A program made the translations under genes and the position numbers. This document shows, in pieces, positions 1 through 64,000 of a stretch of DNA of 64,000 nucleotides. Origin of the DNA: Aplysia californica. Its lineage: Eukaryota. Each line of letters opens with the position of its first letter. Within the stretch, counting starts at the first letter, position 1. The notes below the pieces were generated by a model. The model was given only the letters and a program-made list of their open reading frames with translations. It made no database searches and had not been told where the DNA came from. The stretch covers positions 535,065 through 599,064 of the forward strand of contig NW_004797458.1 of NCBI RefSeq assembly GCF_000002075.1. The letters are read 5' to 3'.

Positions 1-280
1 TTACGGCACTTGCATCTCATAAGCTTCGAAGATTAGAGGTGTTACTACATGTATAGCATTCATATAACACATATTCCCGCTCTATAGCATGCTCTTCGCG
101 TTTTACAACATTACTAGAGAGCAATATACAAGAAAGGAGGAGGAGGGATAAGGATGATATAAGATGTTTGACTGGAAGGAAGGAACAAATAAAACTGGAG
201 CATTCACCAATCACCGCAGTATTTAGGTCTACTGAAATGCATTTAAAATCAGTTTTTTGGTTCCATTCTCATCAGCTCAA

Positions 281-311
<31 letters not shown>

Positions 312-844
312 GGCGCTGTGGCTTCATAAGCGGTCAGCGATGCCGACAGCACGCAGGAACTCAACACTCCCCCGGGGGTCCTTAAAAAGTGCATCAGCTC
401 AACTGTATGAAAATATAGCCATTTGAAATTTGAAAGTGTCCACGCACTTTATTTTGTAAACGCTGTACTAGTACATGTATATATAATATTATGATCAATG
501 TTTTTATGCCTTCTTTGAAAAAAAAAAATGATCTTCTTTTTTCTCGTTTTTCTAGTGGGCTATAACTGAACGCCATGAAAACGGAATCCCTGCCTGATAA
601 TCTCCAAAAGGGATGATATCAATGCAGCATCACGTAATCTATAATGTGAAAACGAAAGAATAAAACAGCTCAACAGTTTTAACGAACTTTGTTACTCAGT
701 AAGGCCTACACCAGATGCAAAAAATGACACTGAGATTTTTTTTAAAAAACGTTCGCAATTTCTATAGAAACAAAAGATGAAACAAAAAAAGAACAGTGAA
801 AACAGCTAATAAAAACCCTGACGTTTACGTGTTTTTTTTTGTTG

Positions 845-1220
845 TTGTATCAATGCAAAAGCTGAGCTCTAATCAAGGACATAGAAAGAAGAATGGATGT
901 CACCGAAATTTGGTGTCTTGGGAGAAGGCTCAAAGTCTCATGCACAAAGAGGAAAAAAACCCCCAAAGAGGTGCTCCAAATGACAGGATATGGAAGGTCT
1001 CTAATCAGAACAATCAGGAACAGACAAAAGAAATTATTTGGAGATATAGAGGAAAAGAAAAGCAGAAAAAGACAGAACTACATACAAAGATGGTCTGAAC
1101 AGCTTTATGATAAACAATACAATCAGAAAAAAGGAGCTGATTTTTCAAGAGGACTGACAATATGATGGAATGGGGTACCATGATCATCAATGTTTGCTCC
1201 AGACTTGATACATTAACAAG
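845..1220 (+). mobile_element. RTE-clade LINE 3' fragment
   Basis: EIWCLGRRLKVS...EVL...IRNRQ..FG C-terminal RTE pattern. Same 3' end (GGAATGGGGTAC.ATGATC) as 42410-42460. Confidence 0.7.
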
Positions 1221-4121
1221 ATGTACGGTATTATTGAATTATAGGCCACGCTTTCAGTGTATGAGGCCCTCTATATGATTTGTCTTTGTTAAACAAACAG
1301 GCTATGCTACAGGTAAATAATAATAAACAAAATAATAGAAAAACATAGAGTAAATAATAGTCAAATAATAAGTTTAGTATTATAACCTTTTAGTTTTAGT
1401 TTTAGTTTGATAAGTGTTTTATGGCACTTACAACATAAATAAGTCATACAGGGGCTGAAGATAAAAGATGTTACCAGAGAGTAATATACAAAGAAAAGAA
1501 GGATGAGAGATTAGGATAATAGATGTTTGACAGGAGAGAACGACCAAACTACAGTTAGCACCCACCAATCACCCACCCGTATAACCTATACATTGACTCC
1601 TCATCAAAGGGCGCACACCGAGCCTTTACAAAAATATGGCCTTTTATTAAAAGCTACTGTTGTTGTTCTTTTCCCCCACGTAATTTGAATTTTTAAACTT
1701 AACTGATTACAAGTTCCCTCTACCAGCAAAGGGGACCATGGAAAGTCCTGCACAATGAGGTACGGTCTACACATATACCAGTATGCTTGCGAGCGTACAC
1801 ACACACACACACAACACACACACACATGTACGCAACCATGCATGCATACGCACACATCCACACACAAACAAAAAAAACATGTACGTACAAACACGAACAC
1901 ATATATTAAATGCACACAGATTTATTGAAAAGGCAAAAACTTACAGTTTTGACCAAATAATTTATTAAGTTTTATTGTCAGACAATCTAAAAAGATCCCA
2001 AACAGATTTGCTGTAAGCTGAAAAATGCCTTTTTTCATTTTTGGAGCCAAATTTTTTTATTTGCTACATTGATGGCCTGATCAGTTATCCTATTTGTGTG
2101 AAAAAATCAAAGTGAAATTGTGACTATTTTCAAAATAAATTAGAATTCTAATTTAGGAAGAACTCCTTTTTTACATGGTTATGATGCCTTTTTATCTCGA
2201 AACTGCTGTGAATAAGAAAAAGGTGCTTGGCATTCGTCAGTGTACCCATAGATGTGATCACATCGAGGAAACAGGAAAATAGCAAAACAAGAGTGTAAGT
2301 AGTGGAGGAAAGAAACAAACTAAAAATAGTTTTTTTAAAAAGAATCCCTATGTGTTTTCCTCAAGAAATAAAAAATGCTTTTTCAAAAATGTATTTCAAA
2401 GGAAATGTGAAATGTAACTTGGATCAAGCGTAGGGTCCATGTTTTCAAAGAATTGCAATGCAATGCTCAAGAACTGTTTCTGATCACCCCCAAAAAAACG
2501 CTAAAAAAAAAAAATCCTTCAGGATATTTCAAAGTAAAACTAAGTTTTTCTACATTAATGTCATAAAAAAAGAGTGTCAAAATTTGACTACAGCAAGAAA
2601 GACAAGTACATACCTACTCATGACAACCTTAAGGAAGCTACACAATTGAAATCTGTTGAGATATGTAGGCCCTACACAACTAGCTTGAAAATTGAAATCA
2701 AGAATATCTCAAATTCCATTCCAAAATAAAATGAAAATAACAGAGGGATGTTCTAACAAAATTGGCCTCCTAAAAGGAAGAGCATACATAGTGATGATAC
2801 ATTTTATTTGTAGAATAACAAAGCATACAGCACCTGCTTATTAAAAGTCTCAACCTTCTGCAGTCCACATTCTATTTAAATTCAACCATAGTTGATATGA
2901 TTAACTTCTGTAGGACAGCATTGGCCGGAAACACAAGACATTAAGATAAAGTAAAACTGAATCGATTAATACAAAAAGCACAAGATATTTCAACAACTCC
3001 ATTCCTTTACCCTGATGAATGATGCAATATCGCTTGCACTGGGAAAAATAATTTCATCTTTTTGGAGAACCACCATCCATCAAATCAAAATACCAGTAAG
3101 AAGTAAATGACCTATGCATTTGATTTGTAACAAAGAATGATACAGAAGTTCAATTTTACCATCACTAATTAAACGCTTACTATCTCAATCATATTTTAAT
3201 GCAGCGATACTTGGATCTATAAATAACGAAGTCGTTGGGCTTGACTTTCACTTTAGTTGAATCTTAGTGTTCGTTATAATTAAAAGCAAAAAAATGGGAA
3301 CATGAGCGTCACAATGTATGGCACAGCATACAGCAACGTCTGTTTCCACCGACCAGAGAGCAATTCATTATGTACATTTACATATCTACATCTAACTAGC
3401 CTTTCATTGTCCTGTAACCCGAAGGAAAGGGTGACAATGATTGCGATACACCTGTACCTCTGCCGACTTTCCAAGCCTGAAATGCTTGTGCCTGCTCGCC
3501 CCCCACCCCCCTCTTTCCCCTCCACCACATCAGATACAAGCTCTAACAGCCACCTGCCGACCAACATCTCTTTATTTTATATTAAGCATCGTTGTGGGTC
3601 TGTTTATGAGTGCAGGTACGGTATATTATAATATTATTAAGTGTGTGTGAGTGCACGAGTGTATGGCAGAGAGGATAAGTAAGAGTAAGAGAGTATGTGT
3701 GTATAGGCGTGTACACTAAAACGCCCATATGCATGCATGTATGTGTATGTCTGTGTGGTGAAACACCAAACCAATGAGCCAGCATCTGGACAATAAAAAT
3801 TTATCTTATCTTATCTTAACTAAACGTGAAACTAAAATATACCGGTACAGAGAGGGAAAAAAATGGCAACCATTTCATTTGGGTAAACAGGAAATAATGC
3901 TAAAAAGAAGTTACAAACTTAAACTACTTGATAAAATGACTGTTTCCTGTAAAGCAGTACGGCAAGAAAGGTCACTGTTACATCATAATACAGCACACTT
4001 ACATTTATACTCAATCAAAAAAGATACAGGAATACAGTAATAGCTAATGTCATCATAAATTGCACTTTATCACTCTATCATACCTTTAATACCAACATAC
4101 ACAATTAGAATGAAGCAACCG

Positions 4122-4340
4122 CAGTCTGTGGTGTAATGGTAAGGCACTTTGTCTTCTCATACTGAGGACCTGACTTTGCTTCACCGTTGGGGAGAATTTT
4201 TATCAAGTATCTCGATCTTTCTACTGGATAATTGTATCCCTCTCAGCCCGGGTTGGCCCTGAAAGGCAGGGTTGAAGCCCGCCTCCTGAATGATCTAAAT
4301 TCTGTTGATGGGGGTCTAAATCACCTACCAAAATAAAAAA
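4122..4340 (+). mobile_element. tRNA-derived SINE
   Basis: A-box TGGTGTAATGG; body homologous to 40543-40755; A-rich tail. Confidence 0.7.
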
Positions 4341-6528
4341 GACCGAAGTAGAAGCATGCATATGATTTACATTTCAGATACAGAAAAGAATATCACAAAA
4401 CACAAATCATGTACAGGACAGTCTAAACCGTGATGAGTATCACAGGTCTGTACTGAAGATGTTACACAACAATATCACAAAAGGCACATACACCGTTTGA
4501 TGGTTTGACTAATGCTTTATTCCAATATTTTACAGTTCTTAATGCTTGGTTTCTTTTCTTTCTCTTTAGCCACACCAGGACACTCTTATAAATGTATATA
4601 TAAATAAGTCATGAGGTAATGATAATGACAATAATAATAAATAGTAATAGCATTTGTATAGTGCAAATTCCTGCTCAACAGTAAACTCTGATGGAGGAAT
4701 GAGCGAAACATGTGGAATGATTCAGGAATGATTCAGGTAACAATTGTCAGCAACAAGGAAACACTGCAAAAAAAATGTATCATACAAATACAACAGCATT
4801 AACATAAAAACGTGATCGTAAAAACAGTAAACTGTTACACTTCCATTACTTGCAGAATGTAAAAAGAGAAAGAATAAGCATAATCTTCAAAGATCAAAAC
4901 AATCATGATTTCAAGACTAAAGGCAAGCATTTAAATAGTAGACATCATCATGACTATATCCATGAGTATTAGCACAGAAATCCTCCCATGGGAGGTTTTC
5001 TAGTCTGATACAGCTTGACTATTTCTACTAATCCCACAAAATTACAAAAACTTGTACTTTAACTAATCTGCTATTTGTACCATGAGGCGACTCAGGAATG
5101 TAAAGGCGCTGGGTCTTGGCAAAATAGAAAGCTTCTTGAAGCAGGAAATTGTGAGCTTTTAATTTTAAGGTGTCCGTTACTTCCTCAAGTCAATCCATCT
5201 TTTCCAGAGTATTACTCTCACTCTGTACACTTTTAGAGCAGGTTGGTTGATAGGCATGCGAGTTACAAGATCAAACTATTTGAGTCTCTGCTTTTCACTG
5301 TGCAGTAGAACAGGTATGTAGCACACATTATTTCTCTGATAGCTGAGATACAAACCCTATCCCACAAAGATAATTCTCCTCCTCTGTCTCACTTAGCATA
5401 CAACCCCCCCTCCATCCACCCCCCCCCCCCCCCCCCCCAATTCTAAATCTGACCACACACATATATACTAGCATACATTATGACATGATTCCAAAATTTC
5501 AAAGTTCTAATCCCAGGATCAGACTTTCATCTTTCGCACAAAATAACCAATGAAGAAAGGTCCCAAGGGGGCTCAGTAGCTAAAGAGGCATAATGTTCGC
5601 CTTTCAACCTGATGATTTGAAGTTTGGTCCTCACCAGCATCAGTTGTTTTTTTTTTCAACACCCCTTTGGTCCTTGGAAGGTAGGAATGCGCACCTTGTC
5701 TTCTTGGGAAAAGGACAAAAAATGTCAGAGGTAACGGGTGAGGCTGTGCTGAGATGGCATAGATTTAATAGATGATTGTCACTCACAGTATTGCACTATC
5801 ATAGCACCTGTAACCATTGCCGTTTTCATCCATTGGTGCCCATTTGATGCCCATCTGTCTACCACCAGACTAGTCTGACAACCGTTTCACTTGAAGGACT
5901 ACTAGTCTACTGCGATCCGCAATACTAAACATTTTCCGTTTGTGTGTTATACAGACTTGGGACTATCACTGGCTGATTGACAATTGTAAAAATGTTTTTG
6001 AGGAAGTAGATTGTAGATTGTTCAAGGGCGGCGGGGGGCGGTGACTGGCACCCTTAATTTTAAAAAATGAATGCATCACGGTGTGGGAGCGGTGGTATAT
6101 AAGTTTATAAAATTACCGTACGCAGGTCTTATGGCAGAAAACAATGTTATGGTAGACTGTCAGGCAGACCATGGGGTTTGCATCATCATCCTTCAAGTCC
6201 AAAACCATCCATAAGCATAATTTCTAGCACAACATCGCATTCCGAATCCACCTTATTATTGTGGCAAGAGCAGACAAATTACACAGGGACTGAAATCATT
6301 TGTGGCCAGTGTACAATCTCACAGTCATAAAATAAAGGTTCAAGTCACTCACCCACAGCTGAAACCTTATCATAACACTTTCACTTTCCCTTTGAGCATA
6401 ACATGACAAGAAAGCACAGTCTGTAAAATTATAAATGATTTTAAAATAAATTATCTTTCAAATAAATAGTACAACATCCCATAACATTAGCAAAGTCATG
6501 ACTACATTAAGCATTTTCAGATTTGTAT

Positions 6529-7416
6529 TCATTTTTTAAATCTTGGAGGAGGAGGTCTGGGTGGTTTAGGAGATTTCTGTGTGGTATTTGACCCTTGTGT
6601 GGGTGACACAGAGCTCTGTGTTGACTTCAAAGTTGTGATAGGTTGTGCAGCAGAGTATGGAGGGGAAACTGTACTCGAAACACCAGGATATTTGTTCTGA
6701 CTACCCTGCTCTGGGCTTGGTTTTCTGGATCTTTCAGCAGCATCGTTTTGTACCAGACTCCCTGCCATCAACAAACTAGGGTGGACTCTAGACAGGACGG
6801 ACGGAACAGCTCGGCTGTGCGAGTCATTAGAGGATGTGCTGGTGAGATCAGCTTTTCTCTTTTCATAAGAGCCCTGGACACTTTGGGAATGAAGTGAACG
6901 GTTCTGTTGGGTCTGAACCTGTGGCATACACAAACGTACATTAGCAGGATTTAGCAGCATATCATCCATTCTTCCCTTTGGGGGTTTAGATAAATGACTC
7001 TGACGACCCACTTGGAAACCTTGAGACTGTGCTCTCACTTCTGAAGGTTTACCAGTTGTAGATAAACCACTTGCTGCTGAGCCATTCGGCTGTACACCAC
7101 TTCCTGTTTTCCTCATTCCAGGAAAGCTGGGACTATCACGTGCAGACCTCCCCCGCAATACGTCGGACACAGGCGTTGGGGCAGAGTCAGAATCCACATC
7201 TTCATAAACATGCTCTGTATCAAAGTCAAGAACATTTTCCACACTTTTGCTCTTCCTCAACCCAGGACTAGGCGACCCATGCTGTAATCTTGGTGGTGGT
7301 CGTGATGGGCGAGGGGGGAGTCGGATGTTCTCTCCAGACTGACCACGGAGTGGTTGCCCATGAAGTGCCTTTGGAGATCCTGGCAGAGACACTGAGTGTC
7401 CAGCTCGTACATTTGC
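6529..7416 (-). CDS. NCF2: p67phox-like terminal coding exon: 295-aa Ser/Pro-rich low-complexity tail ending PKPPRPPPPRFKK
   Basis: 888-nt open frame after a TTTCCCCATAG acceptor, in phase 0 with exon 6. Includes ORF 6529..7392. Linkage to the upstream exons is inferred. Confidence 0.75.
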   Translation of the reverse strand, partial: ANVRAGHSVSLPGSPKALHGQPLRGQSGENIRLPPRPSRPPPRLQHGSPSPGLRKSKSVENVLDFDTEHVYEDVDSDSAPTPVSDVLRGRSARDSPSFPGMRKTGSGVQPNGSAASGLSTTGKPSEVRAQSQGFQVGRQSHLSKPPKGRMDDMLLNPANVRLCMPQVQTQQNRSLHSQSVQGSYEKRKADLTSTSSNDSHSRAVPSVLSRVHPSLLMAGSLVQNDAAERSRKPSPEQGSQNKYPGVSSTVSPPYSAAQPITTLKSTQSSVSPTQGSNTTQKSPKPPRPPPPRFKK

Positions 7417-7717
7417 CTATGGGGAAACAGACAAAGTGATTACAATAACACAGAATCCAAAGCAATGATTGTATTGCTGACATCATTTTCATGTCAGTAG
7501 ATTCATGTTCAGTACAATGTTATGTAAATGACTATGTATCCATTCATGTATTTTGTGAATTGCATTGTGTATATTATTTTATTATATATGTGCTCATTTC
7601 GTGAAGATGTGTAAGCGTGCGTGTGTGATAAGCAAGTAGATGTGTGTGTGTGCGGGTGTGTGTGTGTGTGTTTGGCGAAGATGTGTGTGCAAATGTGTGC
7701 GTGTTATGTGTGCGTGA

Positions 7718-7748
<31 letters not shown>

Positions 7749-7798
7749 TGTGTGTTGCGTGCTGGAATATTGTTAGTATATGCATTCATGTAAAGTAT

Positions 7799-7880
7799 TG
7801 TAGAGCGCCTAGAGCTGTGTTTCCACGGGAGTGGGCGCTATAGCAATAATCTTCATTATCATTATTATTATTATTATTAT
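7799..7880 (+). mobile_element. L2-type LINE/SINE 3' terminus
   Basis: TGTAGAGCGCC...GGCGCTATA stem-loop plus (ATT)n tail. Confidence 0.6.
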
Positions 7881-10800
7881 GATACTGACTGATCAACTTA
7901 AACGCTCCATCATTTTATGTGTGCAATACTAAAGTTTACCTGCATGTCGTATTCAGCTTCTAAATAGAGTTACAATCAGAATACCTAGTACGTAACTAGC
8001 TTAACATTATTTTGTTTATATCATTTTAAACTAATACTATGCATGTGACTGTGAGCCTGTTTATAAGTGAAAGCATACTATTATATTATTATGTGCACAG
8101 ATGTGGGTGGAAGAGAGGATGTGCGGTGGAAGAGTGCGTGTGTATATGGGTCACGGCGTCATTTTTCGCCCGATTCTGTTACCTTTAGTTAGCGTGACTC
8201 AGCAGCCCGCTGGAGCTCCCCGGCTCGGGGTCATGGGGTTAATGAGCCTTGAAGCGACTTTGCCGGTGTCGGTTAAGAAGTTCGCATTTTTGTCTACATT
8301 TGAAACTATATAACTTCTTCCCCATTCCACACAGCAAACCATTACGGGGATGTACAAAAAGCTCAACTTCTTGAGATTTATTCTGTTTTTGAATGGTTAA
8401 TTTCTGTGCCTTAGTTTTTGTTCAAGACAAGTGTTTGTAGAGTACCCAATTTGTCCTATTTTAGTTACATACTTCTGAATAAATGATTGTTTATTTTAAA
8501 AAGGCACGACAGATCTCTCCAAAAGCTGTGTTAAACTGACTACGAATATCGTGTCTTTTACCATGAGAAATCTTACATCTGCGCGAATAGTAATAGTCAA
8601 GTTATAAGAGAAGAAAGATGCACATCTGCATTTTTTAACTAAAGACACTTAGCGTTAGCTCTTGTTCTACTATTAACAAGAGAAAGTTACTCTGCCTTTG
8701 TTCATGAATCATGCTGTGTCTGTGGCAGCCTGCATACAACTAAGAATAATATTTTATGAGATTAAAAAGCCCCTACAAAAGTGTGTTAATACATGGGTAG
8801 AGATGAACTTCTTGTATGGAATTAAAAAATGACAGCTAACATTCATTCTTAGTTTTTGTGTCGGACATATGCGCAGACACTCATGAATGTAAGGAAATAA
8901 GAACATTGTCAGTTATTGCAAATGGCTATAGAAACGAAAATAAAAGCTGGAAAAGCCTGGTGCTGATTCAGTGTCACTGGAAAGCTAGAAATTATTCTTA
9001 TAATTCAATTACGAGAAGTCATCCCTGTTATCCTGTCAACTTACAAAACCTAGATCTAACGTTTAAAGAAAAATAAGGAATAATTTATGGAGTGTAACAG
9101 ATAGTCTACTGTTTGTGTATTACATTGTTGTAGATGTATTCTTGCACTAAATATCGGTTTGCACTTTTTCGTAGAGAGACATCAGGGTAATTTTGATAAG
9201 CTTTAGAGAAAATATGCGAATATTCCTCATTATATTAGACACATAAAGTTGTATTTGGAGGAATTACTTCATAGTGAATTTGTGTGCCAGATGGATAAAG
9301 TTGCAAAATTACAGCTTCCTATTATACGCGCAGATACCAGCTTTTCTGAGAATCTGCACCAATGTTATTTCGTTCATGTTCCAAAAGTTCGACAGTCTTT
9401 GTCTGGCTTTTTTTTTACATTGATTTTTTTTCATTCAGACGTACAAAAAATTTTACAATTTAGCATTGCCGACTTCAGCGCGTCTAATGAAACAACCAGA
9501 CAAGTTACAATGTCTGTCGTTTTTTTGGTCTCATGAGCAGAAATGTTTGCTTTGGGTGCACTAAATGATAATTATCATAAATACAAGGATACACCTAATA
9601 CTGTACGTTGAAAAGTACCAAAAATTGAGTCAGCCCAGACAGAGCGGCGACAGGGAGCTGACCCCCGTGACCCCGACGTGATAAGGCGCTCGGCGGGGAA
9701 CCCCCCTTTACAACTAAAACTCCACTGCCGGTGCGCCATGGGGTGTGCACCTGTGCGGTGCGTATGTCTGTGTGTGCATGTTTGTGTGTGTGTGTGGGTG
9801 GGGAAAGTGTGTGTATGCATGTGTGTGAGTATGTGTCTATGTGGTAAAACACCAAACCAATGTGCTATGATCTAGACCAGTGGTTTTCAAAAAGGGCGAG
9901 AGTTTGGGGGGCGCTGTGGCGAAACTAGGCGATTGGGGGCGCTGATGGGCGCTAAGGGGCGGTGTGAAATTTTCATGACATGCAACATAAAACATGATGA
10001 GGGGAAAAAAGCCACATAAAAGAACAAAAACAAAAACAAAAATTGATAGCTTAGGCATAGTTTACACTTATAACTAAGAACTTTCTTTCCCAGCCCGCAA
10101 ATCCCATATAAAGAAGATTCATCACGACAAATCTGACAAAGATGTGGCAAACTTCAAAACTCTAAAGATCAATTTTCAGAAATGAAAATCAGTGAAACCG
10201 ATGTTTGCAGCCAACGTCGATCAAGCTGATGAAGGCTTACGAGCAACATATAATTTATCTCAGCTAATTACAAAGGCAGGGAAACACCATGCTATCGGTA
10301 GGACCTCATATTGCCTGCGATAAGAGAGGTGGTCAGCACAGTCCTGCAACGTGCCCCGGAGCCTGTGTTGAAATTTTTCCCACTAAGTGCAAATACATAT
10401 TCAAAAACGTTTAGATGAGATGTCAGCTAATGTTGAGGAATCACTGTGCAAAATGCTGAAAGGACGTGAGCTCAGCCTTTAACTGGATATCAGTTCATAG
10501 AAGGTGAGGAAATAATGCAAGAATTGTTATATTTGCGAAAATGTCGGAAACAGATACCAAAGGCGAGTCCATTTTCAAAGTGGTCCAAGAATTTTTCGAG
10601 GAGAAACAGATCCCTCTGACCAATACAGATGCCTGTGCAACAGATGGGGCACCGTCGATGGCAGGTCGGAAACGTGGATTTATGAACTTCTTGAAGAAAT
10701 CAGTCCATGGAGTATTTACTGTTTACTGTGTCATTCACAGACAGAATTTGGTTGTAAAAAACCTGAATGATAGTCTGCATGGCACACTGGTCATTGGCAT

Positions 10801-11310
10801 CAAGTGTGTGAACAATATCAAAGTCCACGCTTTGAACTCGCGACTGAAAATGACGAGTACTTTCAATGCTTATTTTTGCACATTGAAGTCTGGTGGCTCT
10901 CGAAAGGAAACTGTTGAACACAATTATTGTTCTGCCTGTTTGACTCTGTGCTGGAGCTTTTTTCAAGAAACAGACAGTGATTATTATAGTCTGCAATAAA
11001 CTGAAAGAACACAAGAACAACATTGCGCTCCTCACAAATCTTTTCACAAAGTTCAACCAGTTCAACTTTCAGCTGCAAGGGGATGACACCAACCTGATCA
11101 AGGCTTTCATCATTCTTGTCGAAATTGGAAATGATCCGCCGAAACATTGGCAGAAGAAAATTTCTCAGTTTCCTAGCTTGACGAAGACACTGAAAGAAGG
11201 GCGCATTTCTGACGAGGAACTACAAATATATATAGCAACCACCTCAGAGATTTGCACGCTGATATGAAGACAAGGTTTAGCCTCCTGATATTTTTAAACT
11301 GGAAATTCCA

Positions 11311-11463
11311 TAATAATAATAATAATAATATATAACATTTAAAGAGCGCATTTCCAAAAAAAGTAGCTCAATGCGCTTTACATTGGAATACCCATTTTTC
11401 AAAAACCTTTCTTACTACTTCCTTTCTTCTCAAGCAATATACATTAATGCACACACACACACA

Positions 11464-11526
<63 letters not shown>

Positions 11527-12510
11527 ACTATTTTCATCCAGACATAGGAAAAGAACAAATGTAATGAAAGATAACGTTAAAAGCTTATGAAGGATAGGCC
11601 TGTAGGAACAGAAAATGTTTAAGATGTCTTTTGAAGCTATCAAGTGTTCTTATTTGTCTTAGTTTCATGGGTAATCTGTTCCACATAAATGGACCAAGAT
11701 ATGAGAAAGATCTCTCTCCATATGATTTGTATGATTTTACAGGTGTCACAAGTAGGGTGTTATCGTTCGATGATCTTAGGTTTCTCCCTGGTTTATATAT
11801 ACTGAGAAGTTCTTGTAGATAAAAAGGAGCAGTTTTATTTACACATTTGAAACACATGACGCAGATTTTAAATATTATTCGTTCTTTTACAGGGAGCCAA
11901 TGCAGTTCTTTTAATAATGGAGTGACATGGTCTCGTTTTTTAGATCTTGTTATCAGTCTAGCGGCATTGTTTTGAATTACTTGTAAACGATTCAAATATT
12001 TGTTGTTCAGACCTGCCAGGAGTGAGTTACAATAGTCTAATCTAGATAGGATAAGAGATGTTACCAGTGTTTTTGTGGTCTCTTCGCTTAAGTACTTTCG
12101 AACTAGGCCTATCCTTCTCAGCTGAAAATAAAGGGATTTGGACAGAGATTCTACAAACGAGCCCATTGATAAGTGGTGGTCAATATATACACCGAGATTC
12201 CTGACAACTTCTTTACAGATGTCATATGCCCATATAAATCAAAGTTGACACTTTCCAGATCTTTATTTAATCGTGGATTTTTTATAAGAATGATGTCTGT
12301 CTTTTCTTCGTTTAGTTTCAATTTGTTTACTGTCATCCACTTTTTGATTTCATAAAAACATTGTTTAGTGATGGAAATCATGTTTGGTAGATCTTGAATG
12401 GTGCCAATAACATACATTTGGGAATCATCGGCATAAAAATGATAATTCAATCCATGATTTTGTAAAATGCTTGCTAAGGGCTGTGTATATAGTGTAAAGA
12501 GCACTGGTCC
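11311..12510 (-). mobile_element. 5'-truncated L2/CR1-group LINE inserted in the hAT transposase
   Basis: RT motifs LGPVLF, FYADD, SRLDYCNSLL, LHWLPV. 3' end TGTAAAGCGC stem-loop plus (TTA)n tail. Splits the transposase motif LEIP/WILDP. Confidence 0.92.
11449..11522. repeat. (CA)n microsatellite
   Basis: Seen directly in the sequence. Confidence 0.95.
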
Positions 12511-12698
12511 AAGAAACATCTTTATTGTCTAGATCAGTGGTTTTCAAACTTTTTTCGCCCACCGCCCCCTTTTTCACCCAGCCAAGTCCCAGCGCCCCCT
12601 ACTCCGCCCCAACCATCAATACGACATAACGACATGCATAATATAATAACAATCACAAATAAAGAGAGAGCTCAAAAAGTAGGGTAGAAAGTAGCGTG
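12511..12698 (-). repeat. 188-bp inverted duplicate of 13747-13934 (hAT right end, TSD and 16 bp of flank)
   Basis: Direct reverse-complement comparison; no mismatch seen. Confidence 0.93.
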
Positions 12699-13231
12699 GA
12701 TTTTTTATAAGCACTGGTCCAAATACTGGATACTGGACCCATTGAACACTGAAACAGATGATAACTTGCTAGTAGCAATTGAAGAAGAGCTTCTGACGAT
12801 GAAATGTGACTTTGAAATCTAACCATTGTTCAAAAAGCCGTACCAGTCATTCTGGTTGAAAACTGTTGTGCAAGACAAATATCCTTCCCTGTGGGAAAAG
12901 ATCAAGTTGTTGTTCATCTCTTTTCCCGCCTCCTATCTAGTAGAAAGGGGATTCAGTGCAGTGACCAGGTTGCTGACGAAACGTAGCGATTTGCGTCTGC
13001 TTCTGACCAATCTGAAACCTGATGTTAATAAGTTGGTTCCGTCTTTGCAGGTCCATCCTTCCCATTAGGGTAGTGTCAATAACTTATTTGCGCATGCTTA
13101 CTTCGTAGTTTGCTCTTACTTGATATCTCAATGTGTCTTTTCTTTTTTTTTCTTCTCTTTTTTTAAAAAGCAAAACATTCACTTGTTTAACAGAGTTTTT
13201 TATGTGCACGTGCTACCACTGTTGATGAAAC

Positions 13232-13282
<51 letters not shown>

Positions 13283-13288
13283 CGATGA
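13232..13288. repeat. (TGA)n microsatellite
   Basis: Seen directly in the sequence. Confidence 0.95.
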
Positions 13289-14027
13289 TAATTACAGACT
13301 AAGATCCATGCATACTTTTTCTTTCGTGTGGTTTCTCACATTTGAACAACTTAATATTTTTATTTTCTACAATGGAGATATTTGATACAAATCCCAGGCA
13401 ACTTTATTGCAGCACGTTGATGGGAGAAAACGTTTCATAATGATAATGTCAATCTGTTTTCAAACCAACGATTACGGGCGTTTTTATTTATTTATTTATT
13501 TCTTGGCGTTATGCTTCTGTAAATGTGATAATACATATTTTATTTTTATTGATGTTAATAACACTGGTCGTTTAGTACCGATGACAACTATATGCATAAA
13601 ATGACAGTATTTTGTTCTCAATCCCCTTGCATAAGATTGGAGAAAAATGTGTTTTATTATCTCTCATACACGCTTAATTTAAAACTCTGTAATGATGGTG
13701 ATTTGTGACTCAACTAATATTCAGAACTAAATCATTAGAATTTACGCACGCTACTTTCTACCCTACTTTTTGAGCTCTCTCTTTATTTGTGATTGTTATT
13801 ATATTATGCATGTCGTTATGTCGTATTGATGGTTGGGGCGGAGTAGGGGGCGCTGGGACTTGGCTGGGTGAAAAAGGGGGCGGTGGGCGAAAAAAGTTTG
13901 AAAACCACTGATCTAGACAATAAAGATGTTTCTTATCTTATCGAAAAACCATTCAAAACAAAGACCACAACCACCAAATTGTACAGATTTATATCAAAGG
14001 TTGATTGGTTTTATTTCAATTACATAC

Positions 14028-14099
14028 CGGCACTAGAACATCTTTTTCTTTCTGTTCAACTGCGTACTCAATATCTTTCTCTTGTACAGATGATATCAC
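14028..14099 (-). CDS. NCF2: p67phox-like coding exon 6 (VISSVQEKDIEYAVEQKEKDVLVP)
   Basis: VISSV matches VVASV of the activation domain (Val204 equivalent). TTCCAG acceptor, GTATGT donor. Confidence 0.8.
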
Positions 14100-14941
14100 C
14101 TGGAAAATACGAGTTGAGACCTGCATAAATAAACAAGCAAATCTAGATATAACAGAAAAAGGAACACTTGAAATCAGCTCTCTCTCTCTCTCTCTCTCTC
14201 CACACACACACACACCTCCCAACATTTTCATCACTAACAGAGAAGACCATGCACAGATCATTCTTCGTTCCTATCAATTCAAACGACTCAAATCATCAGA
14301 ACCTCAAAATAAATCCAACTTGCGACAGAGTGACTTATAAAGAAGCATTAGAATAGAAAACAAAACAAAACGAGTGTCAAACTGTGAAAGACCCAGTTTT
14401 AATGCTAACCACTGGGATTTGAATACTTCAGATGGTGTGTCTGAAATTTGTTTGAGAAGTTTCAAGACCCTTAGTGTTGGCTAGCAAAAAAGAAGGACAT
14501 CAATTAAAAAACAACTTTACACTTCTCAAAGGAGAATAAAAGCAGAAGCTAATTCAAAGAGGTTTAGATATCATACTGGAGCTTGAGGCAGTGACTTCAC
14601 CCTCGTAAATGAATGGGGGCTGCGAGTGCCCACTCTGGGATGCTGAGCTTGAGGGAAAGAACAACAAACAGGGGAGTACTTTTTGAGACTCGTATGGAGA
14701 TATCTTGAGGGTCTTGGAAAGAAACCTAAAAGCTTGCACTAGAACGTGGGAGGCAGGGAAGTGTTTAATGCACTACAGCACGTGGAAGGTGGGTTGGGGG
14801 CTCAGAGTGTTCATGTGAATAGAGACACATCGGCCATGCCATTCAACGCAAGAAGGCGCCTGTGTCTAACACATGTGACGACGTCACTGCCACGAGCTCT
14901 CGTACTACAACTCTTTGAGCTAACCACATTTAACCATTCAC

Positions 14942-15046
14942 CTTTGCCCTTCCCAGAAAATCATGCTTGACAAGATTGTCCACCATGTTCTTCGGAGGGT
15001 AGAAGAGGCAGTCCTCAATCGGCACGGTCTCCAAAATTGCTGGAGC
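14942..15046 (-). CDS. NCF2: p67phox-like coding exon 5 (APAILETVPIEDCLFYPPKNMVDNLVKHDFLGRAK), start of activation domain
   Basis: Matches p67phox [29 protein letters not shown] acceptor, AAG/GTGAAT donor. Confidence 0.9.
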
Positions 15047-15322
15047 CTGGAGGGGAGAGAGATAAACACAGAGAGGTGAGACGAAGAACTCTTTACAGTA
15101 CACTTGGCTTTTACTGAGTCAAAGTTCACAGTGAGTCAGCACAATAGTGAAACAAAATGTGAGGCAGCATGGTGAAATCAGGCACTCGTCAAAATAATGA
15201 AAGTGAAGAAACTGGCATTTTTTCGCAGGTTTGGGAATTTTAATCAAATTTTTGTATTTTGGCTCAACACCTTTCATGTCCATTAAAAAACACATTTGCT
15301 TTTATTTTAAAATGTTGATTAA

Positions 15323-16582
15323 CACTTTCCCTACCACGTGCGACTCACGGACCTGGCTTCGCTGGACCGAGAGCCGCAAAATACAGCTCGAGTGGCTTGC
15401 TATCTATTCCAATCCAGTAATGAAAAGACACGAAATTCTCGGCCGATCCACTTTTACAAAATAATAGAATAGACTTCCTGTTAGCAGATACAAAAGAAAA
15501 TACTGCACTGACAGACGATTTTTAGTCATTTCAGCGCTTTTTTTGTCCCCTTCGAAATGTAAATATGAGAAAAAAAAGCGCTCCCCTGACTTCAGTATAT
15601 GTCTTATATTTTCACTTCTATATTAGGTGTACGCATAACTAACATTCAGCATTTCTTTGCATTACTTGAGGCAACCTACCTGGGAAGTTTGAAAGAAGCT
15701 GTTGTTTTACTTTTTTAGATATGACCTTTCAAAGCTGGAAAATGATAGATTTCAGATGCTACGTGCAAACTAGACTGAATCCCTTTTTTTCATGAGAAGA
15801 TAACTGTTGGATTAAAAAAAATAATATTTGAATGTAAGAAAAGAAAAGCAAAAAGAAAAGACTAGATTCTAGGCATTTTTTTTTTCTTTGCAGAAATCAG
15901 GAGCAAAAAGACAAACAGTAAGAGTGCACTATATAAGATACTTGTACAAAACAAACAGCAATAACTAATACACCCAGACCTTTCATCTTACAGAAAAAAT
16001 AGTTCCACAAATCTCTGATGTTTAGGTAAAGGGGCTTTCTGACATTTAGAATCTTTCCAGAACTCACAAAAAATGCATCCAGAAAAGCTCAGAAGGCTTA
16101 TGCTGGTGGGGATATTTTTTAAAATAAAAAACAAGGCAAATGGACAGGCTTTAAGTTTAAGATGAAACCTGTAACTCCACATGCACAAAAATTGACGGGC
16201 GCCTGCTTCCACCATGACGCGTCACAAATATTGCCATCAGTACCAATGGCAACTTCAAAACCATTGTGTAATGACAGCAGAAGTTTACTTTTAAAATGTT
16301 TATCTCCAAGAGGGGTAAACCCACTATGTCAGGGCCCTTTTTGGTACTAAATCTACAAATGACAAAAACGCCACTAAATTGGTCATTAAATCACAACAAG
16401 TGAACCTATTTAAATAGGTCTTCATGTAATGAATGAAATCCAGGTAAAAGAGACCTGACTGCCAAAAAATAATTTGATGTTGAAGTCGTTGTAAAGGAAT
16501 ATGCGCGAGCTGCTGTCAGCGGCTCACCAGTACAGCGGTTCTGACTGCGAGCAGCTGAGAGCGGCTTGCCGGAGATAAAGAG
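15323..16582. mobile_element. Possible piggyBac-like non-autonomous element
   Basis: TTAA at both ends, weak TIR (CACTTT/AAAGAG), GC-rich subtermini. Confidence 0.4.
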
Positions 16583-17242
16583 TTAAGGAACTGACACATT
16601 TTGATACGATCTTTCAGCGTGCTATATCAATGATGTTTATGCTCCGTGTGCCATAAAGAAAAGGGTCAACTCTTTCCTGTTCTACTACTGTAATCAAAAT
16701 CAATCAGCCGGCCCTAAAAAATCTTGAGCCAGCACACACAATAAATAGTTAAAAAGTGCTGAAGGCTATCTTTTGTGTCTTCTCTCATCATCTATATCAA
16801 AAGGGTTTTTTCGTGCCCTGAAAGTTTTTAAAAACCAGTTACACTGTTAGAGCATAATAAGATCAATATAACAAATTATAAAGGAAACAACAATCAATAT
16901 AAAGACATTATTGTTGGTTGCTGCAGAGCACCCCCCCTTCTATGTTGAGCTTGAGTAACGGCATCTTGCTCAAAGATAAAAAAGGACGCCCAGGACAGGC
17001 TTTGCTGGAGAAAGTTGTTGGTGGCCTATACTCCAGTGGGAGTTAAAAAGGGCAAGAGAGAGAGAGCTCAAAGATTAAACTCCAAGATCATCTATTTTTC
17101 ATTTGAAAGCTATATCACTGTTATTGCTTGAGTGTCATTACAAGGTTCCCTTCTCCCCTGTATTAAATACTGTCATCACCATCCCCTCCACCAACCACAT
17201 CAACAACAGTTCTACATAACATACTACTTCACATGATCTCAC

Positions 17243-17287
17243 CTGACAAGAGAAAGACCTTCGAACCGCTGCTACACAGTCATCTAT
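17243..17287 (-). CDS. NCF2: p67phox-like coding exon 4 (IDDCVAAVRRSFSCQ)
   Basis: Strong polypyrimidine tract plus CAG, CAG/GTGAGA donor, phase 0-0. Weak similarity to KIDKAMECVW. Confidence 0.65.
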
Positions 17288-17475
17288 CTGAAGAAAAAAA
17301 AAATAGAAAAAACAAAACAATGACAGTCTCGTACGCACACAAAAACAGGCATTTAACAAATAGATTTGCAGGTTCCAATTTTTTCTTGCAAATGAACATG
17401 AATATATTTTTACAGTTAAAAATCGTACATAGTGAAATTTGTACATACATAAAGATTTCAGCATCTCCCTTACTT

Positions 17476-17828
17476 TGCTACGTGCAAGCTAGACTGAATC
17501 ACTTTTTTTCATGAGAAGATGACTATGTTGGATTTAAAAAAAAAAAAAAATTTGAATGTAAGACAAGAAAAGCAAAAAGAAAAGACAAGCCATCTTTTTT
17601 TTCTTTGCAGAAATCAGGAGTAAAAAAACAAACACTATGAGTGCACTATATCAGAAACTTACACAAAACAAACAGCAATAACTAATACACAAAGACCTTT
17701 CATCTTACAGAAAAAATAGTTCCACAAATCTCCGATGTTTACGTTAAGGGGCTTCCGGACATGTAGAATCTTTCCAGAACTCACTAAAAATGCATCTAGA
17801 AAAGCTCAGACGGCTTATGTTGGTGGGG
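17476..17828 (+). repeat. ~350-bp direct repeat of 15757-16110
   Basis: Colinear, high-identity match from TGCTACGTGCAA to GGCTTATG.TGGTGGGG. Confidence 0.9.
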
Positions 17829-17931
17829 AATCACTGAGATAGATCTGGCAAGAGTCCACTACAAGAATTCATGGGTCTACAAGTGGCTTTCCAAAATCTA
17901 CGTATGTAGTAATACTATCAGAAATCTAGTA

Positions 17932-18404
17932 CAGTAGTCTCCGCCTAAGATCCCGCCACTTACGATCCCGGTTCGCTTAAGATCCCGTTGTTTTAGGAAA
18001 ACATAATTTTTACTATACAAAAGTTACCCTTAAGATCCCGCTCTGATGGTCTACATTCGGCTAAGATCCCGCATTTCAGATCATAATTTGCTAAACAAAA
18101 ACCCGGGCGGGCACAGCCGATCAACCAAGAGTAAAAAGTTGAGATCAATAAACTGTCCGTCGCGTCAAAGATCAACCACTATCGTGAATGTGATCACATA
18201 CACGTTGTAAAACTCGATGAAGCGATACAATGTTTGCCCCAGACGGGATCACACCCAGATGTGAACTGACCGACGCGTTTGTTTTCCCCACGCATCGCAC
18301 TTACACCTGAGCTCGCCACCTAAACTTGCATCACTCGCTGGGTGGGTAGGGCCTACACCTATACGTTCTTACTGATCGTCTAGGCCTACACGTTCGCTCC
18401 AGGC
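17932..18404. mobile_element. Left end of a Tigger-like MITE running into the gap
   Basis: TA|CAGTAGTCTCCGCCTAAG, the same terminus as 59037-59979; repeated TAAGATCCCG subterminal motifs. Confidence 0.7.
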
Positions 18405-19253
18405 NNNNNNNNNNNNNNNNNNNNNNNNNNNNNNNNNNNNNNNNNNNNNNNNNNNNNNNNNNNNNNNNNNNNNNNNNNNNNNNNNNNNNNNNNNNNNNNN
18501 NNNNNNNNNNNNNNNNNNNNNNNNNNNNNNNNNNNNNNNNNNNNNNNNNNNNNNNNNNNNNNNNNNNNNNNNNNNNNNNNNNNNNNNNNNNNNNNNNNNN
18601 NNNNNNNNNNNNNNNNNNNNNNNNNNNNNNNNNNNNNNNNNNNNNNNNNNNNNNNNNNNNNNNNNNNNNNNNNNNNNNNNNNNNNNNNNNNNNNNNNNNN
18701 NNNNNNNNNNNNNNNNNNNNNNNNNNNNNNNNNNNNNNNNNNNNNNNNNNNNNNNNNNNNNNNNNNNNNNNNNNNNNNNNNNNNNNNNNNNNNNNNNNNN
18801 NNNNNNNNNNNNNNNNNNNNNNNNNNNNNNNNNNNNNNNNNNNNNNNNNNNNNNNNNNNNNNNNNNNNNNNNNNNNNNNNNNNNNNNNNNNNNNNNNNNN
18901 NNNNNNNNNNNNNNNNNNNNNNNNNNNNNNNNNNNNNNNNNNNNNNNNNNNNNNNNNNNNNNNNNNNNNNNNNNNNNNNNNNNNNNNNNNNNNNNNNNNN
19001 NNNNNNNNNNNNNNNNNNNNNNNNNNNNNNNNNNNNNNNNNNNNNNNNNNNNNNNNNNNNNNNNNNNNNNNNNNNNNNNNNNNNNNNNNNNNNNNNNNNN
19101 NNNNNNNNNNNNNNNNNNNNNNNNNNNNNNNNNNNNNNNNNNNNNNNNNNNNNNNNNNNNNNNNNNNNNNNNNNNNNNNNNNNNNNNNNNNNNNNNNNNN
19201 NNNNNNNNNNNNNNNNNNNNNNNNNNNNNNNNNNNNNNNNNNNNNNNNNNNNN
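18405..19253. other. Assembly gap (others at 21959-22128 and 40777-41047)
   Basis: N runs. Confidence 1.
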
Positions 19254-19968
19254 AATAAAAATATTATGAAGTCAGCCCCCAAAAAAGCCAGTACAGCATA
19301 CTTTCAAAATGCCATATAATATATAATACTGAAATCTATTATTTTACATTTTCCGTTTCAGAACTCACAAAGATATATCTGGAGCAAATTCAAGGAGATC
19401 TTTCAGACCTTGGAAGAGAAAACTACTCTAACTTACAGGTTGTATCTCAGGTCCAGAAAATTGTAGATCAATTGACTATAACAAGTCATGACATAACCAT
19501 CTATACGAGGAAGAATATGCTTGGAACACACGAGATCTACAGATTGCTACCTCGAAATTAAAAAGTTCTATTTGCTTGTTATCTAGTTTAGAGAATTTTG
19601 ACGTTGAAGATTTTGAGTTTCACAACAAGTCCAGCTTTTTCGAATGCAGTTCTAGATATATCTTGATAACGACTCCGACTAGTCTTACGATTTTGATAAA
19701 GCAGATAAAATATTTGGTATCTGACCTCATGGTCTTAGTAACACGAAATGGCCAAAAATGTCAGAAAGAACTTTGTCATTCTAAGGTAGCGAGATGTCTG
19801 GAAATAAGGGTGTGAAAGAACTTTAGTAATTAACCCTTGCAAGTACCAGTTTGAGTATTTCATTATTACCTGTACCGGTACTAAGAGTCGAGTCAAAAAC
19901 ACTGGACTTGCACATATCTATATATGGAAACAATAAGAAAACAATGAATGCGGTGACTTCCAACTTAC

Positions 19969-20074
19969 ATGCTCTACAGTCAAGAGAACACTTGCCCCAA
20001 GCTGTCGATAGTCGATGCCGTCTGCGGGCGTCATGGATTTGGCAGTGAGGAAATCCAGCTCTGCTCTGTCATGT
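19969..20074 (-). CDS. NCF2: p67phox-like coding exon 3 (HDRAELDFLTAKSMTPADGIDYRQLGASVLLTVEH)
   Basis: IDYRQLG matches p67phox IDYKILG. Phase 2->0 is consistent with its neighbours; TTTCAG acceptor, GTAAGT donor. Confidence 0.88.
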
Positions 20075-20880
20075 CTGAAAGGTCAAAGGTCGAGAGTTAC
20101 ATGGACATTCTAATGTCCTATATCCCTCTGAGAGGGAAGGCTCGTGAGAATACACTACAGATCCCTTGCTCTTCTTAATAAGGCTCAATGAAGACAAATT
20201 TGCACATAAGTCTTTTGAAGTGCAACAAGAAATTGAACCTGAAACCGTAAAATTTAAATCAAAAGGCTTAATTACTACCGTCAGGAGAAAATGGAAAGTG
20301 ATGTGCACTTTCAGACCTAGGATTTGAGACTTATATACAGATGTGCAAGAATATTCAGAGAAGCAGAATACAAACAACTAATTAAAAAAGTATAATAAAA
20401 AAATATATATAAAGATATAAATATCAAATCAAAAGGTACTCTCTCCATAACATTTTTAAAAATCAGCCTATATCAAGGGAGATACACAATGTTGACAAAT
20501 TTGGCTGAAATTTCCCATGAGTTATGCCCCTCATGTTATGCCAACATGCTTGCTGTGTTCATAGTTGTTTGAACAGCGTTTTGCAGACATTTAGGTTTTT
20601 GACACTGACTTTTTATCCACCTCTGCTGGGATCAGATGTCTACTTCAATCATGAAGCCTTTCCGTTTCTTTTACTCTACCATGGTTCTATTATAACTTCA
20701 CCTAGACCTAACTTTGCAGCATGCTGTATCTGTTGTGTAGTGTGTAATCTCTGCCGAAGAGGAAGTGCACTGGCTGCTGACATATGGCGATAATACTGGA
20801 TATGTGCTTTCACGCAACCTCAGACTCCCCACACACAACTGAAATGTGCAGGCTAAATCTATCACTGAATACTTCTTTGA

Positions 20881-21144
20881 CATATGAAGAGCACACAGGA
20901 AAAATGGCCATAGTCACAAACAGAAAACTGTGAGGGTGTCAATTTTAAAAGCCGGTGGACTCATAACTGCATTTAATTGTTTGATTGGTGGTTTATTGTT
21001 ATGTTTGTTGAATGGGAAATCTAACATTGATAATGAACCAACTGTTAAACAGAAATACAGTTATGAGTCCAAACGCATTCAAAATTGATACCCTCACTAT
21101 TTCCAGCTTGTGACTTCCCATTTTTTCCATTGACTCTTCATATG
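20881..21144. mobile_element. Fold-back MITE (about 100-bp imperfect arms)
   Basis: CATATGAAGAG...GTGAGGGTGTCAATTTT...GGACTCATAACTG is mirrored by CAGTTATGAGTCC...AAAATTGATACCCTCAC...CTCTTCATATG. Confidence 0.8.
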
Positions 21145-22605
21145 CAATTAACACATCCTTCGGCAACACTTTTGCCCTTGACTATACAAAGAGGTCTTTG
21201 GCTTTCACTCATTCTTTGCCCTCTCCCTCCCTCTCTTCCCACATAGCTAGATTAACTTCATTAAACTAAATTTGCGGTTGTGTTGAATTGCTGATGCCGA
21301 TATTTTTCCTCTACCGTGAAATGTTTGCTCTCTGTGTATATTTTGAATACAAAATTAATAAGAAAGAAAATGTAACCTGAATGAAAATCTGTTTGCTCTG
21401 TGCTTTATTTGCTATGCGCTTGTTTGCTATACTATAGTTTTAATTTTAATTGTGATAATACGCTGCCAATTAAAGTGAGGGGCAAAATGTGTGGACAACT
21501 TAGGTCATCATGTAGAAATAAAGAGATATACAATACCAATACAGTCAAGAACAGATGCAAACACGCAAAACTCCAGTTTACGGATAGCTCAAACAATGTG
21601 TCATTCCTAGACTGAATTTCTACATTTTCTTTGTTTAAGCAGCAAGATATTCTCAAACACCGCACATGTGAGTCAAACGGCTCATCCCAAAAAGCCGGAT
21701 AATTTTTTTCTCACAATTGTCCCGAGTTCAAATAATCCTGCGCGCACGATGGAAAACAGTCACACTCATCATCATGATGAGTACTATGAATAAGGTTACA
21801 TGAGTCCATTATGCTCATCCCTGCACAGCATGATAAACACACTGTATTACTATGCATAAGGTGCTGGTAGAACTTCCTTAAATCTAGTCATGTGAGGGTG
21901 GGTGGTGGGTGATACTGTGTGATCGAGGACAGTGTAGTGATGCATTGAGCCATACGTGNNNNNNNNNNNNNNNNNNNNNNNNNNNNNNNNNNNNNNNNNN
22001 NNNNNNNNNNNNNNNNNNNNNNNNNNNNNNNNNNNNNNNNNNNNNNNNNNNNNNNNNNNNNNNNNNNNNNNNNNNNNNNNNNNNNNNNNNNNNNNNNNNN
22101 NNNNNNNNNNNNNNNNNNNNNNNNNNNNGATAAGGAAGTGATTACACACAAAGGAAGGGTCACAAAGGAAGAGTGGCAGGTTCTGACCATTGTTGGTTAC
22201 ATCATCATTATCAGGATCTGACACAAGAGCAATTATTATTTATCGTTATAAAAGGCCCATTCACATCAGTCTCTTCTTTTCTTTGGCTTCAACATCGAAC
22301 AAGGCGCACAATCCATCCTTCTATCCGTATCAATACAAAAAAACGTACGAATTGCAAAATTCAAGATTTTAAATCCAGTAGCCTAACCTCATACAAGATA
22401 CTTTTCACAATGGCAGTGATATATTTCCCGATCGTTATACCGTCACCGTTACTTCTCTTGATTTTCTTCAATATCTCTCTTGTTTTTCGTTATCATGGTT
22501 TACTTAAATATGGATGTGTTGAACACATAACTGTCAACCTCAAATGTGTTTGAGATATCCATGCTCAACTGTTTATATATATATAAAATAACCATATAAA
22601 CAAAC

Positions 22606-22688
22606 CTCTGTAGCTGTAAGTAGGAAACAGCCCTTTGGTAATAAGCAGCAGCAAGATATTTGTCTTTGTCCACAGCCGTAGAAAATAA
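22606..22688 (-). CDS. NCF2: p67phox-like coding exon 2 (LFSTAVDKDKYLAAAYYQRAVSYLQLQR)
   Basis: Matches p67phox [26 protein letters not shown] acceptor, GT donor; 83 nt. Confidence 0.9.
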
Positions 22689-24024
22689 CTGAAAATACAG
22701 TACGAGAATATCTGTCCAACTGCATTTCAGTAGGCTTACTTTTGGAAAGTATGGCATGGGTTTAATGCCCTTTTATAAACATGATAAAGCTGTCTGAAAG
22801 GAAGGACTTCCCAATTCAAATTCCATCTTCAATTAGACTGAGCCAGTGGTTGGAGTTGGAGAGCCTTGAAAACTCCCTGACTAATTGCAGTTCAAGAATT
22901 CCCTCTGGAAAACTGAACAAAGCTCATCTGTACAGCAGAACAGCATAATGCTCACTGAGCTATCAGACTACCGTACCAAATTTAAAAAAGTGTCTGCAAC
23001 ATATGTGCAGCAAAAATGACTATGCATCCCTCTCCAACATTTACTTCTCCAGAGTCCCCTTTGATATTATCATTGACCCCTTTGATGTTATCATTTAAGC
23101 AAAAATAAATACTTTCATATGTTTGTACTCTGGCTACATCATAGAACCACGAACAGTCCAAACTATAATCACAATTTGGAATACGGGCCTTTGGAATAAC
23201 ACCCAGCACTTCCATATCAGAAAACAATTGTAATTTTAACAAACTGTAAAGACCTTGGAGTAATAACAATGAGTAGTAGAGACAAAATCAGTCCACAGCT
23301 TTCTTAAACCCTATGATTGTAAACACATTCTTCAACTACAGCTATTCTCAAGACTTCAATTAAACATTAACAGCGTAAAAAATTGAATCAATGAATCAGT
23401 TACAAATGTTTTGCTCTAGGCTATTTAAAGACTTAATGTCATACACATTTATATATTATGGCAAGGAAAGAAATGTTTTTTTGCTTTTAGAGACAACTCT
23501 GCTTGTGTTGAACTCGCTTGAGTTGATTTTCGGATAAGTTGATCTTTTACTTGGGTCCCAGTACCTCTTCTTCTTTACAGGTCCCAACGATTAAGTTGAA
23601 CTTCGGATGAGTTGATCTTTTTTTCCCCTCTCCCGATGACATCAACTCGTCCATAGTCGACTGTGGTTGTTTTATTTTTAAAACAACAACAACAAAACAC
23701 AGAACAACTGAACACATCAAAAACTATAAATCATGCCATTACAAACCCTCTCCTCTTATTGAGGAAAAAAGGTTCTAACTTCAGGTGCACCTAAAAACAA
23801 TGTGTCACATAAAAGATTCTCTTTTTTATAGTAAAAAGGAATACGCACTCCATACATAAACATCCTAAGCAGAAGTTCAAGGCAAAGGGAGTTGAACGGT
23901 AACTTTAGACAAACAATTCAAATATTTTGAAACTACAATTGAACCCCCCCTTTACTTGGTAAGACGCCAGTCTGTAGCGAGCTATCATACTCGCCCCCCC
24001 CCCCCCCCCCCCCCCCAAACTTAC

Positions 24025-24198
24025 TTTAATTGCCTCTTCATTCCGGCCTTCAGACAAGTGCAAACATCCGATATTGTGGAGTACTTTGGCAGACGCATTG
24101 TTGACCTCTAGGAGCTTGCGGATAGCAGCCGTTACTTGACCAGCCTGGAAGAGACACATGGCTGCATGCCACTTGCCGACAGTGTCTCTCAGCGCCAT
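24025..24198 (-). CDS. NCF2: p67phox/NOXA1-like NADPH oxidase activator, coding exon 1 (MALRDTVGKW...HNIGC...EEAIK, TPR1-2)
   Basis: Aligns without gaps to p67phox residues 1-58 (MSLVEAISLW...FNIGC...EAEK). ATG at 24198 with an in-frame stop upstream. Acceptor at 24290-24291, GTAAGT donor after 24025; 174 coding nt. Confidence 0.9.
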
Positions 24199-24220
24199 CA
24201 CAGCAAACAAGATGTTGCTT

Positions 24221-24268
24221 TCAGATGAATGGAAGTTTTGTGTCACTGCTGAGATACATTGTCATCAT
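24221..24268 (-). promoter_or_regulatory. uORF (MMTMYLSSDTKLPFI*) in the 5' UTR of the p67phox-like gene
   Basis: Three ATGs in a different frame within the same exon; stop 22 nt upstream of the main ATG. Confidence 0.5.
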
Positions 24269-25149
24269 TCTTGACCTGAGCCTCAAGACCTACAAAAAAA
24301 ATTAACAAGCAAATAAAAATAGTTCAAAATGAAATTGAATTATGTTAAACAGCTGCCAAATAAGGGGACCCCCCCCCCCCAAAACATTGCAAATCAATGG
24401 TTAAAAAGAAATTTCAATCTTAATATAATAATGTGTAACAGCAAACCATGAAATCATAGGAAAAAACGGTGGGGGGAATTCCCATAGATCTTTTTTTAAC
24501 TTGGGGAAAAAAGGGGCGGGGGGAAAGGGGGACACCTCCCTGACGAAGTGGGAAAAGAGAACGAGTCTTGGTCTTTCATCCAAGCCATTTTTTAGTGCAC
24601 GTTGCTGACCTTTTTCAAATGGCAATATCTCACAGACTATCAAATATTCTTAAATTAACGGTAATAGTCCATTTAATGCCTAAACAAATTTAGTATGAAA
24701 TATTGCGGCGATTGAAATTCAATTAGTATTTTTTTCCGACTTTACAAAAACAACTTAAAACCACTAGCGGTCACTCAGGCACAGCCAGAGGTAGACCGGG
24801 TCTGAACTGAGGGCTGAGTGAGTTAAAATGCACAAAATATTACTACGCAAGTATATGTATTAAAATGCATGAGATCTTGACGATAGTTCATATATATTTT
24901 AAAAAACATAGAATATCCAAAGAAAAACAGCTAGGCCTAATAATAATTTGAAACAGATTTATAAGTTGAAATTCGTATTAAACTGATAAAAATGAAAGAA
25001 AATTACTATTCTTTCTTAAATAATGAAAAATGGCCATCCCAGTGAAGAAGTTGAGCTCTTTGAGCTTTAGAAAACAGACTCTGCATACCTAAATTGCCCT
25101 TTTGAAAACTGGGATGTGACAGGTGTAGATCATCCTGCTATTTATATTT

Positions 25150-25700
25150 CGAAGTGGCTAGGCTAGCCTGCCAGTCTAGCCGTACATAGATCTAGGTTAG
25201 ACCTTTTTTTATTGACAGAAACCTGTTGAGCACACAGGTCTCATTATATCTAGTAATTATTCAGGTTTAATATGCATGTCAGTAAGGCACCTTTTGGTTT
25301 CGTCTGAAATACAAATATTTTAATTTAGTTATTGCAAACTAAAATTTTATTTACAAATCAACCATCACTATTAAGTACGGCTAGCCTGCCAGTCTAACCG
25401 TCCAAGTAAGCCTAGCCTAGCCGTCTAGCCGCACTTTAAGTACGGGAGCAGTCTAGCCATACTTTTAAGGCCCTATTAGAAACCTGAGAATACAGGTCTC
25501 ATAATAAAATTATTCAGGTTTAAAATTCATGCACTGTCAGTAAGGCACCTTTTGGTTTCGTCTTAAAAATACTTTAATGGGTATTGCAAACTAAAAATTA
25601 CAATTCAGTAGGCCTATTTTTTGCTGTTTGTCAGTCTAGATCTAGCCATCATTAATAAGTACGCTAGCAGTCTAGCCGTCATTAAGTATGGCTAGCCTCT
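25150..25700 (+). repeat. Second copy of the CTAG-rich complex repeat
   Basis: Same motifs and order as 35034-35790. Confidence 0.85.
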
Positions 25701-26093
25701 TCTTATATACTTTGCTACCAGGAATTCTCCGGCTGAGGTATTTCACATAGAAACTATAGGCTATTAAAATGATTAATATGATATTTGAATGGCTTTCCGC
25801 TGTCCAGGTCTCAGCGCCATACACCAAGGGTTTTACAGTGTTATTTAACTCATTGTGTTTTACTATCGTTTCCACACGACGTGGGGAACTCTGTGCCACC
25901 ACTTTCCAAAGAGGAAATTTACTCGTTAATCCGCTTTGCATAGTAGTCTATCATTACTTTAACTATCAAAACGATTTTTTGAGAAATACTGAAAGTTTCA
26001 AAGAGATCTTCCTACTAGAATATATAGATTCTAGAAGTATTCTAATCTAAAATGTGAAGAATACAACCTCGGGGGTACAATATGAGGAAGGAC

Positions 26094-26285
26094 TTCCGTA
26101 ACGAGTGACAACCCCAACAAATGCAAAGAGGCCTTCTAACACTAATCCTGACCCAGCCCCTACCCCAAACCTGACACAACCCCTAACCCGACCACTACCC
26201 CCACCCCAAACCGTACCCCTAACCCTCTATTTTCTACTCTGTTTCATAGTGTGGTCGCTCATTACGGAATTCCTCCCCAGGGCGT
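26094..26285. mobile_element. Small element with inverted repeats around a degenerate (CCCTAA)n core (HINE/Helentron-like MITE)
   Basis: TTCCGTAACGAGTGAC / GTCGCTCATTACGGAA inverted pair enclosing CCCTAA-like hexamers. Confidence 0.5.
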
Positions 26286-28586
26286 ATGGATAGGGTTAAT
26301 TGTAGACTTTCAATATCATGCACTAGAATCTAGATCTGGACTCTAGATTCTCTAGAGAAGAGATCTAGATCTAGATTCTAGCTTTCTCGAACAAGAACTA
26401 ACAGTTGAGGCAGTTTCTAAAGAAACAACAAAGCAAGAGATGAAGAACAGATTCTAAGGCTCGCCAAGTTCTAATGTCAACACAATGTAATATAGGCCGT
26501 CTTTAAAAAAAATGAAAAGAACAAATGAAAAGAAACATACAATTATATTTAGGCATTCCTGGAATTAATACGTCAGGCAGTGCTGCCGTCGTAAGGGAAA
26601 ACGACGAATGGTGAAAATTTTTCGAATTTGTTATTTTTATATATTTCATAGAGTATTTAATTCTGCATCTGATGGTGTAAAAATGTTTGTCATATCCTAA
26701 TCCGTTGTTGCGTAATTGAGAGTTCGTCGTTTTCCCTTACACTGGCGAACTCCGGGCCACGGCTCAGTGTAAGGGAGAACGACGAATGGTCGATCGGTCA
26801 AGGATCACTGCTCGTTCGGCATTGTCCCCTGGGCTCTGCCGTTGGGCAAATTCGGCATGGGCGACGAATGACAATTGGTCACTGTTGCGTCAGTACAAAC
26901 ATACTAGTTTTTTTGCAAACAAATACACCACCACCCCCTCCCCCAGAGTAGAATCGACCAGGTTTATAAGAATGTATCACATAGTGTGTCTTTCTGTCTG
27001 TCTTCACGTATTAGGCCTATGCTGATGGTGTGAATTGACAAGAGCAGGCGGGAGAGAGGGGAAAACGGATGGGAACAGGGGTAAAGGGGTGGGGATGGGA
27101 GGGTCAAAAAAGTATTTAGGGAGAAATTTATTAGCACTGCATAGTGTCTGCCAGATGTTCACAGACTAACGTCATGTTAGTTTGCTGTCCAGTCATTTGA
27201 CATCCCAAATCCCAACGATGGTTATAGTGCTGCAATTAGTCTAGCACGTGTCACTGGTCGACATCATTATAGAATTACCAAGCAATTAATGAAACTGCGT
27301 TATGAGAGTAAATTTCTTTGTCGAACTTAAAAAGTGGACGTATTGTGGCGACACTTAGTCTTACTTTACGATTTTTTATGACTTGATGGACGTTACGATC
27401 GAGTATAATGTGCTTGATGGACGTTACGATCGAGTATAATGTCTTGCAGATTCAAACTGTCCTTGTCGATCTCTACTTTGTGGTATGTTTTCCGATCCGT
27501 TCAACTGAATCCTTAATTAAAGACAAAGCGTCACATTACCTGTCCTGAAAGCTTTTGTGAAACAGTCTTGTCAGATTGTTACATTTCTTACGTGAAAGTT
27601 TGACTTTGCAATGATCTGATCGTATTATTGACATTGTAACATTGTTGATCCCTTTGGTCGTGCAGGGAAAATTTTGCAATTAGCGAAAATAAAAGTAAAA
27701 CTCGCTTCTGAAGAGAATGCAATAGAGAGATATCGTGGAGACCAAACTTTGGTTCCGAATGGGACAGTTTTAAATCAAGCGGTTGAAAATGTGTGCTTAT
27801 CTGATTTGTACACTGACTGTGTTTAGCACTAGCATTTAACCAAGTGAGGAAGGGAAACGAAGATCGTTTACCGAGTTACAATTGGGATATAACAAACACC
27901 TAACTTTATACGCATAATAGCTAGATCTCTAGTTTGTATACACTATACACGTCTTATTTTTATTTGTAGTAACCAGTACACAGTCATTACTGTCAATAAT
28001 GCGTCACAAATGACCATCGCCTACGCCCATAAACGTTCACGAGTGTAAAAGAGAACGACGAACCGTACCATTCGTCGTTTTCGCTTACATCGCAAGGCTC
28101 ACCTGCATGTGCGCAATGTAAGGGAGAACGACGAATGTCGAATAACTTTGCTACTTTTTTCCTAAGGAAGTGGCTATTCTCACCTGGGGTGAGAATAGAT
28201 TTATACGATCGACCTCTCACCGCGGGTGAGACTTGCCACCGTAGGCTATTCTCACCCGGTGTGAAACAAGACCTGTTTTTCCTAATTTCGGAATACTTTC
28301 TATCGATATGGATGATCAAATGGATAAAGGCAAAGAAAAGATTACGTTAGAGCACAAAATTAAGTAAGCTAATTTTATCGACTACAAAGATGCTATGGCT
28401 ATTTCACTTTTTGAATCGAGCCGAACTACGGGGATCGCCATTTTGTTTTGCCCGGAAGTTCTCGCAAGATCTACTCCTCCCCTCTTCTCTCTCTCTCTTT
28501 CTGAATACTGTCTATCGGTGTGGACGATCAAATTGACCAAAACAAAGTTAAAAAATGATGTTAAAACACAAAAGTAAATTAATTTG

Positions 28587-28807
28587 TAAATAAATGTCAA
28601 CACTCTTTGTGACTTGACGAGGACTTTAATAATCAAGCACAATGAAGACATACGTCAGACGATGCATGACTGGGACAGAAACGGAACAGAAATAAAGCAG
28701 ATGAATATGATTGACAAATAAGGGAAATAATAATAATGGACACAAGGAACAGATACGAATGATGGCACATACATGTGGTCTTGTAGCTACTGAATGATAT
28801 TCCTCTA
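28587..28807 (-). repeat. 3' LTR of the Gypsy element
   Basis: Identical to 33230-33450 except one base; adjacent to the poly-G PPT. Confidence 0.95.
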
Positions 28808-28927
28808 CGCCCCCCCCCCCCCCCCCCCCAAGTCTTTGGAGTAGAACAGAAAAAACTGATGTAATGTCAAGAAATAATGGTGATATAACAAGGAACAAAT
28901 GATTGATCAATGAATGTTTGAATCAGA

Positions 28928-31900
28928 CTAAGATTTGGAGTCAATTGGCTTGGGGCTCTGTCTGGCCAATAGCCTTGCTGATCGCCGAGTGACGCCTGGA
29001 GGTGTGCTCACGCTTATGGGAGCATCTTGCTCTTGTATGCCAGGGGCGTTGTGCGGCTGGAGCGAACGTAGAGCACGCGGGGTGGCTTGAGCCTGAGGTT
29101 GTGGAACCACCGTCTCGACAGCAGGGCGTGGATCAGGTGCTAATTCTTGCCCGGATTCGGGGACAGTAGGCATCGATGGATCGTGTGTTGGGGGGTCCTG
29201 AACGCCAGCTGGTTGTGGTAGATCCGGGCAAGGAGAGGGCGGCGAGGTCACGCTGGGCTTGGTATGCTCGGGGGTGTGAATATTCTGAGGCACTGACTGT
29301 GGTGGTGAGGTGCCACCCGGGATCATTGTCAGTGGTGAGCGTGGGACCACAGGCATGTAGTTGCGGAGGAACTTTCTGTTGCGAAGAGTGACGCGGCCAG
29401 AGCCATCCACTCGAACGACGTACTGGTCAAATTGACGTACTTCGACTACAATGCCCGTCTTGTCCCATTTGGTCGGGTGGGTTCCCGTTTGGTTCTGTAT
29501 GCGCACACAGTCACCGACGACGAGTGGAGGTAAGATGCGAGTGTGCTCAGAGAGGCGCTCAGCGGTGAGCATGTGCCGGTTCCTCAGTGCCTCCTCTCGC
29601 GACAGAATGGTTTCACGCCAGGTACTGTGAGGCTGATACTTCCCTGGGTGGATGGGGATGAAGTCCCGTATTGGACGTCCAAAGATACACATCGTTGGGG
29701 ATAGGTGGGTGTCACGATCAGGAGTGTTCCTGTATTGCAGCATTGCGCGCTGGAACTTGTCAGTGTTTAAAGATCCTTGGGCACCTGTGTTGTCAGCGAT
29801 CAACCGTTTCACTGTCTTTACTCCAACTTCAGCGCGACAATTAGATTGGGGAAAGGCGACTGAAGAGACCCTGTGGTGGACAGCCCAGTTGCAAAGGAAG
29901 GTGGAGGTTGCCAGGGACGTGAACTCTGGGCCTCCGTCCGATGTCAGTTCATGGGAGGCTTCTTCAACGATAGGCCAGTTACTGTACCTGTCGACTGCAA
30001 CTAGGTAGCTGTGGCCTCGATGATGAAAATAATCCGCCGCAATACATTGGAACGGGTATGCCGGTGCTATTGGAGGGGTGGGAGGTGCACTCGGCTGGGA
30101 AGGTGCCATGCGGTTGCATGACTGACAGCGGGTCCGCACTTCAGTGATGGCCGGGGTCATGCCGAGCCAGAAAAACGAGGCCACAGCTCGAGAGCACATT
30201 TGGGACACACCCTGGTGAGCAGAGTGTAAGGACTGGAGGACTCGCTCACGGAGCGACGGGGGGATGACTACCCGGTCGTGGTACAGGATGACACCATCAA
30301 ATGTCGTGAGTGAGGAACTCCCGGAATTGATGGTATGGGCGAAGATCAGGGGACAGAGAAGTCCTGTCTTCAGGGAACCCATCCTCAATAGTGTTACTCA
30401 AAGCAGTCATTGTAGAGTCGCTGGATGTTGCAAGTCGAATCTCGTCCCAAGTCACTGACTTGATCACCTCAGTTGGAGCGAGGTCAGGTTTGGAGCATAC
30501 CTGGTTGGTGTCGTCCAGTTCCTGGGTGCAGATGGCAGAAAGAAAGTCGTGTGGCAGTTCAGGTGTCAAGGGAGGGTCATCAGGGAGCAGAATGGGAGCG
30601 GCAGCATCAGGGAGCCTGAGAGTGTTAGGGCTGCCCACTGGTCTGCGGGAGACGGCATCTGCTGCAGCATGGCGTAGACCGGGGATGTGGACGATGCGGA
30701 AGCGATATCTAAGGGACTTCTCCGTGAGGTTCCTGAGGCGGGGATTGGGGATATCGTCGAGACACCGGTCCCCAAACGTCTTCAAAAGAGGTTTGTGGTC
30801 CACCGCCACGATCAGGTCGGAACAACCCAAGGTGAAATGGCGTGCTTTGTCTAGTGCATTAACCGCAGCCAGGGCTTCACTTTCTATGGGCGCATAGCGG
30901 GACTCGGCTCCTGATGTGAATCGACTACCGACCAGGGTGATCTTCCAGCCAGTTTTGCGGCAAAATGGCTTTTCCGAAAGACAAGTACAATGTTTCTGGA
31001 AGAGCCAGAAGCCTATGCCATCCTTGCTCCAGTCGGTGGCAAGGCAAGTTGGTTTCTTCTTGTCAAATATTTCAACCCCTTGGTGGATTTCGTTGCTGAT
31101 GGCCTCCTTTGACCATTCAAACAGACGGCCGAGCTCCTCTGCCCATTCGAGGCGTTTTCCCGGCTTCAGCGCTTCCCGGAATGGGAGCATGCGTTCAGCG
31201 GAAGCGAAGGCATAGGATACCTGATTGATGTGACCGAACCAGCTCCTGACGTCGGTGATGTTCCGAGGTGTGGGGAAATGTCGAATGGCCTCCAGGTAGC
31301 GGGCACATGGGCGCACGGTGGAGGGAGTTATTTCGAAACCTGCAAACTCAACCGTAGTTTTGGCGAATTTAAACTTGGATGGGTTGAGTATGATGCCATT
31401 GGTGCCACATAGGTCATGCCACTTGACGGCCTGAAAAAAGGCTTCCTCAATAGAGTTTGACCACATAAGGGTGTCGTCAATGCATTTGGTTTTGTGGGGG
31501 AAGTCGGCAACGATCTCATCGAAGTGGCGGCTGTATCCATCCCCGGATGATATGTAGCCTTGAGGAGCCACTGCTCCAAGCCCTCTCTGTTCTCCTCTGT
31601 GGCAGGAAACGGGAGGGAGGTTGGTGGTGGCGGAGGTGATTGGCGGTGTCAGCACCCGCAAGTCGGATTGTCCTTCGAATTGATAGCTGCACTGGTGGCG
31701 CCAATGGTCGGAAAGCTAGGAGGGATTATTCCCAAAGCCACACAGGCTTGCTTGCTTAGGAATACCCGACCAGTGGATGTGGTGAAGTACACCATCTGGT
31801 GGGTCCTCAGCTTGGTGTTGGACGGAGATGTACCAGAAATACGAAGGGGAAGGGCTCCGATGATGTCAATGGCCCCACGATTCGCAGCTGTCATCTTCAT

Positions 31901-33208
31901 GTTGACAGGGAGGAGATGACGGCGAGTGAGGCTCATCCTAGTCAAGAGTGCTACGCCCGCCAGGCACGACTGGCACGCAGTATCTACCATAGCTTGGTAC
32001 TTGACGGGAGAGTTGCTGCCTCTCAGAGATGGCGGGAAGCCGAGAGATTGGGCGTCTGAAGGCACTGCCTGGATGGTGACGTTCCCAAAAGACCGAGGGT
32101 CGGATGCTCGCTTCTCCCATGCCCTGCAAAACTCGTTGTATACATGATGGTCTAGGGATACAGAGTGCGCATTAGACACTGGTGTGGCGGAATCTGCACC
32201 GCATAGACTGTCAAAGGCGGCAGCAGAGTCATCCAGGGCATTGGTGGGGTTGCGATTCCGTGACGACTGTTGGCAGAGGTTGGCGAAATGATTGGATAGG
32301 CCACACCTGGTGCATCTTTTACCAAATGCCGGACACTTCTTCATACGTTCCTGTCTACCATTCCCATGGTCCAGTTTGCCGCAGTAATTGCAGGGGAACG
32401 CTTGGCCCTTACTGTGGAACAAGTTGCCCTGAGTGCTGAGCTTCCCACTGCGCTTGTAGGAGCTTGTGGCCACTGCCGTGGTGTAGGAGCAGCTATCAAC
32501 GAGGCGACTGGCTGACCTCTTGCCACTCTCCTTCGCCTCCACGTAGCAGAGTGCATCCTTAAGGGACATGTCCTGCTTTGACTCTCCTAATATGTCAAGT
32601 CGGATCTCCTCATCAATTAGACCTCGGATGAGGACGTCACGATTCATCATATCGCTATAGTCCACGCTGGGTTCGTGGACATCTGGAGGGCACCTAGGGC
32701 ATTTTATCTTGAAGTTGCAAACCCCAGCCTGGCCCCTGAGGCGGGCGGCGAAGGCTCTGACAGGCTCGTCCCGGTCTTGCTTCATTTGATGTAGCTGTAC
32801 TCGTGCTACCATGATGTTTTCCTGGCGCACCGCCAGGCTCTTGATGTTCTTTAGGACAGTGTCCTCTTCGCTGGAGGCTAGGGCGCCGAATGTCCTTGTG
32901 AGATCTTTTCATAGCGACTCATCGCAGCACTCGAGAAGCTGGAAGACGATGTCTGCACCAGTGAGGCGAGCCGCTTGTTTGTAGTCGGCCCACCGTTGGG
33001 TGAAGTATGACCACGCCTCGCTCGTTCCGGATGCAGACACTACAGGGCGTCGCACTTTCTCAGCCTTGGCTGCCGCAGTCGGTGCATTCGCTCGTGTTGC
33101 ATGGGCTGTGGTGGCGTGGATGTCAATGAGGCGTGTCAACACCTCGGTCGGCGTAGATGCAGGCCACTCCATGTCGCAGTCCGGGGCAGGGCAAGGGATG
33201 GTGGTCAT
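28928..33208 (-). pseudogene. Gypsy gag-pol pseudogene
   Basis: In-frame TGA at 32909-32911. Frameshifts at ~31655 and ~30305. RT N-terminal part deleted at ~31575 and integrase core shortened at ~29955. Confidence 0.9.
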
Positions 33209-33229
33209 GATGTATCTCTTATGTCTTCA

Positions 33230-33450
33230 TAAATAAATGTCAACACTCTCTGTGACTTGACGAGGACTTTAATAATCAAGCACAATGAAGACATACGTCA
33301 GACGATGCATGACTGGGACAGAAACGGAACAGAAATAAAGCAGATGAATATGATTGACAAATAAGGGAAATAATAATAATGGACACAAGGAACAGATACG
33401 AATGATGGCACATACATGTGGTCTTGTAGCTACTGAATGATATTCCTCTA
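33230..33450 (-). repeat. 5' LTR of the Gypsy element
   Basis: Direct repeat of 28587-28807; gag ATG at 33208. Confidence 0.95.
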
Positions 33451-34805
33451 TTTGGTCGTCTACAAAGATGCTACGGCTATTTAACTTTTCGAATCGAGCC
33501 GAACTACGCGGGTCGCCATTTTGTTTTGCCCGGAAGTTCTCGCGCTACTCCTCTCTCTCTCTCTCTCCACTGCCCACAGACAAAATTGTACGCTTTTAGT
33601 AGGCTAACAGTAGTAATGGAACGTTTGTTCACGGCACAGAATTCTACAATTTTTCTGTTATCACAGTGTAGAATTCTGTGTTTAAGGGTGAACGCAAAAT
33701 TGGTTGGCCTAGATCTAGATCTAGGCTATAACGGTGAACGCGCACCGGGTGAGAATAGCCAAAAGACTCGCCAGCACTATTCTCACCCAGGGTGAGAACA
33801 GAGGTGGCCTTTACCTAAACCATTCAAACTTTAGAAACTTTTTCATGAACACCTTAATCAGATATATGGTGAATTACAGCTTAAAAGAGTGAAAAATAGA
33901 AGAGTTATAAAGTGAAAACTGTTTTTGCCTCTCCTGAAAAATTTGCCTCGGTACCTGCGCAGGACCATTCGTCGTTTGCCCTTACGACGGCAGAGTGGGC
34001 GTCATCGCTTGGCTTGAAGTTGAAGGGAATGGCAGGCACTGAGTGACGAGTGAGTCAAATCTCTCTGTCTCTGTGTGACAGGATGTTTGTAACCATTATT
34101 CTGTTTTACCATCAACAAACCGACGTATTTATGAAGATACTTCACAAGAGTATAAAAGGGGTCTTCGTTTACATCATGTATCAACATTCTAGCCTTTATC
34201 ACATTGTCTCTCTATCCAATTTGATCACCCAGAGTTTCCGGATGAATGCGAAATTTTACTTCAATTAATTGTTTCGTTCAATTAATCAATGACGACGGAC
34301 TTTTAACTTGTGTGTAACTAGCAAAGCAAAACAAATATAGAGTAATGTCCCCTTACTTGCAACTATTTTCCTTGGCCTGAGGTGGGTTACCTTACATCCT
34401 TGTACTTAGTTTAGTGAGGGCGAGGGGATATAAATTCGCCTTTATCGGGGGATAACAGAAGCCTCTGTTTTTAAAACTTATTATAACATTTATCATGTAG
34501 ATTTATCTCTGATCCGTTACTATAGAAGGCTTTATCTGCTCCCTATTTTTCTGTTATTTCAAACATCTTCTACGGTTTTGTTGCGAAAGTCTGTCAACAA
34601 TTAAAATTAAAAGTGTCAACCAGTCACAAAAAGTAGATCAGTTTGTTCTTCCAGGGCCAAGTTCCATTGAACGAAACTGAAACTAAGACTTGGACTTGAT
34701 AATTAAATTGGGGTTCTCTCTCAACGGCCCTCATCTAGGCCTAGTGGATCTTTATTTATCTGTGTCTGTCTGGGGGAATTCTTCCATCTAGATCAGGTGA
34801 GACAA

Positions 34806-34842
<37 letters not shown>

Positions 34843-35033
34843 CAACTCAAATCAAAATTATCTGCCCGCGTGCCGGGCACGAAACTTGAAGATGTGCTGA
34901 CCATCGTGGTTTGCTGTCGACCACTACTACAGTCATGTTTAATTGACAACATAGTCTAGAATCTAGATGTAGTCTAGTCTTACTTTTTTTCAGTAGGCCT
35001 ACGCATCTCTGAAAATAAAATGTATTATAATAT

Positions 35034-36110
35034 CGAAGTGGCTAGCCATATTAAGATCTCTAATTTTGTTTGGCCCTATCATCTAGAATCTAGATCTAGA
35101 TCTAGATCTAGATTAGATATTAGATCTAGAACCTGTTGAGTACGCAGGTCTCATTAGAGTAATTATTCAGGTTTAAAATACATCATGATGCAAGTCAGTA
35201 AGGCACATTTTGGCTTCGAAGTGGCTAGCCGTACTGACTTAAGTACGGCTAGACTGCCAGTCTAGCCGTACTTAGATCTAGATCTAGGTTTGGCCCAATC
35301 GACTCAATCCTGTTAAGTACACAGGTCTCATGAGATCTAGATCTAGTTATTATTCAGGTTCAAATACACATGCAAGTCAGTAAGGCACCTTTTGGTTTTG
35401 TCTGAAATACAAATACTTTAGGCATTGCAAACTAAAATTTTCATTTACAATTCAGCCATCAATATTAAGTACAGCTAGACTGACAGTCTAGTCGTCCTTA
35501 AGTACGGCTAGCCTGGCTGTCTACCCGTACTTAAGTACGGCTAGACAAGAAGTCTAGCCGTACTTATCTTAGGCCCTATTTACATTAGAAAACAGGAGGT
35601 TTAAAATACATGCACTGTCATTAAGGAACCTGGTTTTGTCTCAAATACAAATACTTTAGGTACTGCACACTAAAAATGTATATTTACAATTCAGTAGGCC
35701 TATTTTTTGTAAATGGTCAGTCTAGCCATCATATTAAGAATAAGTACGGCTAGACTGCCAGTCTAGCCGTCATTAAGTACGGCTAGCCTCTTCCTTTTGG
35801 CTTTGTCTGAAATACAAATACTTCAGTCTAGCCGTACCTAGACTCTCAGTCTAGCCGTACTTAAGTACGGCTATACACTTCGATATTTTAAAGTACGGCT
35901 AGCCTGGCCGTCTAGCCGTCCTTAAGTATGGCTAGCCTAGCCGTCTAGCCATACTTAAGTATGGCTAGCCAAGAAGCCTTAAGTACCGCTAGCCTGCCAG
36001 TCTAGCCGTACTTGACTATAATAATCTTAGGCCCTATTAACATTAGAAAACAGGTCTCATTTGATCTAGTAATTATTCAGGTTTAAAATACGTGCACTGT
36101 CATTAAGGCA
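35034..36110 (+). repeat. Complex CTAG-rich tandem/palindromic repeat (AAGTACGGCTAG/CTAGCCGTAC units)
   Basis: Reiterated palindromic ~32-bp units plus longer units with CAGGTCTCAT...TTATTCAGGTTT...GTAAGGCAC; homologous to 25150-25700. Confidence 0.85.
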
Positions 36111-36112
36111 AC

Positions 36113-36190
36113 AGTAAGAGACATTCTCTTCGCCGATGATGCTGCTCTTGTTGCTCACAATGAATCAACCCTACAAACAATGATGGACCT
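36113..36190 (+). mobile_element. Tiny RTE reverse-transcriptase fragment (VRDILFADDAALVAH)
   Basis: LFADD RT catalytic motif. Confidence 0.7.
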
Positions 36191-38592
36191 ATCAGTTGAA
36201 CTCTGCTTCTCCGAACGGCAATCTGAGCTCAAAGCTGTGAATAGAATTAAAAATCCAAGTTCCAGGACAACAAAGGGTTATAACTATCTAAAGATAGTCT
36301 GAACCCGCTTTATTTGGCGAGAAAGACTAGAAATTAAGTAGAGAAAAGTCAAAACCCTTCCAAAGGGAACAAAAGTCAGTCATTCAAAGTAACAGTGATC
36401 TAAAACAAAAACTTTTCCAACAGCATACTTTATATGATATTCAAATAAAATCAGGACAAAACAATGCATATTCTGATAGTGTTAGACAAGCAACACTCCT
36501 TCTACAGTATTGAGGTTGGAGTCCGAACAGCCATGGGAGGCTCTATTCAGACTTGAGTCCGAATAGCCACTTCGGAAAGGTAAACCAAACCGGTGGGATG
36601 ACCCAAGATGATACAAACTGTATGAAAAATAAAGCTTTTAACTTGCCGCCAATGTAGTTCTTTTTAGGACGAGGGTGGTATGGGTTCTTTTCTTCTTAAA
36701 AATAAAAATCTAGCTGCATTATTTTGGACATACAGTCAAACTGTGCCGCCTATCTAGGGATGAGCATGAAGTTGGCAGTACATGGTGGCTGGCGGTATAA
36801 CAGGATAAAACCAATTGTCATCTTGAATAGTGGTAGAGACAAAATGTTACCAGTCTTTACTTATCTGGATGACATATCTTTCTTGCATTATTGCCTTGCG
36901 CATGGGAAACCGAACTGTAGAAAACGTCATGTTATAACTTAAATAAATTCAAATGATTAATTTCTGCATGATCAGAAACTAGGCTATTATGTAATGTCAA
37001 TGACCCGGTAGATGTATTTTTTTTCTTTAACAAACCTGATACTCGTCAGTCCTTGGGACGCTTCGGACACTTTAAAGTATTGTGAGTCCTCACAATTTTA
37101 TCCTCATGGGCGCCCGTCAGCCTTTTGGTTATTGTGCCGACATCTGGTGATGCCAGATATTTTGCCTACAGGCAACTTTGGAGTTTCTCCAGGCGGTTTT
37201 GAAATTTAATTGCAGTTTTTAAATAAAATATTGAGCGAAGTTGTTAATAGCATTTTCATAATCAGGAGCAAATTAAATGCTAGAAATAGGCCGAATTCGC
37301 AGAGACATGTGTTTGGCAGAGATTATCAAGCGCCCAGGTGTGTGTCGTGCACCATGTGTAGTGTGTACCTCTGGTGGCTAATTTGCTGGTGGTACAGTGG
37401 CGCAAATTTACTTTAGTTTAAAGGGACTGAACAAGTCAGATAGTTAGCACATGGCAGTGTAAAGGCGCAAATGCTATGTTTAAGATGACCCTTTTCTTAC
37501 ATTGGCAAAACCTGGCGGTAAGTGGGACTGGCGTTACAACGAGGGGTGGTACAACGAGATTTGACTGTATTTTGAAAGCATGGAATGTTTCATCTGAAAT
37601 TCCTGTGGGAAGAGAGTTACAATTGTATAAAATCAAATTTCGAAAGAAAAGTGATGCTACAAGGGTTTTTGTTACATTTTTGGACAAGTAATCTATGATG
37701 TTGCTGCTTTCTTCTTTAATTTGAAAGGTAAGATTTTGACAAAGTGGAGATGAAAGCAGCTGACAAAACAGGACTAGAGGTGAAAGGAGAAATTTTCAAG
37801 GTGAAAAGAAACATTTTCAGAGAGCAATTTTTTTACACTGTCTGGTTTTGAACATGTGACCTTTTGAATGAGTGGCAAACACTGTACAGGCTAGACCACA
37901 GCATCCCTGAATGTAAATGCAGTAACTGTGAACCCGTTTTCTCAGTTCTTACTCTTTTGCATTTTGTTACTTCATAAGTAATATTTCAGCTTCTGGAAAG
38001 ATTGTTGAAAAATTTAAAATGTGTGTAATAATCAGGAAGATCCCAGCTTTCAGAAAAGCACAAAAATATACCGGCTCTCATTTGTCAGTTGCCTCATGTG
38101 TCATTCTTTATTTTTATCCTTTTTCATTGTTGTGTGCATTTTGTTGTCTTTTTACTTGTTTTAAAAGGTTTTTTTTCTTCTTTATGGTTTTTATCAATGT
38201 TATTAGATATTTAAAAGATAAACTTTATTGATCCGCGAGGGAAATTTTTTTTTATCTACCATAATGAAATGTTATTATTTTCATTCAGTCAGATGAACTG
38301 AAATTATTGCATTGGGTTGAAAAATGAGAGCTGACAATTTATTTTTCTAGCAAAATTGCATTTGAATATATTTGACTTTTAAAAAATGAGAATTCTGTTG
38401 GATACTGCTCTGGGTCGTGTTGCATCTGATTTGTTTAAATTTTAGCTTGTCATGATGTATTTTTCCAGAAAGTTAAGATTTTTTTCTATGTTTCCCATTA
38501 GAAGGGGGTTAGATCATTGTAAACTAACATGCAGCTATCTTTTTCCATTCTTCTGCTTATTAGGGAAAAAGTCTTTCAAACTAATAGCAAAG

Positions 38593-39232
38593 ATGGATGA
38601 GGAGGAAGCACCTTCACAAGAAGCTTTCAGGAATGTGATCATAAGACCGAACCGCAGTGACTACAACAACTGGGTCTCCCAAAGTAGGAGAAATGATGGG
38701 TCAAATGTTGATGGTGAGCCACCACGATCGAATGGGGCAACATCCGGACGAACTGCTAACAATGGCATTGGTCAGTTATCAAATAACCTGTCCAGCAATA
38801 TGGTTGTGAGTGAGGCGGGCGATGCAGATGGTATAAGTCAACCCAGTAGAAGAGTGCAGAATCTAAACTCAAACTCATCAAATGGCAGTAGAAACTCTCA
38901 ACCTGTGGCTACTACTAGGCTGCGTCATCGAAGGGGACGTGCCTCGGGAAATTCTGAATCCTTTGCGGGTCCAAGGACAGAGCGAGCACAAGCTAACTCA
39001 GTCGCAAGGAACTCGTCTCCCACAAGACATACTCAGATGCGTGGAACACGTGCTCGGTTAGTTCACCCTAGGTCCAACAACCAGAGAGCAGCTGAGCGTA
39101 ATCTTAACCCTGAACCAGAACTACTGGGATCTGTGATGATTTCTTCTAGGCCACAGCTTGAGAGAGAACGTTTCATCTCACCCCTGTCGCTGGGGGAAGG
39201 TACAGACGATAACCCGTTCCTGTTGTCTCCGG
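38593..39232 (+). CDS. RING-H2 E3 ligase, coding exon 1 (disordered N-terminus MDEEEAPSQE...)
   Basis: Acceptor TTATTAG at 38563, ATG at 38593, G/GTAAGT donor, long open frame. Confidence 0.8.
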
Positions 39233-39849
39233 GTAAGTTTCTTCTTTGTCGCATCTTTTATTGTGTAGTTGTCTACTTATGTTATGGTGGGTCAGCTGTC
39301 TGATCAATTTTGTTGTGCTGTCCAATGATAACCCTTGTTTGAATCCCCAACCGTGGGCGGTTGTTGGGTGCTCTGGTTTGATTTGCTCCTGGTTCTTTCC
39401 TATGCTATGCGACATCTAAATTATTGTACTTATCTCCCCTCCTTTTTTGTGTTTGTTACTCTCTTATAAAGGCCCTAATCTTCTGCCCTTTTATGACCTT
39501 ATTGTGCTGCAAGTGCTGTAACACTTTTACAAAAACTAAACTGAAAAGAATCCTCAACTAGTACTTTTTCAAACTTTGATTGTTTGGGTTCTCCACTCTC
39601 TTGGCACAGTTCTTTCAGAGAGACGGTTTAAATCTAGCGTTCAAGCATCTTAATTTAATAAGCTTACAGATCGAAAGGATGGTTTAACCCCAACCGTACC
39701 ATACCTTCATCATACAGAAAATAATTGATCTTGATTGTATTTTAAAACACTATTCAATATTTAATACTGAAGACAGATTTTCAAATCTTCTCTCCTCCTT
39801 TCTCCTCTCCTGCCTTCTCTTTCCCATAACTGCCTAGTAAAAGTTGTTC

Positions 39850-40095
39850 CCGCATCTGATCCGGACATTTAGGATTGCCTTGTTAGTGAGACAACTTCCT
39901 GGGTCTTCTGCATATTGTGGTAGGATGGCCAGTTCCTTTCCATGCCGCCTTTACTCCCCCAACTCAAAGTCAGGTACCCATAACTGCTGGGTGGGCAGGA
40001 AGGGGAAAAAAAAAAATGTGTGTCTGAAACGAGGCTCGAACCTGGACTTTTTGTTCCGGAGATGAGTGCACTGACCGCTCCACCACCTCACCCTC
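39850..40095 (-). mobile_element. tRNA-derived SINE with conserved central domain
   Basis: A-box GGTGGAGCGG, B-box GGTTCGAGCC, then CCACCCAGCAGTTATGGGTACC core. Confidence 0.65.
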
Positions 40096-40542
40096 AGTTG
40101 CCTAGTAGTACATTAAAAAAACCTATGTAAATTCATTTTTGAGGGTATTAGTTTGAGAAGCTGTTTTCATGTGAGAAAATATATATTATTCTCTAGTTGT
40201 GCTCCTCACAGTGTTACTGATGATGAAGAAAAATTATGACCTTTCAAGACTGGATCTGCAAATAGTATTTGAATGAAGCTCACAAGTCTGTGGGTAGAAT
40301 CTGTTCTTTGGTACTGAGAAATTGACAGCTATGCTTTTACATTTATTTTGTCCTTTCATTTAAGAAATATTTTTTTAATTTTATTTTTTTCCCCTCCTTT
40401 TTCCTTTTTGATTTATTCTTCTTTCATAGCACTTTCTATTATTACTATTATGCACTTGTTAATATTCTGACATCACTTTCACACTTTCACATTACATAAG
40501 CACTCACAAGTAAACATTTATCAGACGCACACATATATACAC

Positions 40543-40755
40543 AGGCGCCTATGGTGTAGTGGTTATGCGTTTAACTGTCGTATGCAGAAGACTTGAGTTC
40601 AAATCTGGAGTTGGGAGATTTTTTTTACAGAATATGTCGGTCTCTCTGCTGAGATGTTGTACCCCTCTCGGCCCGCGTTGGCCTGATAGGCACGATCAGA
40701 GGCCCACATCCTAAATGATCTAACTTGTTTCATGGTGGGTGTAAAATCACCTACA
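40543..40755 (+). mobile_element. tRNA-derived SINE (same family as 4122)
   Basis: A-box TGGTGTAGTGG, B-box GAGTTCAAATC, shared AATGATCTAA...AAATCACCTAC end. Confidence 0.75.
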
Positions 40756-42409
40756 CTGTGCACACACCCAGGTGCANNNNNNNNNNNNNNNNNNNNNNNN
40801 NNNNNNNNNNNNNNNNNNNNNNNNNNNNNNNNNNNNNNNNNNNNNNNNNNNNNNNNNNNNNNNNNNNNNNNNNNNNNNNNNNNNNNNNNNNNNNNNNNNN
40901 NNNNNNNNNNNNNNNNNNNNNNNNNNNNNNNNNNNNNNNNNNNNNNNNNNNNNNNNNNNNNNNNNNNNNNNNNNNNNNNNNNNNNNNNNNNNNNNNNNNN
41001 NNNNNNNNNNNNNNNNNNNNNNNNNNNNNNNNNNNNNNNNNNNNNNNTATTACTGTCTCTCTCTTTCACACTCACACACACACATATACATGTACCCACA
41101 CACGCACACACACACACACACATGTACACGCACGCACACACACACACAAACACCAACAAAAACAAACACTCTGACAAACACACACTGACAAACACCAACA
41201 AACATAAATACTCAAACACTCCAGTGAAGAACATAGAGGGGTCAGATGTACAGTCTGACAAGTTGAAATGACAAGTGTTCACTCTATCAGTCTGTCTCTT
41301 CTCTCTTCTCTATCAGCTTGTCACTGATAAGATCTGTGATAGCTGTGTGTTGGCTAAAGAGACCTGAGCTTTTGACTTGAGCTCTTGTTAAATTAAAAAA
41401 AAATATTGTTTTGTTTTGTTTTTGTTTTTTAAACATTCATGTGTGCTAGGAACTCAGAGGTCTGGTTGCCACTTTACTAAAATAATAACACATTTTCAAA
41501 ACACCAGCTTTGAACATAAAGAGAAAGAATCAAAAGAGAATGAAATGTGTGTTATGTGAATGGCAAGCAACATATGTTATGATAAAAATACAAGAGCAGT
41601 GATTTCGTTCTGCTGACATGACACATGTATATAGAAAAACTGCTTGAGTTTTGTGTTTAAGCTTTTTCGCGTAAAACATTGATTATTTCAGTCAGAAAGG
41701 TTACCGGACATTTAGAAAAACTTTTTGGCTGGCTGGGCTAGGGAAAAAGGGAGGCTCAAAACATACTCCTCTTTCTTTTTCTCATAGCATGCATCTCCCA
41801 CGACATGTGGTTGTGAACTAAAAACTCAGACCAAAAGCACAATCACAAACTAGGTGCTGTTACTTTTTGTCAAGAAGGAGGATCAGACTGTGAGTGTACA
41901 TAAATTGGATGATAGCTGTTCTTGAGAAGACAAAAGGTCCTTTGGTGTTGACAAAACTTGTCGTCATGGCATGTGCTAGTTGGTCATGTCACTGCCACTG
42001 TCATTGTCACTGTCACTGTCACTGTCAATGTGCTTGCATTTCAAGGCGACGACGTTTGGGTATTCATACAAGTAAGTTTTCTGCTATTTTAAGTTACTAT
42101 GTGGGCGGTTGGCGGGTGTTCTGGTGTGGTGTGTTCCTTCTTTCCTATCCGCCATCTGTCGTCTTTTTCTCCCCCTCCTTTTTTGTGCTTGTTACTCCCT
42201 TGTAAAACCTCTATCTAATCTTTGGCTCTTCTATGATCTTATTGTTTTGCAAGTGCCGTAAAACGTAAAACTCATATGAACAGAAAAAAAGGTTAGTATA
42301 ACATGTTTATATGAGTCTTCCTTCTGTGTTTGTTGGATGTTTTGATTCTAATTTGTCAATGTCAGCTGAGGTTAATCATCTGACCAGTTACATGTACTTC
42401 TCCTTCAGG

Positions 42410-43860
42410 TGTCAGGTCTGTAGCAGACATTGACGATCATAGTACCCCATTCCTTCCTGTAGTCTGTTTTCTTGATTAGCTCGGTTTTTCTCCCTGTGTT
42501 ATTCGTTGCAAAGTTGTTCAGGCCCTATTCCATTTGATCTATTTGCGTGGCCAACGAGTCCCAATTGTCATTTTCTGATAGTTCTGATAATGGATCTTTC
42601 ACATCCTGCCATTTGGAGTACTTCTCTTTATCTGTTCGTTTTCCTCTCTTACCATGAGATTCTGAGTATATTCTCCTTAGTTACCACATATCAGCGGCCT
42701 CCAGTCTTCTCTCTGTCTTTATTTAGAGTCCAGCTCTCGCATCCATACAAAAAGATACACAGTCGAACCTGCCTTAACGGAATCCTGTATAAAACGGAAT
42801 CTCCCCGCTCCCCCCTTGATATACATGTATTCCTCTTTATTTACCTGTATAAAACGGAAACCTGTCCAACGCGGAAACGGAAAGAAAAATCCGCTCCCTT
42901 CCGAGGGTTTCACCTGTCTAAGACGGAAAATGCTTTGCCCGCTCAGCCCTGATTTGAAACAAAACTCGCAAATTTGGTTCCGACGGCTCTAACCTTCACG
43001 CTATGGCCATGCCACTGGGCGAGGAAGGGGAGTAGGGGTGCAATTTGGGGGTAGATGTGACCCCATCATGTGAGCCCTGAGTGATGCAGATGGTCAGTGT
43101 AGTGTGGGTGTGAAATCTCACGACTTCCCGTGAGAGTGTTCGAGTAGCGAGCCACTACGAAAACTTTCCTGGGTAGCCAGAAGCCAGAGGTGTGAAATTA
43201 GATTGACCAATGCCTGCCACCCTGATCGTACAGCCAGCCGAGAAAAAAGTTCCTTGAATCATTGTTACAGGATGGCAGTGAGGGGTGGCATTGGTGGGTG
43301 GGGCTAAGGGTGGAATCAAAGGAGAGGTCAAACAGTGGTCCTATGAAAGGCAAGCACTGGTGGTAAATATAAGTAAGACTGACGCATGACATTATAAGAC
43401 AGGATAGCAATTGAGAGGTGTGAAGTTTTGACCACTGCTTGCCGATCGGACAAGCGATCCTTGATCCCACCGACTGGACCTTTGAACCCCCCCTCCCAAA
43501 CGTCCATCTCCCCCTAAATTCCCCTGTCTAAGACGGAAAATGTCTAAGACGGAATTTTTTTCTGGCTCCCTTGCGATTCCGTCTTACACAGGTTCGACTG
43601 TATACATATGCTTTTGTTGATGGCCTATGCTCCACTCTTGGGAGTTAAAAAGGGCTAGAGAGAGAAATGATTTCAGGGTTCTTATTTTTGTGTTCATTGT
43701 TTTGTTTCTATTTGAGAGGATAGGTTTCATCATGCTTAAAGTTTCTTTAGATATTGCATTCCTCTCTTTTATCTCTGTGTCGCTCTTTGCATCTGGTGCA
43801 ATTGTGCAACCAAGGTATTTAAACTGTTGACCTGTTTTATTCTTTTGTTCTTACATGTTG
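42410..43860 (-). mobile_element. RTE-clade LINE fragment interrupted by a MITE
   Basis: LYGCESWTL motif at ~42725-42755 and degenerate FKYLG region at ~43800-43830. Confidence 0.75.
42760..43600. mobile_element. Tc1/mariner (pogo/Tigger-like) MITE
   Basis: TIR CAGTCGAACCTG...CAGGTTCGACTG; TA on the right; internal AAGACGGAA/AAACGGAA repeats. Confidence 0.8.
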
Positions 43861-45991
43861 TATCAACGGGGTACTGTAGTTTGTTAGTTACATGTACTTA
43901 GAAAAGGAAAAAAATCAACATGATTAATAAGTCATTTAATCAATAACTAAGAATACTGCCTTATTAATAAATTGTAGCTTAATTTTATTGAGACTTGATT
44001 ATTGCAATTCCTTACTATCCGTAATATCTGTGGAGAAAGTGAAAAGACTTCAAATTAAAAAAAAACAATGCTGCAGATTTAGTTTTTTAGAAAATACAGA
44101 AAGCGAGACTGTTTGACTGATAACGTAAAGTACCATCATGTTTATAAAATCTGTTGGAACTGTACATTCTTCCTTCTCGCAGTTCAAGGTCATCAGCTGA
44201 CAAAAAGAAATTTCTTTTAGCATTTATAAAACGATATTTTTTAATTTTTTTGGGGGGGGGGAAGGGGGGTGTTTGCAATCAACATTCCCTCTTCCTCCAT
44301 CATCTTCATGGCTGTTGCAACGACTCAGATAATTTTCTTTAGTGCTGGAAAGTCTGTTTCTGTATAATTCTTTCTTTTCAATTTTTTTGTTATGAACAAA
44401 TTTTATCCTCAAGTGGAACCACTGTCATTCCCCTGGCACCTTGAAATGACACAAACAAATATGAAAGTGCGAACAGAACTTTATCCCGATCTAAAAAGCA
44501 GAAGTGATTCAAATGGAAAAAGCAATACAACTTATTTTTGCACTGTTTTCACACACTTCCTAATTTTTAAACAAAGGTTGGAAGTGTGTGTGAAATAAAT
44601 TAATATGGAATATGTTTTAAGGAAGTGTATATTTATACGGCAGGCCGTCGGAAAATCGGAAGTGATAATTTCAGCCAATCAGGACAACCGGACTATTTAT
44701 AAATAAGCCTATAATTGCTTTTCCAGAATTAACACATTATAGATACTTTTTTAAAGATACCTGTAGGTTTATTTTAACAATGTTTATCGTTTGTATCATG
44801 TTGTGCTTTATGGACAATGATGAAATGTTTTGTGTGATTGTAACGAGAGTAGAGATGCACAATTTATCTTGTGCACGCAAATTTGTTTTTTTTCCAATAG
44901 TGGGGTACCTATTTGCGGATGGGGTTGGGTCTGGTCGTGTCTGGATGATCACCCGATTCGTCGCCTGAAAACAAACGCAATTGTTTTTTAGGCTGCGAGT
45001 CGGGCGCGGTCGGCAGCTTGTGCCACGATAGCCACTTTGCGCCCTCAATCTGGCTGGCAGACCGCCCCACCTCGACCTGATCCCCCAAAGGGCACCCCAT
45101 GCTTTGCCTGAGTGCATGAAATTGACATTATTTTATCACCTATTTTCATTTGCAATACCTTTTGTATGAAAGAGTAAGATGTGTAAAGTAAAGTAAATGT
45201 ACTTGCATTGTAATGTAAATCTAATGTCGTATACCGGTAAACGCTCTGGGTATTTCCGTTACATCTCCTTGGATTAAATACCTTGCATTGATACACTTCA
45301 AGTAGGGCCTATCTATTCTGATCTTTAGATTCAAGACGGCATACCGTATGATGTTCAGACAGCATGCTGTGGAAATATCGACTACGATCTTCAGACGGTT
45401 TGCCGTCGAAATATCGCTACCTTTTTGTAACTTTCCAAGATGCACACACGGTTTGTAAGTGCCCAGTGACCGTGAAGGTTCTGCTGTTGGCTGACAAAAT
45501 GCCTTTATTAAAATTCTCAGCAGTTTCAAGAAAGAAGGCATTTTGTCAGCGTAACCATTAAAGAAAATGCTTTCTTCTGAAATTTGAATTCTAATTTGTA
45601 AAAAAAACTGGTGACAGTTTCACTTTGATTTGTCACACACGTAGGGTTACTGATCGGGCTATCAATTTAACAAATTAAAAAATTTGACACCCAACAAATG
45701 AAGAAATGCGTTTCGCAGCGGACGACAGAGTTAATAAACTGTTCTGTGCCTTGGAAAGCATGCGCATAAAACCAACCAAGAGATAAAAGGATTCAAAGGT
45801 GTGTGGGCCCATCTGCACACTGCCCTCTCCTGTAGGACGGACCAGTAGCGGAATTTTCCGTGAATTATCCTGGAGGGAGAGGGACTTAAAAAGATTTTTT
45901 TTTTTTTTAAAGAGATAAAATATAGAATATAATGGTAGCAGAATGCAAAAAATCTTTGCCAAGACAAACACTATTATCTCTATTCTTTTAG

Positions 45992-46191
45992 GTTCCCCTG
46001 ACTTGGAGTCAGAAGGATTTGACCTTGGCTCCGTCCCCTTGGCAGCAGGCCTGAGTGACGAGGAGTTTGCGCGGCAGTTGCAGCAGGAGGAGTGGGAGGC
46101 GGCCAGCAGCCACGGCCACGATGACTTGATGCTGCCCGAGCCACGGGGAGCTCTGGGCTTGGGGCAACTGCTTTCTTTCCAAAACAGACGG
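45992..46191 (+). CDS. RING-H2 E3 ligase exon 2, with UIM/MIU-like motif SDEEFARQLQQEEWE
   Basis: Phase 1->0 consistent; TTTTAG acceptor, GTGAGT donor; ubiquitin-binding helix pattern. Confidence 0.8.
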
Positions 46192-47085
46192 GTGAGTTGT
46201 TGTCTGTGCGATCTTGAGACAGTTACAGTTGGGTTGGTGTCGAGCTTACTTTTACTTTTACTTTTTCATCCTGTGTTGCCGTTAAGTGTCGAGGGAAGAT
46301 GCATTTTCCTATAGTAGACCAGCTCTGCAGCTCTTTCAATTGGGATATTATAATTTCTCATGGTTTCATTGGCTCACTCAATCCACCTTTTGATTGAAAT
46401 GTCATAGAAGTATTTATTAATGAATATTTCCTCATGAATTTCTGCATGTACATTCTCTCCATTGAATAACATTTCTATTGATACAATTTTTGGGGGATTT
46501 CTTTGAGAGATATACCCCCAGTGGGTCGGGGGGATATAAATAGACCCACTGCTTCGTCTGCAGAAGGTGCAACCCCTTCAAAGGCGGAGTGTCGCACACG
46601 GACCCCAACCCTCTGGGATCCGTGTGCGACACTTACTTTGGTGTATCCTCCTCTTCTCCTTCCTTCTTTCTTTCTTCTTCTATCTTTCCTACCACCGCTG
46701 ACCTCATGTGCAGCAAAACGAGAGGTCACCCATTCCACAGAGTGGGCGCCTTGTTGACCGTGAGGTGCGACCCGTGCGGAGGGAAACCGGGCACCTGGCG
46801 GTTGAGGTGAGATCAGTCTACGGACTGTCCCTCACCAACACACCTCTTTGGCCCAGGTTTTCCTCTTAGACAGGAGGGTGGCACGGCCCATTCCACTCAA
46901 TCGGTTGGGAGTTGAAACAACATCAAGCCCTGGGTCAATCTTGACGGGAGGGTTTTACGCACTCTCGTGGAGAGTATAGCTCCGGGGTAGCCCTGGCACA
47001 GCTCTGGCCATCCGAGCAATGTGTCCCCTTGTTGGGCTCGATGGCGGGCGGGGAGCCCCGGAGTTGAACCACCAAAAAAACTCAC

Positions 47086-48590
47086 ATGGATTCTTCAACT
47101 ACAAAAAACCCTTCCCCAACTCCCAACGTTATTAAAAAGTCTCGGCTCGCGGAAGTGGGTGCGGCCGCCGAGCCGAGCAAACATAAAACAAAAGGAAAAA
47201 GGACCTTTACGACTGCCTCTGCCCTCCCTCCTCTCAGGGAGCTTCCGCGGCAGCCGTACTTGACCATCCGCAGCACCGATGCACAGAAAAAGATGACTGA
47301 TTTAAACGTATTTAAGATAGGAGATGCTCTAAGACAGGTTCTGGGATACATTCCTACGAATGTCCAGAAACTGTCCTCTGGTGCTCTCCTCATCAAGTGT
47401 GCATCGGATAAAGAACTGGCCGGACTTGAAAAGATAACGACCTTCGGTGGTGTTCCTTGTGTTTCCGAGCGACACCAGAAATTTAACCAGTCGAAGGGCG
47501 TGGTCCGCAGCCATGAGCTGAAGGGCTGCTCCAACCAAGATATTGTGGATAACTGTGAGGGTGTGGTCGAAGCCCGCCGAATTACTATTTGGCGGGGGGA
47601 GTCCACGCTAGAAACGAACACAATAATTCTAACTTTTGATTCGTGCCGCCCTCCAGCCACTGTTCGGGCATCATACTTGGTCTTGGACGTGCGACCCTAT
47701 GTGCCGAACCCTCTACGCTGCTTTCAGTGTCAGAAGTTCGGCCATAGTCAGTCGCGATGCCGACGTGCAGCCGTGTGTCCTCGCTGCGGCAAGACTGGGC
47801 ATCCTGAAAAGGAATGCAAGGCTAGTCCTTGCTGCCCAAATTGCCAAGACCAGCACACAGCCTTCAGCAAGGATTGCCCGACTTGGATTCAAGAACGCGC
47901 AATCCAAGAGAATAAAGCACGAAATGGATGCTCTTTTCAAGAAGCCCGAAAAGCTGTCTGCCCGCCAGGTATGACCCCGGTCCCTGGCCAGTCATACGCA
48001 AGCGTACTCTGGCCAGTCACGAAGTCGACCAGTGCTTCCACTGTCGACCCCCCCAGAACCCGCGGTCAACAAGAAACTTACTGCGAAACAAAAAAAGGTT
48101 CCTCCTAAAACTGTGGTACCCACCTTCCAGGTACCACTAACTAACCGCTTTGGGGTTCTTGGGGAGGATGGGGTGGACTCTTCCTCCACCCCCCCTTCTC
48201 CCCCTCACCCCTCCTCTATTACTCCTTCTTCTTCTTCTTCTTCTTCTTCTTCTTCTTCTTCTTCTTCTTCTTCTTCCACCTCTCAACCCATCTCTCTGAT
48301 GGAGATTGAGGTACTCCCTCCCCCCTCTCCCCAGCCCCCTCTGTCTGCTCCACCTCCCTCTACCCCTCCACTCCCCCCCACTACCAACGGAGGATGACAT
48401 CTCTGACCTCCCTCCCCGGCCTGACCCCGGGAAGGGCGGAGTCTGTCACTCCTCCAAATCCCCCACTAGACCGCTGTCCAATCCAGGACGGCAACCTAGA
48501 AAACACTCTGCCTCCCCCGCAAGGAGGAGTCAGAGTGCTTCTTCGAAGCCGGGGCCTTTGAGCTCCAAACAAAAACCTAAAAAATCATAA
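47086..48590 (+). pseudogene. LINE ORF1 (gag-like, 3x CCHC), frameshifted near 48050 and ~48390
   Basis: PYVPNPLRCFQCQKFGH, CPRCGKTGH, CPNCQDQH; NRF motif; poly-Ser from (TCT)n. Confidence 0.88.
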
Positions 48591-51500
48591 TGGCGGTCCT
48601 GCAATGGAATGCCGGCGGAATCCGACCTTCCATTGCTGAATTGCAACATTTACAGGCCACACTGTGCCCACGGGTGGCCTGTATTCAAGAAACAAAATTC
48701 GCCCCGGCTTCAACCATAGACTTAAGAGGATTTACTGCGTACCATCACATTCACACGAACCAGATTGCTTCCGGTGGTACCACCATCTACACCGACAACC
48801 ACACACTCCACAGACAAGTACATCTTAAGACGACCCTCCAGGCTATTGCCGTACGGGTCACCCTGCACAGACCAATCACGATCTGCTCAGTTTACATCCC
48901 ACCAACATACCCCCTCAAAATAACCCAACTAAATGACTTAAAATCTCAGCTCCCAAAACCTTTTATTTTGCTAGGTGATTTCAATGCCCACAGCCCCCTT
49001 TGGGGAGACAAACCTATAGACCAGAAAGGAAAAATAATAGAAAACTTTTTATTTCAAAATAACAGCTGTCTCTTAAATGATAAATCCCCAACTTACAGAA
49101 ACAGAGCCACTTATGGCACTTCATCCCTTGACCTCACCTTTCGTACCCCTGACCTAGTCCCAGATCTTGAGTGGTCTGTGCTGGATGACCGTACGGACCA
49201 TTTCCCAATTCTCCTAAAAAACAATAGCCTCCAAAACGACCCGATCCCAGAACGCTTCAACTTAAAAAAAGCCGACTGGGACGGGTTTGCCAATCAATGT
49301 TCCAAGATTATTAATCCCAATTTCGACCACAACTACAATAAATTCCACGAAAAGCTCTTAGAAATATGCCACAATCACATTCCAAAAACAAAAACAAAAC
49401 CCCGGAGGAACAAAATCTGGTTCTCTTGGGAATGTGAGGACGCAATAAAGAAAAAGAAGGCAGCGTATCGAAGAGCCGTCAACAACACCACCATAGAAAA
49501 CAAGATAATTTATTTAAAGGCTCGAGCTGAGGCACGTAGATGCCTCAGGGAGAGCAAAAGACAATCATTCCAAAAATACATCCCCAAAATCAACAGCCAG
49601 ACACCACTCAACCAAGTTTTCCAAATTGCTAAAAAATTCTTAGGTAGACGCACAGACACCATTCGGCACGTCCAGAGGCCGGATGGAACAACAGCTGAAA
49701 CACAAGTAGACATTGCAAACACAATAGCTACATCTCTAGCCAAAAACTCATCCCAAGCAAACTACAACACCACTTTTCAAAACGTCAAAACTAACAGAGA
49801 AAAACAACACCTAAACTTCCACTCAAACAACACTGAAACCTACAACGCAGACTTCACAATAGACGAATTAACATCGTGCATCTCGGACCTGGGCGATACA
49901 GCCCCGGGACCGGATGACATCCACAACAAGATCATTAGACACTTACCCTCAGAAACACTCACACTCCTACTACACATATACAACGACATGTGGCGGTCGC
50001 ACTCCTTTCCGGAGTCTTGGCGTCTCGCCACTGTCATTCCAATACCCAAACCTAACAAAGACCACACACACCCATCCAATTACAGACCTATAGCCCTAAC
50101 GAGCTGTCTCTGCAAACTGATTGAAAAAATGATTCACAGGCGACTCATGTGGTTTCTGGAAACGACGGGCTCGCTGAGCGGTCAGGAAAACTCGATCCAC
50201 TCTGGATCACCTGGTCCGCCTGGAGACCTTTATACGCGAGACGTTCGCTGAAAGAGGCCACATGATCGCCATCTTTTTTGACCTAGAAAAAGCCTTCGAC
50301 ACAACCTGGAAGTACGGCATTCTTCGAGACCTGCACGCACTCGGCAAACGCGGTCACCTCCCTGCCTTCATTGGCAACTTCTTGAAGAACCGTTCCTTCC
50401 AGGTTCGTGTCGGATCCTCCCTTTCAGACCCCCACCAACAGGAGGAAGGAGTCCCCCAGGGGAGCATCCTTTCTCCTCTCCTATTTGAAATTAAAATAAA
50501 CTCCATAGTGAAAACCCTCCAGAACAGCATAGACAGCTCGTTATACGTTGACGACTTCTTGATATGCAGCCGATCGAAAAATCCTCATTTGAGATCTATG
50601 GAAAGGCAGCTGCAAACGCAGCTGCAAAAACTTGAAACGTGGGCAAACAACAACGGTTTCAAGTTCTCCCCGTCAAAGACGGTTGCAGTACACTTCTGCC
50701 GAACAGGCAGATGTGTGCTGCAGCCGGATTTGACACTATACGGGGAAAGGATTCCCGTCCAGGACCAAGCTCGTTTCCTCGGCGTCATTTTCGACAAAAA
50801 ACTTACATTCATACCACACATCAAAGACCTTCGTGTGAGGTGCGAGAAAGCGTTAAACGCTTTGAAAATTCTATCAAATCCGGAGTGGGGCGGGGACTCA
50901 AAACACCTCCACTTGTACATCTCCCTTGTCCGGTCCAGGCTTGACTACGGCTGTCAAGTCTATGGATCGGCAAAACCACACGTCTTAAAAATACTAGATC
51001 CAATACAAAACCAAGGACTCCGCCTCGCTCTGGGGGCTTTCCGCACTTCTCCGGTGGAGAGCCTCCAGGCCGAGGCCAACATACCACCACTCTCACTCAG
51101 ACGCACACAATTCTCACTACAATACGCAGTTAAACAGAGCTCAACACCGGAAAATCCAGCGCACAACAGCATTTTTCAAACAAATCCAGAAACCATAAAC
51201 AGATTCCAAAACAACGAAAAACTCATCAAACCTTTCGGCCTCAGAATCCTTGAGGACCTCAAAAACTTACACTTTTCCAAACAAGACATCCAACAAATTC
51301 TTTTCCCCGACCTCCCTCCGTGGCACCTCACCAAGGCAAAAGTAGATTTACAGCTGACCACACACAACAAAGAAAGCACAAACACCAAAACTTTTCAAGC
51401 AGAATACAAAAAACTAATAGATAAATACCCCGGTGCGGAGCTCATCTTCACGGATGGCTCCAAAAAAGACAATGAAGTGGGCGCCGCAGCCCTATCTCCC

Positions 51501-52224
51501 AACAATACACACCAGAGGAGACTACATCCTGAAGCCTCCATTTTCACTGCGGAGGCCACTGCCATTGACATGGCACTGGACTCTGTAGAAAATTCTCCTA
51601 ACAAATCTTTCCTGATCCTTTCTGACTCTCTGTCTTGCATCACCTCACTCACAAACTACACACTCTTACACCCAAAAATAGTTAGGCTACAACAGAAAAT
51701 CCATACACTATCTGAAACAGGAAAAAACATCATGTTCGCATGGATACCCAGCCATGTGGGCATCCGAGGAAACGAGCAGGTAGACGACCTGGCGAAGAAA
51801 GCTTCATCCCTTCTGCTGGGATCAACGACAAACACTCTCCCACAGACTGACTTTAGAAATTAAATCAAAAAGTACACCTCCAGTCTGTGGGAGAGCCACT
51901 GGGAAAACCAGAAAAATAATAAATTATATGAAATAAAACCCAAACTAGAACAGCGAACTCCTTCGGATCTCTCCAGAAGAGACGAAGTCATTTTTACTCG
52001 ATTGCGCATCGGACACATGGCCCTGACCCACAAATACCTCCTACAGGGAGATGAGAAGCCGCACAGATTTTACCATTAGACACATTTTAACAGAATGTCT
52101 AGACTTTGGAGAGATCTGAAGTAAATATTATAAATGCAAGAAATTGCAGGATATTTTTTCCGTCGTTGGTCCCAGCAGAATTTTAAATTTTATAAAGGCC
52201 ATTGGCCTTTATGGCGAGTTGTAG
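48590..52224 (+). pseudogene. LINE ORF2 (APE-RT-RNase H), frameshift/deletion at ~50180, stop at 51861
   Basis: LQWN, IQET, GDFNAH, DHFPI, YRPIALTS, GVPQGS, YVDD; C-terminal CCHC partly deleted. Confidence 0.92.
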
Positions 52225-52655
52225 GGTGAATTTGATATTATTAAAAAATTTTGTTGTTACTTAAAAGTTGTTTTAGATCACAAATGTATTTACACCGAAT
52301 TTGAATATTTTAACTTTTAGCATTTTAAAGTAAATTAGTTAGCCAGTCGTGAAGTGAACTTTCGCAGAGGTGAACAACTTGTGTTTCGCGCGCTCATATG
52401 ACCTTAGCAGTTGCGAGCGCCGTAAAACCTTATACTATACTACTATACTTTGAGAGATAGATGGAGAAAATTTGGAGTAAGTAGTAACATGATACCAAAA
52501 ACAACACCACCAGACATAAACAACGCACATTCGCGAATAATGTTAAACTGTGACATAAAAGAAAGGGGGAATACATGTTGCGTGAGTGTTTTCAGGAAAC
52601 GAGGAAGTGACAAGAGGCTTTTCCTACTTTATACAACGCTCGTGCATTCCACATA

Positions 52656-52659
<4 letters not shown>

Positions 52660-52726
<67 letters not shown>
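52660..52726. repeat. (TA)n microsatellite
   Basis: Seen directly in the sequence. Confidence 0.95.
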
Positions 52727-52732
<6 letters not shown>

Positions 52733-53201
52733 GTAAGCCAATCTTCTAATCTTCTTTTCAAGTGAAAATCTGTATCTGATGCTTTCAGATTGGGGGAATG
52801 AAGGTAAACATAAAGAGAAGGTACCTCAATAATATTTACAAGACTTTAGCAGTAACTTCCCTTATAATTGGTATCAAAACAACCTCTGTCACTGTCCCGG
52901 AAATCCTACGGGCCATAGGCACAGCGCTGCACGGTTCACGCCTGTAAATTTTACGGGCATGGCAGCGAAGAGGTTAATGTGTAATATACTTTAATCCAAA
53001 AAAATAAAAGTGGGTGGTTGGTGGGTGTTTTGGTGTAGTTTGCTCCCTTTTTACTATCAAACATCTGTTGTCCGTATCTTTTCGACTTTTAATTTGTGTT
53101 TGTTACTCTCTGGTAAATTATATGACCTAATTGTGCTGCAGGTGCTGTAAAACTTTTCCTTCTTTTCCTAAAACAAAAATAAAACATTCTTATTTCCCTA
53201 G

Positions 53202-53279
53202 CCTCATATGTTACCTCCGATTCCTCGTGGTGAGAGAGGGGCGCGAATGGGGCCAAGGGCGTCAAATGGTCGGCGAAAT
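53202..53279 (+). CDS. RING-H2 E3 ligase exon 3 (PHMLPPIPRGERGARMGPRASNGRRN)
   Basis: CCCTAG acceptor, GTAAGT donor; 78 nt, phase 0-0, GC-rich island. Confidence 0.7.
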
Positions 53280-53460
53280 GTAAGTTGATTCCATCAGTTT
53301 GTCTCTTTGTCGTTCTCTGAGCTGATGGTTGAAGAGTGGTCTGGTCCTTCCACGATGTTTTCTTATGATTCTGTGTTCAGTTTCCCTTTAAAAATGTTAC
53401 CATTATAATACCAAATCACGGTTACTCACAACTCAACAAAAACTATTACTAATGTTTCTT

Positions 53461-53635
53461 TGTGGGTGGTTGGCGGGTGTTCTGGTGTGGTTTGCTCCTT
53501 CTTACCTATCAAAACCTCTCTATCGTCCCCATCTCAACTCTTTTTTTGTGTTTGTTAATCTCTCTTAACACATCTATTCTTCGGCACTTATATGACCTTA
53601 TTGTGTTGCAAGTGCCGTAAACTCTTACTAAAACT
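53461..53635 (+). repeat. ~170-bp SINE-like family (other copies: ~1-218 and ~1390-1580 on minus; ~39352-39545, ~42101-42270, ~53010-53155, ~54015-54180 and ~58275-58385 on plus)
   Basis: Shared GTGGGTGGTTGGYGGGTG head, pyrimidine-rich body, and TATGACCTTATTGTG.TGCAAGTGCYGTAAAAC end with an (ACTAAA)n-like tail. Confidence 0.8.
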
Positions 53636-53706
53636 ATTTTATTAAGTTTGTGTTTCTGCAAAAATTGAGGGTCTGTAATTACTTGGGTTATTTATTTTTC
53701 TCACAG

Positions 53707-53800
53707 GCAAGAGGAGCGATGTCCTTCATGAATGTTTACCCATCTGCTTTGCCCTGGCCCTTTTCATCGAGCATGGCAGAGGGAGACGATGATCACATGC
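53707..53800 (+). CDS. RING-H2 E3 ligase exon 4 (ARGAMSFMNVYPSALPWPFSSSMAEGDDDHM)
   Basis: TCACAG acceptor, GTGAGT donor; phase 0->1. Confidence 0.7.
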
Positions 53801-54378
53801 GTGAGTTGTTGGCTTTTGGGATTTAAACCTCACCCTGTTTATCCTGTTTTCTACTGCATCTTTTTTTACTAGTTTATACTGGATGCACTGATCGCTCTGT
53901 CGTTGTCATGCTGAACTACTGTGTGGATAACCATTGCTTGAATCTCGCAATGGGGAATTTTGGAGATTGGGTAGTATGTGGAGTTTTTCAAAGCTTTCTG
54001 TTGTCCTAAACTGTGAGTGGCTGGGAGGGGGGCTCTGGTGTACTTTTCTCCTTCCTTACTATCCAACACATATTGCCCTTTTCTTTCCTCCTCTACGTTC
54101 TATATTACTTTCTAGTAACATCTTTATTCTTTAGCACCCTTTAGACCCATTTATGATGCAGGTACTGTAAAACTCTTACTCGATTTAAAGTGCCCTAAAC
54201 TATTGCTAATGAAGTGTGACTTTTTAAAAAATGTGGGCTACAAGTTAACAGACTAAAACTATTTCCAACAGATTCTACAACTGTCATGTTTTTCTTTTGC
54301 AGTGCTACTAGAAAAAAGAAAGTAAAATACCTAACTGTTGACTTTGTCAAATTGTTGTGATTTTTTTCTTCTCCTTAG

Positions 54379-54434
54379 CACTCGTCATGGAATTGTTCCA
54401 TACCAATGGCTTGTTGGATACGGATGAAATTGAG
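54379..54434 (+). CDS. RING-H2 E3 ligase exon 5 (PLVMELFHTNGLLDTDEIE)
   Basis: CCTTAG acceptor, GTCAGT donor; phase 1->0. Confidence 0.7.
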
Positions 54435-55750
54435 GTCAGTCCCACTAGTTTTTACAGATTGTGTTAATAACAGTGCTTTCACTCTTACGTATTTTTATGG
54501 AAATCCTTGCTTTCTGCCAGTTCCGTACTTGTTCTTCCATCATTATCAACTCCCTCCGTTAAAAAAAAACTACGACAGCGTAGGACTGCCGAAATTCTGT
54601 TGCAAAAGATCCGTACTCGCCTTCATATCATCTTGTATAAGTTATGGATATTTACGGCAATTCTCTCGGCAACAAGTTAATGTTATAGCAGAAACCTGCC
54701 AGATTGCACATTTCCTGCAATCAGCTATTATTCCGCTATGCCTCTTGCATTCCTTGCGGGTTGGTCGGCAGTATATTTTTTATTTCCTCCTTTCTATCAT
54801 TCATTCACTCATTCCATCTTTGCGTTGATCAAATAAATTGACTTGTGATCTTAGACAGAAAATTACTGTCAGAAAGAAACTTCTTTTGCAAATCTGTCTC
54901 GATCTAGAGAAATTATCAATGCGAAGATTCTACGGTACGTGAACGCGATATAAGGGCTACGATGAAAGAAATATATGCTAAGACTACTAAAATCAGGAAA
55001 AATTCGAAAAGTGGTGTTCCGAGGTTGTGACAGGCGACATTCAGACGTGAAAACTATGGAAAAATTAGGGTATACGCTGGGCAACTGTATTGTGAAGGTA
55101 CATATCTATTCATTATTCCCAGGTTTGCCTTCTATCAATGATGCGACAACAAATTAATTGATAGTAGCTATGAAAGGGGAACTTGCTTTTAAACATTGCC
55201 AGCAATGGAAAGATATGTAGGTGAAGAAATCAAACAAGACAAAATGTTGGTGAAAAAATAAATGTTATGGGTTGTAGGCAATATCTTCAAACAGGCTCCC
55301 AAATGCCATTTTCAACCCTCTAAAAGCACTAAATTTCAATTTCTTTGGGGGGGGAGGTTCGTCCCCTGAGCACCCACTGGGGCGCTGCCCCTGGACCCTG
55401 CTGGGGGCCTCTGCGGCCCCCGGACCTGGTGCAGAATTTTCCTTACTTTTCAGCTTCAGCTGGTGGAAGCACTGTAATAAACACTGCACTCATGTGCACT
55501 TTGCAGTAGTGTTATGCCACTTTAAAAAAAACAACACATTTTCACTGAGGTACATAACATGAATGTAAATTTTATTTTTATATATTTTTTCGTTTGTTTG
55601 AATGTAAAGAAAATTAAAGTTTAATTGAATGTATTTCCAAAATCACCTTCCTTTTTCCTCCCCTTTGGGGGAACTTGTTGAAACTTTCCTGGCATTTACG
55701 AGGAACATTGAAGGTTTTGACAATTTCTTTTTCGTTTTTTCTTGTTTCAG

Positions 55751-55783
55751 TCTATTCTGAATCCAGTCTCTGAAGACTATGAG
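55751..55783 (+). CDS. RING-H2 E3 ligase exon 6 (SILNPVSEDYE)
   Basis: TTTCAG acceptor, GTGAGA donor. Supplies the YE of the conserved YExLLxL motif. Confidence 0.8.
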
Positions 55784-56330
55784 GTGAGATAAAAAAAAAA
55801 AAATTTTTTATTGGGGCACAAAATTTGAACAGTTGGTATTATGTTGGAGTGCATTTCTGATTAATTAAAAAAATTATTTTTTTTTAACTTAACATGTTTT
55901 GTGAAATCAAGCATCCATTCTCTTCTATGTTGTTAGGAACACAAACCCAAACCATTCTGTTTGCTATATTTAGGTTTTCTGTTTAGTATTGCAGTTAAAA
56001 TTCCTCTACTGAAAAACTTGATGTACTAATTGACTGGTCTTCTATTAGTGCATTGTCCTTTTATCATGTGATTAAAAGATTGATCATGTCCATCTTTTTA
56101 TCTCTTCAGTGTCACTGTTGCTTCAACTCAGTTTTGATTTGTGAGATGTACATTTTCTAATTCATTTTTCTTTTGAAAGTTCAGAGGAGTTTAGTGCCTT
56201 TGAAAGTGTCTTTGCTATTAATTTTTATCTTTGATTATTGAAAGTCGATAAAAGAAATGCTTGAAATATAAAGAATTTTTTTCTTTCATTTGTCAAACAA
56301 GATATTGGAATCAAATGGGTTTTTAAAAAA

Positions 56331-56871
56331 CCGCTTCGTTGCCTTATGACATACCTGTTATGTCATGAAAATGCGTAATTTTTAGCGCGGTGTCATACCA
56401 TGTACGTCACGGAAGTTGGCAAAATTTACCGCTCCTGGTTGCCTGAAGATTCGTATTTCGGAAATAAAATATGCTCATATCGGTACCAAATTTGCTAATG
56501 TTACTTTACTGCTAGGCTTGTAAGCAATCGATAAATGCAGATCTAGGCTTGCGGGCAGCCGCGTGCTCTTATAAAACGTAAACATTAAAATGACTTTAAA
56601 AAGTAAAATAAATTCACTTTTTGACTTAGATTTGCAGGTTATTCGAAATTATGAGTAAAATGGGAGAAAATGGGAATAAGAAAATTGTCAATTGAAGACC
56701 CAGTGCCCGAAATAATTGAAGACCCAGTGCCCGAAATAATAATGTCATGAGCACGCTAGATCTAAATATAGACTGCGGGTCCATTAGCACTAAGACAATA
56801 GGCTGCTGTTCTGGGAAAATGAGCTCAGCTGAAAATCAGTGCTCACAGTAGGAACCCTGGCAACGAAAGGG
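56331..56871. mobile_element. piggyBac-like MITE (degenerate TTAA sites)
   Basis: CCGCTTCGTTGCC...GGCAACGAAAGGG; internal 24-bp tandem duplication at ~56690-56738. Confidence 0.6.
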
Positions 56872-56953
56872 TTGAATTAATTTCCCAAAGGCAAGAAGAA
56901 ATAGAAGTAGAAAACAAAGCATTAAAAAACCCAACTTCATCCTGTCCCCTCAG

Positions 56954-57196
56954 CAACTACTGGCTCTAGCAGAGCAAATTGGGGAAGTGAACCGCGGCCT
57001 GTCAAAGTCAGAGCTGGACAAGCTTCCCACCAGCAAGCACCGATGTGACAGCTCGGAGGGGGCAGAGGCCGGGGCAGGCAGCGCAGACAGCCAGCAGTGT
57101 AACATCTGCCTCAACGACTACGAGAACGGGGACAGGAAGAGAAACCTTCCGTGCAAACACGACTTTCACAAGGACTGTGTGGATCAGTGGCTCAAG
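56954..57196 (+). CDS. RING-H2 E3 ligase exon 7 ([17 protein letters not shown]...CNIC...[15 protein letters not shown])
   Basis: RING-H2 ligands C-x2-C and C-x-H-x2-H-x2-C plus the conserved W. The [12 protein letters not shown] motif resembles RNF38/RNF44/Arkadia-type ligases. Confidence 0.93.
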
Positions 57197-57235
57197 GTGA
57201 GGGCCAGGTGTGTGTGTGTGTGCATGAGTGAAAAT

Positions 57236-57280
<45 letters not shown>

Positions 57281-58454
57281 GATAACAGAAAAGGGTCGAG
57301 GGTCAGTTTTAAACACAGTCAAATCTGCTCTCAAGACAATCACTTGTACGAATGACCACTCCCCCTTGCGTTTTTTAAATGACACTACTGTCTATGACAA
57401 CCATATGTCTGAGATGAACACTTTTCTTCTCAATAATAGATGGTCACCTTTGACTTTGCGGTTGAACCTGTCCATAACAGTCACTCAAGATCACAAAGAA
57501 AACTGTTATAGAGAGGAGGCCACTATGCGAATGTTTCATTTTTTTTGTGTGCCCCATTTCATTTTTTTCCAAATTGTCATCTATCATCAGAAGCAGTTTC
57601 TTTGCATTGACTGAATGTATAAACTCAGCCTCACCGACTACGAGAACGGGAACAGGAAGGGGGGTTGGCTGAAAACTTCTGTAATTTGTTGTAAATGACC
57701 ATAATGATCAGGTTGGGAAGCTGTCTTGTGGCAAAAATGACAAGCCGCGTCTTCGTTGGGTAGGGGTTACTAAGGGCAGGTTAAGAATATAGGAAAGGCA
57801 AAAGTGTGTTAAGGAACAGTGGCCATCAGTACAGGTGACTTCTATGGAAAGCTGACCTTGAAAGCAGGTTCGACTGTGGTTTATTTATAGAGGTGTCTAG
57901 TATCTGATCGCTGATACTTAAAAAGGTAAAACAAAATTTTACAAAAATTCTAATATGGGTATGTGAGTGGTTGATAAATGACTGTGATTTCCTCCTTCTA
58001 CTTTTTTGTGCCATCTTATTCACATACATGATTTTATGTTCTACATGTACCCCCGTTAAATAATGTTGAAATGTGAAATTTCTGTAATGAGCTTTTTAAT
58101 TTTTAGAAAATGGAAAAGCTGAGCATAAATTATATTATGATTATTACTATGTAAATTTAGTCTTTGATATTTATTTTGGTTCCTGTGGAATTTCCTGTGA
58201 ACAATGCAACAAGCTTACTGGCATCTCATGAAATGAGATAAAGACCCAAAGGCACTCTTCAGCAACTACAATCATCCTTATCTCTGCTCCTCCTTTTTTG
58301 TGTTTACTAACAACACTTCTAATCTTCCACCCTTATGTAACCTAATTGTGTTGCAAGTGCTGTAAAACTCCTTCAAACAAAAACCTCTTTAGCGAAGCAT
58401 TTTTCTCTCAGCTGATACGAGAGTTCAGAGTTCTTTCTTCTGTTTCCTCCGCAG

Positions 58455-58508
58455 ACCAACGCCACGTGCCCTGTGTGTCGTGCCGATGTCAAAGCAAAGT
58501 TTGTCTGA
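58455..58508 (+). CDS. RING-H2 E3 ligase terminal exon (TNATCPVCRADVKAKFV*)
   Basis: CCGCAG acceptor; CPVCR completes the RING; TGA stop. Confidence 0.92.
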   Translation, partial: TNATCPVCRADVKAKFV

Positions 58509-59036
58509 AGTCCTGATGTGTCATGCCCGGTGCAAGTCAAGTCCCTTAGGTTCCTTTTCTAGTTTATATTTCACTTTTAATTAATTGTCGTTGATAATGA
58601 TGAGGATGATGGTAATGATGATACTAACATGTGTTGTGGATGAGACTGAGAGGGGGCTGTCTGTTGGTGCTGTTGTTGTCAGTGGTGTCAGTGATGATTG
58701 GACGATGATTTATGGTGACCTGTAGCCACCTAAAGGTGTTGTTGTTGTGTGACTGATAGTGACACTGTCTGTGTATTGAAAGTCCTTTGTTGAGAAAGAG
58801 TGTCAGAAAATGTCATTGATAGTGGTGGGGATGACAATGCGTTGTTTATCCGGAATCTTCTCTCACTCTCAGCTGGGAGGTTCAAATATCTGCATGTGAA
58901 GTAGAGGTGGGTGCTAGTCGAGTCGGTACTGGCTAATATCGAGTACGCTATCGACTAAGAAAGCCCAAAATCGATTAGTACCAGGTACTTATTAAGATTA
59001 AACAAGGGGATGTAACAAAAGTTTCTAACTGTAATA

Positions 59037-59979
59037 CAGTAGTCTCTGCCACGGTGCACGGGAGGGCTATTCAGCGTGTGTTCATACGGAGCATGCGTTT
59101 ACATGTACCTTTGCAAAGGGAAGAAGGGACGCAGTTATCTCATGCCTTGATATTCTAGTGACATCCCTTGGAGGTAAAGACACAAAGGCACTCCTTTGCC
59201 GGATAATGTGACCACACGTGACTGTTTCGAGAAGGATGCCCGACTGTGGTGAAGAACACAAAAGGCGTTGAATGGGCTTTGGGCGTCAATGTAATTATGT
59301 GCACCGTAGAATGTCGGGAACAGATAGCATAAGAGGAAACCGTTGGTGATAGTCATAGGAGATGACGGCCCAGCCACGTGGCTTTTCAAGCGACCTACCC
59401 CGACCATAAATTCATGAACGACATCAGATTCATAGATCTCTACATTCAGAGAAACATTTGTCTTGTGATTCGTTGAACAAGTACGTTATAAGTTCTTCGA
59501 GCGCAGCTTATTAGGCTTACTTGACTAATTCTATAGAGGCCTATCTAGTGTTTTACAGCATTCACATGTATAGTGCATCGTAGGTCTAGGTTTAACTAAA
59601 CATTACTTGCAGTCTCCCAAACACCAGTCAGAAATTTTCTCTCTAAGATGCATTTCCAGTGACCAATCAAAAAACATTTCAGTCCCCCAACCCTCCCACA
59701 TTTCACCGATATCCTAGACCTATGTACTGTCTTGGGAAAATTGGGTATGAAAACGCTGTCTATCACTCTCTTTGTTCGGCGTAAGGGGCAGTCTCACCAA
59801 ATATCCGGTTTTCAAGGCATGTCTTATGCAAGCGTGTTCCGCAGATCAGAGCGTGCGTTTAGAGAAAGTGACTGCGTTTGTATGTCTAAATGAAAGAGTA
59901 AAAACACTGTCATTTGACGAAAGTGTGCGTTTGAGCGCAGCGTGTATTTGTAGGGTGTGCGTTTAGGCGGAGACTACTG
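59037..59979. mobile_element. Tc1/mariner (pogo/Tigger-like) non-autonomous element
   Basis: TA|CAGTAGTCTCTGCC...GGCGGAGACTACTG|TA. Confidence 0.8.
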
Positions 59980-60426
59980 TAATGTCGATCACTTTTCACT
60001 ATGGCCTTCGAGGCCACGAAATGCAGTATTGGGCCAGCATGTTTTTTTTTAATTTAGTTTTTTTGGGGTTTGTTTTTATTTTTTATTTTATTTTTTTAAA
60101 AAATTTTTTTTGGGGGGGGGGGGGGGGGCAGGGCTTCATTTTTCCTCCCTTCTTTTTATTTCTATTTTAGCAGTACCCGCGAATGTTGCCTTCTGAATTT
60201 TGGGGATCAACTGCATTCATGGACTCTTTGAATTCTTCCAAGTTCCACCATGGAAATCGGTTGCATGTCTTTGTATATTTATCATGGACTATAGTTTTTC
60301 AGTCAGCAGTATTATCAATGCTTTTTAGTAAAAAAAAAAATTTCCCAACAATCCAAAACTTGAATATTGATTAGTATCGACTAAACGGTGAAAATATCTA
60401 AGTACTTACTAAGGGGTCACTCTTAA

Positions 60427-61288
60427 CTCACTCGCTGCCGGCGCCTTTTCTCAGACTAAGCCGCTGCCTGCCTGCTATTTCTTACTTTTTTGAAAATCCA
60501 GTTACTCTGTACATATTTATGTTAGATTTATGAAAATTGGCCAGTTTCAGTAAGAGATGTTGAGCTTTACAGAACAGGAAGAATTTTGACTCTCTCTTAT
60601 TTTGTTCATGTTTTATGCTTTTCAAAAAACAACAAAGTTTGGCCAAACTTGCCAGTAAAATATTTTTACTGTTATGTGAGAGTGTTGCTGTTTCTGTCCT
60701 AAAATACACACAAAGTATATAACAAAACAAAGAAAACTAAATTGATAAGTTTATGATGACTTTGCCTAGATGCATGAATCATTTCATTAGTCATCGTATT
60801 AGACTCTAGTACTACGGTAGTACTAGACTCTAGTACTAGCCCACTGCTGACAGGTGATCTGCCTCTTTCTCTCATCTCAAACTACCATTATTTAACACTG
60901 CATCATCTGAATCAGATTTCATTGAATCATAAATGGATTCAGAATCTCTAAAATTACGAGCCATTTTGGCATGAGCATCGCAGTAGGGTTTGGTCCACTT
61001 CGGCACTTTGGCCGCCCGATGTTCAAAACAAAACCCATCTAAGTAGGACACAGGGAACTCCCGTTCCAAAAATAGGCAGAACTTCAAGGGAAATCATTCT
61101 AAAATAAAGTGAAACTGCTGTTAGTGGTCAAAGGGATGTTACTCTAGTAATTGGGCTATGCCGTTGCCGCATATGTCGGCAATTAGTAGAAATAAAGAGG
61201 AAAATATGCGACCGACAGGGGTGCAGTAGCGGCGGTGAGCGGTCGCCGCCTATTGACCGACTCAGGTGTGGCAATGGCGGTGAGTGAG
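60427..61288. mobile_element. piggyBac-like non-autonomous element
   Basis: TTAA|CTCACTCGCTGCC...GGCGGTGAGTGAG|TTAA. Confidence 0.8.
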
Positions 61289-64000
61289 TTAACAAGTACT
61301 GAGTACTGGTGTCCATTAATGCCCACCACTATTGTGAAGTACTCTGTCTCAAAAGATCCAGGTGTGTGCGTGTGTTGGTGAGGGATCTTCTATATTTTTG
61401 TAGAAGAATTGTTCAATGCCTTTAAGCATTTTGTAACTGATATTCCAAAGTAATCCTGCTGATATGAACCACCACGCGTGAAAGTGTGAAGAACGTGAGC
61501 TTTTGTTTGTTGAAAATTGCTCAAAATAATGTGTAAGTGAGATAAAAATCTATACATGTATTTTAATGTACACCAAATGATTTTTTAGTAAGCTCTTGGT
61601 GAAATATTAGCCTGAGTACAGTGGTAGCCCACTGTTTCCTGGAGCTGTCTGTCAGAAATATCAGTCTGTGTGTGTGTTTGTGTGTATGTATGCGCGATTG
61701 TATACATGGAAAACTTCACTTACATATGGGTTACGATACCAGAATCTTATGTAGGCGTACATACAGTAGAGTCCACGTATCTCGAACACGAAAATCACAA
61801 CCTCTCGGGTATCTCGAATGTAATGCTCGGCCCCATTTCAGTCCCTATGTTTTCTTTGTATTGACTTCACGGAGTTCCCGAACACTCGGAATGCACAACA
61901 CTCAGATCTTGAACAAATCCACTTCGCATTTTCAAATAAAGACCTGGCTATACAGCCACAAGAGGCTAGAGGAATGGGGAGGGAGGGGGTTGGGGAGTGA
62001 TGCTGCCCGCACCGCTCGCCATGCGTGCAATCATGCTGTGAGACACTCGCGGCGTAACGAGGTGTAACTTTCTGTAAGCCAATGAAATGAGAGGAAAGGG
62101 ATGACATGAGTCGGCTGTGCACACGTGAGATTTTCTGCTTTCCACTTTCATTCATCTTCTTGCTTTCACACCGTCAACACTTTCATCAAGGGAGCTAACC
62201 GCGTATTTTATTTTAATGTACTTTTTACCCCCTTGATTTTTCTCTATTTCTTTGTATTTGAGGCATTCACAGACATGACGAATTACGGAAATTTCAAACA
62301 CTATTTCCTGTCCCCGACGAATTGGTACAAAATTGTCCCTTGTTCTTTGTAAGTTACTCTTTTTGTGCTTTCATATTTTTCGTTCTGTAAGATTTGTTTT
62401 TTCCTTTTTATTTTGTGGTGAGCTTTACCGTTATATCATATCAAATATGTTTCACTGTGTTCATTGCGAATATCATTTACTACTCCATATCACAGAGATC
62501 AGATGAGTACCAATATAAAATGCATTTGTCAGCTGTTAGTTTACAAAGTTGCGCGCAAAAGGGAAGTTTTGTTTTATTTCTGATATTATTTTGTTCTTGC
62601 TGTCGGTCATTTTCAAATGTGTTCAATACTTACTTCCAAAATGCTCACAACATAATGATTTGGTATATGGGGGAAGAATTATGACTTGTTTGAGTGAATT
62701 TTGAGTGTGATTTTTTTTACTTTTAAACTGAAAGAAATGTATGTCTTCTTCTATTTCATCTTTAAATGTACATCCTAGTCTTCGGTGTGAAGGCTGCTGC
62801 TTGCCACTAGTCCTCCAGGTTCTTTACAGATTTGGGGCTCCCTGCCTTGCCTGGTTATGGCCCATATCTTCTAAGAGCTTCGTGCTTTGAAAAGGATTGG
62901 AATATTATACGATTTGCTGTCTGGCCGCCGGTTCTGGGTGGGTACTGCTCTGAGATGCGGATCCTGAACTTTGTGTACAGATGGTGTTCCAGGTGGTTGT
63001 GGTCTGTTCTGAATCTGAAGCAAACTACCTGGCCTTGACAGGTGAAAAGGTGGCAAGCGTCTTAAAAAAAAATAACATAAAAAAACATGAGACGTCTGTG
63101 GTGAAGTGAAGTGGTAGTAGTAGTAGGGATCGGTCTGCTTAAGTTGTAGCGTGGGTGTTGTTCCTTCTGCTTTGCTTGTAGCCCGATTTTGATGACACTT
63201 TTGACCTTCAAATAGATTTATCCTTTTTTCAGGCTGCCCTGATCGAGACCCTTCTTATGTGAAGGAATTGATTTCAATCTTTAAATCAGAGGCACCATGG
63301 CATAGATAATTATTTAAAGTGTTTACAATGACATTAAACCGTCCGGTAGCATCTGGCGGGCCGCATTTGGTGAGTTCATGCGTTTAACAATTTGTTTATT
63401 GCCTGTATAGTTTTTGTTTTGAACTGGTCAGCTGAATGTGTAATGCTATGGGCATTTCAGTTAACATAATGTTATGTTATAACTGATGTCTTATAAATTG
63501 TCCATTTGATATATATATATATAATCTTGAACATGTAATTTTCCTGCTAGTGTAAAGAGTAATGTAGGGTTTGTAAATCATCTTATTATATTTGCTCAGA
63601 TTGTGAATTTTCTCTTGATATTCACTTGTGGTGGGAGAGCGAGTGCTACCGGTAAGTTCTCTGACTGCTATACCCTGTCACTTCTTTTTTTTTCCTGTTT
63701 TTCCTCCAGCTCTAAATGATCATTATCTTAATGAGATGTTTTTTTAAAACTCAAACTAGCATTTCTTGCGTACGTCTCGATTTCATGTACACATAACTTG
63801 TTTCACAATGCCCCCCCCCCCCCCCCCGGGGCAGTGCTACTGACTGAAGTGTCTTTAGGCCATTCCAAAAGGAGGGGATGTTAACATGTTCTTATGCACA
63901 GTAGAATTGTAAATGAGCTGATTTATCAATGTCATGCTCATACTGTGCCTGAACAACATAGGGGGAACTGCTGCTTTTTCTTTCCTCATCCTTACTATCG

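Follow-up and report, generated by a model that had tools for sequence, protein, structure and literature searches.

Our analysis points to a p67phox (NCF2) of Aplysia californica that is likely a working NOX2 activator, tethered mainly by contacts between its tail and SH3 domains, with weak or no direct binding to Rac; we give this reading roughly even odds (about 0.5). We consider it the most economical because the part of the protein that faces NOX2 is constrained and the Rac-facing Arg loop is not, SH3 and PB1 domains are absent, proline motifs are kept in the tail, and the candidate organizer has spare SH3 domains. Proteins of this kind turn on the enzyme whose superoxide kills germs. The gene lies in a 64,000-nucleotide stretch of DNA (the window, meaning the whole stretch analyzed), and we refer to its product as the window protein.

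The gene is on the minus strand, as are all its coordinates given here. Its seven coding exons (174, 83, 106, 45, 105, 72, and 888 nt; sum 1473 nt), joined by coordinates, form an intact frame of 490 residues with one terminal stop. Exon 1 (24025..24198, 174 nt) starts with ATG and encodes TPR1 and the start of TPR2, including Lys38; it matches Pfam TPR and is 52% identical to the Arion ortholog. Exon 2 (22606..22688, 83 nt) contributes Asp67 (22664-22662) and the start of TPR3, and is joined to exon 3 in contigs of sequencing runs. Exon 3 (19969..20074, 106 nt) is flanked by an AG acceptor and a GT donor, coincides exactly with the interval singled out in a first-pass annotation of this DNA, and encodes the end of TPR3, a shortened loop, and the beta-hairpin with its IDY..LG motif. 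Exon 4 (17243..17287, 45 nt, 15 aa) is predicted; it has AG/GT ends, is in frame, and aligns without gaps to six orthologs. The F.PP segment and the first half of the activation domain (DFLG) are encoded by exon 5 (14942..15046, 105 nt), and the second half, including Val172, the equivalent of human Val204, by exon 6 (14028..14099, 72 nt). Exon 7 (6529..7416, 888 nt to the stop) encodes a Ser/Pro-rich tail with no Pfam domain. It was present in 20 of the 24 listed sequencing runs; among the listed runs, none containing exon 7 is on record as RNA.

The window protein belongs to a recognizable gastropod family. HMMER comparison of exon 1 with 1.84 billion representatives gave 96 matches, seven of which aligned from residue 1 in one stretch; five of these were named heterobranch gastropod proteins, and two were annotated as neutrophil cytosol factor 2. 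A word search with the gastropod alignment returned five gastropods and Dictyostelium only, adding Bulinus, Elysia marginata, and Dictyostelium; neither this query nor Elysia residues 36-182, which returned three gastropods, reached a bivalve, abalone, or caenogastropod. Over 180 residues, identity between the window protein and the six usable gastropod proteins is in the range 38-52%. An HMM built from six gastropod proteins and Dictyostelium matched human p67phox chains with E values of 1e-32 to 1e-35 (1HH8, 2.2e-35), and the nearest clusters in the Atlas were NOXA1/NCF2. Single-exon queries found no p67 structure among PDB sequences and no homolog by word search.

For the fold, we used the AlphaFold2 model of the Plakobranchus ortholog, which shares the Pro loop, as a stand-in; 133 of its residues have pLDDT of at least 90, the beta-hairpin is above 90, and the tail is disordered. 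Four p67phox structures were its best matches by Foldseek and by VIA-align (Z 20.6-21.7; next, 16.1). Residues 1-172 of the model align to 1-200 of 8WEJ chain D (Z 21.6, rmsd 2.1, 167 aligned), and residues 2-154 to 2-185 of 1E96 chain B. Judged from these alignments and the model, the window protein is a true p67phox-family member, its TPR domain having a hairpin insertion after TPR3, and the first-pass identification as p67phox-like stands. TPR1-3, the hairpin, the F.P segment, and the activation domain align with human p67phox/NCF2 (1E96, 1HH8, 1WM5, 8WEJ) in sequence and fold. Equivalents of human Asp67, Asp108, Leu199, and Val204 are kept, with D165-F-L-G-R-A-K-V172 aligning to human 197-204; unlike the human protein, the window protein has Pro for Arg102, lacks Asn104 and about 31 further residues, and has no SH3-PB1-SH3 region.

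Exon 3 encodes K98 S99 M100 T101 P102 A103 D104 G105 I106 D107 Y108. Pro102 is specified by the codon CCC at 20026..20028, and D107 corresponds to human D108. In the HMM alignment, the Pro102 column falls on human p67phox R102 (1HH8; 8WEJ chain D) and the gap on N104; MAFFT with Dictyostelium places the loop gap after position 103; and in the Arion ortholog, whose loop is equally short, this column holds Arg. All three support the register of site 102. The exon translation and these alignments bear out what the first-pass annotation had read from the letters, namely Pro at the Arg102 position in a loop one residue short, with the Asp67 and Asp108 equivalents kept (D67, D107). Contigs of all four public runs that we examined cover the Pro102 codon with no differing letters (that these runs are RNA is a guess), and the exon 2-exon 3 junction, which skips 2531 bases with GT..AG ends, was seen in three of the four, with at least 31 letters on each side in two. 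Since the four runs agree at the codon and the junction is observed, Pro102 is not an assembly error. In run X9, a contig has 241 letters before exon 3 and leaves exon 2 uncovered, which may reflect exon skipping or a filter. A different exon supplying the usual loop, which the first-pass annotation had named as a way out, is not found in the readable part of the 64-kb window; outside the N stretches, no other exon has an IDY..LG or RG..IDY motif.

Site 102 is TPR position 32 in the Pfam TPR register (residues 72-105 are positions 1-34 in the two Pro-bearing sacoglossans). Proline is the usual residue at TPR position 32, and designed consensus TPRs show proline there; Pro102 should therefore leave the fold undisturbed.

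Among published activators, site 102 is Arg in 25 of 25 alignment rows and in Lottia (26/26, counted by eye; PMC2121648, partial text). Lys38, which the first-pass annotation listed as a replacement of Arg38, is present as described but is no peculiarity, as Lys occurs in 14 of those 25 rows (by eye) and in Lottia (PMC2121648, partial text).

To place the window protein, we compared it with six other heterobranch proteins: Plakobranchus GFN90222.1, Elysia chlorotica RUS80449.1, Arion A0A0B6ZA91, Candidula CAG5116705.1, Biomphalaria XP_055897866.1, and Bulinus P0101. The sample thus defined comprises seven heterobranchs plus one limpet and is without a caenogastropod, vetigastropod, or bivalve. 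Three further members of the Biomphalaria cluster have the same Lys loop and were not counted separately. The fragments P0033 and P0040 and the Elysia marginata protein P0102 were left out of the loop count; P0102 lacks the region from the hairpin to the activation domain, possibly through a gene-model error. The Candidula record P0016 has a 15-residue insert at an exon junction inside the activation domain, which may likewise be a gene-model error.

Heterobranch proteins annotated as "neutrophil cytosol factor 2(-like)" share the shortened loop (7/7), a 46-residue spacing described below, the absence of SH3 and PB1 domains, and tail motifs. At site 102, the window protein, Plakobranchus, and Elysia chlorotica have Pro, and among the seven heterobranchs only these do; Arion has Arg, Candidula Leu, and Biomphalaria and Bulinus Lys. 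Arg is thus found in 26 of 26 published activators versus one of seven heterobranchs. Site 103 holds six different residues among the seven proteins. No column of loop 101-105 is invariant (0/5; mean 0.46), making it the 13th least conserved of 171 five-residue windows, and in the same seven proteins 10 of 25 columns of the segment from F.PP through the activation domain are invariant (0.82), as are five of eight in the IDY..LG core. As far as the aligned sequences tell, the loss of Arg102 and of about 30 residues after the hairpin is a trait of the clade and not private to the window gene. Weakened Rac binding is a reasonable conclusion from the loss of Arg102 given the 26 of 26, but what the first-pass annotation described in one protein is a site drifting over seven heterobranchs. 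Only one of five inner branches of a tree of these proteins is strongly supported; the tree fixes neither where the window protein belongs nor how many times, and in what order, site 102 changed. We set aside the one-base distance of the Pro, Leu, and Lys codons from Arg as weak evidence, because 12 of 19 residues share it.

Other parts of the Rac site are kept. Asp67, the second key contact to Rac, is invariant in the seven proteins, position 107 is Asp or Asn within a kept IDY..LG hairpin, a basic residue occupies position 98 in five of the seven, and site 102 is Arg or Lys in three, two of which have a following Gly. Asp67, Asp/Asn107, the hairpin, and the basic residues at 98 and 102 are consistent with a remodelled but living Rac site, as judged by alignment. 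On these grounds, and because human NCF2 combines a tail motif of the kind described below with a need for Rac, we regard it as possible, if doubtful, that the protein is still Rac-dependent, the main rival to our favored reading. Rac-GTP would then be held, perhaps weakly, by the shortened loop together with Asp67 and Asp107, by backbone contacts, and by a basic residue at position 98 or at 102/103, and the membrane complex of NOX2, Rac, and p67 would offset the lost affinity. NOX2 docks both p67 and Rac (PMC13296129, partial text), mammalian Nox2 strictly requires the Rac-p67 link (PMC8387964, partial text), the hairpin is modelled at high confidence, and the Rac1 surface is canonical. Aplysia Rac1 is unchanged at all nine contact residues listed in the available text of PMC8387964, and so Rac did not co-evolve with the activator; this constancy is explained by the many other effectors of Rac. 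Against continued dependence, neither Pro nor Leu can form the side-chain bonds of an Arg that is invariant in 26 other activators, Asn104 is deleted, and the equivalent of human Leu106 is Gly, Cys, or Glu in the heterobranch proteins. Moreover, positions 98-105 of the Plakobranchus protein contain no basic residue at all, and a neighbouring Arg or Lys, another escape that the first-pass annotation had considered, is therefore not a general substitute for Arg102.

A prediction of the complex of Plakobranchus residues 1-180 with a stand-in Rac (96% identical to that of the genome itself), GTP, and Mg scored 0.00 in two runs made without alignments or controls, and carries no weight here for or against binding.

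The loop also bears on whether the protein binds another Rho-family GTPase, such as a divergent Rac-like protein or Cdc42. The genome has a third Rac/Cdc42-like gene (L005:1414-1640, G000:C374), which encodes Ser at both position 27 and position 30 and lacks two of the usual early introns, and in NoxR, positions 27 and 30 of the GTPase decide between Rac and Cdc42 binding (PMC5785021, partial text). Adoption of another partner would be expected to settle the loop into a new conserved form, yet residues 101-105 rank among the most variable stretches; we saw no positive sign of such a switch and consider it very unlikely. No Rac relative was found in viral contigs.

The second large change lies beyond the hairpin. 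In all seven heterobranch proteins, 46 residues separate the hairpin Asp from the F.P proline, versus 75 in Dictyostelium; counted by eye, the distance is 77 in human p67phox and 72 in Lottia. By this comparison, most of TPR4 (about 30 residues) is missing in the seven proteins, in the window gene by way of the predicted 45-nt exon 4, which encodes a single helix in place of the TPR4 and capping helix of other p67 proteins. Four complete TPR motifs are accordingly not present, and the Plakobranchus model has one helix replacing TPR4 and the cap. Another gastropod, Lottia gigantea, provides a reference. Its p67phox-like protein has TPRs, an activation domain, and Lys38, and occurs with NOX2, p22phox, and p47-like partners; unlike the window protein, it has Arg-Gly, a full-length loop, and a nearly full TPR4 region (72 versus 46 residues; PMC2121648, partial text).

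Pfam found no SH3 or PB1 domain in the five full-length orthologs scanned, in the last exon of the window gene, or in any of the 82 minus-strand frames of intron 6. The tails, otherwise divergent, have proline motifs in common. PxRPPP occurs in all eight tails (frequency in shuffles, 0.0005-0.0065), PxxPxR in seven of the eight, and a C-terminal [KR]PxRPPPP also in seven (0 of 2000 shuffles each). In the window protein, the first motif (7288..7320, residues 228-238, PxxPxRPPP) fits a published tandem-SH3 ligand motif, and the second (6544..6567, residues 479-486, [KR]PxRPPPP) is at the C terminus. The strict form of the motif for tandem-SH3 (p47phox-family) ligands, [PAVIL]PPR[PR][^DE][^DE], taken from PMC12730246 (partial text), matches the sequences of the window protein and three of seven orthologs (4/8 tails), which are thus putative ligands. 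Since human NCF2 has a similar proline motif, yet needs Rac, the tail motif alone does not imply Rac independence. The missing TPR4 residues (about 30), the absence of SH3 and PB1, and the conserved proline motifs all go beyond the first-pass annotation.

Other activators share parts of this architecture. Fungal NoxR and the Dictyostelium p67-like protein lack SH3 domains, as does the window protein; unlike it, they keep the Arg and have a PB1 domain. NoxR needs this Arg for RacA, and its R101E change abolishes Rac binding (PMC8146680, partial text). Tks4 and Tks5 bind the proline-rich region of NoxA1 (PMC7663256, partial text), a precedent for an activator whose own proline motif ties it to a PX/multi-SH3 organizer; unlike the window protein, NOXA1 has four TPRs, PB1, SH3, and the Arg that binds Rac. 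A second precedent is Nox3, which together with NOXO1 can dispense with the Rac site of the activator (PMC10886416, partial text).

Candidate partners are present in the genome. We found p22phox exons with a C-terminal proline motif and NOX2-like exons matching Pfam NAD_binding_6; the NOX2-like assignment also rests on what we take to be a resemblance to NOX2 motifs. A PX exon is followed within 46 kb by parts of four or more SH3 domains (L018-L022, G000:C193:1041500-1086900), together with a long proline-rich linker. This locus, known as separate exons, is a candidate Tks-like p47phox organizer.

We also searched the genome for a second p67 gene. The pattern RG..IDY..LG had no match in the assembly. 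A relaxed Arg-loop pattern had 20 matches (control, 8), of which 13 were in satellite, two in tRNA-like repeats, and five elsewhere; none scored as a p67 exon, the best having an E value of 9.5 versus 1e-10 to 1e-24 for true exons. The activation-domain pattern occurred only in the window gene, and the Arion protein matched only four exons, all of the window gene. A Dictyostelium paralog query was uninformative, as it missed even the window gene. The window gene is the only p67phox/NCF2 found, in exon-wise searches that may miss a divergent copy and an assembly that may be incomplete. As separate observations, the tRNA-like matches are a pair lying on either side of an N gap, 520 bases from each other (L120/L121, G000:C116), and the satellite is an array of a 41-base unit (L126-L138, G000:C1171).

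These searches bear on a dominant-negative or decoy role, in which the protein would occupy NOX2 or the organizer without activating. A protein that has lost its key Rac residue and kept its NOX2-facing segment has the expected look of a decoy, and the first-pass annotation had raised this role. In the exon-wise searches, no canonical p67 was found for it to oppose, NOX2-like, p22phox, and organizer genes are present, and the activation domain is conserved, with Val or Ile at the Val204 position in all seven heterobranch proteins; we therefore judge this role highly improbable. It also seems quite unlikely that the protein no longer works with the oxidase and has become a TPR-plus-proline adaptor for a different pathway. 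The remodelling is extensive (loss of TPR4, a long disordered tail) and Tks-type organizers have cytoskeletal roles (PMC7663256, partial text), yet the activation domain, known for NOX activation, is the best-conserved part outside the hairpin.

We favor a tail-tethered activator, which might work as follows. The organizer would use its PX domain and the first two of its SH3 domains to dock on p22phox and the membrane, and a free SH3 domain (the third or fourth) or a tandem pair would bind the p67 tail motif, the reverse of the vertebrate link between the SH3 of p67 and the PRR of p47. The activation domain could then engage the dehydrogenase domain of NOX2. Given such a tether, the Arg102 contact to Rac would be released from selection. 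Of the three options in the first-pass annotation (a Rac-independent activator, binding to another GTPase, or a dominant-negative regulator), the first probably comes closest, although a direct action of Rac on NOX2 may persist.

A broader version, in which sea slugs and pulmonates run NOX2 with a rewired activator that has only three TPRs, lacks a working Rac site, and is tethered in the inverted sense, is more tentative, and we would not bet on it. If true, no natural NOX2-type system with an activator working without Rac would precede it, it would mean that a tether plus TPR4 loss can replace the carrier and unmasking roles of Rac, and it would cover Biomphalaria and Bulinus, both hosts of schistosomes. 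Should Rac turn out to bind normally, what is left is a structural curiosity with an alternative interface.

The family itself is known and its orthologs are already annotated; the loss of Arg102 and TPR4 in gastropods appears to be the new part. The one published survey of these subunits (Kawahara and Lambeth, 2007; PMC2121648, partial text) concludes that all p67phox/NOXA1 proteins probably conserve Rac binding; here a gastropod clade departs from this at the key position and has, in addition, lost most of a TPR. In the literature searched, which excludes most subscription journals, we found no account of either loss in gastropods and no functional study of heterobranch NCF2-like proteins; the available portions of PMC11721785, PMC9334734, PMC7284029, PMC8228183, and PMC11647612 contain nothing on gastropod Arg102 or TPR4 loss. 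The presence of Pro, Lys, Leu, and Arg at one site of one scaffold offers a natural series with which to approach an old question, that of Rac as carrier versus allosteric trigger of p67phox. It is also relevant to the activation of the oxidative burst in haemocytes of schistosome-transmitting snails.

The window contains other features. Intron 6 holds a reverse-transcriptase fragment (10500-12530; RVT_1, Pfam), and in the same interval is an apparent DNA-transposon remnant, which we assign by presumed resemblance and which has no Pfam match. By eye, two pairs of intronic duplicates are visible (about 12520-12700 versus 13740-13920, and 15840-16100 versus 17560-17830). An LTR-retrotransposon integrase remnant (Integrase_H2C2) lies at 28931-30397 on the minus strand. 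On the plus strand, a LINE-type element at 47068-51860 has an ORF1-like frame followed by endonuclease, reverse transcriptase, and RNase H over two frames. The neighbouring gene, also on the plus strand and thus opposite to the p67phox gene, has a RING-H2 finger exon at 56876-57352 (Pfam zf-RING_2, E 4e-10); 45919-46311 (plus strand), which has no Pfam match, may be a further exon of it.

What the first reader, a model, noticed from the sequence alone, without database searches (positions are those of the whole stretch)
33208..33295. Gypsy element with an apparent self-priming PBS (no tRNA primer)
Seen: on the element strand the 5' LTR is followed by (A)TGAAGACATAAG, not the TGG... that pairs with a tRNA CCA end, and the gag ATG is only 22 nt from the LTR. 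Bases 33220-33230 (TATGTCTTCAT) are the exact reverse complement of 33285-33295 (ATGAAGACATA) inside the LTR. That LTR site lies just upstream of an ATTAAA signal, where the RNA 5' end is plausible. Known: S. pombe Tf1 primes reverse transcription by annealing the first 11 nt of its own RNA to the PBS. Inference: this animal Gypsy lineage (CIDD-type RT, no chromodomain seen) may self-prime, possibly independently of the Tf1/sushi group.
Basis: partly seen in the sequence, partly recalled or inferred. Interest (0 to 1): 0.78.

Follow-up and report, generated by a model that had tools for sequence, protein, structure and literature searches.

The report
Self-priming Gypsy retrotransposon in sea hare
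A young, damaged jumping gene in the sea-hare genome has no tRNA primer site; an 11-base stretch just after its left repeat pairs perfectly with a site inside that repeat, and about two dozen related families from marine animals keep the same pairing with different letters, so this lineage very probably starts copying itself with a piece of its own RNA, as the yeast element Tf1 does.

Summary
The element lies on the minus strand. Its LTRs are 33450-33230 and 28807-28587, 221 nt each with one mismatch. Right after the 5' LTR, ATGAAGACATA (33230-33220) is the exact complement of TATGTCTTCAT (33295-33285) inside the LTR, 11 nt upstream of ATTAAA.

The decisive evidence is comparative. In 24 related families the 11 bases that start at the last LTR base pair perfectly with an LTR site 36-77 nt upstream. 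These families share 43-88% pol identity and come from Elysia, ocean and other metagenome and assembly contigs. They carry 22 different arm sequences, and there is no G.U pair in 264 pairs. Pairing decays beyond position 11. PBS/LTR combinations swapped between families pair at chance level.

This excludes a tRNA primer and chance, and fits Tf1-type self-priming. The RNA start was not mapped, because the sense RNA was too scarce. I could not test whether the lineage is independent of Tf1/sushi. It has no chromodomain, a C(V/I)DD RT motif and TA...TA LTR ends.

The window copy is defective, with an in-frame stop, two deletions and frameshifts. This scan reached the same conclusion earlier on another piece of this genome (s1-680719). 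I found no paper describing it.

The parts
33230..33450 (-). 5' LTR (221 nt, TAGAGG...TTATTTA; termini TA...TA)
   Evidence: Direct repeat with 28587-28807. Boundaries come from five genomic copies and their 5-bp target duplications.
33285..33295 (-). Proposed self-primer: LTR-internal site TATGTCTTCAT, complementary to the PBS
   Evidence: Conserved in at least 12 genomic 5' ends. The equivalent site co-varies with the PBS in 23 other families.
33268..33273 (-). ATTAAA polyadenylation signal of the LTR, 11 nt downstream of the primer site
   Evidence: The few sense reads stop near 33254 (weak).
33220..33230 (-). Primer-binding site ATGAAGACATA; its first base is the last base of the LTR
   Evidence: The minimum-energy fold of the leader contains all 11 pairs.
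28928..33208 (-). Broken gag-pol (gag with a CCHC knuckle, protease, RT with CIDD, RNase H, integrase). It has an in-frame TGA at 32909-32911, a deletion of about 478 bp near 31563-31571 that removes the N-terminal half of RT, a deletion of about 57 bp near 29951, and at least one further frameshift near 30300-30390.
   Evidence: ORFs, Pfam, comparison with 5.3-5.6 kb genomic copies.
28808..28837 (-). Polypurine tract (AAAGACTT, then G x20, then CG) abutting the 3' LTR
   Evidence: The same ACTTGGGGGG(N2) motif sits before the 3' LTR in most related families.
28587..28807 (-). 3' LTR (one mismatch to the 5' LTR); it carries a second copy of the primer site at 28642-28652
33451..33454 (-). Target-site duplication CAAA (the other copy is at 28583-28586). 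Four other copies have 5-bp duplications.
   Evidence: RNA reads from uninterrupted copies of the host repeat join the two flanks (loose ends at 33450).

Best explanation
This is an internally deleted, recently inserted copy (4,864 bp) of a ~5.4 kb Ty3/Gypsy-type LTR retrotransposon of Aplysia. Its minus-strand DNA synthesis is most likely primed by its own RNA, not by a tRNA. The proposed steps are as follows. In the genomic RNA, the 11 nt UAUGUCUUCAU in the R part of the LTR folds back onto the 11 nt that begin at the last U5 base. The element's RNase H then cuts after the primer's terminal ...CAU. RT extends this 3' end through U5 and R, as shown experimentally for Tf1 of fission yeast. Because the PBS is re-copied from the primer in every cycle, the two arms stay perfectly complementary while drifting together. 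Shown here: the complementarity, its fixed register at the LTR end, its 11-bp minimum and its covariation across a deep clade. Inferred: the cleavage, the extension, and that the primer comes from the 5' copy of the site. The 3'-LTR copy or a co-packaged RNA could serve instead. Whether the RNA starts exactly at the primer is unknown.
For: (1) The 11-nt complement is exact and anchored at the LTR end. (2) Ten families fetched through protein relatives (67-88% pol identity) have 11-15 nt arms at the same register (PBS starting at the last LTR base), with sites 37-78 nt from the LTR end. (3) Metagenome loci reaching 43-45% identity add more families, and subfamilies differ by compensated changes, for example AGTTATACTTATCAT, AGTTGTACTTATCAT and AGTTGTATTGATCAT, each with a matching PBS. 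The closest relative of the window family changes TATG... to TGTG... with PBS ...CATA changing to ...CACA. (4) Anchored count over 24 families: positions 1-11 are Watson-Crick in 24/24 with 3-4 pair types at positions 3-11 and no G.U. Pairing falls to 16, 14 and 11 of 24 at positions 12-14, and the bases flanking the duplex are T/T in 20/24. (5) Controls: each family's own LTR gives 9/9 pairs, swapped families average 3.5/9, and registers slid by 1-3 nt give at most 3.1/9. Cross-family exact matches are at most 9 nt, and those occur only between the two closest families. (6) The minimum-energy folds of the leader contain the duplex in 19 of 20 folds. (7) Only one of 24 PBSs starts with TGG. 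(8) Literature: Tf1 uses the 5' segment of its mRNA as primer, and this is assumed for elements from fungi to vertebrates (PMC4600332, PMC6317226).
Against: There is no experimental evidence. The transcription start was not mapped, so it is not shown that the site lies in the 5' leader. Inr-like CAG motifs 3-28 nt upstream of the site in several families suggest the RNA may start upstream of the primer, unlike Tf1. The LTR's terminal A is both in the integrated LTR and in the duplex, which requires that one primer base be retained or that integrase define the end. For nine metagenome families the arms were found by searching for inverted repeats upstream of gag, which is a selection bias; for the other fifteen the anchor was fixed independently by the LTR pair. 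L083 showed no such pairing, but its LTR end is cut by the contig end. L144 (38% identity) was unclear. L077, L084 and L088 gave no pairing in the upstream sequence present on the contig.
Confidence: 0.82

Rival explanations
1. The LTR-site/PBS stem is a conserved leader structure with another role (packaging, dimerisation, translation control or polyadenylation control), and reverse transcription is primed by something not yet identified.
For: The duplex closes a multibranch leader fold that encloses the poly(A) signal. The RNA start is unmapped.
Against: The 3' arm always begins exactly at the last LTR base, which is where minus-strand synthesis must start. There is not one G.U in 264 pairs of 24 families. 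That is expected if the PBS is re-copied from the primer, not if only RNA stability is selected. No alternative PBS (TGG...) follows the LTR, and in the window copy the gag ATG is only 21 nt away.
Confidence: 0.08
2. A host tRNA, tRNA fragment or other small host RNA is the primer, and the match to the LTR is incidental.
For: Some retrotransposons use internal tRNA fragments (half-tRNA PBS in plant Copia, PMC6317226). I did not screen the full tRNA set of this genome. The window itself holds no tRNA gene.
Against: There are 22 different PBS sequences at the same position, each matching its own LTR and not the others. Only one begins with TGG, and that one also matches its own LTR over 11 nt.
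Confidence: 0.02
3. The self-primer is not the 5' end of the same RNA. It is the copy of the site in the 3' LTR, or in the second packaged RNA, so priming is in trans or from the 3' end. This is a variant of self-priming.
For: In most families, though not L044, the site lies upstream of the poly(A) signal, so it is present in the 3' end of those transcripts wherever transcription starts. LTRs as short as about 105-119 nt leave only about 37-49 nt upstream of the site for a promoter.
Against: Nothing argues directly against it. The local fold-back is the minimum-energy structure, and Tf1 uses the 5' copy (PMC4600332).
Confidence: 0.08

Closest known systems
Tf1/Tf2 (S. pombe) and Tj1 (S. japonicus) self-primed LTR retrotransposons
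   Same: There is no tRNA PBS. A PBS directly after the 5' LTR is complementary to a short LTR segment upstream. Tf1 uses 11 nt (my recollection of Levin 1995), the same minimal length seen here. Single gag-pol frame, as in Tf1. A leader fold brings primer and PBS together (PMC4600332 for the mechanism; here).
   Different: The host is a mollusc, and relatives are in marine invertebrates and metagenomes. There is no chromodomain. The RT motif is C(V/I)DD, not YxDD. LTR ends are TA...TA. It is not shown that the primer is the very 5' end of the RNA.
Vertebrate sushi group and the plant/fungal Tcn1 clade (chromoviruses predicted to self-prime)
   Same: These are Gypsy elements for which self-priming is inferred from PBS/LTR complementarity alone (PMC6317226, PMC2864245).
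   Different: Those are chromodomain-bearing and cluster with Tf1 in RT-INT trees. Here no chromodomain is present, and the phylogenetic link could not be tested.
TAR lineage of plant Ty1/Copia (Houba, Osr-1)
   Same: This is a second, unrelated lineage predicted to self-prime, which shows the mechanism can arise more than once (PMC6317226).
   Different: It belongs to a different superfamily (Copia domain order) and occurs in plants.
Steamer and Steamer-like elements of bivalves
   Same: These are compact mollusc Gypsy elements (~4.8-5 kb) with short LTRs and a single gag-pol ORF. An antisense RNA has been reported for MchSLE-1 (PMC11046912, PMC10974842).
   Different: MchSLE1 has a putative tRNA PBS (PMC11046912) and a YxDD RT. 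The family here has a self-complementary PBS.

Membership tests
Ty3/Gypsy (Metaviridae) LTR retrotransposon | Two LTRs with a target-site duplication, a PBS after the 5' LTR and a PPT before the 3' LTR | tested here: met
   221-nt LTRs, 4-5 bp duplications, G-rich PPT.
Ty3/Gypsy (Metaviridae) LTR retrotransposon | Pol order protease-RT-RNase H-integrase, with Gypsy-type RNase H and an H2C2 integrase | tested here: met
   Pfam RVT_1, RT_RNaseH, Integrase_H2C2 and rve in that order. The best solved relative is Ty3 Gag-Pol, E 1e-40.
Ty3/Gypsy (Metaviridae) LTR retrotransposon | LTR termini 5'-TG...CA-3' (usual but not universal) | tested here: not met
   Termini are TA...TA in the five Aplysia copies and in nearly all related families whose LTR boundaries were defined.
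Self-primed retroelements (Tf1-type mechanism) | PBS next to the 5' LTR is complementary to a sequence of the element's own LTR, not to a tRNA 3' end | tested here: met
   11 nt exact in the window. 24 of 24 families pair at positions 1-11 with covariation. Swapped and slid controls are at chance.
Self-primed retroelements (Tf1-type mechanism) | The primer is the first ~11 nt of the transcript | tested here: inconclusive
   RNA-seq of three polyA+ runs gave no sense reads over U5/PBS and no pile-up of starts.
Self-primed retroelements (Tf1-type mechanism) | RNase H cleaves the RNA duplex to free the primer 3' end; strong-stop DNA is joined to element RNA | not testable with these tools
   Needs biochemistry or cDNA end mapping.
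Self-primed retroelements (Tf1-type mechanism) | U5-IR-like stem-loop beside the PBS | tested here: inconclusive
   A 4-9 bp hairpin ending at or within about 8 nt of the PBS appears in roughly half to two thirds of the 24 single-sequence folds, but the alignment-based fold found no consensus.
Tf1/sushi lineage (chromoviruses) | Chromodomain at the integrase C-terminus | tested here: not met
   No PF00385 in the window ORFs, in a longer genomic copy, or in any of 120 relatives.
Tf1/sushi lineage (chromoviruses) | RT/RH/IN sequences cluster with Tf1, sushi-ichi and Tcn1 in a phylogeny | not testable with these tools
   No labelled reference sequences of Gypsy clades could be obtained.
Troyka | 3-bp target duplications and CG...CG termini (PMC12440569) | tested here: not met
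   5-bp duplications and TA...TA termini.

The most novel reading that the evidence does not exclude
A deep and widespread clade of marine-invertebrate Gypsy elements evolved an 11-nt self-primer independently of the Tf1/sushi chromoviruses. The clade has a C(V/I)DD RT motif, TA...TA LTR ends and no chromodomain. Its primer may lie inside the leader rather than at the capped 5' end. That would be a second origin of self-priming within Gypsy and the first in invertebrates, with convergence even on duplex length.
Probability: 0.4. Interest if true: 0.7.

Novelty: new member of a known kind. Interest (0 to 1): 0.6.

Why it matters
In the papers I could search, self-primed reverse transcription is demonstrated or predicted only for the Tf1/sushi/Tcn1 chromoviruses and for one plant Copia lineage. 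This finding extends it to a large non-chromoviral Gypsy clade of molluscs and other marine hosts. The evidence is natural covariation, and it also points to an 11-bp minimal duplex with a fixed register. The finding raises a testable question: is self-priming ancient within Gypsy, or did it arise convergently? It also has a practical side. Annotation pipelines that look for a tRNA-type PBS and TG...CA ends may mis-score or miss these abundant elements in invertebrate genomes.

Tried and rejected
- **RNA 5'-end mapping.** Only three raw polyA+ runs were available. Sense coverage was at most 8x and confined to U3-R, so no start site could be called.
- **Poly(A)-tailed contigs among 91 related loci.** I looked for them to define R and found none.
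- **Terminal overlaps of short contigs.** Overlaps of 30-127 nt look like assembler k-mer overlaps, so I did not take them as R regions.
- **Survey of other Gypsy families in the same genome.** I wanted to see whether the nearest outgroups use tRNA PBSs.
- **Tool-based pair counting.** MAFFT misaligned the variable-length 5' arms, so I used an anchored count in a script instead.
- **Troyka membership.** Rejected on the 5-bp duplications and TA...TA ends.
- **Steamer-like identity.** Unlikely, because MchSLE1 has a tRNA PBS and a YxDD RT.
- **Literature.** Four searches on self-priming in invertebrate Gypsy elements or on a CVDD/CIDD RT motif returned nothing relevant.
- **Loci that did not show the pairing.** L083 has its LTR end cut by the contig end. 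L144 (38% identity) was unclear. L077, L084 and L088 gave no pairing in the upstream sequence on the contig. L076 has the PBS, but its LTR site lies off the contig. L085 has N letters at the LTR end found by the LTR-pair method, although the upstream inverted-repeat search did find the same 11-nt arm as L086. L092, L116, L131 and L140 are decayed copies with a mutated or deleted PBS.
- **Consensus lines.** The alignment tools print them by default. I did not use or copy them.

Full report
**What is in the window**

On the minus strand there is an LTR retrotransposon of 4,864 bp. Two 221-nt direct repeats, 33450-33230 and 28807-28587, differ at one base. The LTR reads TAGAGG...TTATTTA. A polypurine tract (AAAGACTT, 20 G, CG) sits before the 3' LTR, and CAAA is duplicated at both flanks.

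The genome is the sea hare Aplysia californica. This follows and from an Aplysia-labelled relative. It holds at least 41 LTR matches to this family. Four other copies are 5.3-5.6 kb long, have 5-bp target duplications and the same TA...TA LTR ends.

One of these longer copies reads through gag, protease, RT, RNase H and most of integrase in a single frame. Pfam finds RVT_1, RT_RNaseH, Integrase_H2C2 and rve, and no chromodomain. The best solved relative is Ty3 Gag-Pol (E 1e-40).

The window copy is defective:
- an in-frame TGA at 32909-32911;
- about 478 bp missing near 31563-31571, which removes the N-terminal half of RT;
- about 57 bp missing near 29951;
- at least one further frameshift.

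**The observation**

Directly after the LTR comes TGAAGACATAAGAGATACATC and then the gag ATG (33208). Together with the last LTR base, ATGAAGACATA (33230-33220) is the exact complement of TATGTCTTCAT (33295-33285) inside the LTR. That site lies 11 nt upstream of ATTAAA (33273-33268). The neighbouring bases on both sides do not pair.

Both arms are conserved in at least 12 genomic 5' ends, including a subfamily at 88% identity. Within the family the arms are identical apart from scattered single-copy mutations, so this says little on its own. For the single element the chance of such an anchored match is roughly 4e-4 to 2.5e-3 (and my own estimate).

**Comparative test**

A word search with the pol region found more than 2,000 relatives. 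The best 120 share 67-88% identity. They include proteins of Elysia chlorotica and Batillaria attramentaria and many contigs from ocean and other assemblies. None carries a chromodomain.

I fetched DNA for ten families. I then fetched 80 more loci from metagenome contigs, reaching 38-45% identity. Wherever both LTRs were present, the LTR end fixed the position of the PBS independently of any pairing.

In every such intact case the bases starting at the last LTR base are the exact complement of a site 36-77 nt upstream in the same LTR, with arms of 11-15 nt. The site sequences differ between families, for example:
- TTAAATTGTCAT
- TTGCTGTTGTCAT
- TGTTGTGAGCAT
- TAGTCGTCCAT
- TCGTTCGCTCGTCAT
- GTTGGCACATGCAT

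Close relatives differ by compensated changes. The window family has TATG.../...CATA, while an ocean-metagenome relative has TGTG.../...CACA. Three subfamilies in one assembly carry three mutually compensated versions of a 15-nt arm.

Further families were added by searching upstream of gag for inverted repeats. That route carries a selection bias, which I note.

**Counts and controls**

The counts cover 24 families with 22 different 11-nt arms:
- Positions 1-11, counted from the primer's 3' end, are Watson-Crick in 24 of 24.
- Positions 3-11 show three or four pair types each.
- There is no G.U among the 264 pairs.
- Pairing drops to 16, 14 and 11 of 24 at positions 12-14.
- The bases just outside the duplex are T/T in 20 of 24.
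- Pairing each PBS with another family's LTR gives 3.5 of 9 on average.
- Sliding the register by 1-3 nt gives at most 3.1 of 9.
- Exact cross-family matches reach 9 nt only between the two closest families.
- Minimum-energy folds of the leader contain the duplex in 19 of 20 folds.

**Interpretation**

A stretch that sits exactly where minus-strand synthesis must begin, and that is never tRNA-like, cannot be explained by a tRNA primer or by chance. It co-varies perfectly with a site in the element's own LTR. Swapped and slid controls sit at chance.

The complete absence of G.U pairs fits a PBS that is re-copied from the primer in each replication cycle. It fits less well with a stem kept only for RNA stability.

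This is the arrangement by which Tf1 primes itself. In Tf1 a 5' segment of the mRNA folds back on the PBS, and the same mechanism is assumed for elements from fungi to vertebrates (PMC4600332, PMC6317226). From memory (Levin 1995-1998, not re-read here), the Tf1 primer is the first 11 nt and is freed by the RNase H domain.

I therefore hold Tf1-type self-priming to be the working mechanism (confidence about 0.8). The last LTR base lies inside the duplex. This means either that one primer base is retained or that integrase sets the end. Both have precedents, again from memory: HIV-1 leaves one primer ribonucleotide, and the Tf1 primer is not removed.

**What is not shown**

The RNA start is unknown. 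Three polyA+ single-end RNA-seq runs of the same species were laid on 33050-33550. Sense reads were few (at most 8x). They covered only 33440-33305 and 33287-33254 and were absent over U5, PBS and the start of gag. No pile-up of read starts was reported.

Several families have an Inr-like CAG 3-28 nt upstream of the site, so the RNA may start upstream of the primer (inference only). The copy of the site in the 3' LTR could also serve as primer.

A small hairpin just upstream of the PBS appears in many single-sequence folds but has no formal support.

**Relation to known systems**

The mechanism matches Tf1/Tj1, the vertebrate sushi group and the Tcn1 clade. Those are all chromoviruses. It also matches the prediction for the plant Copia TAR lineage (PMC6317226).

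This clade differs in four respects: it has no chromodomain, it has an RT active-site motif C(V/I)DD in 104 of 120 relatives, it has TA...TA LTR ends, and its hosts are marine invertebrates. It is not Troyka (PMC12440569). It differs from the Steamer-like element MchSLE1, which has a putative tRNA PBS (PMC11046912).

I could not build a labelled RT tree, so I cannot say whether the trait is inherited from a common ancestor with Tf1/sushi or is convergent. I found no paper describing self-priming in this kind of element. A survey of mollusc LTR elements defines many new Gypsy clades but does not mention a PBS (PMC6238403).

This scan had already reached the same conclusion on another piece of this genome (s1-680719). 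My tests were run independently and agree with it.

**Verdict**

The element is a new lineage using a known mechanism. It is of moderate to good interest. The RNA start and the phylogenetic origin are the open points.

Noticed in passing
window 33135-33361 (+ strand); AATAAA at 33334-33339, poly(A) added after 33361: Most RNA-seq reads over the LTR come from a polyadenylated RNA antisense to the element. Coverage rises from the start of gag to about 25x and stops at 33361. There, 13 reads in one run continue into a long A tail, 22 nt past an AATAAA on the + strand.
   Followed up: partly
window 33451-33543 and 28372-28465: The element sits inside a dispersed or tandem host repeat. The two flank pieces are 91% alike. 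The repeat is highly expressed on the minus strand (150-250x, against 25x or less for the LTR). Reads from uninterrupted copies join the two flanks exactly at the insertion point.
   Followed up: partly
window 28810-28829: The G run of the polypurine tract is 20 G long in this copy, against 7-8 G in two other genomic copies and about 16 in a third.
   Followed up: no
LTR ends: window 33449-33450, 33230-33231; L035-L045, L079-L114: LTR termini are TA...TA, not the usual TG...CA. The U5 end T(T/C)(A/G)T(T/C)TA and an AAAGAGT-like box about 15-20 nt upstream are conserved across families whose LTRs are otherwise unalignable.
   Followed up: partly
RT of the family (window about 31450-31470; proteins P0001-P0120): The catalytic motif is C(V/I)DD, with Cys where Tyr or Phe is usual, in 104 of 120 relatives. 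The upstream motif is PQGY(I/V)(A/S)SGD(G/A)Y. No paper in the library mentions a CVDD or CIDD RT together with retrotransposons.
   Followed up: partly
P0001-P0120; L035-L045: Pol is 67-88% identical between Aplysia, Elysia, Batillaria and many plankton or holobiont assemblies, while the LTRs are unalignable. This could reflect strong constraint or horizontal spread among marine animals, as proposed for Steamer-like elements. I did not test it.
   Followed up: no
L083:233-713: One relative (55% identity) has a leader full of repeated GTTGAGCAAC...CTCAAC hairpin units and no recognisable self-primer/PBS pair. Its 3' LTR is cut by the contig end, so the LTR boundary is unknown.
   Followed up: no
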